Assembly: GCF_036588685.1 (NCBI RefSeq)
Contig: NC_086379.1
Span: 55,924,001 to 55,988,000 of the forward strand
DNA: 64,000 nt
From: Mytilus trossulus
Lineage: Eukaryota
Direction of reading: 5' to 3'
Within the stretch, counting starts at the first letter, position 1; every line of letters starts with the position of its first letter. Positions 1 through 64,000 of this stretch are shown in pieces. Both the position numbers and the translations under genes were made by a program. The notes below the pieces were generated by a model. The model saw nothing but the letters and a program-made list of their open reading frames with translations. It was not told where the DNA came from and did not search any database.

Positions 1-79
1 TGAAGCATGACTGGAGCAAGCCCCCCTTAGGTCAGTCAGAGGCCCCCCCCCCTTAGGGAAAGTTCTGGATCCGCCACTG
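1..79. mobile_element. End of a GC-rich MITE (CTGGATCCGCCACTG terminus); related copies at ~1215-1378 and ~3997-4181
   Basis: Shares TGAAGCATGA...CCCC..TTAGG...TTCTGGATCCGCCACTGA with 4106-4182. Confidence 0.6.
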
Positions 80-3000
80 AAAATAACACTCTTTTCCGAG
101 GTTTTTAAGTAATACAGTTCATTGTACATTGTGTTTTTAAAATTGGGATAATAATTTAGGATTGTTGTTTGTCTGTTTTTAATAAAAAAAAAATTAATCT
201 GGTTTTATTTTGTTGCTAGGAATAGGCCATGGTAGGAAATCTGGAATCCTTCCATTTTTGTAAGATTCAAAGACAGACCTTCAAACTTAAAATCAGAAAC
301 ATTCTTTATGTTTAAAGAAACCTATGAGACAACAAATGAACGTAAGGGTCATCAGTTTCAAAAACAATTTTAAACCAAATATGTCATACATGTACCTGAC
401 TTTTCAATACGCTTTAACAGTAACTAAAATGACATAAATTTCAACTGCTTTGAGCAGAATATTACTGATAAAACTACAAGTACTTTAAAATAAATAGTAA
501 ATTTTCTTCAACACTGTCTGCATTAACCAAACAATTTTTATGACTGTATGAATAATGAGCATTTAACCGTTTTGTTTAAATCAATATTTTGGCTGATCAA
601 ACCTTAGTAAAACAGAAACAAATAGTCTAATCTATGAATTATAATCATTTTTTAATTTCACAGTTAATGCACTGTTAGATGGAAACAACATAACAATGTG
701 ATATAACTTGTTTCAGATCAATTATTGAAGGTTTCGCTTTTAAAGTCATCAATGGAAGTAAATGAGAAATACATTAACTGTCATATGAATATTACCATAC
801 TTAGTACTAAGTATAAAGTACCGGTACATGTATTCCCAGACATGACAAGAAAATAATTAACCGACAAATGTATGCTCACACCAAATAAACCTCACTTTAA
901 TACTTAATTTCAGTAATGTTAAGGTTTTTGGATAATGGAAAATGTCTATTATAATATAGTTTGGACTCAGTAAATAGCTCATTACTGCAAAGAACTTATC
1001 ATCTGAAATTGTGGAGAGAATTTCTGAAATCACAAAATGTATAACAAAGTTAGTACAACATGGTTCGAATAAAGTTGTTTATCATAAAAATTGTCCAGTA
1101 AAATTCTACTGACTTTCATTTTCACTTGGCTTATTATAAGAGCTGAGCACCACACCACAAAAACAATAAGTTAGCTATCGTCAGTCATGTCTGTTGTTCT
1201 TAAAAATAATACCACATAGTGGATCCAGCCATTTTAAAAAAGGGGGTTCCCAACCCAGGACAAAAGGGGGGGAATAGTTCCAACTATATGTCCTCATTCA
1301 AATGCATTCATCAGACAAAAAAGGGGGTTCCCCCCCCCCCCCCTCCTCCCCCCCAAACCCTCCTTGGATCCGCCAATGTATAATATGGTAATATTGCAAA
1401 TGAGACAACTATCCAACAGTGTTATATGGGCAATTGGATGACTTGAACTTCAATTTTATCAAACATTTTACTGTGGATTCATTTGAATATTTGATTAAGA
1501 AGTTTTTTAAAGTTTTCCTTCAAGCCTATTTCTCTCTTATATTTTTAGTAGAGCTGCTATCAAATACTTTTTTAAATAGCATCAACTTTATTGAACAACA
1601 TAATCTTATTTAGTGGAATAAATATTATAATGTACTTCCTGTTGGAATGTACCAGGGAAGGCACAAGGACATTGCTTAAATATTGTCTTTTTTCTAGCTC
1701 TAAATTCAATTTGCAACATTAAAATCCAAGATTAATGTCTGCAAAACTTCAAATTAATACATTGCAGAACTTTATCTCTTAATTCTGCTTAAATCTTCTG
1801 AAATCTTGAAATCAATATAATTAAAACCTTAATTGTTTAAAATTAACACCCTCAAGATAAGCAAGGATTATTAACATTAAACAAATTTGCACATAATTTA
1901 ATCATATAACCCTCCCTTTTCATTCAAATGCTAAAAGTTGTTTCTTTGTAAATATTTTAAAATCTAATGTGTTACTATAAATGAAATTACATTGTAGATA
2001 TCAAGGTAATCTTTTGATATTTTCATGACAAAAAATTCAATACTATATGCTATAAATCAATAGAAGCTAAATGAAATCATAATCTAGTTTTGTCCTGTTT
2101 AAATCCTTTTGACGAAAGTACTTTTAAACATATCAAATTAATAAGACAGTTATTTTAACTTAAACAGTTTATAGTTGAATTCAATAATTGAAATGCATGA
2201 CAATTGAGATAATACAATTTTCTTAAACTAAACAGTTAGTTTAAATATTGAACTACAAAGAATTGAAATATAAATCGTAACAGAATAACTTTAAATGACC
2301 AGTGAAGCAATCATGTCTGACAATGCTAAATTCAATGTCGCTTTACCTATAGATTAATCTACTAGGGCAACGGCCTTATGGGTAGAATGTTGTCATGGTA
2401 CTAAGTATTGTTGATAGGGTATACCGGACGTAGAAGTTTTAAAGGTAGATTTAGGTGGCTGTCACTTTATACCATTACATTCACAAGTGGTAAGTTGATT
2501 CTTATTGTTGTTTATAGATGAGGTGGCACATTTGAACTTTGTTTCCAATATTCTTTCATTTAATATTATCGTTAATCAAATTATCACTTCAAGAGAAATA
2601 CAATTCAATTTCAATCGGACCATTCCTCTCCATTAGACAATCTCCATTTGCTGATCTTATACAAGTTAATTGGTCAATTAGAATAATTTTCACCAATAAT
2701 GATATTGATTATCTGTTTGTCAATAAATCAACAATTGTCTGTTAAAATCTTAACTGATAAAATCAAGTATAAATATTTAAACACATCTTTTTATTTACGA
2801 GATCTTCTACTATTTTATGTACTCGAAGTCCCAATCACGAACAAATGTTTACCATAAGAAAGCTATTCAAACATTAAGAAGATAATTCTTGATAATTATC
2901 ACCCTTTAAAATCCATTTAATCCGCACATTATGTGTATTGGCAACTAAGAAGACTGTTAAATATCATTTGGCATAGTGCAATATCCCTTGTTTTTATCGT

Positions 3001-3584
3001 CCATTTTAACATATTTTGCATGTTTTACATGCACAATTATCTTGATATTCTGACTTAAAAATACTCTACATGTTCATTTTTGTCACACTTATTCAAAAGT
3101 CCATAATTCTTCACTTTTACTTCCCTAATTCAAATATACATCAATTGCAACATGTGATAGTTGTACATGCACAATTCAATGCTGCACTAAATGTTTTTGA
3201 AGCCATTTATACATGTACATGTATGCATAGACAAAGCTTTTTCACAACCACTTTAGAGTATGACCAATGAAAAAAAATCTGTTTTAAAATTGTTAAAATA
3301 TTCTTGTGATGGAGGAGTTTTCAGTTATAATTTTGCTCCACAGACATTGTACATGTATGTAGAACAAAATTCAAAATTGGTATTGACCTTGAGAAATCCC
3401 ATCAGAGAGAAATCCCATTCTGATGGGATTAAAGAGAAATACTACAGCATGTACAAAGTATATTCCCTGGGTAATGAAGTGGGTACCTGACACCTATAAT
3501 TCCCTACAGCATAGATATTTATAAGACATCAAGTGTATTTACACTCTACTACCACGGTCAAGGTCATTAAAAACTTCTGCTTAC

Positions 3585-6500
3585 CTGTTTTTCATTCCCT
3601 GAAGCTAGTCCATGTGCCAGATGAGCTGTAAATGTACTTTTCCCAACACCTCCTTTTCCAGATAAAACTATGACTTTATGTTTCACAGATGATAGTCTTT
3701 TCTTGATTTCCCCCACATCTAAATATAATATGATGAAATTGACATGCAAAGAAAATTTAAAGACTTATGTTGATTAAAACTATAAAAAATATGTTTTCTT
3801 TATCACTACTTTTCTACCCCAATTTTTAAACTTCATGTACATGATGCAATATCATTTAAATGTGATATTTTCATTGATTAAAATACACAAGGAACATATC
3901 CATAATATAAAAGTTGAAAAACAATTTCAAGTTCTGCATGAGTATTGGACAGTACAATGTACAAAAATTAAATTTCTTCCATTTTTAGTTTTATTGCAGT
4001 CTCATGCGCCTTTACCTCCAGAGGCAAAATAAGAGTGGGCCCAGGAGGCCAGGCCTCCCCTTTTGTAGAAAAAATTTGGTTGATTATACATTTAAAGGGA
4101 ATCACTGAAGCATGAATGGAGTTGGCCCCCTCTTAGGCAGGTGGTGGGCCCCCATTATGAAAATTTCTGGATCCGCCACTGACCTCGTATCTATCATTGC
4201 TATAACCAATTCTGATTTCTAGGTTCAAATATCAACTGTTAAAATAGGGCTTGTAATGTTTACAGATAGAATAGACCAGAAAAAAAGAATTTGGTTCTTA
4301 TAAAAATTGTGATTCTATCAAATTTGACACTTTAGAGTGCATCATATAGATATAGGAAGATGTGGTGTGAGTGCCAATGAGACAACTCTCCATCATGTAT
4401 GTTTATCACCATGTGAATCCATTATCTTGATAACTTGCTAACCAAAGGAAGAGTTCTACCTTTTTGTTACATTAGTTTGATTTCTGATAAAACAAATTTG
4501 AAGGCGAACCAATGATAAATTTGATAAAGAAAATGGCTTGAAAATTGGAGAGAAAATAACAGTTTTTGTATTTGTACACATTAAATGGACCACATACTAC
4601 ATTGTACACTTAAACGTTCGCTCAAAACTCCCTAAGTACATGTACATGTCATTGTACTTCTAAACACCTTATTCAAAATACAAATGTTTTTTGCCTTTAC
4701 AGTATCTTTAAAAGTTCTGCAGTATGTAAATTTATGTGTATAAAAATTGATTAATCCTTAATGCCACCAGTGGACTAAGTGTAACTTTTTGATGATAAAA
4801 TCTGTTTATTCTAATTGCAATAATTTTGAAGAAAAATAATCCCTTATGCCTTTTTTATATGATTTCTTTTTTCTTTTTTTACAAACCTTTCAACACAATT
4901 TCAATATCATAGCCAGAACAATAAATGTACAATGTAAAGGTCTGAAAACAATACAAATTTAAACACAATGTGACAAGACAGTATGTTTAACCCCAGTTTT
5001 TGTTCTTATGAACTCATCAGTTATACAGACATACAATTAATACAATGTTACATATATCATTTATCTAAAATAATTACCTTTATCTGGTCCCTTTGGTAAG
5101 CTGCTGGCACAAATGGACTGGTTTGGACAACCTGAACATGCATCAACTTTACCAGCTGTTTCACTCTTTGTTCCAGGACAATCTGAAATCAGGTTGAAAT
5201 AGATAGGTTTTTTTACAACAAGAAGTTAACTGTTCAAAGGCATAGAAATATCCACAGCCTGCATTGCAGTAATATTTCATTTTTTTTTTCATTCATCTTA
5301 CAATTGACATGGCCAATTATTCATTAATATACATGTTAATAGTGGATGATCACTGTCATAAAAGGGAATCTGATTAAAAAATATACAATTAGGCACTAAA
5401 AAATGCAAATAACATTCTGATTCATACAAATTAAGTAAGAAAAGGACTTTAGTACATTAACCTTTAAAATCTATCCATTGTCTATAAAACATCCATCTTA
5501 ATTCATATCAATATCCTTATCAAATTTCTTCTACAGAATATTTAAGATTTCAATAAATACATCTAAAACATTGAGAACTGCAATTCCTGAAAAGTGCCAT
5601 GCTCTCTGCAAGGATAAATTCTTGTTGCGATTTAAAAATCTCAGAACCCTTTTAAAACTTATTTATTCAATGATGCAGGTACCTGCAACTTGACATTAAA
5701 AAGCAAACATCACATAATATGGTATACTCAATAACTATTTTTTTTTAATTTCTGGCTAAATTTGAACCAAACAAGTGAATTAGCCCATCCAATGCTTGCC
5801 AAATATCAGACCTACCAACTATCCCAATTTATGGGGGGAATATCTACCATACATGCCATAAGAGGACTCAACCTAAATTTTGAAATACTTTACATGTATT
5901 TTATAACTTGAACACCTCAAAACAGGTATTTACATTTAAATGAGGTAGATTCAATGGTACATGTATCTAAGCACTTTCATATTCATTCAAACAATATAGT
6001 AGTAGAATTAACACACTTATGACAATAACAGAGGAGCATGAAATCCTCTTTTGCTTATAATCCCCCATGGAGATTTTGAAAAGTTGGCAGGTTAAAATAT
6101 GGAAAAACAAGAAGACCATTGTCATGTCTATAATCTCAGAACATCTGTCACAATCCAAGTCATTTAAAATCTCAAAAGCATGGTGTATTAGTGATGAAAA
6201 CATGTTACATAAACTCATAGGAAAAAATATTTTCAAAAATCCATTCATTTTGGTATTTTTTTGGTTTAATGAATAAGTATTTAAATATAAAATATATATA
6301 TAAATTAAATATTAAATATTTAACATCTTCAGATATGAAATCATATTTAAAATCTCTCATCTCCTAATGTGTGTGTAATTGATTCATGTTTAAACTGACT
6401 TTTCTTTTGTTGTATTTATACCCAAAGATGTAATACCAGAAAATTGGGGTTTATTTGGTTGTTTTTTTTTTGCCTTATTACATAGTACATGTACTAATTT

Positions 6501-6910
6501 TTTTTAATGTCATCATGTATATCCCATAATAACTATAAAAAAATAAAAACAATAGTTCGTCTAAGAAAAAGATTAATTTATCACCTTCTCTCTAGATAAC
6601 GCAATCAAGATATTAATTAACTTAACAGGTAATGACACAGAAGAAATCAATATGTTTAACGGTGTATGAAAGGTGTTTCTAAGGACAAATAATTTTGTAT
6701 TCAGTGATCACTTAAAACCGAGACGCAGTTACAGGTAGCCGGATATTCTATATGGAAAGTTGCTTGATAGTGTAAAATAAGTTATTCACAAATCGTAAGT
6801 TAGTTACAAAATGTATCTATATTCTTAATCGCATGCCAGTGATTACTTTATTGGGGAAAAGAACATTTTTATCACTCACGTTGTGGTGCATTGTCAGGAA
6901 CGTCAGCCAT
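3585..6910 (-). CDS. NUBP1: Cytosolic Fe-S cluster assembly factor NUBP1 (Nbp35), first 3 coding exons; gene continues beyond the left edge of the window
   Basis: Exons 6880-6910, 5078-5182, 3585-3718, GT-AG with consistent phases. Translation [38 protein letters not shown]...[27 protein letters not shown] shows the N-terminal 4-Cys motif diagnostic of Nbp35/NUBP1 plus the deviant Walker A. No exon 4 (DICGPS) was found in 1-3584. Confidence 0.93.
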
Positions 6911-8391
6911 ATTGTTTACAAATTATCTCCCTTAGATTTATGACACGCCCACAAAGGTGCATTTCGGGAAGTCGCTAAAACAAAAGTTAGAAAGCGCTTT
7001 TTTTCAAAGTAAACATTAACTTTTCAAGAATGCCAGGGGACTTGCTTACAGCCTCATTTCCGTGTGATGCTTGTCGGTGTGCCAAACTTTACTCTGGAAA
7101 TGGTAAGAATATTTCAATCAAACTCGTCGTTTTCGATTTTAGTCTCTGATTTTATTTTGCCAAAGTCATCATCTGTATTTTCTTGGACTATCGTTCTAGA
7201 GTAAAAATGTATAATATGTTCTGGATATTTTGATATGTATTTTAATTTAAAAAGCAAGAGAATGTATGTATTTGGTAAAAATATGTATCTTTATACTTTT
7301 TTTTAATCTTTTTTTCCCTTTCAAACTACACCTTTACATCTTACATAGTAATGCGCTACTGTCGCTCTTGTCCTTATATCTGGGACTATTAGTATAATAT
7401 TCCCCGTCCTTTTTGTGTTATTTTTATGTATTTTTATGTATTTTTATTGTCTGCATCTTTATCTTAATTCTATTTCAAAATTCGACACCCTTGAATATAC
7501 AGAGTTCCTAAAGTTTGAATCTAAAAAAAATCATCCAAGACTTAAAACAATACAGCGTACATATTTAGGCAATATAATATGCGCAGATTGGAATGCAGGA
7601 TTGCTTCTAATGTATTCTTTCCATTTAAAGACACAAGGCACAAAAAAAGAAAGTTTTTATTTCAAAGTATTATAAATGCGTAGGGAATTTAACCTAAACC
7701 AGGGACGTATATAGAGTAATATAAGTCCTTGCCTAAACTATCCATTTCAGAAAATTAAAAATAATATCTCAATAATTAGTAATTTATTTTCTATAGAGTT
7801 GATCTTGGTAACAACTTCCATTAATAAACCATATATTTAAGGAATTTCAAATTTCTAAACATAGAATTCCTTGCAAATACATACGAAAACTGTGTTATTA
7901 ATTTTGTGTAAAAACAACTTTCTGAAGTAATCGGTGTTATCATGTTGATTATAAATGGATCGTGGGTAAATATTTATAGCTGCACGTCTGAAACAAATTC
8001 TCTTAGTTCAAAGTTTGAATCTCCAGTAACAATATATTGCGTGCTTTCTGAAGATTCGAGATTTTTTTATTCATATAATTAAACAACCAGGCGCTGCATG
8101 TCGTATCACCGGTGGTTATTGTTTAAAGGATAATTAAAGTTATAATCGGATGTGAAGCAATTAAAACAAAACCATTTAAAAATAACAGTTGATAAAAAAA
8201 AAAACTATAGATATGAAATTACATGTAAACGTAGACCTGTAACATTATATTTTCAAATAAGCGTGATCTGATTACAGCACATTATTTAGTTATTAACACA
8301 TATAGATTTTTATATGACATTATTATTTGACCCTTGTCGGGCTAGTCAACCGTATTTCGATCGATAGTGCACCAGAGCACTTTCCTTCCTC

Positions 8392-8544
8392 GTTGCTTGG
8401 TGTCTCTAAGCAGCGATAGACTAGTAAACATTGACTATTTCAATTTGTATGTGGCCATTTAAATTCAACGAGGATTAGCAATTATTAAAATTTATCAATT
8501 TTAATATCACACAAGTCTGTGGTGTCTGGTCCGATTCACATCAG
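8392..8544 (+). promoter_or_regulatory. Candidate tektin promoter / 5' UTR exon with RFX-like and forkhead motifs
   Basis: GTTGCTTGGTGTC and GTCTCTAAGCAGC (X-box-like), GTAAACA at 8424-8430, donor CAG|GTATTT at 8544; acceptor at 9605 just before the ATG. Confidence 0.4.
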
Positions 8545-9634
8545 GTATTTATTAATTGAATAATTTAAAGATAGTATATGAATTAAATTTTATTTATTTT
8601 AAAAGTTTATCTATTAACAAAATATTACATGTTGACTTGCAGTCTATATTATAGATATTATTTGCACCTCATGATATTTTTTTCTTTGATACTTTTTAAC
8701 ACTGCAAGAATTTTAAAGCAAATACTTCATATATGTTGTGTGAAATCAGTGAAATCAAAATTTCCACTGAAAGAGGGAATACCTCCAACCAATTTACTCA
8801 AGAAACCTTAATATTGTAATAGTAAATGACCTTAAAGAGGGGGCGTAGTTCCACGTGTTTTTATTTTTTGTTTAACTTTAGCCAGAGACTTATAATAAAT
8901 TTGTATTATATGTTATATTACTCTGATTTAGCTGATGCTATCATAAAACCACGTTGACTGAGCAAACATGTATGCATCCGACAACTTTCAGTCGATTGCA
9001 TATTGTTCAAGCACATAGTCATTGCATGTACTTTATGTTAGTTAATGATGACTGTATAAAAACTGATACACAGGAGCTAGTCTGTTTTAGCATATTTCGT
9101 TTAATAGTCTAGGTTCTGTTATTATGTACTGGGACAGTCAAGTTTAAATGAAATCTCAGCCTTACAATCCAACTTTATGCATCCAAAAAACGTTGAAGAA
9201 AATTCATTCCTATTGAATCAAATTATATATCACAGGCATATCTTCAGAATGAAAAAAAACATGAACCAAGCTACAAATATATATGTCTACATTTCTGATG
9301 TGTCGTTTTGAGTACAGTCCTTTTTACGTCAGTTCAATCCATTTAAAGACAAAAGTTTTAAGACTTTAAAGGGTTAGGACTCACGAACAATTCAGTCAAA
9401 ATAGACAAAAACACTGTATTTCAATAAGATTCAAAGTTGAAACTAACTTTTAAATGGTTTATGATATATGTATAGGCATTACAGCTGATTTGCGATATTT
9501 AACTTTTTCCATAAAAGGACAGTTTTCCCAGATTATTTCATGTTTTGGTAATGTTCTTATGTGTTAATTTTCAGTTCATAAATTTCTACACTTTTATGTT
9601 TTCAGAAGCCGTACCTATATTTAGACCTCCCAAG

Positions 9635-15214
<5,580 letters not shown>

Positions 15215-15969
15215 GAACAGTTTAGACAGTCAATCAAAAGAATTACAAATGAAAATCTTGCACGTTATTTATGGATAAAAAAATATATCAGTATTTGAAA
15301 TACACATTTAAATAAAGTTTATGTCGGTCCTGAATCAGTATTACTGCTAACATAGATACTGTGATAATGTATGCATTGGAATTTGTTGATGAGCAATTTT
15401 GTTATGTATATGTGTCTATCATTGTTAATTTTTTTTCTGTTTCTTTTGCATAATATGGTTATTTCTTTCTTTCTTTCTATCATTTGTATTTTGCCGATCT
15501 ATTTGATAATGGTTCTTCTTGTACCATTAAAAGCTAAAATATATTTTCTAGATAAGAAACAATTGAGCATCAGATGCTTTTGTACATATATATAGAATAT
15601 CCATCTGTGATACTTAGTATATTTATTTCTGAATATAGCTATATTACCTGTCAGTATTTGCACTTGTGTGATAAATCAATGTTAATAAAATGCATAGTGC
15701 TTGTTTAATTAAACTTCATTTAAATGCTTTCTTATTTATTATTATGTCATACTATATGTTGTCATCATATTAATGTTTGCTCAAAACCGTTTTTGTAAAG
15801 GTTGAACACTTTGAAAAATAAAATGGATGCTGTGATTTCGTGTTCCTATTTGTAACTTGTGGCTAATTGTTTGCAGTACAAAACGAAAACAAATAATATC
15901 TATAGCAATTCTTAACACACAAAAGAGATACTGTATTGTTGAATTTAATCTTAGAATATCTTTATTTAT

Positions 15970-17830
15970 TAGCGAAAAAAGTAAAATTACAAAACTATTG
16001 ACTGACTCCTATGAAAATCAAAACGGAAAGTCCCTAAACAAATCGCAAAATCAAAAGGTCAAACACATCAAATGAATGGGTAACTACTGTCATATAACTA
16101 ACTTGGTACAGGCATTTTCTAATTTAGAAAATGGTGGATTGAACCTGATTTTATAGCTCGCTAAACCTCTCACTTGTATGACAGTCGCATCAAGTTCTAT
16201 CATATTGACAACGATGCGTGAACAAAACAAACAAACATTATAGGTAAAAATGTCAAACATAGGGGTACAGTAGTCAACATTGTATTATAATCTTGATCAC
16301 TAAAAAAAAACCACACAAACAAATATGTAACAAAGAAGTACAAAATGGAATATAGACCAAACATATTAAAAAAAATATAAAGACCATAATACACAAATTC
16401 ACTCTTGGTACAATTACTCAATGAAGAGATGTATAAGTACAGAGCCACGTCGTTGATGTATCAAAGAAACATAAAACGGCATACTGGTATAGACAAAACA
16501 CATTGGTTAATACCATTACAAGTGGATGATGTTCCCCGAAGTCGGTTGAAGACAAAACTTTACGACAAAAGAGGTGATTTCAGCTTTCCAATTGTGAACT
16601 TTCCATTTCTAAGTAGCAACATTCCAGCAGCACCTGCATACTGCATATCTCCCAAATGATACGATATTCCCGTGCTTGCATTTCCTATCATGATTTTCTT
16701 GATAGAGGGTTACTGCTTACAAGGAAGCTATTAAACCAAGAGTTCCAAATGGTGAAGTTGAAATCATCCCTTCGTAAATTTTACGGACGCCATCACGAGT
16801 TTGTTTACCGTTATGGAATAACCGTTTCACAAATGATATCGGATATGTTCCTTACGTCGTAACTACAATCCCCTTCCCTTTCATGAATTTGACCTACCGA
16901 ATTAGACTATTTACCGGATGTGTAATCACATAAGGTAGCACTCCACAGTTAGGTGTGTAGTTTCGCATTTTGGCCCCTGTGGATTTTTTAAATATGAGAG
17001 CTAGTGTGCAATAAAATTCATTTTTGGATAGCTGAGTATTAAAATAGCCTTTGTATTGGGTTTATATGAACATCAAGGTTATGTAATGTATGTAATATAG
17101 GCTGTTTTCTGTATGACAGTCCGTATTTGCATGTCCATACCATACATTGGTCCGGCAATTATTATAATGTTTTTTTCCAACTTTTTATCGCACGAACTTT
17201 GTGATTGGATTTTACGAAAAAATGAGGCGAAAGACACCCATTTTTTATTTGATCATTAGGAAGATTTAAGAAAACAGTTTCTAAAAAGGTATCACTCAAA
17301 GGCATTGAAATTCTAGTTTGATCCAAATTTTGGGGGGATATATGACATGTTCACCCCCCTTTTTGCAATATTTTATGGTAAATAAATGCTGAATGTTGCC
17401 ATGGATACACATAAAAGGAATTAATTTTCACCCTTTTAACTTTGGAAAATTTAATCTATGGAAGATACTGATTACATACATATGCACATGTACAACACAA
17501 ACAGTTAGGTTAATGTATTAGAAATCCAGGAATAGGAGATGATAAAACATTTTGGGGCTCATTTTTAATTTTATTTTCTAACTGTGGAGTGCTACCTAAG
17601 CAACACGACGGGTGCTGCATGTGGAGCAGGATCTGCTTACCCTTCCGGAGCACATGAGATCACCCCTAGTTTTTGGTGGGGTTCGTGTTGTTTATTTTTT
17701 AATTTTCTATGTTGTGTCATGTGTACTATTGTTTTTCTGTTTGTCTTTTTCATTTTTAGCCATGGCGTTGTCAGTTTGTTTTAGATTTACGAGTTTGACT
17801 GTCCCTTTGGTATCTTTCGTCCCTCTTTTT
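15970..17830 (+). mobile_element. Penelope-like retroelement relic (RT C-terminal fragment plus 3' tail), interrupted by a MITE
   Basis: Frameshifted translation RLKTKLYDKRGDFSFPIVNFPFLSSNIPAAPAY / IRYSRACISYHDFLDRGLLLTRKLLNQ...KFYGRHH. The tail 17600-17830 recurs at 27165-27370. Confidence 0.7.
16934..17596. mobile_element. PIF/Harbinger-type MITE, 663 bp
   Basis: Perfect 19-bp TIR GGTAGCACTCCACAGTTAG, with TAA target-site duplication on both sides. Confidence 0.85.
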
Positions 17831-17994
17831 TTAACATCATTTCAGTAGTCAATAAATAACATACTGTTCTTTAAATACTCTGTTGATATAATAAGAAACT
17901 ATATCTTTATCCCTAAGGCAATGTTGAAAGTAGACGAATTTGAATATTCTATTTATTTCCCTTTTGGTCATATCACTCCTCATGTATCTATATA

Positions 17995-18414
17995 TAGTTA
18001 TCAAAGGTACCAGGATTATAATTTAGTACGCCAGACGCACGTTTCGTCTACATAAGACTCATCAGTGACGCTCATATCAAAATATTTATAAAGCTTAACA
18101 AGTACAAAGTTGAAGAGCATTGAGGATCCAAAATTCCAAAATGTTGTGCCAAATACGGCTAAGGTAATCTATGCCTGGGATAAGAAAATCCTTAGTTTTT
18201 CGAAAAAATCATTTTTTTTTGTAACAGGAAACTTATCAAAATGACCACATTATTGATATTCATGTCAACACCGAAGTGTTGACTACTAGGCTGGTGATAC
18301 CCTCGGGGACGAAACGTCCACCAGCACTGGTAACGACCCAGTGGTGTAAATAGTTATCAAAGGTACCAGAATTATAACTTAGTACGCCAGACGCACGTTT
18401 CGTCTACATAAGAC
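17995..18414 (-). mobile_element. Non-LTR retrozyme-like element (~356-nt unit plus partial second copy)
   Basis: Direct repeat TAGTTATCAAAGGTACC at 17995 and 18351. One full and one 5'-truncated hammerhead. C(UUCG)G hairpin on the same strand. (AT)n flanks. Confidence 0.8.
18028..18071 (-). ncRNA. Type I hammerhead ribozyme
   Basis: Minus strand reads GCGUCA-CUGAUGA-GUCU(UAUGU)AGAC-GAAA-CGUGCG-UC^UGGCGU. Full catalytic core, helix II, minimal helix III, and helix I GCGUCA/UGGCGU. Confidence 0.88.
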
Positions 18415-18671
18415 ATATATACTTGTTTGTATTTGAGCGTTCATGTTGGTAAATCAAGAAAAGTGCTCAGAACGCACGACTATAGAAAAAGGCGGGCGAT
18501 ACCAAAGGGACAGACTGAATTCAAAAGTCGAGGAAAACAGACAACGCTGACAAAAAAAGAACAACAAAAAATTAAAAAAAAACAAAAAAAACAACAACTA
18601 AAAAACCGAAATTCCAAAATGCACTTTAGTCAATGCGATATGAACCCACAAACACAGAGGATGAAACCCTT

Positions 18672-18879
18672 CTGTGGATTCATTATCATTGGTTGGATAC
18701 CAATTTTCGTGGTTTTTGTGGGTACAGGTGAACAACGAATTCAAATGTTAAACGAAGTACAAATTTTCTATCAGGTCGTTTGCAGATTTTCGCAAAATCA
18801 CGAAATTAAATATCCACGAAAAGACAAATTTTCCGAAATCCACGAAAATTAGTACCCACGAAAATAAATGAATCCACAG
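18672..18879. mobile_element. Tc1/mariner-like MITE
   Basis: TIR CTGTGGATTCATT / AATGAATCCACAG with internal CACGAAAA repeats. Confidence 0.65.
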
Positions 18880-20237
18880 TTTACCATAAGGGTATGCATT
18901 TATAGCTTCCCATGTGGCCCCTATGGTGTTGTTCGTGCAAATAAAAATCCAGTAATAACTTAAAGTCCTATTCGGTGATGTCACTTTTAATGAGAATAGG
19001 ACGGGTTAGTGGTTATTATCCCTGGCTATCTTAATTTAAAAGTGGAATTTTCATATTTTTTCTAATAGCATATATTATTGTAGGTTTTCCCTACAAACAT
19101 ATCAAAGCGTCAAATTATCGATGCACTAATACAAATTAATACAGAATGTTACATATTTTAACGCTTTAAGAAAAGGCAATTGATATCAAAACATAATGAC
19201 AGTGGATATAATTTATAACCCATTTATCTAATGACATAAACTTAATTCATATCTTAAGTTATATTGATGAGTTAGTAAAATTTTAACTGAAAATAATCTT
19301 GCATATCAATTTAAAACTTGAAATTTTTAACCAAATTTTTAATACACGTTATACACAATACCCTCTCCAGTGCAATGTAATGAATAATAAGTATACTGTT
19401 TCCCCGCCAACAAATACACAAACAGGAAAAATAATGGCTAAACCTTGATATTTCTCCTTTTCACAAACAACACACCTGAAGTACATACATCTAACTTCTG
19501 ATGGAAGGTCATTAAAGAGTATACTTGACAGATAACCGTTTAATATGTCTTTAGAGTACCCGATGAAGTTTATATCAGTTTCGATTATACATTTTTAAAG
19601 GCGATTAAATGACATTTTCAATATTTCTTCGTATCTTAAATCGAAAAGATAATGAGGTAGACTTCTAACGTTGCATACAAAGCGTGTTTACGCATCTTGG
19701 CTTTCACATGTTGAGGTTGAGCGTTCCTGGTGAAGATACAAAAAAAAAGGCTTTGGACGCACGAAATATATAATTGTCAAGTCCATTCACTAACACTAGG
19801 CCAAATCCATTGCTGGTGGACTGTAATCCACAGCTCGTATCATCAGTTCAGTAGTTTGTACTTATACTTATTTCAAATCCTCCGTTCAAAATAAATAAAT
19901 AACCAACCTACTCCCTCAGGCAAAGTTGACATTAAATGACTTTGGTGGTTTTGTTCAGGTTCTTCTTTGTCAAATATATAGATCTTGAAGGCATGAGAGG
20001 GGTATATATGCCTTGAACACACACATTTAGTTACACTTCACTTTGAAATTTGGTTCAATGTTAATCATTTAAATTTTGGGGTCAATTTTCAGACCTTTGT
20101 ACTTAAAATGCAATCAATTTTTGATTGAGAGGAAACAGAGCCGGGTTACAACTGAAACCGAGGGAAACAAATCAACTATAAGAGGGGAAAAAAGGAACAA
20201 CAAGGAAACTGAAGTGCAACAAAATAAACGCCAATAT

Positions 20238-21607
20238 TACGGGGCGCCGAATGGGACTCTTGTGGTTTTGTACTCAAAATTCAATTTTGTACGGACAAAA
20301 GTGACTTTTGTTCAACAAAAATGAGTTCAGTTTAACAAAATTTGTATCATACTACAAATTTGAAATTTTGTCATACAAAATTATCTATCAGCGGACAAAA
20401 GTCACTTTTGTCATGACAAAATTCATTTTTGTTACACAGACTTGACTTTTGTTACCTAATTTGAAAATTGAGCGACAAAAGTCAATTTTGTATTTAAATT
20501 AGTTTAGTTTGGTTTCTGTGAACTGATTTGCATACAAAATCGACTTTTGTTACACAAAAATTACTTTTGTTACACAAAATTGACTTTTGTTACACAAAAT
20601 TGACTTTTGTTACACAAAATTGACTTTTGTTACACAAAATTGACTTTTGTGAGACAAAATTGACAAAATTGACTTTTGTCTCAACAAAATTGACAAAATT
20701 GAATTTTGTCTCAACAAAATTGACAAAATTGAATTTTGTCTCAACAAAATTAACAAAATTGAATTTTGTCTCAACAAAATTGACAAAATTGAATTTTGTC
20801 TCAACAAAATTGATTTTTGTCTCACGAAAGTCAATTTTGTCTCACGAAAGTCAATTTTGTCTCATAAAAGTCAATTTTGTTGTTACAAAATTGAATTTTG
20901 ACATCACAAAAATGAATTTTGTCGTCACAAAATTGACTTTTGTCTCAACAAAATTGACAAAATTGACAAAATTGACTTTTGTCTCAACAAAATTTACAAA
21001 ATTGACTTTTGTCTCAACAAAATTAACAAAATTGACTTTTGTCTCAACAAAAATGACAAAATTGAATTTTGTCTCAACAAAAATGACAAAATTGAATTTT
21101 GTCTCAACAAAAATGACAAAATTGAATTTTGTCTCACAAAAGTCAATTTTGTCTCACAAAAGTCAATTTTGTCTCACAAAAGTCAATTTTGTCTCACAAA
21201 AGTCAGTTTTGTCTCACAAAAGTCAATTTTGTCTCACAAAAGTCAATTTTGTCTCACAAAAGTTAATTTTGTTTCACAAAAGTCAATTTTGTCTCACAAA
21301 ATTGAATCTTACCGTACACAATTGACTTTTGTGATTTAATTTCCATATCAGGTAACAAAAGTCAATTTTGTATGCAAATATGTTTATATTTGCATACCTT
21401 TAAGACAAAATTGACTTTTGTCATGACAAATATGAATTTTGTCATGACAAAAATGAATTTTGTCTACACAAATGAATTTTGTCATCACAAAATTGAAGTT
21501 CTCACAAAACAAGTCTGTAGCACATAGTTTTGTAAGACAAAAATGATTTTGTTATGACAGAATTGAATTTTGTACAAAACCACAAGAGTCCCATTCGGCG
21601 CCCCGTA
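20238..21607. mobile_element. Foldback-type non-autonomous DNA transposon (TACGG...CCGTA termini, IS3EU-like) with internal palindromic tandem repeats
   Basis: Perfect 36-bp TIR TACGGGGCGCCGAATGGGACTCTTGTGGTTTTGTAC, AATAT duplicated on both flanks, interior built from ACAAAA-N5-TTTTGT units. Confidence 0.8.
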
Positions 21608-22324
21608 AATATACATTAAAAATAAACGAACTAATTGATAACAAGTACCATTTTTATAAACAAATGATAGTTTAATGGCTAGCCAAACCTCCTGCTTTAT
21701 GAAATATCGCTAAAATGACTACGTGACAAAAGTAGAACACAGACACATGCAAGAATATTCATCATAGAGAAACGCACAAACAAATGAGATTAACACGCAA
21801 ACCGCTGAACAACAACGAACATATTCCAACAAAAATAGATACCACAGGATATCACAAACAGTGACATTATTGGTTACTAGTAAGAGATAAAAAATATAAT
21901 AAAAGTCAGCGGCGGAATACTTGTATCTGAGCACACCATTATCGACTTGGTCCCAACTTAGCCTAGGAGTAATTTTCCATAAATTAAGGCAATCAGTTAC
22001 TGAAGAGAGATAAAAAAAATTATCAAAATGCCGATCATTTTGATCGAAAACAAACTTTGGTTTGGTGGATTGGTATTTTTTCAGGTAGTTCGTATTGAAA
22101 AGGCTCTAATTGTGCACCACTACTGGTCGACTTGTTTTGTATTCATATAAGTGAAAAATCATTCAGGACTTTTTCAAAGACAAAAAAATGAGCATCTTTT
22201 TTATGAGGAATGAACACCGTTAAACTACTGTTGCCTTTATTTCTAAAATACTTTGAACTATGCCTCACTTCTTTTACGATGACAAAACACTGATATCACA
22301 CATTTTGGATATTAGGTACTAGTA

Positions 22325-22820
22325 TTTGTGATTTCATTTTCTAAGTGTGAACTTTCTATTTCTATGTAACAACATTCCAGCCGAGCATGTATATGGAATA
22401 TATATTTCTTAGTTGAGACGACATTCATCTATGATCATTTAAAAGGAAAATGTTAAACCCGTGTCCCCAATAGTAAAGTTGATTGTTCCTTTGGCATTTT
22501 TACGGACGCCAGTTGGTTGATCTTTTTGGAATAACTTTCCCACAGATAATCTCGAATATGTTCCCATTGTTGTAAATACAATTCCGACTCCTGTCCATGA
22601 TTTGGAAATTATCAAATAAGATTCATCACCAAATGTGCACTACCTTGAGTAATACTATTGTCTCCAGTGGAACATAATTGACATATCCTTTCAAAACACC
22701 TGGTAAGGCCCTTTTTATGGGGTTGGTGTATCAAGTATTTTTCTTTGTCTTTACGTCGTTTTATACTTATGCGTTGTCCACTTATATGAGTTTAAAATGT
22801 CTACTTGGTATCTTCTGTCG
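22325..22820 (+). mobile_element. Older, degraded Penelope-like fragment of the same family as 16540-17830
   Basis: Colinear similarity: GTGAACTTTC...AACATTCCAG, TTTACGGACGCC, and tail CTTGGTATCTT. Confidence 0.55.
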
Positions 22821-23171
22821 GTTGACGTTGTTTATATATGACATATAACATGCATTTTGAAAACCTTATTTTCCCAAACGTTTTATTCAAGTTTTCTTGC
22901 ATCGAAGGTTTGATGTTCCAAGAACCAAATTTAAATGAAGTGTAACTAGATGTGTGTGTCCATAGCATATAACGCCCCTATCATGCCTTCAAGATCTATA
23001 ATGCGCAAAATGACATAAATATCGTGTTTTTCAGCACACCACAATGGTATTACATTCAATACAAAACAAAAAAGTACAATAAAATAATAAGATGTGATTA
23101 TATTGAATTGATATTCCAGTATTTATTGGTGTATTATAATTTAAAATATTATATTCATTTTGAAGTCGAGT

Positions 23172-34165
<10,994 letters not shown>

Positions 34166-36043
34166 TTAGAGAGCAAGACAACTGAGATCAACTATATCGA
34201 CACAAAAATTTGCAGCGCCATTGGTTTAATTCTCAAGACTTTATAATTAACTGAAAACGATTATCACCGCAATTATGGTAAGTAAAAATATGTATTTGTA
34301 TTTTGTTGACCCTCATGTTCACATATAGACTTTGAACCTTTCAGTCTGTCCTTTACGTGTATAACTTGTTGTAGTACATGTATACTGATAACCCTAATCT
34401 GTGTGGTTTTATGATTCGGCGTCTTTTTGTGACATCTTGTGCGGTAAGCGAATGTTTTTTTGTGGAGATGGTTGTTAATAAGTTACAGAAAGAAGCCCAG
34501 CTTTACCCTTAGTTATAGATCCCCTCGCACATCTTAGACGATTATTAAATGAATCTGTCATTATTTTTGATGATGTATTTATTACTACACTGCGCCATGT
34601 CACACATTGCTTTATAATGTTGATTTAGTACAGTAGCTCATCTGCCAAAAGTCAGTACAAAGTAACTAGACATTTTGCTTATCGTTATATTTGAATGTAT
34701 GAAGAATAGAGAGTGCGTCCATATACTACGAAATGTTGCACTCTGTTCTTACCGTCATAATCACCCTGGACGAATTTTCTTACTAAAATTTTCCATTTTC
34801 ACAAATTTTTACTACTGAATATAAACTTTGGAATTAAATATATGACTTAAGGAATATGTATATCAAATAATTGTGAATATGTATATCTCATGATATTTGT
34901 CCTTGACATATTGTAACAAGATTACATTCACACATTTCTTTTTTAAGTTCTCTTTTAAGTTGTTCATTCTACTCTTAAAAGTTCTGAAATAATAAATCCG
35001 ATTTGCTGAATTTATATATCTTATTATAAAATCATTCAAAGGACTTTACTTTTTGACACATCAATTCAATAAAGTTCATTTGGTCCGATTTAATCAGAAT
35101 ACCTTTCTGATACACGTTTGGTTACTATTAACTTACTGAACATTGATATTCCACCATGCGGGTAAATGGCAAAATCAATCGTGTACAATTCTGTATTTAT
35201 CATCTAGTCATTGTATTCGCACTTCTATCCAGTTTACAAACAGTTCTTGAACGTTTACATTTTCGTAATGTTGCTGGTTCTTTCAGTTACAGATATGTAT
35301 ACAGTGTATTATTAATTTGGTATGTTTCGGACTAATAACCTAAAAATATAAATGTTAGCAATTCATTGAGTATGTTTCTTGAATTTTTTCCGTGTTTAAA
35401 AAATTAGTCTTATTATGTTTTTCCAAAACCCTTGTTTGATCTTGTTTCCTCTTGAGCAAATTGTATACAATACTTTTGATTCGCGAAAAAGCGGGATAAC
35501 TCAAAAAGGAAAATGAACATAAATGAGTACATCGTACTTTCTTGTTACACAAGTTATAATGCACTTTTCTTAATAAATGTTTACTTATTTTTTTATGTCA
35601 TATGTGGTTTTTAGAATATCATATGCATTATCATCAGCACTAGAATTCTAAATACAATATATTACATGGTGTAATCTCGATAATTTCCCTCTAAAATTTT
35701 GACCATAGAATAACAGTAAGCCTGCTCAATCTTTATCTTTAATACTAGTAGATGTGTTAGTTAATGCCGTGTCATCCCTATTACGGAATTCATAAAATAT
35801 TGCACCTTCTCTTTTCCATTCTATGGTAATTTTCGGTAAATTGTCACTAAAATTGACTATAAAAACTCAAAAGAGTGTTTTATTGTCATATAAATTACGT
35901 GCATTTCGCTTAATAATTTCAACATATTTTGTACGACCTTTGCTGTTTTCATTTTACTATGTGTTAAGTTTTTCTGCACATGACATTTGATGTCTTTGTA
36001 TCCTCCGAATGATTTTTTAATCTTTGTTGGTATTTTCTTTATC

Positions 36044-37575
36044 TTTGTTTTGCCCATATGTTGGTATCTTGTGCATTTATGTTTTAGCAAGTGTTTGGAT
36101 CTCCTCACCTTTGTTTTGCCCATGTGTTGGTATCTTGTGCATCTATGTTTTACCAAGTGTTTGGATCTCCTCACCTTTGTTTTGTCCGTGTGTGGGTATC
36201 ATGTGCATCTATGATTTACCAAGTGTTTGGATCTCCTCACCTTTGTTTTACCCATGTGTTGGTATCTTGTGCATCTATGTTTTACCAAGTGTTTGGATCT
36301 CCTCACCTTTGTTTTGTCCATGTGTTGTTATCTTGTGCATCTATGTTTAACCAAGTGTTTGGATCTCCTCACCTCTATTTTGCCCATTTGTTGATATCTT
36401 GTGCATCTAAGTTTAACCAAGTGTTTGGATCTTCTCACATTTGTTTTGCCCGTGTGTTGTGTTGGTATCTTGTGCATCTATGTTCTACAAAGTGTTTGAA
36501 TCTCCTCATCTTTGTTTTGCCCATGTGTTGTTATCTTGTGCATCTATGTTTTACCAAGTGTTTGGATCTCCTCATCTTTGTTTTGCCCATGTGTTGTTAT
36601 CTTGTGCATCTTTGTTCTTCCAAGTGTTTGAATCTCCTCACCTTTGTTTTGCCCATGTGTTGGTATCTTGTACATCTTTATTTAACCAAGTGTTTGGATC
36701 TCCTCACCTTTGTTTTGTCTATGTGTTGTTATCTTGTGCATCTGTGGTTTACCAAGTGTTTGGATCTCCTCACCTTTGTTTTGCCCATGTGTTAGTATTT
36801 TGTGCATCTATGTTTTACCAAGTATTTGGATCTCCTCACCTTTGTTTTGTCCATGTGTTGTTATCTTGTGCATCTATGTTTAACCAAGTGTTTGGATCTA
36901 CTCACCTCTATTTTGCCCATTTGTTGATATCTTGTGCATCTATGTTTTACAATATGTTTGGATATCCTCACCTTTGTTTTGCCCATGTGTTGGTATCTTG
37001 TGCATCTTTGTTTTACCAAGTGTTTGGATCTCCTCACCTTTGTTTTGCCCATGTGTTGGTATATTGTGCATCTATGTTTAACCAAGTGTTTGGATCTCCT
37101 CACTTTTTTTTTGCCCATGTGTTGTTATCTTGTGCATCTATGTTTTACCAAGTGTTTAGATCTCCTCACCTTTGTTTTGCCCATGTGTTGGTATCTTGTG
37201 CATCTATGTTCTACAGAGTGTTTGGATCTCCTCACCTTTGTTTTGCCCATGTGTTGTTATCTTGTGCATCTATGTTTTATCAAGTGTTCTCACCTTTGTT
37301 TTGCCCATGTGTTGGTATCTTGTGCATCTATGTTTTACCAAGTGTTTGGATCTCCTCACCTTAGTTTTGCCCATGTGTTGGTATCTTGTGCATCTATGTT
37401 TTATCAAGTGTTCTCACCTTTGTTTTGCCCATGTGTTGGTATCTTGTGCATCCGATTTTTAACCAAGTGTTTTGATCTCCTCATCTTTGTTTTGCCCATG
37501 TGTTGTTATCTTGTGCCTCTATGTTTTACCAAGTGTTTTGATCTCCTCATCTTTGTTTTGACCATTTGGTGATAT
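36044..37575. repeat. 66-bp satellite (~23 copies), a dimer of related 34+32 bp subunits; degenerate relatives extend to ~38670
   Basis: Unit TTTGTTTTGCCCATGTGTTGGTATCTTGTGCATC-TATGTTTTACCAAGTGTTTGGATCTCCTCACC; 22-aa periodicity in the ORF track. Confidence 0.95.
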
Positions 37576-38112
37576 CTTCTATATTTTTGATTTCATCATG
37601 TATTGGGATCTTTTACATTTTTCTTTTAACCATTTTTTGAAATCTTCTATATTTTTGTTTTGACCATGTGTTGGGATCTTTTACATCTTTATTTTGGCCA
37701 TGTGTTTATATCTTCTACATTTTTGTTTGGCCATGGGTAATGGTTAATTTCTTCATCTATGTTTCATCATCTTTTGGTATCTGTTGCATAACATCCGATT
37801 GATTTCCCTTTTACATGATCATTGGACATATATTGTTACCCTTTGTACAATTTTGTATATTTTAACGATACTTTTGCAAGCTCTTATTTCTATGTCAGTT
37901 TGTTTTGTATCCTCTGCTTTCCCTTTGCATTTCATAAAGTGTTGCTATTTCATGACTTTTGTTTTTACTGAAGTGTTGCTTTTTCTGCATGACTTTTGTT
38001 TTTACATTTTATTTTGATAAATTGCTTGTATCATCTGTATGACCATTCAATGTTAATCAAATGTTGGCATTGCCTGTATGTCCTGTGCATTTTATAAAGC
38101 ACTGTTATCATA

Positions 38113-38329
38113 CCGTACAGCGGGTTATTTTCGCGGGGTGCAAATTTTCGCTTATTTTCGCGGATAGAACAAAATCGCCAAAATAAATTCCGCCAAATTA
38201 AAGGTGTACTAACAAAGGTATGAATTAAAGTTTTGAATCCGCCAAAATAATAACCGCCAAAATATTCCCTATACCTTGTTTAATGAAAATCGCGAAATTT
38301 TACACCCGCGAAAATAACCCGCTATACCT
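38113..38329. mobile_element. Tc1/mariner-like MITE
   Basis: Inverted ends AGCGGGTTATTTTCGCGGG / CCCGCGAAAATAACCCGCT with internal CCGCCAAA repeats. Confidence 0.7.
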
Positions 38330-38738
38330 GTTGTTATCATCTGTAGGATATATAGCTTTTGGTCTAAAGTTGAGAACTTCTTTTTTGGCTTTGATAAAGG
38401 TTTGATATTTCATGCCTGACCTTTCCTTTTGATCAAGTGCTGGTAATACCTGTATTACTTTGGCTTCTAATCAAGAGTTTGTATCTACTGCATGACCTTT
38501 CCATTTTATAAAGTGCTGGCATTACCTATATGACCTTCACTTTTGATGTAGTGTTGACATCTACTGCATGACCTTTGCATTTTATAAATAAATTGCATCA
38601 ACTGTGACGTTTGCATTTGATAAAGTGCTGGCATCATATATATAACCTTCGTCTTTGATCAAGTGATATTTACAAGGCTTACAGATGCGTGAACAAAACA
38701 AACAGAATCGGTAAAATAGTCAAAATATGGTTACATGG

Positions 38739-38890
38739 TTATCATTGTATTGTTTTAATTACATTGTCTTCTGTGTGTGTATCATTGTATTGTTTTAATT
38801 ACATTGTCTTCTGTTGTGTATCATTGTATTGTTTTAATTACATTTTCTTCTGTTTGTGTATTGGTGTGCTGTTATAATTACATTGTGTTC
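38739..38890. repeat. ~39-bp tandem repeat, 3-4 copies
   Basis: TATCATTGTATTGTTTTAATTACATTGTCTTCTGT repeated. Confidence 0.8.
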
Positions 38891-39620
38891 ATATTATTGA
38901 TAATGTGTTTGTATCTCCTACATGAAATTTGTCACAATGTCTTGGTCTTGAATTGTCAACTTGATTTTATATTTTCACCATGCATTGTTACACCTGTTTA
39001 GTATCTCCTGTAATTTTCCTCATGACCTGTTTTTAAATGTTTCATGGTCTTTCATGGTACCTTTTGTGTGACAATTATTTTAATGACCTGTATTCTATGG
39101 ATGTTAATCTTTATTTTGATCATGTATTGCTTTCTTTTCTATAACATTTCTTTATCCTGTCACCACATTTTCTATCTCTTCTATTGCAACTAGTTTGAAT
39201 GTTAAAAGAAATTTGATTTTTCTATGAAAAAATTACAATCAATTATTTTTTTTTAAGTTAAAAAGTTTTCTTCTAGGCTAAAAAAAACCAATGAAAGAAT
39301 TAATAAAAACAGGCTAATAAAACCATATAAAGTTTTTAATTAAACCCAAGTTCATATATATTACAAACACAATATTGCTATATTTCTATAAATGAGATTC
39401 CAATCAAAACAAAGATTCCAAGACTTAACAATGTATGAAAGCAGTATTCTCTAAAAACACTTGAGATTCAACAGCTAGCTGCCACACTGTCAGCAAGTTA
39501 ATATACTAACAATAAGTTAATTCCCAATTAATCAAATTAACCATTTATAACAATAAGGAGATTAATTCCCTTTAAGATAATAACAATAAGTCCATTTTAC
39601 AGCCCTATGAGGTACTTGTG

Positions 39621-42600
39621 TTAAACAGGGACTGGTTTGGCTCCTCCTGATGGTGGACATACAAAAAATGTAGCTTTGCCACTAAACTTTTTCTGAAAGA
39701 ACAAAAAATCTAGAATTTAACTACCGTAACATTATCTAAAAATCACTAGAAAATATATCCATCAATGTATGATTCAACTACTGTAAGTTCAGAAATCATT
39801 GGGAAGTTTTATTAATAAGATCTTGCATTATGACATCTGATACATGTATCTGTATGAAGCCTTTCCTGTGATCACAATAACTAATCTCTTATCTTGGTTG
39901 GTCATTTCAAAATTTAAATTATTAATGCTCACAATTATCTCTGAATTAACAGTATTAAACCTGTTATTTGTTATGTTTTGTCTTTTTCCACAATGATAAT
40001 ACGAGGCATAATTGAAACTTCATCCACATTTTAATTTTAAAAGTTTTGCTGTTTATATCAAAAAAATAATGTAGCTTGATGCTAATCTCACATCTTTTTA
40101 CTTACTTTAATATTGCTGTAAAACAAATTGAAATTTTACCTGTATATGTTCAATAGCATTATTGACAGCTGATTGCTTCACTAACGTAACTGTACAACCA
40201 CCAAATCCCCCTCCTGTCATTCTGGAACCATACACGCCATCTACTTCTAATGCTGCCGTTACTAACTCATCTAACTCGGCACACGACACTTCATAATCAT
40301 CTCTGTAATAGATACAAATGTTATCATTCCATCCCAATTACTTTTCACTTAAATCAAACCATAACATTTTAAGAAATATATTGATGAATGTATTGAATGA
40401 ACAGATGTGCCAAAGGGGAAATGGTTAATTGGTATTCTGTAAACCAACTTATTTTCACAAGCAATTTATTATCACGACTTTTACGATTAGAAAAATAATG
40501 TGAAGGTAAATTTACATTAATTTCTTGGACAGAAATCAAAAACTGCATGTGTCAACAAAATATATCTTTAACATAATGTTTGTTATAACATTTACATATC
40601 TGATTTGAATATTTATCTTTTCTAGACCTGTTCACTATGTTTCCAAGGCCTTGAATTAATTTACCAATTGTCAATTTTTCAGAAATCTATAATTTTTGGT
40701 TCATTTGGGATGTAAAAATCTGTGTTTTAAAATTTAAATCTTGACACATTATGTTCTTTTTACATGTTTTACCATCAAACTTGAACATTTTTTACCTTGA
40801 AACATTGAACTTAATAATATGGCTCTTATTGAATTTACTCCATTGAACCATTTGATTGTGTCAAATAAACCCATTTATTGCCAGAAAAACTTACAAATTA
40901 ATAGATACCACTATTACTAAAAAAAACTGCTAATTGTAATGGTGTACTGTGTGATTCTTCAGTTTTATAAGGATATTACTGTTTGGTTCTTTCTTAAAAA
41001 GTCTTACCGTAGAGAATTGTGACTTGCAACCATAAGTTGTCCAAACTTTTTATAATCTCCATTTTCAAGTGCATTTGCTGCTTCCTCTGTACGTGAAATT
41101 TCCCCTATCACATGTCGGACACGTTTAAATGTCTCTTCATCTAATTTGTCTTTGTTTTCTGTTGTAAAAAGATAATAGAATAAGGTTTGATGTAGTTTAG
41201 TAAATTTTGTATGAATTAAGGTGAACTGCATGCAGCTGAGATTTTACTATGATATTAGAAAAAATATTCCAATGCCAATACACGTATTACTATTAAAGTT
41301 GAATTGTTTAAAAAAAATATTTGATAAAATATCAAAACAAAATATCAAGAATAATGAAGAAATGTTTAAATCCTTTACCGTCCAAATCTTTTTCTGTTGC
41401 ATCACGAAGGCTTTTCTTTCCCATGGTCTTTGCAGACATTTCACACTGTCGTCTGCGAGTTGGATATTCTGATCCTGTCAACTGATGTTTCACATTGGAA
41501 TTTGTGACCAGAACAACAACACTGGAGTCTTTCATTGGAACAAGTTTGCTTTCTAATGACCTACAGAGCAAATTAAATCAAATGTTTATAGTAAATAATG
41601 ATTTTTTTTCTTCAAAAAACTAAATCTATAATTAACAAGAGTGCACACACTGAAATGTCTCGCCTTCTTTACTAATCATTGATATTATGTTGATAGTCCT
41701 AAGTATAAAGCTTTATTACAACTGTCACATAAACGTTACATTAACCAAGATAACTAAACAAAGACCAATGAACCATGAAAATGAGGTCAAGGTCAGATGA
41801 ACCATGCCAGGCTGACATGTACAGCTAAACAATGCTCCCACACATTAAATATAGTTAACCTATTACTTATAGTTGAATAAAAATAGACCAAAACACAAAA
41901 AATTAACACTGAGCAATGAACTGTGAAAATGAGGTCAAGGTCAAATAAAACCTGTGCGACTAATATAGAGATCATAAAATATTTCCATACACTTAATATA
42001 GTTGACCTATGGCTTATAGTATTTGATAAAAAGACCAAAACTGAAAAAATTAACTTTGACCACTGAACCATGAAAATGAGATCAAGGTCAGATGACATCT
42101 GTCTGCTAGACATGTTCACCTTACAATCATTCCATACAACAAATATAGTAGACCTATTGCTTAAAGTGTGAGAAAAACAGACCAAAACACAAAAACATCA
42201 ACTATAACCACTGAACCATGAAAATGAGGTCAAGGTCAGATGACACCTGCCAGTTGGACATGTACACCTTCAAGTCCTTCCATACAACGAATATACTAGC
42301 CCTATTGCTTATAGTATCTGAGATATGGACTTGACCACCAAAACTTAACCTTGTTCACTGAGCCATGAAATGAGGTCGAGGTCAAATGAAAACTGTCTGA
42401 CGGGCATGTGGACCTTGCAAGGTACGCACATACCAAATATATTAATCCTATTACTTATAATAAGAAAGATTTCAACATTACAAAAAATCTCAACTTTTTT
42501 TTCAAGTGGTCACTGAACCATGAAAATGAGGTCAAGGACATTGGACATGTGACTGTCGGAAACTTCGTAACATGAGGCATCTATATACAAAGTATGAAGC

Positions 42601-45600
42601 ATCCAGGTCTTCCACCTTCTAAAATATAAAGCTTTTAAGAAGTGAGCTAACACCGCCGCCGCCGTCGGATCACTATCCCTATGTCGAGCTTTCTGCAACA
42701 AAAGTTGCAGGCTCGACAAAAAAAAATCATACCCCCTCCTTTTGAAGTTAAAAGGTTGTTCCCTTATACTCTCTCTATCTTTGAAAGTAACTTTTCAACA
42801 GTTTTATGGAGTTATTAATTGTGCTACTGTCTAATTGATGTATATTACCCCACATCTTTTTAAATACTAAATGCAGATTATCATGTTTCCATTGTTTTGA
42901 TACATAAGATAACATCTAGTAGACACAAATTCAGTGCAGTCAATAAAAAAAAGCTGATATTTGATTGAATAATGATCTGACTGATTATCATATTGTTCTG
43001 ATTGTTTTCCTTGGTCTTAAACAAAGAAATGATGTTAAACAGATTCAAAACCATGTTATTTCCATGACTTAAGCTTACCTGCAGTCTATCAAAAGAGCAT
43101 GGTCCTTCTTAGCCAACATTGAAATAAACTGGTCCATTATACCACAAGGCATCCCTGCAAACTCATGTTCAGCTTTTTGACAAGCTAATGCTTTCTGTGT
43201 CTTTGGCACAGTTGTATCTAATATCAGATCATTTAGCTCATCAAGAAAAGTATAAGTTCCAACTTCTAATGATGCTGAACTAGAGACTCCACCTCCCAAA
43301 GGAACAGTTGAAACAACAACAGCATCAAATGAACACATTGGTCCTGCAACAAATACATGAAAAAAAAATTATTCAACCTTCAGTATTTTTAATAAGTCTG
43401 CCAAGTCACTGAAGCATATATAGCACATAAATAGTGAACAAAAATAGAATACATTGTATCTACAAAATGTAAATTAGTGCTCAACCAATAAAAGCTAGAA
43501 TTATGAACTATAATGGTTTCCTTTTTTTTAAATTGTTATTTGGATGGAGAGTTGTCTCATTGGCACTCATACCACATCTTCCTACTGGTATATCTATGAC
43601 TAAAATACATTCATTTCTATATCATGTTTTTTTTAAAAAGACTAACACATAAAACTGAGAATGGAAATGGGGAATGTGTCAAAGAGACAACAACCCAACC
43701 GTAGAAAAAAATAACAGCAGATAACAGTTTACTATAAAACTAATCTCCCACCGAAGTCCTCATAAAATACATGGAAATCTAAAAGTTGTAATGAAATACA
43801 TCATTTTTTAATATACCCACCTTTATAGTTTGCCACAACTCCTTTGACATAATTTGCCCACATTGGTTCACCAGGTGATAGACTATTTTTGTTTGATGGA
43901 ATAGGAAACTCCACATAGTTGTCCTTTCCAATGCTTGCTAATGTTAAAACTCGACACATCCCAGAATCTGTCTTTTTCCCAACCAACAATGTAACCAGAG
44001 GTAATGCCTGTAAAATTATTAGCTTTTGTTAAAATGTTACTATGTACAATCATAGGTTATGATGCTGCTAGTCTCTGATGTGGTTTAGCCAGACAAGCTG
44101 GGGCCATGGGACCCACGGCCCCAGCTTGTCTGGCTAAACAGATGTGGAAGTCAGAGTAATCTGGACTATGATGCTGCTAGGTCTGAAAAATCATAACAAT
44201 ACTGTCTGGGACAGTGGGTTGAACAATAATTTGGCAAAATATTGGCAAACTTTTAAAATTAAATGTCACAAATAAAATTCATATAATATGATCTCAGGCA
44301 CTTGTCTCGGAAAAAAATTTCCTATATTCCTTAATATTAATTCTTACCTTAATATTAAGGTATACATGTATATACCAGGGGAAAAAATCTGAGACATTTT
44401 TATATTGAGCTTCCAAATGGTGTCAAATTATATTCTATCTTGAAAATTGTTGAACATATAGGATCGCATATTTCTCAAAACAAAAAAGGTGATCTTCATC
44501 ATTCTACAATTCTTTTCAAAGTTTTTTCAGAAAATATATATATATCAAATTTGGTGATCATCTGCCTAAAAAAGAGCATTAGCTGTCAAATTCATGTTCA
44601 CCAATTTGACTCAAATTCTCAGATTTGATTTGTAACATACTCAAAGTAAATATACAAATTTAAAAAAAAATAAAAATGCATGGACTGGATAATATGTATC
44701 AGCATTTCTTTGTATTTCAGTCTAGACACCATCCAATCAAACATTGAGACTGAGACTACTTTGTTATAGTAGTCTCAGATTGAGACCACCTTTGAAAAAG
44801 ACTGTCTTTTTTATCTGTATTCTGGACAATGTTTATATCTGTAATCAAGACAGAAAACAGCAATGCCCAGTAAATTAGTATATTTTTTACCATTTTTTTT
44901 AATTATGCAGTTATTCTTTATATTTTGGCAACCCAATTGTTTACTATTCTTTATTTTGTATGCTCATTTTCTCTATTCCTAATTTTGTTTGCCCATTTTT
45001 CTCTATTATCTCTTTTCTGTAAACCAGTCATCCTTCTTTTAACTGTTAAAGTATGTTTGTAATCATAATATAATTATTATATTGATAAATATTGAATTAA
45101 TATATGAGAACTGATATTAATTTGAATCATGTTGGAATGTAGGACAAGAAGCCATGATCACAGTCATGTCCCTTTGGTTACATGTATAAATTCAATTGTG
45201 TGTTATCCTCCAGCAAACAAGAACCCCCACACAAACAAGCAATCAATCATCCAGGGGTGAAGGAGAAAAGCAGCTCCGTTAGCAATGTTTTACTGTAAAA
45301 AGTAGGTGTGTGTATTGTAACCAATCAAAAGAAAGCTTTTCATTGCGTCAGCTTTAACCTTGAATGATGTTTCTTTTGAAACGTGTAAATTCACATGAAA
45401 AAATAATGATATTGATTGTCTTCGGTTATGTCCAAATACAACCCTTCTTCGACCAATCCCAACTTGAAAGCATCTCTCCGGCCAACAACGACTTCAAATT
45501 CAAACTCACACAAGTTGTATATTATCAGAGACATATAATACAATATATGTCTCTGATATTATTATATAATCCGTTTGTTTCAAGAATAGTTGTATATATA

Positions 45601-45874
45601 GTATTATTTTTTTCAATGAAACTCGATAAACAACTTAACCTTTTCACTCTTATAAAATTTAATAAAAGAGTATATATAGCAGGGATATATCTAAATTATT
45701 TATTGTACTTGCCATCGGGAAAACAAATCCATCATTGTAATCCGTGTGTTCTCCGATCAAATTTACTCTTCCCGGTCCGTATGCAGCCTTTTCTGGTTTG
45801 TACCCAAATTTTTGTTGAAAAGAATTTGTTGCTTCCTTCAATACATCACTTATTTCAGGTATAGTTTCTGCCAT
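39621..45874 (-). CDS. GALK1: Galactokinase paralogue A (canonical), 393 aa, 7 exons, first intron GC-AG
   Basis: Exons 45713-45874, 43821-44007, 43079-43343, 41379-41560, 41008-41158, 40140-40302, 39621-39692 (1182 nt). Motifs [53 protein letters not shown]. Intron positions are identical to paralogue B. Confidence 0.95.
41634..42725 (-). mobile_element. Helentron-associated non-autonomous element (HINE/DINE-like) in GALK-A intron 3
   Basis: Terminal hairpin TGTCGAGC...CTGCAAC-AAAA-GTTGCAG-GCTCGACA next to a (GCC)n microsatellite. Internal ~150-bp tandem repeats (GAACCATGAAAATGAGGTCAAGGTCA). AACAAGAG end. Relatives at 46310-46920 and 54430-60240. Confidence 0.7.
44069..44168. mobile_element. 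100-bp hairpin MITE, Academ-like (TAGTC...GACTA, 9-bp TSD)
   Basis: TGATGCTGC is duplicated at 44060-44068 and 44169-44177; internal 23-bp perfect inverted repeat. Confidence 0.65.
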
Positions 45875-46112
45875 GGTAATGTCAACCTAAGTAAATACTC
45901 AAATACCCGTTCAGAGAACTATAAATAAATATCCTTGACAGTACAGTAAAACCTGAACATTAATCGAAAATCCGGTTTAAATTGATGTCTTTCCCCAGTC
46001 GACGAGCGCCCCAGGTTTAGGAATATTTAGGTCAGAGACAATATCTCAAGTGGTAGGCCTATAATAATGTCCATCGGAGGTGTGTCTTTAAAAGATCAAA
46101 ATCAAGGGTCAG
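45875..46112. promoter_or_regulatory. Candidate bidirectional promoter for GALK-A (-) and PRXL2A (+), with a PRXL2A 5' exon ending at 46112
   Basis: CpG-containing stretch directly upstream of the GALK-A ATG; donor CAG|GTATGC at 46112; acceptor TTTGCAG at 47976, four nt before the PRXL2A ATG. Confidence 0.45.
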
Positions 46113-47287
46113 GTATGCAAGTAATTTACAGATTATATATCTCTGCTATTCAGTAAGACCTGTCACCTTTCAACTAGAGCAGTCATGATCAGTCATGGTA
46201 AACAGAAAATAGAAAATAAATTACAAATTTCATGCTTATTACAATTACAAATTTGTATTACCTATTAAATGCCTGATGTGGACAATGGCTTAACATGGCC
46301 GTATTTTCACCTCAATTTTCTCCTGTCTGTCTGTCAACTACTTGTGGTATGTGGAATGACTGTAATGAGTACATGTTAGTCTGACAACTTTCGCCTGACC
46401 TTGACCTCATTTTCATGGTTCATTGGTTAATTTTAAGTTTTTTTGTGTTTTGATCTATTTTCCAAGTACTTATAAAACTATATATGGTGTATGGAATGAT
46501 TGATAGATAGGGGGGTTAGGACCTTTATCGGGACTCAAGGAAGGGCCTTTTTAAGCTCGGGATTAACCCTTTCGGGATCCAAGAATCTTTTTTCGAATTT
46601 CGGGACTTCCGGATTTCGCTTTTTTTTTTGGCCCGGATTTCGTGTTTTTAAGCTCGGGATTTTAGGACCAGGACCCCTCCTACTCTCCCTCTTACATGTA
46701 GATGTACATACATGTATCTGTCTGGCAGTTATCTACTGACCTCAACCTCATTTTCATGGTTCACTTGTCAATGCTGGGAACATGTAATTATATGTTCCTG
46801 GTCAATATTATTTTTTTTGGCTTTTTTTTTTTGTTTTTTTTTAGTTTAATAAGCATTAGGTCAACTGTATTTGGTGTATGGAATGATTCTTTGCTGTACA
46901 TAACTGTCTGTCTAGTATGTGCATTTGAAATAAAGATATACAGTAGTTTATATGGAAAAGTGCAGATGAGAACAGTATCAAATAATTCTATCGATCTAAG
47001 AAATTGTGCTTTAAAGAAAGATTACAAATACTCAAACTTCCTTTTCTTATTTACAATTTACAGACATAATTGTGGTTATTATAATGATACAGGGCCTGTA
47101 AGCATAAAACTATATAGTAAGTTAAGTTTTTTTCTAAACAGATGGAATTTTCTTATTGACCTACAATAAATAAGTATTATGATTGGAAATCTTAATTTAA
47201 GTGGTTTTAAGCATATCACCCTGATATATACCCTGACTTTTGAAATTGCATGCAATTAAGGATTTTAAGATAGACCTTATCATGCTT

Positions 47288-47713
47288 AGGCCATAGTTAT
47301 TATATTTTTAGTTTTACGAAATTTTTTGACAAAACCAATGGGTAGGAGGATGAAAAAAAAAAAAAAAAAAAACTGCTGCTGCTGATGCTTTTTTTTTAAT
47401 ACCAACCTTCAATATCAAAATTTTTTTTTTTCATTTCACAAGGAGATTTTCTACTAGTGTAACAACTATTTTTTTTTCTTGACAAGGTTTGAATTGAAAA
47501 TCAATGTGCAACAACTTACTAAATCACCAAGAGCATAAATTTAGATTCTTGCATGCAGTTATGAACTAAAATTTATTTATTTTTTGCATGAAAAACACTG
47601 GGTCGGAGGAGAAAAAAAATTAAAAATCAACATTTTTAATTTTATTTTTTTTCCTATTTGGCAAAAATTAGGGTAGGAGGCTTCGTAAAACTAAAAATAA
47701 AAAACTACGGCCT
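47288..47713. mobile_element. MITE with imperfect TIRs and 8-10 bp TSD
   Basis: AGGCCATAGTT..TTTTAGTTTTACGAA / TTCGTAAAACTAAAA..AACTACGGCCT; TATCATGCTT on both flanks. Confidence 0.7.
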
Positions 47714-47980
47714 TATCATGCTTATGCAAACGTTACAAATACATGTATTAGGACAAATTACCTACTGGCTCATATGAAAACTATTGAAACTTTGATGTAC
47801 AAAATAATTTAATTGTTGTTACTAAGAATTTTTTAGAAAGCATTATAAATGACTGGAATAAACAACCATTATTGGTTGTTGATTAGTTTATCTTTCAAGG
47901 TTCTATGCAATGTAAGGAAGACATTATGACAAGAATAGGTGAAACTTTTTAAATTTTTAGAACTTTTTATTTGCAGGGTG

Positions 47981-50900
47981 ATGTCAATATCTAAAGCATT
48001 ATTAAGTATAGCAGGAATAACTGCCGGAGCTGCTATCCTTATAAATCTACCTACTCAATTCTTCATGGCTACTGAGAAAGCTACGCTTCAGTATTTACAC
48101 ACTGCCAAACTACAGACAATAGATCAGACCAAAAACAATTTTTCAGTGAGTACATTATGTATTGCAAATCATTCATAATTGGATGTTATGTACATGTAAT
48201 GATATGACATGATGTCACTAAGTCATATCATTACGTCACATGTAAAAAATGTATAAGATTAAAGTGTAACATATGCAAATTTATTATCATTAAGTTTTAA
48301 TGATAAAGTATTTGACACCGATTGATATAAAACAAACTCTCTGAATATAAAGAGAACAAAATTACCAACTCCATTATGTCCAAGGAAAATTCAAATGAGA
48401 ATAATCCCTTATCGATTTGCAAAATCAAAAGTTAATAACACATCAAATCAATGGAAAACAACTGTCATATTCCCGACTTTGTGTCGGCAATTCCTTATGT
48501 TGAAAATGGTGGACTATACCTATTCAGACCTATTTAAAAGCAAAAGCTACAGAAATTATGTACTTTGAAGGATCCTCTTTTGGAATTTTTTATGATGCCT
48601 AGAATATCCATAAACTAAAGCATAAATTCAAAGGCAAATGGTAAGCAGTCTGAACTATGCTTATACAAAACCATCTTTGTATGCTATATGCTTAGAACCT
48701 TTATTGTATTGACCCATCAGAGCTATGTAGATACTGTCTATGTTACAGGCATCAGATCTATGGAAAGATAATGGTGTGGTTCTTATGGCAGTCAGAAGAC
48801 CAGGATGATCTTTGTGCAGAGAGGTAGTTTATAGTACTTTTACATTTTTATATAGATTTTATAATGAAAACAGTGCTTGACATGGACTACAGGATAGCTT
48901 TTATCTCTGTTGATTGTAAATCTTACTGTTGAATGTTTACACGCAAAACATGAGTTACAAATAAAAGAAAAGAAAAAAAATCAAATAGAGTAGAGATGAT
49001 AAACCAAAGGTCATTCCAAAGATAAATGTGTCAGTGTGTGTCAAATTAAGATAGACTTTGTCATGATACATTTGTCAAATTACAGTAAATGGAAAAAATT
49101 TCACAATCCATGAAGAATTTAACTTGACTCCAAAAAATTTTCATTAGTCAATACTTTATGAAGTTTGCAGTTTTTTGCATTAAAAAATGGTTTAAAAAGA
49201 TCAAGAAAACGTCAAAAAGAAAAAAAAACCAGCATTGTCTCCTGTGTCATAATTTCATTCTTTTTGGTTTTATATAAGAATGTTATTCTATTGTGTTAAG
49301 ACATATTATTCTTGTTTTTATTTCAGGAAGCCATTGGGCTGTCCTCTCTGCTACCTGAGCTTGAAGCCCATCGAGTCCAGCTGCATGCTGTAGTTCATGA
49401 GACTCTGGGAGTTGATGAGTTCAAACCATTTTTCAAAGGAAATGTTTATCTAGATTTAGAGGTATAAAAGTATTGATTATTTTTAAAAATCCATAAAATT
49501 GAAAATTTTCAATCAATTTTCGAACAAAAGACTTATGAGAATAGTCCTTTGAAAATTATTTAAGAATTCTTTCTGCAAGACATTATATGCAAATTTACCC
49601 ACCTCCTGTTAGGGAATTTTCTCTCTGTGTTGAAGACCAATTGGTGGGCTTGGGCTGTTTTCTGCTGTTTGGTTGGGTTATTGTATCTTGACACATTCCC
49701 CATGTCCATTTTCAAGTCTACTTTCTGGGTCAGTTATGTATTTTAAATCTAATTGTGAGGTAAAGAATATCAAAAGACCATCCCATTGTATTACTTGATT
49801 AATTTTACATTGATAAGCATGACTTAAAATTATTTGAATCCATGGACATACTATATCTATCCAATAAAAGATCAATACTGATGCTGATGCTGATTTGTAT
49901 TCATCTTTCATATTACCATATTCAGGTAAGTGAACATTTTTTAGTAATTGACAACTCTCTTTATTTGTAAATAGAGTATTCGTTTAATTCATTAGCCTTG
50001 TAAGCTACTTTTCAATACACTTGTTTTAAGCAACAAGTACAAAATTTACCTATTCATATTCTAAAGGACAACTTTGATAATAGTGTACCTTTATTAATGT
50101 GGAATTGTAAAAAAAAAATTATTGTAGAAAAAGTTTTATGGACCAAAAGAGAGGTGGACATCATTGTTTAGTCTTCTTAGATTTGGTGTCATGAAAAATA
50201 TCTATCGTGTAAAAAAGAAAAGTATTCCTGGTAACATGATAGGTGAAGGAAGACTTCTAGGAGGTAATTGATATGTTAAACTTAGTTAAGTAGAAATACA
50301 ATATAACATACTAGATTATATACTGAGGCTGTGCTATTTGCACATTCAATTGCGTTGACCATATATCCATTTGTGATATTCAGTCACTGACTGTATATCA
50401 CCTTTTTATGATTTAATTAATGTGTTACTGTAGAGTTATTTATGAGTTAATAAAAAATACAGGTTATTGAAAATTTAAGTTGTCTGCTCCAAATTAAAAA
50501 AATAGTTTTTACTCTTTTAAATAAAAATATTTTATTTGGAAGGGTTATAGGAGTTGCAGTTTAGAGAGATTAACCATAAATTGTCTCATAATATACATTT
50601 TATTTGTACTCTACTCAAAACAGGATAGAAATACTCAGCAAACTCCCACTTTCTACCTGTTTCAAAGACATGTACAAAAAATAATTAATTCTGAGACAAT
50701 GTATGGTTCTCCTATATATATCAAGTGTTCCATTGATATATTGGAGATTTTTAAAGGCACAATAAACTCTCAAAATTAAGGGCAACTATTTGGTCAAGTA
50801 TAATCAGTCAGGTTCTAATGTTAATTTACATGTAATGTATGCAGATATCAAATATTCATACCTGCCAAGTTTTCAAAATGCCCATGGGGGTTTTACGTGC

Positions 50901-51843
50901 AAGATGGCTGTCATACTCCTAAAAAAAACTTCAAGTGGGCCTTCAAATACAGTGTAATGATGTTTTTTGGCTTCTTCATACCTTTATAAGCCTCAATTCA
51001 TTGTAAAATTAATTGTTTTGTTAAAATTGTGGACATAATTTCTCTTTAAAAAAATCAATTTGGGAGCCTCCATGGGGGAAATCCCCCGCAAATAGTGACA
51101 GTTGGCAGGTATGAATATTTTCAACCTAGAAAGTATATTTTCCTAAATTCAAAATTTAGATGATGCTAAAGCATGAAATGAGGTCAAGGTCCCTTCAGGA
51201 TGTTCTTACTTAGTCAATGAAATGTACAATTTGTTGTGCATAGACACTGGCAGTATGTTTTCGTATGAAGATTTCTGAAGCGTTATCATTATGAAAAATA
51301 AAAGTTGCAGTAAGTTATTGAATTAGAGTTATCTTTCTTTGCATGAATTATTTCGTCTAAAACTTGGATTACCATTAAATGCATTTGAAGCTGCCACTTT
51401 GTATAGATGTACATGAAACATGCAGGACATATATCTATTTAGAGAAAAGCTCATTGAACTTTATGATATCATTGTGAAGACATTTTTATTCACTGAGAAA
51501 CGTGTAAAAAATTAGTCAACACATCAAGGAAATAATTATAAAAAGTAAATAAAAAAGTTTTTTTTCTATTTTAATGTCATAAATTTTGGTAAGATTACAA
51601 TGAGAAGTTCTAACATACCGTTATATTTGTTTTATTAAACTAATATAGTTTTGCATAGGTTTTATTTTTTTCAAGACAGAGTTAAGTGTACAATATTTAA
51701 AGATATCTTTTCTTTTTGAAGGTGTATACGTGATTGGACCAGGAGAGCAAGGTATATTATTTCAATATCATGAGAAAGAATTTGGTGATCATGCTGATCT
51801 GAAAGATATAATGGCTGCTGTTGAAAACATCAAATCTACATAA
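47981..51843 (+). CDS. PRXL2A: Peroxiredoxin-like 2A / FAM213A / selenoprotein U family protein, 210 aa, with in-frame UGA (predicted Sec) at 48806-48808
   Basis: Exons 47981-48145, 48749-48823, 49327-49461, 50128-50263, 51722-51843 (633 nt). Translation ...LWKDNGVVLMAVRRPG[U]SLCREEA...KKFYGP...GEGRLLGGVYVIGPGEQGILFQYHEKEFGD aligns end to end with PRXL2A, which has RRPGCFLCREEA. N-terminal hydrophobic anchor. SECIS downstream. Confidence 0.93.
50857..51113. mobile_element. MITE in a PRXL2A intron
   Basis: TIR CATACCTGCCAA / TTGGCAGGTATG flanked by AATATT on both sides. Confidence 0.7.
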
Positions 51844-52235
51844 TATATATATAACATTTGTTTACACCTAAGTGCCTTTTGATCAAACTATGCCTAAATA
51901 TAAATAGATTCTATGTTTTTCTATTTTTTGTTTATGACATCTGATTTTTCTTGAAATTTGACTCTCAAAAATTGCAAAAACAAATATATGTTCATTCGCT
52001 TACTTTTAGAGGTATTACAATTTGAATTTTGCATTTTTGGGGTAAAAACAGAAATTTCTTGTTTCAATACTTTTCCTCAAAAACTTTCAAATAAAAAAGA
52101 GAAATTTTCATCATTTTTCTTATCAAAGTATTCAAAGCTTACAATATTTAGTATATTAAAAGTAAAATAAAAAAAAATTAACCCCCAAAACAAATTCAAA
52201 ATAGAAAGTCCCTGAACAAATAGCAAAATCAAAGC

Positions 52236-52385
52236 TCAAACAAAATCAAGGTTAAATGCAATACAATTTGTGTTACAAATGTCAGATAAAATAAAAAGTC
52301 TCAAACAAAATCAAGGTTAAATGCAATACAATTTGTTGTCAGATAAAATAAAAAGTCTCAAACAAAATCAAGGTTAAATACAAAA
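52236..52385. repeat. ~60-bp tandem duplication in the PRXL2A 3' UTR
   Basis: CTCAAACAAAATCAAGGTTAAAT occurs three times. Confidence 0.8.
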
Positions 52386-53514
52386 CTATTTGTGTGACAT
52401 CTTACAGTAATTGATGAGATAAGTCATCACCTGTTACTTTTACATGCTCTTTACGGTATTGATTTTTATTTTAGTTCAAGGCTACACAAACATCAGTTAA
52501 AGGATGAATAATAAGTCTTGTAACTTAATGCTTCTGCCTTTACTTTGAAGTATGTTGCTTTTGTCTTTTACTTGCAAAACTCATCAAAATAGAAACTTTT
52601 GACAATCTTTCACATTTATTTTTTGAAATTAGCATTTCTTCCCTACAAATTCTAGTTTTATTAGTGTCATAACAAAAGCAGATTTATATAAAGATGATAA
52701 TCAAAATATTTCTATTTAATGCCATAAATAAATGATAAAAGGATTGTTTGACCACCACATTATAGTTGGGTTCAATGTTTATGTATTTTTATATTGTATA
52801 TTAATTAGAACAAAGTATTAGAAGTATATTTAAAATGTTTAAACAGTTGTATTTTCTGATATTATTTTATTTTCATTACATGACAAATATAAACAAACAG
52901 ATATTGTGAATTATATATGGTTAGTGAGAGTACATTTTTTTTAAAGGTACATGTATTAGCACATTAATGCGCCTTTAAAACAGAAAACTAATTTAAAAAT
53001 TCTTGGTTAGCTATGGATATCATATGATTGCTGGCAATGTCAATACTAGTACACTTTTGATAAGAAAGTCAGTTTAAACAAATGTAAGACAATAAGTTTA
53101 CTTCTTTTAATTGATTTCATACAAAAGTGAAACAGAAGTTTATTCATGATTAATAGATGGAAGAGTATCTTCAGCAAGTTTACAGTAAAAAAAAATATCT
53201 TTAGATTTTACTGTATTTTTAACATATAAATTCTTTTGGTGTTGCTGTTAGCATTTCACCTTGAAGCTACCATGAAGCTGATAGTAGAACCCGATTGTTT
53301 TTGTTCCTCACAGATAAAATTGGTGTTAAGATAAAAATGGTGCAATGATTTGCATTGCCTCTGTTATGTATATTTGCCATGTTGTGACCAATGTTATATT
53401 TTATTTGTTATGTTGTGACCAATGTTGTTTTATATGCCCTGTTGTTGCCTGAGTTATGTTTATTAGCCACATTGTTGTCTGTATTATGATTTATGTGCCA
53501 TGTTGAAAGGATTT

Positions 53515-53583
53515 TATACCATACCTATGATATCTGAAGTATAAATTTTCTTACTACTTTAGATGGATCTTCTAATGGTTATA
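53515..53583 (+). promoter_or_regulatory. SECIS element (type I) in the PRXL2A/SelU 3' UTR
   Basis: ATGA(53527-53530)-T-ATCTGAAGTA-[TAAATTTTCTTAC]-TACTTTAGAT-GGAT. UGAU/GGAU non-Watson-Crick quartet, 10-bp helix II (one G.U), AAA 12 nt after AUGA, lower helix ACCAT/ATGGT. Lies upstream of AATAAA at ~53910. Confidence 0.88.
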
Positions 53584-54959
53584 TATTATCCTGACAATGT
53601 TGCATCTAGTTTCATATTATTGTAGTGCCACAAAATCATTGGTCATGTTGACCTTATAAAAACTGTGTTCATTCTATATGTTAGGTAGCTTTTGAGCATA
53701 ATTCAAGAGCTAGTTTAGATATGATTATATTCCAGTATTCCTCTAGTTATTCCCTGGGAGTTGTTTATATTCAGAAATCATTGGGTGATTTTTTTTGTTG
53801 TGTTTGAGGGCTTTTTAAATAGCCTTATCAGCATTATTGACAATTTGATATTAGAAATTAGAGTTATTTGTTATCTAAGTATATTGTTTTATATGTTTTA
53901 TGATGTTTAAATAAAGTACAAATTTTAATTACACTTTTTTAGTCTTATTTTGTGAAGAAAGACCATACTAGCTCCTGACCCCTATAGAAATAAAATGCTC
54001 CTCAGTGGGAAGTATGATACCACATACATTGGACCCTGAACATTAAGGGCAAGTATATTCACAGCATTCAAGTTTGATACAGGTTTGAATTTGAATTTTG
54101 ATTGAATATTTGACACAGAATGGATGTTGTCTAAGAACTTTGAAATTGGACATCTACATATTATGGTCTGATATCCAAACTTCAAATTTTAATAAAATCT
54201 ATCAAAGTTGAATTTTAGACCCTTTGGACCTCAATGTTGACCAATTTGATAACAGGGTAAAAAATCCAAAATCAAAATATGATTCAGCATATCAAAGAAC
54301 CAAATATATTCAATTTTTGTTGAAATCAAATAAATTTTGATTAAGGACCCTTAAATTTAACTGCTTTGAAAACAGAGCCTAATGTAAAAAAAATCCTCAC
54401 TGAATCCAAAGTTGTTTCATACAATAACAAAACAAGAGTGCATAAACTGAAATGTTTCATCTGCTTTACTCACCAAGATTGATTTTATGATAGTCCTAAA
54501 GCAAGTATCATAATGAAACATGATAATGATGTCAAGGGCATACAAAAACTGCCAGACTGACATGTACACAATTTACATTCACCAAATAAAGTTGACTTAT
54601 TGCCTAAAGTATCAGAAAACAGACCAAAACACAAACAAGAGTGTACACACTGAAATGTTACGCCTTCTTTACTGACCATTGATTTTATATTGTTAGTCCT
54701 AAATATAAAGCTTTTCTACAAGTATCACACACACTTAACATGATCCAAGAAAATGAGTTAAGGTCAGATAAACCGAATGGGAAATATTTGTACATCTTAC
54801 AATCATTAAAAACACAAAATATAGTTGACTTATTGCCTATAATTTCTAAGAAACAGACTTTACAAGGAAAAATAAACATTGACCAATGAACCATGAAAAT
54901 GAGGTTGAGGTCAGATGAACCATGCCAGACAGACATGTACACCTTACAATCCATCTATA

Positions 54960-57900
54960 TGTTAGCGGCAATAAGTGAAATTAGGCATTAAGCTGAAATC
55001 CTAGGCAATAAGCTAACGCCTAGGCATTAATTCTATTACCTAAATGATGTTAGACATTAGTCTTAATTCCTAGGATTTAAGCTTATATCCTGAAAAATGT
55101 AAGCAGGCATTAAGCTTAATGCCTAAAATGTAAATGCGAGTAAATAAAAGACATTTATTCATTTAAATTAAAATACATTTGGTACATAATAACATTATGA
55201 AAACTGTGGCCTGTTTATCGACACTGTCTCAACATTAGTCCTATGAGATATTCTTAGGACAGAAATTATGATATAGTTAGGATCGACTAACAACATTTCT
55301 CAGCATGCTGCATATCGAAGCTATCTGAGGATTGTATTAGCTGGGATGTCCGAAGTATTGGCGTAAAAAAAAAATAGCAAATGAAAATATTGTATCAAAT
55401 TCAACCAAAAATTTTAATTAATTATTAGAAAATAATTATTAGTTTTAAATAAAAAGTTATAAATAATGTTTATACATGTATTATAATTGTAGATCTAAAC
55501 TCTTTAAAACAAAATATTAAAAAGTAAAAAATTATGACTACGTTTTATATTAGAATTGAACAAAATAATTGTAAATAGTTAAAATTAAATATATAATCGG
55601 TAAAATCATTTTATGTTTTGAGGGACGTCACAGTTCCGTACTTAAAAGATCATATGGAAATACTTCAACTATTTCATTTTATTACTGCAAAAAATAATAT
55701 ACGTTTGAAAATGAGCAGAAGAACAAACTTGAGTTTCACCGATTTTAACGATGCAAAAGTACAGAGCCCAGTGTCACCCTAAATATAAAAAAAAAGATGT
55801 GGCATGATTGCCAATATGACAAATCTCCACTAGAGACCAGAAATAAATTCCCTAGTAAAATATGTTATTTATATTAAAATGCATCAAATAATATTTTAGA
55901 AATATAAAAACTTGATAGAAATTAGTGTTGGAAAATCTCTTTGTTATCACAAATTGTGGAACTATTCACAAAGATAATTTAGTTATCCAATAAAAAGCCG
56001 GATGCTCCGCAGGGCGTAGCTTTATACGACCGCAGAGGTTGAACCCTGAACGGTTGGGGCAAGTATGGACACAACATTCAAGCTGGATTCCGCTCTAAAT
56101 TTGGATTGTGATTAAATAGTTGACACAGCATAGGTTTCTGACACAGAATGAATGTATTCAAATGAACTTAAAATTTTTGTTTTCTCTTAGAGCAATTCAC
56201 TATGCTGTTGAATATTAATCCTCTCAAAAAATGTTTGAAGAAATTTTCTTTTTATTTATGAAATTTCAAATGAGAAAAATTGAACCCAATTTTTTAATCA
56301 CATCCCCCTTTCCCTTATTCCAAAACTAATTTCAATTAAAATATTCTAATGGAGTTTGCAACAATTACTACTCATTTAAATACATCATAAAATATTAAGA
56401 TGTAAAAAAACTGCTTGTTATCACTGAATGGTAAAGATTATTTAAATTTATCAGTTGGTAGTAAAAAGTGAATATACATTGTATATTGTATATAACAAAG
56501 ATTTAAGTTGATTCTGGACAAAGAAAGATAACTCCAATTAAAAAAAATTCTTGCAGATATTTCTTGCTTACTATACTGGACAAAGAAAGATAACTCTTAA
56601 TTAAAAAAAAAATTGCTATTTCACAATATTGTGAAATTAGATATTTCTTGCCATTGCACAATACTGTGCAATTGAAAAGACTTGCTATTGCACAATACTT
56701 AATATAATAATTTTAGATCCTGATTTGGACCAACTTGAAAACTGGGCCCATAATCCAAAATCTAAGTACATGTTTAGATTCAGCATATCAAAGAGGCCCA
56801 AGAATTTAATTTTTGTTAAAATCAAACTTAGTTTAATTTTGGACTCTTTGCACTTTAATTTAGACCAATTTTAAAACTGGACCAAAAATTAAGAATCTAC
56901 ATACACAGTTAGATTTGGCATATCAAAGAACCCCAATTATTCAATTTTTGATGAAATCAAACAATGTTTAATTTTGGACCTCGATTTAGGCCAACTTCAA
57001 AACTGGGCCAATAATCAAAAATCTAAGTACATTTTTAGATTCAGCATATCAAAGAACCCCAAGGTTTCAATTTTTGTAAAAATCAAACTAAGTTTAATTT
57101 TGGACCCTTTGGACCTTAATGTAGACCAATTTGAAAACGAGACCAAAAATTAAGAATCTACTTACACAGTTAGATTCGGCATATTAAAGAACCCCTTTGG
57201 GCCCCTTTTTCCTTAACTGTTGGGACCAAAACTCCCAAAATTAATACCAACCTTCCTTTCATAGTCAAAAACCTTGTGTTTAAATTTCATAGATTTCTAT
57301 TTACTTATACTAACGCTATGGTGCGAAAACCAAGAAAAATGCTTATTTGGGTCCCTTTTTGGCCCCTAATTCCTAAACTGTTGGGACCGAAACTCCCAAA
57401 ATCAATACCAACCTTCCTTTTGTGGTCATAAACATTGTGTTTAAATTTCATTGATTTCTATTTACTTTAACTAAAGTTATTGTGCGAAAACCAAGAATAA
57501 TGTTTATTTGGGCCCTTTTTTGGCCCCTAATTCCTAAACTGTTGAAACCAAAACTCCCAAAATCAATCCCAACCTTTCTTTTGTGGTCATAAACTTTGTG
57601 TCAAAATTTCATAGATTTCTATTAACTTAAACTAAAGTTATAGTGCGAAAACCAAGAAAATGCTTATTTGGGCCCTTTTTGGCCCCTAATTCCTAAAATG
57701 TTGGGACCAAAACTCCCAAAATCAATACCAGCCTTCCTTTTATGGTCATAAACCTTGTGTTAAAATTTCATAGATTTCTATTCACTTTTACTAAAGTTAG
57801 AGTGCGAAAACTAAAAGTATTCGGACGACGATGACGACGCAGACGACGACGCCAACGTGATAGCAATATACGACGAAAATTTTTTCAAAATTTGCGGTCG

Positions 57901-58438
57901 TATAAAAAGGAAAATGATGTGATAAAAAAAATCATATCTTAATTTGGTCTACTTTTGACCAGTTCAAACCAGCTTGACTAATGAAGTGAACAAATTTTCA
58001 AATAAATATAATTATAATTATTCTATAGAATTATTCTTTTTCAATTGGATACAATTACATTTTTTAAGTCTTTTTGATACTTGGTAATACCACACAAACA
58101 TGAAAAAAAGTATGAGTTAATTCTAAATTGCAATTGCAAATTACTAAATAAACTTACTTAATTCGAAGATCTGTCAAATGAATGTATATTTATAAATGTA
58201 GAATTAGAAATATAATTAAGAAACGACTCTATATCAAGAATAAATTACCCAATATGCATAAATTCCAGAGTTTACTTATTGCCTAAAATTATGTTCGGCA
58301 ATAGGATGAATAATCATCATCAGATTTAAGGTAATAAGCTTAATGACTGAAAATTTCAGACAATAACTTAATGCCTAGGCGTTAGCTTACTACCTAGGAT
58401 TTAAGCTTAATGCTTAATTTTACTTATTGCCGCTAACA
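54960..58438. mobile_element. Ginger-like non-autonomous DNA transposon (TGT...ACA, 4-bp TATA TSD)
   Basis: ~70-bp imperfect TIRs TGTTAGCGGCAATAAGT... / ...ACTTATTGCCGCTAACA; TATA at 54956-54959 and 58439-58442. Confidence 0.75.
55988..57908 (-). mobile_element. Second Helentron-associated element, nested in the Ginger-like element
   Basis: Subterminal inverted repeat TTTATACGACCGCA / TGCGGTCGTATAAA, (GAC)n microsatellite, and two internal tandem arrays of roughly 150-160 bp. Confidence 0.7.
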
Positions 58439-61400
58439 TATACATTAAATATAGTTTACCTATTGCTTATAGAATCTAAAATACAAACTTAACCAGGAAA
58501 ACTTACATTGGCCAATGAACTATGAAAATGAGGTCAAGGTCAGCTGATACCTGTCAGACAGACATTTACACCTAAGATTCCTTAAATATGACAAATATAC
58601 TGTAGTTGACCTATTGCTTATAATAGTTAAAGAAAAACAGACCAAAACACGAAAAAATAACACTGAGCAATGAACCATATAAACGAGGTCAAGGTTAAAT
58701 GATAATATTTATGTACACCAAATATAGTTGGTCTTATCCTATTGCGTAAAGTATTAGAAACAGGAATGTGTCCCAAAAACACGGATGCCCCATCCGCACT
58801 TTTATTTTTCTATGTTCAGTAGACCTTGAAAATGGGATAAAATCTCTAAGTAGACAAATTTAGCATTAAAATTAGAAGGATCAAGTTGAATGAACTTTTT
58901 CAAAACTTAACCTCAACCAAAAACTTTAACCTGATATGCGACAGACAGACGGACGGAGGAATGAACAGACGGACAGTCGCACAGACCAAAAAACATAATG
59001 CCTGTAAATAGGGCATAAAAATTGAGAATGTATCCCGATGCTTGCATACATTATAAAGGGACATAACTCAAGAACTATTAAAGTGACGGTACCCAAATTT
59101 GTACTTGATCTGAATTATGTGGTAATAAGTATTGTGTATAGGTTTCAAGTTTGGTTGGGGCAAACTTAAGAAACAGAACAGAAACTGAACATTTTGCAAT
59201 TTTTCGATTTATAAAGGGACATAACTCAAGAACTATTAAAGTGACCATACCCAAACTTGTACTTGATCTGAATTATGTGGTAATAAGTATTGTTTATAGG
59301 TTTCAAGTTTGGTTGGGGCAAACTTAAGAAACAGAACAGAAACTGAACATTTTGCAATTTTTCGATTTATAAAGGGACATAACTAGATAATGGCCAAAGT
59401 GACCCACCAAAATTCAACTTGATCTGTGTTTTGTGGTCATAAGCATTGTGTAAAAGTTTCATAACATTTGTTTGAGGCAACTAAAGTTAGAGAATGGAAA
59501 CTAAACATTTTGCAATTTTTCCACGCATAAAAGTTAATGTGACACCACCACAATTCAAACATGATCTGTGTTTTGTGGTAAAAAGCATTGTGTTGAAGTT
59601 TCATATTTGGTTGAGGCAAACTCAAGTTAGAAAATGGAAACCAATTTTGGGATGTATAGGCATACAGACAGACAACGGTAAAACTTAATGCTCCCTCCGC
59701 TACGGTGGTGGCATAAAAAATACCAAAGCACAAAACTTAACTTTGACCTCTGAACCATGAAAACAAGTTTAGGTCAGATGACATCTGACAGTTTGACATG
59801 TACACCTTACAATTATTTCATACACCAAATATAGAAGACCTATTACTTATAGTATCTGATATATGGACTTGACCAGAAAACTTAACCTTGTTCACCGATT
59901 CATAAATTGAGGTCCAGGTCAGATAAAAATGGTCTGACACGCATGAGGATCTTGCAAGGTACACACATACTAAATATATAGTTATCCTATAAATCATAAT
60001 AAGAAATTAACATTACAAAAAACTTTTTTTTTCCAAGTAGTCACTGAACCATGAAAATGAGGTCAGGGACAATGGACAAATGACAGACTGAAACTTCATA
60101 ACATAAGGCAACTATATACAAAGTATGAAGCATCCAGGTCTTCCACCTTCTAAAACAAAGCTTTTAAGAAGTTAACAAACACCACCAGAACACTATCCCC
60201 ATGTTGAGCTTTCTAGGACAAAAGTTGCAGTCTGGATAAAAACCTATCCCCGACCACTGAATTTATGAAACAAAAGTTAAGGAAAAATGAAAACAGCCAG
60301 AATTGCATGTATACCAAAAAATCATTCCATGCACCAAATAAACCATTAGTTGACCTCCTGGTAAAGTCTCTCGGAAACTGATCTATTAGTGTAACTTAAA
60401 CCTTTATTGATCCAAGAAATTTGGTAGCTTAGGTGAACCCTGTCTGACAGAGGTGTAGACCTTGCAAGGATCTTATATACCAAATAAAGTTGTTCTATGC
60501 TCCAATATAAAGGAAGAAGCTGTCATAGAACCATGAAAATAAGGTTACGTACAATTGACAACCAGAGACTTTGTATCATACGGTATCCGTATACAAGATT
60601 CTACCCTCTGAAATTTAAAGCTTAAAATAAATAGTTTTTGTGACTGCTGTCTGATAGTAATCCCTATATCTAGCATTATGAGACTTTCATTGCAGGGTAG
60701 ACAAGTCTTAACTGAGGTTTTGAAATGCCGGTATGGTCATCTGAATTTCTCTAGACCAAAAGTTGTTGTTAGTTGACGTGGTTCATAATTGTTTTTGTTT
60801 TTTATATAGATCGGACCATTGTTTTTCCAGTTTGAATTGATTCCCATTAGTCATTTCTGGGGCCTTACTGTTTGATGTGAGCCAAGATTCTGTGTTGAAG
60901 GCTGTAGTTTGACCTATAATGGTTCACTTTCACAAATTGTGTATTGGATGGAGAGTTGTCTCATGGGATCCATACCACATCTTCTTAATAGATAGTGATT
61001 TTGAATTGGTGGTCTGCAATCTGCTGCAAACAGAAAGTATACCGGTTAAGGGGATCGATGTGAAAATGTATCAAACACTTAAGCTAACCATTATGAAGCT
61101 TGGTACTAAATATAAAGAAGCTTTAATTTGTGAATGTTGAGAAAATATGGCTTTCTTGTAATTGCATCAGCAGTATATAAATGTCAATTCTGAATGTGGT
61201 TTCCAGTGAAGCTTGCCAATATTAGGCTTAGGACCAAATATAGTGAAGCTTTGATCTGTAGTTGTTTGGAAAACCATTGAAAACATTTCTGATTAAAGCT
61301 TTCATCAATGAACAAAACATGTAATGATGTATGCAGCAACCAAAGGTAGATTAGTGGAGCTTGGTTCTAAATAACAAGAAACTCTGAATGGTAGTTGTTG

Positions 61401-63332
61401 AAATAAATGTTGAGATTTCACTGGTTTTTCGTCTTCATTATGTTATATAGACGTGTGATACAGTTTACAGAAACCACAACTCAATAACATTCAATTAATC
61501 CAAAATCTGAGGAGAAAAATCATAATTTATTGTTTTAAATGCACAGTCCACGTGATACTATTTACAATCTAACAAAAATATAACATGGTAACAGTTTTGT
61601 GACAGCTCTCTCTCACACATACAAGTTAAATATCACATTGCATCACAACAGTCACATGACACGCTCCTCAATCCATGTACAACATAAGAGATAGTTAGAA
61701 ATGAAGAGTTAAAATGCATCCACATATAAAAGAATGTTTGTTCAACATATTTTTTATCTGTTACAAATCATTTAATATGATAACTTTAGTTACTGTAGAA
61801 ACAAAAGAAAACAACAGTAAATGGTAAAATGCCAGAGTAAGATATCAATTGATAAGGCACATTTGTAATCCTGAAGTTACACCGGGAATATGCCACCCTT
61901 TACATCAACAGATAAAAGTTTCAGACCAGAGAAAGAACAAATATGGTAAAACATCCTCTAAATGTATTTGTTTTTACTTTTAAGGGAGTGAAGCGACTAT
62001 TTCAAGGGAGATAATAACTTGCATATTATTTTAGGCTACCAGTAATTTTTCCTAAAAGTGTGGAATGGGAAATTATTTGTTACAATTACAAAACAAGTGC
62101 TCATACAGGCAAAGCTACACATTAATTTTATGAGGTAACTCCTTCGGTCAATCATTTCAGAGGTTCAAAATATCAAATGAAACTTATTTAGTGAACACTT
62201 TGTTCACACATAATTTAACAAAACTGTGAACTGTGAAAACCCTTTCCTATTTGAATTTGTGTAGACTGGGGAGATCCAAATACATGTGGTGTCAAGACTT
62301 TCATGTCAAATAGAATATAACCATTTATTCAGGTAGCCAAATTTTGGGATTTCAATTGCAGTGAATAAAAAAATAAAGGTAAACTTGTGTCCAACAAATG
62401 TAAGTACTTAGAAATTATCTCTTTGGGTATCTCAAAATATACTATTAAATTTATCTCCTCAAAACTTGGGCAAACCAATCATTTCACAACTGACATCAGT
62501 TATTATAATATAAAAATGCTTTGAGGTATTTATTTCTTATTTCAAATATATCAGCTGTGATATAAACATACATACTGAAACAATAGTGTGTAGCATCCAT
62601 TTCAATTTTAAACCTTAGTATCAAATTCCAAATAAGGTCATCAACCAATCACTTTTTTGCTTTAATTCTTTTTGGAAGCCCTCAATACATCGGGGAGCGT
62701 CGAGAATATATGCCCCTTTCTTTTAACAAACGAGTTTTTGAAGCCTGATAAATAACTAAAGATTCTATAATATGAAATACTTAAAAATCTTAAATAAAGC
62801 TGTGTTATAAATATAGATAGTGACAATTACCAATCCTGTACATGCAGTTCGTATAAATTACATTGATTGTTTTAACTGAAACGCAGTGAGTTTTTTGTGA
62901 CTTGAACCAAAAATTCATTTCTCAAAAATGTTTCTTAAGTACTGGTAAAAATTCATTTTAAAAATTCATAAATGTATGAAAGTATACAAGATGCAAAGGC
63001 TTTCAAAATGTGTATTAGTAGAAATTAGAATGTAAGATAAGAAATAAAGAATAACACATACTAATACTGCTCTTTGCCAAATTCCCATCAAGGGAAAATT
63101 TTGTTCTTTTACATCAAAAAAGACACAAATATAAAATACAACTTAATAAATAAATATTTCTTGCATACAACTTGTACTTTCTCTCACACAGATCACATTA
63201 TAACCTGACCTGAACATGTTTGTGATTAACTATGTACAATGAATGCATAACTTGAAACACATCACCGTGGTCCTCGAAATTCAACAAATTATACACAAAT
63301 ATTAAAAATGAAATAATTTAAGTTCTACAACA

Positions 63333-64000
63333 TTACCTCCTCATCATTCCATTCATATTGTTCAGGGATGGCGGGAGGCTACCGTTAATGTAACTGTATG
63401 CGTACATATTGTTCGACTGAGAAGGTTGCATGTGTTGAGGAAAATGTTGTTGTGCTGGGTTCATATTCATGTTCATGTTCATATTCATATTTAACATTTG
63501 CATTTGCATTGGTGGAGTCTGACCCAACTGATTAAGTGGAAACCCATGATTTATATACCCTGGGTTTATCATAGGCTGCCTCATACGATAACTGTCCAAT
63601 AAATTACTATAACCCGTGATCATATTAGATCCTGGACGAATTGTCACATTAGGTGTAAATGTCATATTAGGATTAACTGTCACATTTGGACTTTTTCGCA
63701 CAGAAGATGAACGCTGCCTTTGAGTTGGTTGTTGTTGATATTGTTTATATGGTCCAACAAGTCCTGATGAATTTTGCTGGTTTGGAACGGGAGGTGTTGT
63801 CATGCCTCGCATCATAGGAGGTGGAGTCATGTTATGAGGAGGAGGTGGTGTAAGATTTGGGGGAGGAGTCATGGTATTATTGGGCATGAGATCTGGAATT
63901 CCATTTGTTAATTGCTGCAGTTTTGCTAGATCACAACTAATGTTCTGAGGTGGATATGGTCCAGGGCCACTGTTCTGTCGACTTACAGATGGTGGCTGTT
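63333..64000 (-). CDS. KAT6: Histone acetyltransferase KAT6A/KAT6B (MOZ/MORF), C-terminal Ser/Met-rich domain, last exon (partial)
   Basis: Frame is open to the window edge. Contains LAKLQQLTN, MTPPPNLTPPP, Met/Asn-rich runs and a terminal ...MMRR*, hallmarks of KAT6A/B C-termini. Candidate distal minus-strand AATAAA at 61526-61531. Confidence 0.85.
   Translation of the reverse strand, partial: QPPSVSRQNSGPGPYPPQNISCDLAKLQQLTNGIPDLMPNNTMTPPPNLTPPPPHNMTPPPMMRGMTTPPVPNQQNSSGLVGPYKQYQQQPTQRQRSSSVRKSPNVTVNPNMTFTPNVTIRPGSNMITGYSNLLDSYRMRQPMINPGYINHGFPLNQLGQTPPMQMQMLNMNMNMNMNMNPAQQHFPQHMQPSQSNNMYAYSYINGSLPPSLNNMNGMMRR

Follow-up and report, generated by a model that had tools for sequence, protein, structure and literature searches.

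The window, a 64,000-nucleotide stretch of Mytilus trossulus contig NC_086379.1, carries a PRXL2A-like gene on its + strand (Table 1). Reading of the sequence, the translations and a script gave five GT..AG-bounded coding exons of 165, 75, 135, 136 and 122 nt (633 nt in total), with the donors GTGAGT, GTAGTT, GTATAA and GTAATT and with acceptors that all ended in AG. The joined exon lengths yielded 210 codons followed by a TAA at 51841-51843. By script and translations, the sole in-frame stop before this TAA was the TGA at 48806-48808; exon 2 ends with VRRPG, this stop and SLCRE, and exon 3 begins with EA. An AG acceptor was found at 47975-47976, ahead of the ATG exon, and one contig carried 104 extra letters 5' of that exon, indicating at least one untranslated upstream exon. 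Exon 3 was present as a single copy in the genome.

Table 1. Features of the SelU1 (PRXL2A) locus, in positions of the window.
Feature	Position	Strand	Remarks
Coding exon 1	47981..48145	+	55 codons; start ATG; hydrophobic N-terminal segment
Coding exon 2	48749..48823	+	25 codons; predicted redox motif U-S-L-C
In-frame TGA, predicted to be read as Sec codon	48806..48808	+	codon 75
Coding exon 3	49327..49461	+	45 codons; PF13911 match just under the cut-off
Coding exon 4	50128..50263	+	45 codons + 1 nt, phase 1; PRXL2A relatives matched in order
Last exon, coding part	51722..51843	+	2 nt + 39 codons + TAA
3'UTR, minimal extent	51844..53790	+	RNA-type contig coverage
Predicted SECIS	53518..53579	+	Rfam SECIS_1, fold, scan

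Homology searches were run exon by exon. Each exon piece matched named PRXL2A/FAM213A proteins, in order: exon 1 matched N-terminal parts of PRXL2A proteins, those of Patella and Mya among them, and exons 3-5 were 48-76% identical to PRXL2A proteins, with exon 5 reaching 57-70% against the C-termini of several taxa. In the comparison with Mya arenaria, the sequence downstream of the TGA was conserved more strongly than that upstream (75.6% identity to a PXL2A-like protein for exon 3 vs 44% for exon 1). Exon 3 matched Pfam PF13911 (AhpC-TSA_2) over profile positions 2-43 of 114 with 26.0 bits (below the cut-off of 27; E 1.2e-5) when single exons were scanned; the Pfam support comes from one exon because the searches went exon by exon, and all full-length relatives carried PF13911. 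The best 19-residue Kyte-Doolittle mean was 1.89, at residues 3-21, in a segment conserved in the mollusc relatives, and this hydrophobic segment of exon 1 is a probable signal-anchor or transmembrane helix. The initial annotation had described an intact 210-codon frame of five exons broken only by the TGA, conserved and free of other lesions on both sides, and had assigned it to the SelU/PRXL2A family, as a membrane-anchored thioredoxin-fold protein with a UxxC redox motif. The script, the translations and the contig joints given below agree with this frame, the ordered PRXL2A matches and the uninterrupted reading across 210 codons bear out the conservation, and the homologues and the hydropathy support the family.

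All named matches were PRXL2A, FAM213A or selenoprotein U 1a, and neither PRXL2B nor PRXL2C occurred among the named matches of the exon pieces or the close relatives. PRXL2B (SelU3, prostamide/prostaglandin F synthase) and PRXL2C (SelU2, AAED1) have a thioredoxin-like fold, a C/UxxC centre and PF13911, features that are predicted for the mussel gene too; they are paralogous subfamilies, set apart from it by the named matches. Among the relatives, a solved structure exists only for PRXL2B (9us9), which scored 65 bits against P0085, a relative of the Cys form.

The redox motif R-R-P-G-[U/C]-x-x-C-R-E-E-A was present across exons 2 and 3, with the TGA at the U/C position. The TGA aligned with the first Cys of CxxC in P0166, P0097, P0038, P0031 and others, which is Cys85 in guinea-pig PRXL2A (P0166). 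Mammalian PRXL2A (FAM213A, adiporedoxin, PAMM) belongs to the orthologous family and has an identical motif context (guinea pig RRPG-C-F-L-C-REEA), but it has Cys at the predicted Sec position of the mussel gene and lacks a SECIS. The mammalian protein is an ER transmembrane oxidoreductase that acts via CXXC (PMC4632174). The mussel product may have a membrane or ER location and a catalytic role; the adipocyte and osteoclast functions of mammalian PRXL2A are not transferable to a mollusc. SelU1 (SELENOU) of fish, birds and invertebrates is of the same family and resembles the mussel gene in the Sec position within R-R-P-G-U-x-x-C-R-E-E-A, in having a SECIS in the 3'UTR whose core is ATGA, in its length of ~200-230 residues and in an N-terminal hydrophobic segment.

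Expression and splicing were examined in contigs assembled from runs X5, X7 and X14 rather than in raw reads; the runs represent two organisms and three studies. The joints 48145>48749, 48823>49327, 49461>50128 and 50263>51722 were found in these contigs and coincided exactly with the predicted exon borders (three of the four were listed with 'cut +2'). Depth was ~0 in the introns in all three runs, and the depth of the 3'UTR resembled that of the exons. The 3'UTR was covered to ~53750-53790, the predicted SECIS included: RNA-type contigs tiled 51720-52264 and 52350-53788, one X5 contig spanned 51720 to 52264, and the coverage gap at 52264-52350 coincided with a 57-nt tandem repeat. There may be a longer 3'UTR form, with an AATAAA at 53910. 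The gene is real and expressed.

Seen by itself, a stop codon within the frame of a conserved gene looks like a pseudogene, and the TGA might stem from a nonsense mutation or from misassembly of a Cys-form gene. The spliced contigs of the three runs kept exon 2 with both flanking joints, which answers the call for an RNA check of the TGA-bearing exon. A TGC or TGT at this codon, raised earlier as a sign of assembly error, was looked for in the assembled contigs: no other letter at 48806-48808 occurred among the rows listed of the contig difference table, to which this result applies, and a change at 48785 was listed for the same contigs. The codon also recurred in independent sequences. Four 74-residue ORFs from ~1-kb spliced contigs, independent variants with 76-96% identity in exon 1, all ended in VRRPG at the TGA codon. 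In addition, 52 unrelated metagenome or metatranscriptome contigs matched M-x-V-R-R-P-G-TGA-x-x-C-R-E, a pattern fixed to TGA at the motif codon to avoid mammalian Cys forms, and all 52 were SelU-like; none looked human. At least 18 of the 52 stayed in frame for ~130-150 codons, and the borders of exon 2 (A-S-x-L-W ... C-R-E followed by GT) recurred in many environmental genomic contigs. A SECIS was found downstream in some related TGA-bearing transcripts. Together with the 210 codons that are otherwise without lesions and the SECIS of the mussel gene, these data leave a negligible probability that the locus is a pseudogene or that a Cys-form gene was assembled wrongly.

The predicted SECIS lies 1.7 kb past the stop codon, within the transcribed 3'UTR. 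Helix I is formed by 53518-53522 and 53575-53579 and the 11-bp helix II by 53531-53541 and 53555-53565; the ATGA core occupies 53527-53530, the GA 53566-53567, and the loop holds AAA at 53543-53545. The fold had a z-score of -3.5. When 161 nt were searched, Rfam SECIS_1 scored 26.8 bits (E 0.0014), short of its gathering score of 35; the SECIS of related SelU transcripts scored 29-33.5 bits, likewise below 35. An Rfam search over 3.3 kb of the UTR returned no SECIS, a filter effect, as the same element scored in the 161-nt search. A custom scan gave one match on the + strand against 0.13 expected per window for both strands. This scanner is specific but insensitive, its design was guided by the candidate at 53518-53579, and it recovered none of the SECIS of the related transcripts. 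A SECIS-like match on the minus strand at 57563-57612 had no Rfam support and did not match SECIS model R1, and it was taken as a chance match. A dispersed relic of Naiad retrotransposons was also considered as the origin of the element and was ruled out, since the 141-nt stretch that holds it was single copy in the 1.3-Gb genome.

The Rfam score under the gathering threshold is what would favor a true selenoprotein gene in which 53518-53579 is not a working SECIS, the real one lying elsewhere and this one being a chance or transposon-derived look-alike. Against this, 53518-53579 was the only 3'UTR candidate in two scans, is single copy and transcribed, and has all the canonical features, and its helix II showed compensatory changes relative to the SECIS of the related transcripts. 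We regard a non-working element as unlikely. Compared with other SelU1 genes, the mussel SECIS is unusually distant from the stop and lies in an AT-rich UTR with tandem repeats.

The search for Sec machinery covered tRNA-Sec and SepSecS. The genome contains two tRNA-Sec genes (79.6 and 77 bits), both with the anticodon TCA, and a multi-exon SepSecS gene. Gene callers yield exactly a 74-residue ORF at this locus, as would be expected if the UGA terminates translation and the product is a 74-residue N-terminal peptide, or if the mRNA is merely degraded, with the downstream exons untranslated. However, the downstream exons are the best conserved ones (exons 3 and 5, above) and keep their frame and splice phases, and such an mRNA would have no use for the SECIS and the Sec machinery. 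Termination at the UGA is very improbable. The proposal that the TGA is read as a Sec codon is upheld by the SECIS and the Sec machinery, by the homologues and the RNA contigs, and by the way annotation goes wrong in relatives, and actual insertion of Sec at the UGA is predicted on these grounds.

We consider it very likely that the locus is a single-copy SelU1 (PRXL2A/FAM213A/adiporedoxin/PAMM) orthologue, in which UGA codon 75 is read as Sec through the SECIS and the Sec machinery to give a 210-residue, membrane-anchored U-x-x-C oxidoreductase. In the mechanism that we propose, an mRNA of at least five coding exons with a 3'UTR of ~1.9 kb would be translated through the UGA under the direction of the SECIS, with tRNA-Sec and SepSecS supplying the machinery. 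The thioredoxin-like product would be held by its N-terminal anchor; within its redox centre, Sec would attack, and a Cys three residues further on would resolve it. Selenium-dependent NMD of the mRNA, which the initial annotation also predicted, is a weaker point and may be expected by extrapolation of the mammalian exon-junction rule only.

Ordinary gene finders err on this locus because its active-site codon resembles a stop. The annotated bivalve orthologues of Mya, Mactra and Dreissena were truncated or mis-spliced at the TGA position, as the initial annotation had anticipated for automated pipelines, and no correct public protein model was found for the Mytilus trossulus SelU1 orthologue. 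A residue C in rows of the protein collection is not safely Cys. The bird PRXL2A row P0146 has C where the literature reports Sec, which indicates that the collection may write U as C; whether the RefSeq gastropod rows stand for Sec or for Cys is thus ambiguous.

The surprise value of the finding is low, because Sec is the already described state of SelU1 in invertebrates, all of which were reported as Sec forms (PMC3473315). The gene is as specialists would expect, and it leaves the understanding of SelU and of Sec decoding unchanged. Its main value lies in annotation, as a clean and well-supported case of a selenoprotein for which standard pipelines give truncated, mis-spliced or missing models in bivalves. 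It also enlarges by one the selenoproteome of a group that matters in ecotoxicology, mussels being sentinels for selenium and metals. A wider scenario is tentative and rather doubtful: the Sec form of SelU1 may have been kept in bivalves and heterobranch snails, with gene models that all break at the codon, several other gastropod lineages (Patella, Littorina, Babylonia) may have been independently converted to Cys, and the three junctions after the UGA may make the bivalve mRNA a selenium-sensing NMD target. If true, Sec/Cys exchange could be studied in a mollusc model, and mussels would gain a transcript that marks their selenium status.

The gene under study in Mytilus trossulus, a SelU1/PRXL2A (FAM213A) homologue, was modeled by reading window positions 47700-54000, translating the pieces, and scripting the coordinates. 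The five coding exons gave a frame of 210 codons closed by TAA, and each of the four introns was bounded by GT and AG. Only the TGA at 48806-48808 interrupted the frame, its surroundings reading V-R-R-P-G-TGA-S-L-C-R-E. Translation and script thus confirmed the five-exon, 210-codon frame with a single TGA proposed in the initial annotation. The N-terminus was hydrophobic (mean hydropathy 1.89 over residues 3-21), and exon 3 was present as a single copy in the 1.30-Gb genome.

Coding exons and parts of the candidate SECIS element (window positions)
Feature	Position	Strand	Details
Coding exon 1	47981-48145	+	165 nt; sequence reading, translation, coordinate script
Coding exon 2	48749-48823	+	75 nt; same basis; carries the TGA
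Coding exon 3	49327-49461	+	135 nt; same basis
Coding exon 4	50128-50263	+	136 nt; same basis
Coding exon 5	51722-51843	+	122 nt; same basis
SECIS	53518-53579	+	Rfam SECIS_1, 26.8 bits, E 0.0014 (161-nt search)
SECIS helix I	53518-53522 / 53575-53579		paired
SECIS ATGA core	53527-53530		
SECIS helix II	53531-53541 / 53555-53565		paired, 11 bp
SECIS apical-loop AAA	53543-53545		
SECIS GA	53566-53567		

Family searches were run exon by exon, with single exons rather than a spliced or read-through protein as queries. Exon 3 alone matched Pfam PF13911 (AhpC/TSA_2; 26 bits, E 1.2e-5) and yielded 56 matches among 1.84 billion protein representatives, every named one being peroxiredoxin-like 2A / FAM213A. 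Amphioxus and Mya relatives used as seeds retrieved PRXL2A proteins by the hundred, along with a single 'selenoprotein U 1a'. When each exon piece was compared with twelve PRXL2A relatives by BLAST, the order was collinear throughout. On guinea-pig PRXL2A, the match of the piece before the TGA closed with R-R-P-G at residue 84, and that of the following piece began at residue 86-87, which places the TGA on guinea-pig Cys85, the first Cys of C-F-L-C. This agrees with the earlier assignment of the TGA to the first Cys of CxxC; the motif quoted there for human was seen in the guinea-pig row. Sec may be recorded as C in the protein collection, since one bird row has C where the literature has Sec, so the C seen in Babylonia and Littorina may stand for either residue.

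The sequence-based reading of the TGA as a Sec codon is supported by five concordant lines of evidence, one of which, the breaks in public gene models, is described further below. The first is that conservation after the TGA exceeded that before it, since BLAST identity to Mya was 75.6% in exon 3 and 58% in exon 5 versus 44% in exon 1. The exon 1 search recovered, from contigs about 1 kb long, four different ORFs of 74 residues (exon 1 identity 96, 95, 78, and 76%), in which exon 1 was spliced to exon 2 and all of which terminated at V-R-R-P-G, indicating a stop at the identical codon in more divergent relatives. The degenerate DNA pattern M-x-V-R-R-P-G-TGA-x-x-C-R-E was found in 52 metagenome or metatranscriptome contigs, all 52 SelU-like and none resembling human sequence; in at least 18 of them the open frame extended over roughly 130-150 further codons that were clearly PRXL2A, and the genomic ones shared the exon 2 borders (starting A-S-x-L-W, ending C-R-E then GT). 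The Sec machinery was represented by two tRNA-Sec genes with anticodon TCA, on genome contigs C9 and C1, and a multi-exon SepSecS gene.

Five metagenome contigs (L011, L017, L024, L025, and L055) carried intronless SelU-like genes with R-R-P-G-TGA-x-x-C-R-E and divergent downstream sequence. They are probably from protists or algae, which suggests that the Sec codon of the SelU family is kept well beyond animals. Long tandem tRNA-like arrays with a spacing of 891-900 bp were observed on contig C10 of the searched genome G000 (63843916-63855579 and 64461689-64492367); at 45.9 bits against the tRNA-Sec model, just below the cut-off, they probably represent amplification of a tRNA with a long variable arm, of Ser or Leu type, rather than tRNA-Sec.

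The candidate SECIS contained all canonical parts. Its SECIS_1 match fell short of the gathering score (35) and was filtered out when 3.3 kb was searched. Its fold beat 200 of 200 shuffles (z = -3.5), and the stretch was single copy in the genome, which speaks against a dispersed relic of Naiad retrotransposons. In a strict scan, designed after the candidate had already been seen, it was the sole plus-strand match in the window (0.13 expected per window, both strands). Three of the TGA-bearing environmental transcripts also had sense-strand SECIS_1 matches further downstream, with scores of 29-33.5 bits, all below gathering. Alignment with these three elements, which had been picked by a similar model, kept 10 pairs of helix II, seven with compensatory changes. 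The resulting four-sequence model, R1, found two further likely SECIS in environmental contigs L023 and L036, and over the window it gave nothing above 16 bits besides the candidate. A second hairpin, at 57563-57612 on the minus strand, passed the strict scan with neither an Rfam SECIS match nor an R1 match and is probably due to chance.

Expression was assessed in Logan contigs, not raw reads, which are informative on presence and joints rather than ends or levels. Runs were located with one 6000-base query (47950-53949), and four were compared: X5 and X7 (organism A, two studies), X14 (organism C), and X2 (a DNA run of low depth). Intron bins were at nearly zero depth in X5, X7, and X14 and were covered in X2, so the three runs behave as RNA. 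The joints 48145>48749, 48823>49327, 49461>50128, and 50263>51722 were present in contigs of each of the three, demonstrating that the TGA exon is kept in transcripts, a check the initial annotation had called for. No change at 48806-48808 was among the differences listed for the run contigs, which do include one at 48785; this check covers the better-supported differences, as opposed to 163 less-supported ones, and holds for the three RNA-type runs rather than for low-depth X2. Contigs tiled the 3'UTR, starting at 51720 and reaching about 53750-53790, with a single break (52264-52350), which coincides with a 57-nt tandem repeat. An AG acceptor directly before the ATG exon (47975-47980 region) and 104 extra 5' letters upstream of the query stretch in an RNA-type contig (X14, record 1) indicate at least one untranslated exon upstream.

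Several repeats were observed in the gene. A MITE-like element in intron 4 (50850-51120) had perfect 19-nt terminal inverted repeats (50850-50868 / 51102-51120); its contig depth, thousands in each of the four runs, and the many contigs breaking at 50857 and 51113 indicate a very high-copy family. Intron 1 contained a very high-copy interspersed repeat (48350-48549; summed depth about 37,600 in X2), part of which recurs in the 3'UTR (52150-52349), where contigs leave the UTR near 52234 and resume further back, near 48437. This copy adjoins the 57-nt tandem repeat (2.8 copies, 52231-52400), and a 31-nt tandem repeat (2.8 copies, 53362-53445) lies just upstream of the SECIS.

Public models of Mya, Biomphalaria, Bulinus, amphioxus, and Labeo omitted V-R-R-P-G-U-x-x-C-R-E, that of Mactra omitted exon 2, and that of Dreissena began M-C-R-A-E-A, immediately past the Sec-codon position; three unnamed proteins had W there, the TGA being read as Trp. 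The expected failure of automated annotation was thus observed, with relatives' models breaking exactly at the TGA. Among the database relatives retrieved, no bivalve orthologue was found to have a correct public model, so the gene is hidden from annotation and the practical point made initially was right.

SelU is known from fish, birds, and unicellular eukaryotes. Jiang et al. (2012; PMC3473315) reported Sec-containing SelU in six of six invertebrates studied, including the mollusc Lottia, and stated that Sec is present in every invertebrate SelU1 member; a Sec form in a bivalve is therefore expected.

In the proposed mechanism, UGA-75 would be decoded as Sec with the aid of the distal SECIS. 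The next three exon junctions follow the UGA at distances of 15, 150, and 286 nt, so that under the mammalian exon-junction rule, applied here to a mollusc, failed Sec decoding would be predicted to trigger NMD. The product would have 210 residues and be a thioredoxin-like oxidoreductase whose center is U-x-x-C and whose N-terminus is hydrophobic. Mammalian adiporedoxin/PRXL2A is an ER transmembrane oxidoreductase acting via its CXXC site (PMC4632174), and by homology the role of the Mytilus protein is most likely that of a membrane-anchored thiol/selenol-disulfide oxidoreductase.

Follow-up and report, generated by a model that had tools for sequence, protein, structure and literature searches.

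A type I SECIS element within the 3' UTR of a mussel selenoprotein U1 gene, and a hairpin predicted behind its UGA codon in the spliced mRNA

Within a 64,000-nucleotide stretch of the Mytilus trossulus genome (contig NC_086379.1, positions 55,924,001 to 55,988,000; hereafter the window), the 3' UTR of a spliced selenoprotein U1 (SelU1) gene holds a type I SECIS at 53518-53579. We propose that this element very probably drives Sec insertion at codon 75, an in-frame UGA, and that a hairpin predicted to arise 7 nt past the UGA after exons 2 and 3 are joined likely aids it. The anatomy of the SECIS, the splicing of four introns, the presence of the UGA exon and of the SECIS region in RNA, and the conservation of the TGA in related loci are direct observations. 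The features are collected in Table 1.

Table 1. Features of the SelU1 gene and its 3' UTR (positions count from the first letter of the window)
Feature	Position	Strand	Evidence or remark
SelU1/PRXL2A coding exon 1	47981-48145	+	ATG 47981; exon model; joint 48145-48749 in X1, X19
Coding exon 2, in-frame TGA 48806-48808	48749-48823	+	both flanking joints in X1, X19; 3' joint also in X24
Coding exon 3	49327-49461	+	Pfam AhpC-TSA_2 E 1.2e-5 on exon alone; RNA joints
Coding exon 4	50128-50263	+	exon model, RNA joints
Last coding exon, TAA 51841-51843	51722-51843	+	exon model, RNA joints
Predicted SRE-like hairpin, spliced mRNA	48816-49351	+	5' arm 48816-48823 plus 49327-49332; loop 49333-49336; 3' arm 49337-49351, bulge 49341
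3' UTR, ~2.1 kb	51844-53930	+	X1 depth, X19 contig end 53880; 3' end inferred
Five AATAAA before the SECIS	52090, 52166, 52290, 52347, 52727 (range 52090-52732)	+	hexamer scan; no sign of use
Dispersed-repeat remnant	52158-52249	.	blastn 78% to window 15977-16065 and 23515-23572
57-nt tandem duplication	52231-52400	.	TRF
Degenerate 31-nt tandem repeat just before the SECIS	53362-53445	.	59 nt shorter in X19, X24
Type I SECIS element	53518-53579	+	sequence, pattern and shuffles, folding, Rfam alignment, RNA contigs/reads over region
SECIS helix I	53518-53522 with 53575-53579	+	5 pairs
SECIS 5' core	AUGA 53527-53530 plus U 53531 (UGAU 53528-53531)	+	
SECIS helix II	53532-53541 with 53555-53564	+	10/10 pairs, G-U counted
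SECIS apical loop, 13 nt	53542-53554	+	AAA at 53543-53545
SECIS 3' core GGAU	53565-53568	+	
AATAAA, likely main polyadenylation signal, U-rich sequence upstream	53910-53915	+	depth drop; X19 contig end

The SelU1 coding sequence comprises five exons and 210 codons and holds a single in-frame TGA, at codon 75, in the context RRPG-U-SLC, which is predicted to be a UxxC redox motif. Readthrough yields 210 residues, and a stop at the UGA leaves 74. The N-terminus encoded by exon 1 is hydrophobic (Kyte-Doolittle 19-residue maximum 1.89 at residue 3) and is likely a signal or anchor. By the names and scores of its database matches, rather than by a tree, the gene is provisionally placed in selenoprotein U1 (PRXL2A), one of three SelU subfamilies: the named matches are PRXL2A-like, and prostamide/PGF synthase scores far more weakly (E 4e-9). 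With SelU1 (SELENOU; Cys homologue PRXL2A/FAM213A/C10orf58; Pfam PF13911) the mussel protein shares the RRPG-U-x-x-C motif and the AhpC-TSA_2 domain. Invertebrate SelU1 is described as Sec-containing in the available portions of two publications (PMC3473315; PMC3316567), and our literature search found no paper on a mussel SelU1 gene.

Evidence from RNA is provided by sequencing runs X1 and X19 (contigs) and X24 (raw reads), with a fourth run, X21, adding 1 read only; these are four of 24 listed runs. None in the list was catalogued as RNA, and the spliced joints indicate that X1 and X19 contain RNA. X1 and X19 show every one of the four introns spliced out, the raw reads of X24 do so for two of them, and one X19 contig joins the coding exons. 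The M. edulis protein P0003, named Peroxiredoxin-like 2A, is identical at 169 of 171 residues, on both sides of the UGA, and its model lacks the first 28 residues as well as 11 residues around the UGA; a clam model (P0006) omits the same UGA stretch. The X1, X19 and X24 joints listed use the end of the UGA exon and not the shortened donor of these two models. We conclude that splicing in the public mussel and clam models bypasses the UGA, and that a gene mis-annotated as a plain peroxiredoxin-like 2A most likely encodes a selenoprotein. As a SECIS the element is ordinary; it corrects this annotation. Among 55 protein homologues, 36 begin two residues past the UGA position, four span it (with C, C, C and W) and 15 do neither; starts just past the UGA are expected when gene callers stop at this codon.

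The UGA exon is 75 nt long with phase 0 at both ends, and its skipping would give an in-frame, Sec-less protein. One gene model (P0008) joins exons with the UGA exon skipped, which is probably an annotation artifact; such a joint is absent among the RNA joints listed.

A preliminary description of the sequence had pointed to a canonical type I SECIS about 1.7 kb into the 3' UTR, on the strand of the UGA gene. Each part that it named (AUGA-U, a 10-bp helix, a 13-nt loop with AAA, GGAU and a lower helix) was found in place on the plus strand; in the spliced mRNA, 1684 nt separate the stop codon from the core AUGA downstream, and 2092 nt separate the UGA from it. The apical AAA stands 12 nt past the core UGA; the SECISearch pattern places unpaired apical adenines 11-13 nt after it. 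A strict pattern, defined by the core, the AA spacing and a helix II with no fewer than 8/10 pairs, matched nowhere else on either strand of the 64 kb. In dinucleotide shuffles of the 2.1-kb UTR, a match with 10/10 helix II pairs occurred in 0/2000, one with 9/10 in 6/2000 and one with 8/10 in 68/2000. A bulge-tolerant pattern added two weak matches, at -1.0 and -2.3 kcal/mol against -9.5 kcal/mol for the SECIS. The folding z-score of the element is -3.5 over 101 nt (0/200 shuffles) and -2.2 over 81 nt (3/200 shuffles), with pair probabilities of 0.95-1.0 for helix II (in 300- and 600-nt context) and 0.61-0.97 for helix I. Unconstrained RNAfold pairs two of the apical AAA adenines; the family model suggests that the AAA is unpaired.

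The core UGAU/GGAU, able to form tandem G-A/A-G pairs, fits UGAN/KGAW, which is the type I core consensus in the accessible text of PMC3753652. The assignment to type I and not type II follows the Rfam alignment, in which two of three pairs of the apical mini-helix are non-standard, a third helix thus being absent. In common with eukaryotic type I elements, the mussel SECIS has the core, a helix I, a helix II of 10 pairs where about 10-13 are usual, apical adenines, no third helix, a 3' UTR location in a gene with a UGA, and a distance from the UGA within range; it differs in its 29% G+C and in a UGA distance above the mammalian mean. In the parts of PMC3316567 available, the mammalian UGA-to-SECIS distance ranges over 207-5207 nt with a mean of 872 nt, so that the 2092 nt of the mussel mRNA falls inside the range and above the mean.

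An Infernal score was one of the checks proposed in the preliminary description. The Rfam SECIS_1 model (RF00031) aligned over its full length to a 121-nt stretch (E 0.0011), but the 26.8 bits obtained lie under the gathering score of 35. The SECIS went unreported in the scan of the whole window at gathering level, and an E-value scan of a 2.8-kb stretch returned chance matches only and missed it. The low score may be explained by the very AU-rich composition of the element. SECIS-like hairpins of SelU1 relatives behave alike: across the 15 of 19 loci scanned, four reached 31-33.5 bits, again below 35. Elements of this kind therefore escape the 35-bit cut-off, which is set for the library and does not define the class biologically.

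These related SelU1 loci (n=19) were drawn from a metagenome scan and are 40-59% identical to the mytilid query. Twelve of them reach the UGA codon, which is TGA in 11 (two of these, L013 and L014, being identical in sequence) and TGC in one (L018); the other seven fall short of the codon. SECIS-like hairpins lie behind eight of the 19 loci, and a looser scan added a ninth (L013). Strict and looser scans found no canonical SECIS in L001, L003 and L004, which are UGA transcripts with 816-1744 nt of 3' UTR, nor was one found in L012, L015 and L016; these contigs may be cut off or their elements atypical. Locus L018 (457-500; 5632-5692) carries TGC for TGA, yet has a SECIS-like hairpin 229 nt past its stop and a hairpin behind the codon. 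Since the SECIS-like hairpin is retained, the loss of Sec may be recent, and L018 possibly represents a recent Sec-to-Cys change.

In close mussels the SECIS is conserved. Among the differences listed, the X19 and X24 alleles leave the core, the AAA and helix I intact, and the changes within the element comprise two in loops, at 53524 and 53548, and one in helix II, at 53561. The last turns a U-A pair into U-U, no compensating partner change being among the differences listed, and weakens the constrained fold from -10.9 to -6.7 kcal/mol. Covariation across mytilids, to which the preliminary description had looked for confirmation, was thus not seen: the listed differences include no compensatory change, and the one helix II change among them breaks a pair. 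This comparison covers close mussels only, as the distant SECIS-like hairpins align too poorly and were pre-selected for pairing.

Transcription of the 3' UTR extends through the SECIS. RNA contigs and reads cover the element, and an AATAAA noted earlier at about 53910, downstream of the SECIS, is present at 53910, some 30 nt beyond the end of the RNA contigs. In X19, contig depth is 29.9 over coding sequence and 29.2 over the SECIS, and the SECIS contig stops at 53880. In X1, depth is 69.9-74.1 over coding exons, 80-133 in bins 52394-53677 and 94.6 over the SECIS, against 0-0.8 in three unique intron bins; the bin 51966-52179 dips to 23, after which depth recovers. An X1 contig spans 52667-52853, across the hexamer at 52727, with zero differences. 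The raw reads of X24 number 4-6 over coding positions and up to 10 over the SECIS. Such figures are to be read in the light of contig depth being a poor measure of expression and of oligo-dT libraries favoring 3' ends. The transcript link between UGA and SECIS rests on the continuous X1 depth, no single contig carrying both. The joints listed include no UTR intron, and no run shows a pile-up of transcript ends, at a raw-read depth (~4-11) that is too shallow for a minor short isoform.

The mid 3' UTR (52394-53349) is well covered in X1 and barely in X19 and X24, and 53466-53880 is ~94% alike; the long 3' UTR may be partly lineage-specific, although a gap in coverage is no evidence of absence. 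The degenerate 31-nt tandem repeat was considered as a helper of the SECIS, an idea dropped since mussels differ in its copy number. Reads of X24 run in a single direction over the coding exons and in both directions over the SECIS, in small numbers. A convergent gene overlapping the UTR was set aside as their source, the nearest minus-strand coding candidate, found by eye, lying beyond 63300.

Behind the UGA, the spliced mRNA is predicted to form a hairpin of 14 pairs. The intron 48824-49326 lies inside its 5' arm, so that the stem needs splicing. When spliced, the 60 nt past the UGA fold at -27.0 kcal/mol, compared with -13.6 kcal/mol for synonymous shuffles (0/1000 as stable), and the same region folds at -5.4 kcal/mol unspliced; pair probabilities in the spliced CDS are 0.91-1.0. 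In a comparison whose register was fixed from the window, with L014 dropped as a duplicate and seven loci short of the region, 11-13 of the 14 pairs persist in 10 of 11 related loci and five in L009. The Cys-form locus L018 is among those that keep the hairpin (13/14 pairs). Three distinct genomic loci (L013, L016 and L018) show the intron, and its position is identical in each. Third positions of four-fold codons agree at 20-48% between lineages; with these sites near-saturated, shared ancestry alone should not keep the letters of the hairpin.

This conservation takes the form of kept letters and not of covariation. A two-sided change is seen in one of 13 pairs (C-G in five, U-A in four and unpaired in three of 12 sequences), and the same change swaps Gly for Glu; covariation over eight spliced loci does not rise above shuffles, 379/500 of which reach the score. 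When the three junction codons were fixed, which removes splice-site constraint, pairing of the 3' arm exceeded that of synonymous shuffles with a combined P of ~3e-5 over eight lineages, treated as independent and with the window's own gene left out. Likewise leaving this gene out, the consensus energy of the region across six lineages is -12.1 kcal/mol, with the next region of 147 CDS windows at -3.1 kcal/mol.

The predicted post-UGA hairpin resembles a Sec redefinition element (SRE). SREs are coding stem-loops that are non-essential but stimulatory in tested cases, according to the available text of PMC5727441 and PMC8704476, and the portions seen of several papers name them for SELENON, SELENOT, SELENOS (SL1) and SELENOP (SRE1) (PMC8704476, PMC5727441, PMC12936836, PMC6844570, PMC3541580). 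The mussel structure, itself predicted only, is like known SREs in being a stem-loop that starts 6-8 nt past a Sec UGA; known SREs are conserved across species, and the mussel pairing is kept in most related loci. It is unlike them in that a conserved intron interrupts its 5' arm. As SELENOP has a conserved junction 26 nt past its first UGA (PMC5133445, in part), SelU1 may not be alone in having a junction within a stem of this sort. No report of an SRE in SelU was found in the literature searched, the scope of which excluded most subscription journals, the original SRE survey and supplements; a word look-up in the available text of PMC8704476, PMC12936836 and PMC5727441 returned no SelU.

It is highly improbable that the SECIS hairpin arose as a chance fold or persists as a relic, with the UGA acting as a true stop in a gene under decay. 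The sub-threshold Rfam score, the pair-breaking change in related mussels and the omission of the UGA from the public mussel and clam models would all fit such a history, but it is contradicted by the failure of every UTR shuffle to reach the SECIS match, by a frame that stays open and matches P0003 almost throughout on either side of the UGA, by TGA in 11 of 12 relatives, and by RNA joints that, as listed, include the UGA exon end instead of the shortened donor. A second alternative grants that the SECIS functions and holds that regulated cleavage at an upstream AATAAA, best at 52727, yields substantial SECIS-less mRNA and so switches the full-length protein off. The preliminary description had suggested such an on/off switch from hexamers at about 52090 and 52727, and both are indeed among five that precede the SECIS; in a comparison of six hexamers, the sequence downstream of 52727 was the richest in G/U (0.64). 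This would be a known kind of regulation. In human SELENOP, a poly(A) site between two SECIS elements causes loss of SECIS 2 in 10-25% of mRNA (PMC5133445, in part), and a human SELENOS variant lacks its only SECIS through alternative 3' UTR splicing (PMC3628699, in part). We nevertheless consider the switch improbable for mussel SelU1, and the suggestion gained no support. Five hexamers in the 1684 nt from stop to SECIS compare with 2.9 expected from the window rate (P 0.17) or 4.0 from the gene's introns (P 0.37), a count at background; their complete absence would be rarer (P 0.06 and 0.02). Three of the five sit in repeat-derived sequence, one in the dispersed-repeat remnant and two in the 57-nt tandem duplication. 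Depth shows no step-down from CDS to SECIS in X1, X19 or X24, an X1 contig crosses 52727, and transcript ends do not pile up, although the depth data are coarse and oligo-dT 3' bias could hide a short form. A related transcript (L006) passes an AATAAA at 889 and reaches its SECIS-like hairpin at 1415. The SELENOP long/short ratio is constant across tissue and selenium (PMC5133445, in part), the SECIS-less isoforms of SELENOS and SELENOP have been measured whereas none was seen for mussel SelU1, and the UGA of SELENOS is the penultimate codon, which leaves nearly the whole protein, whereas a stop at codon 75 leaves 74 residues of SelU1 and likely leads to decay.

A third explanation accepts the SECIS and denies the post-UGA hairpin any role in recoding; its letters would be retained because splicing needs them, as splice-site consensus, as an exonic enhancer or for pairing of exon ends in the pre-mRNA, or would follow from a conserved peptide. 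We regard this as possible, if somewhat on the unlikely side. A conserved junction falls within the 5' arm, and unusual conservation is seen at further junction codons (56 and 170) too. The one pair with a two-sided change comes with an amino acid swap, and the Cys form L018 retains the hairpin, but L018 also retains its SECIS-like hairpin, so that the Sec loss may be recent. The excess pairing of the 3' arm in most lineages, which persists with the junction codons fixed, argues against this explanation, as does the hairpin being the sole conserved structure among the CDS windows. Its position and size moreover match those of the SELENON SRE, which begins 6 nt past the UGA (PMC3628699, in part). 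At somewhat less than an even chance we place the proposal that SelU1 mRNAs of animals carry an ancient, unreported Sec redefinition hairpin, whose arms would meet only once a conserved intron, 15 nt past the UGA, has been removed, so that splicing would license efficient Sec insertion jointly with the distant 3' SECIS. The predicted junction-spanning hairpin is the best lead from this work. SREs are known from few selenoprotein families only, and a hairpin split by a conserved intron, common to genes with near-saturated synonymous sites, offers a simple way to test the influence of coding-region structure and splicing on UGA decoding.

For the reading we favor, that of a functional SECIS serving the UGA of SelU1, the known eukaryotic pathway would supply the steps. 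The G-A/A-G core would form a kink-turn that binds SBP2, and SBP2 would recruit eEFSec, together with Sec-tRNA, to ribosomes at codon 75. The likely effect of the coding hairpin is to hold back the ribosome or to disfavor termination. The product would be a 210-residue thioredoxin-fold protein with a UxxC site. The main mRNA would end behind the AATAAA at 53910 and always carry the SECIS, with the upstream hexamers being background. Expression is likely tuned in the ordinary manner, by competition between Sec insertion and termination at the UGA. This codon lies 15 nt before the next junction and 286 nt before the last, and given the latter distance termination would likely trigger nonsense-mediated decay under the 50-nt rule (PMC5133445, in part).

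Upstream of the coding exons, a likely first exon with an ATG at 46067 (46067-46112) would be joined to 47977-47983. Were the donor after 46112 used, a 16-codon upstream frame would open and end in a UGA that overlaps the main start (UGAUG); a weaker donor after 46107 would give an in-frame N-terminal extension instead. The X19 coding contig aligns from 47974 with 53 extra letters upstream, which fits the 46112 donor; that exon is outside the stretch compared. SelU1 (~46060, plus strand) stands head to head with a galactokinase gene (45874, minus strand), their first ATGs being fewer than 200 bases apart, an arrangement that suggests a shared promoter. Two galactokinase-like genes are arranged in tandem on the minus strand (~24000-34200 and 41300-45900), each with its own N-terminal exon.

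Elsewhere in the window, a tektin gene occupies 9515-15214 on the plus strand, with Pfam PF03148 matching its first large exon at E 7e-42. On the minus strand, 63300-64000 holds a proline-rich coding stretch, recognized by eye and possibly a downstream gene's last exon. Long tandem-repeat arrays at ~20590-21340 and 35860-37570 contain many overlapping repetitive open frames.
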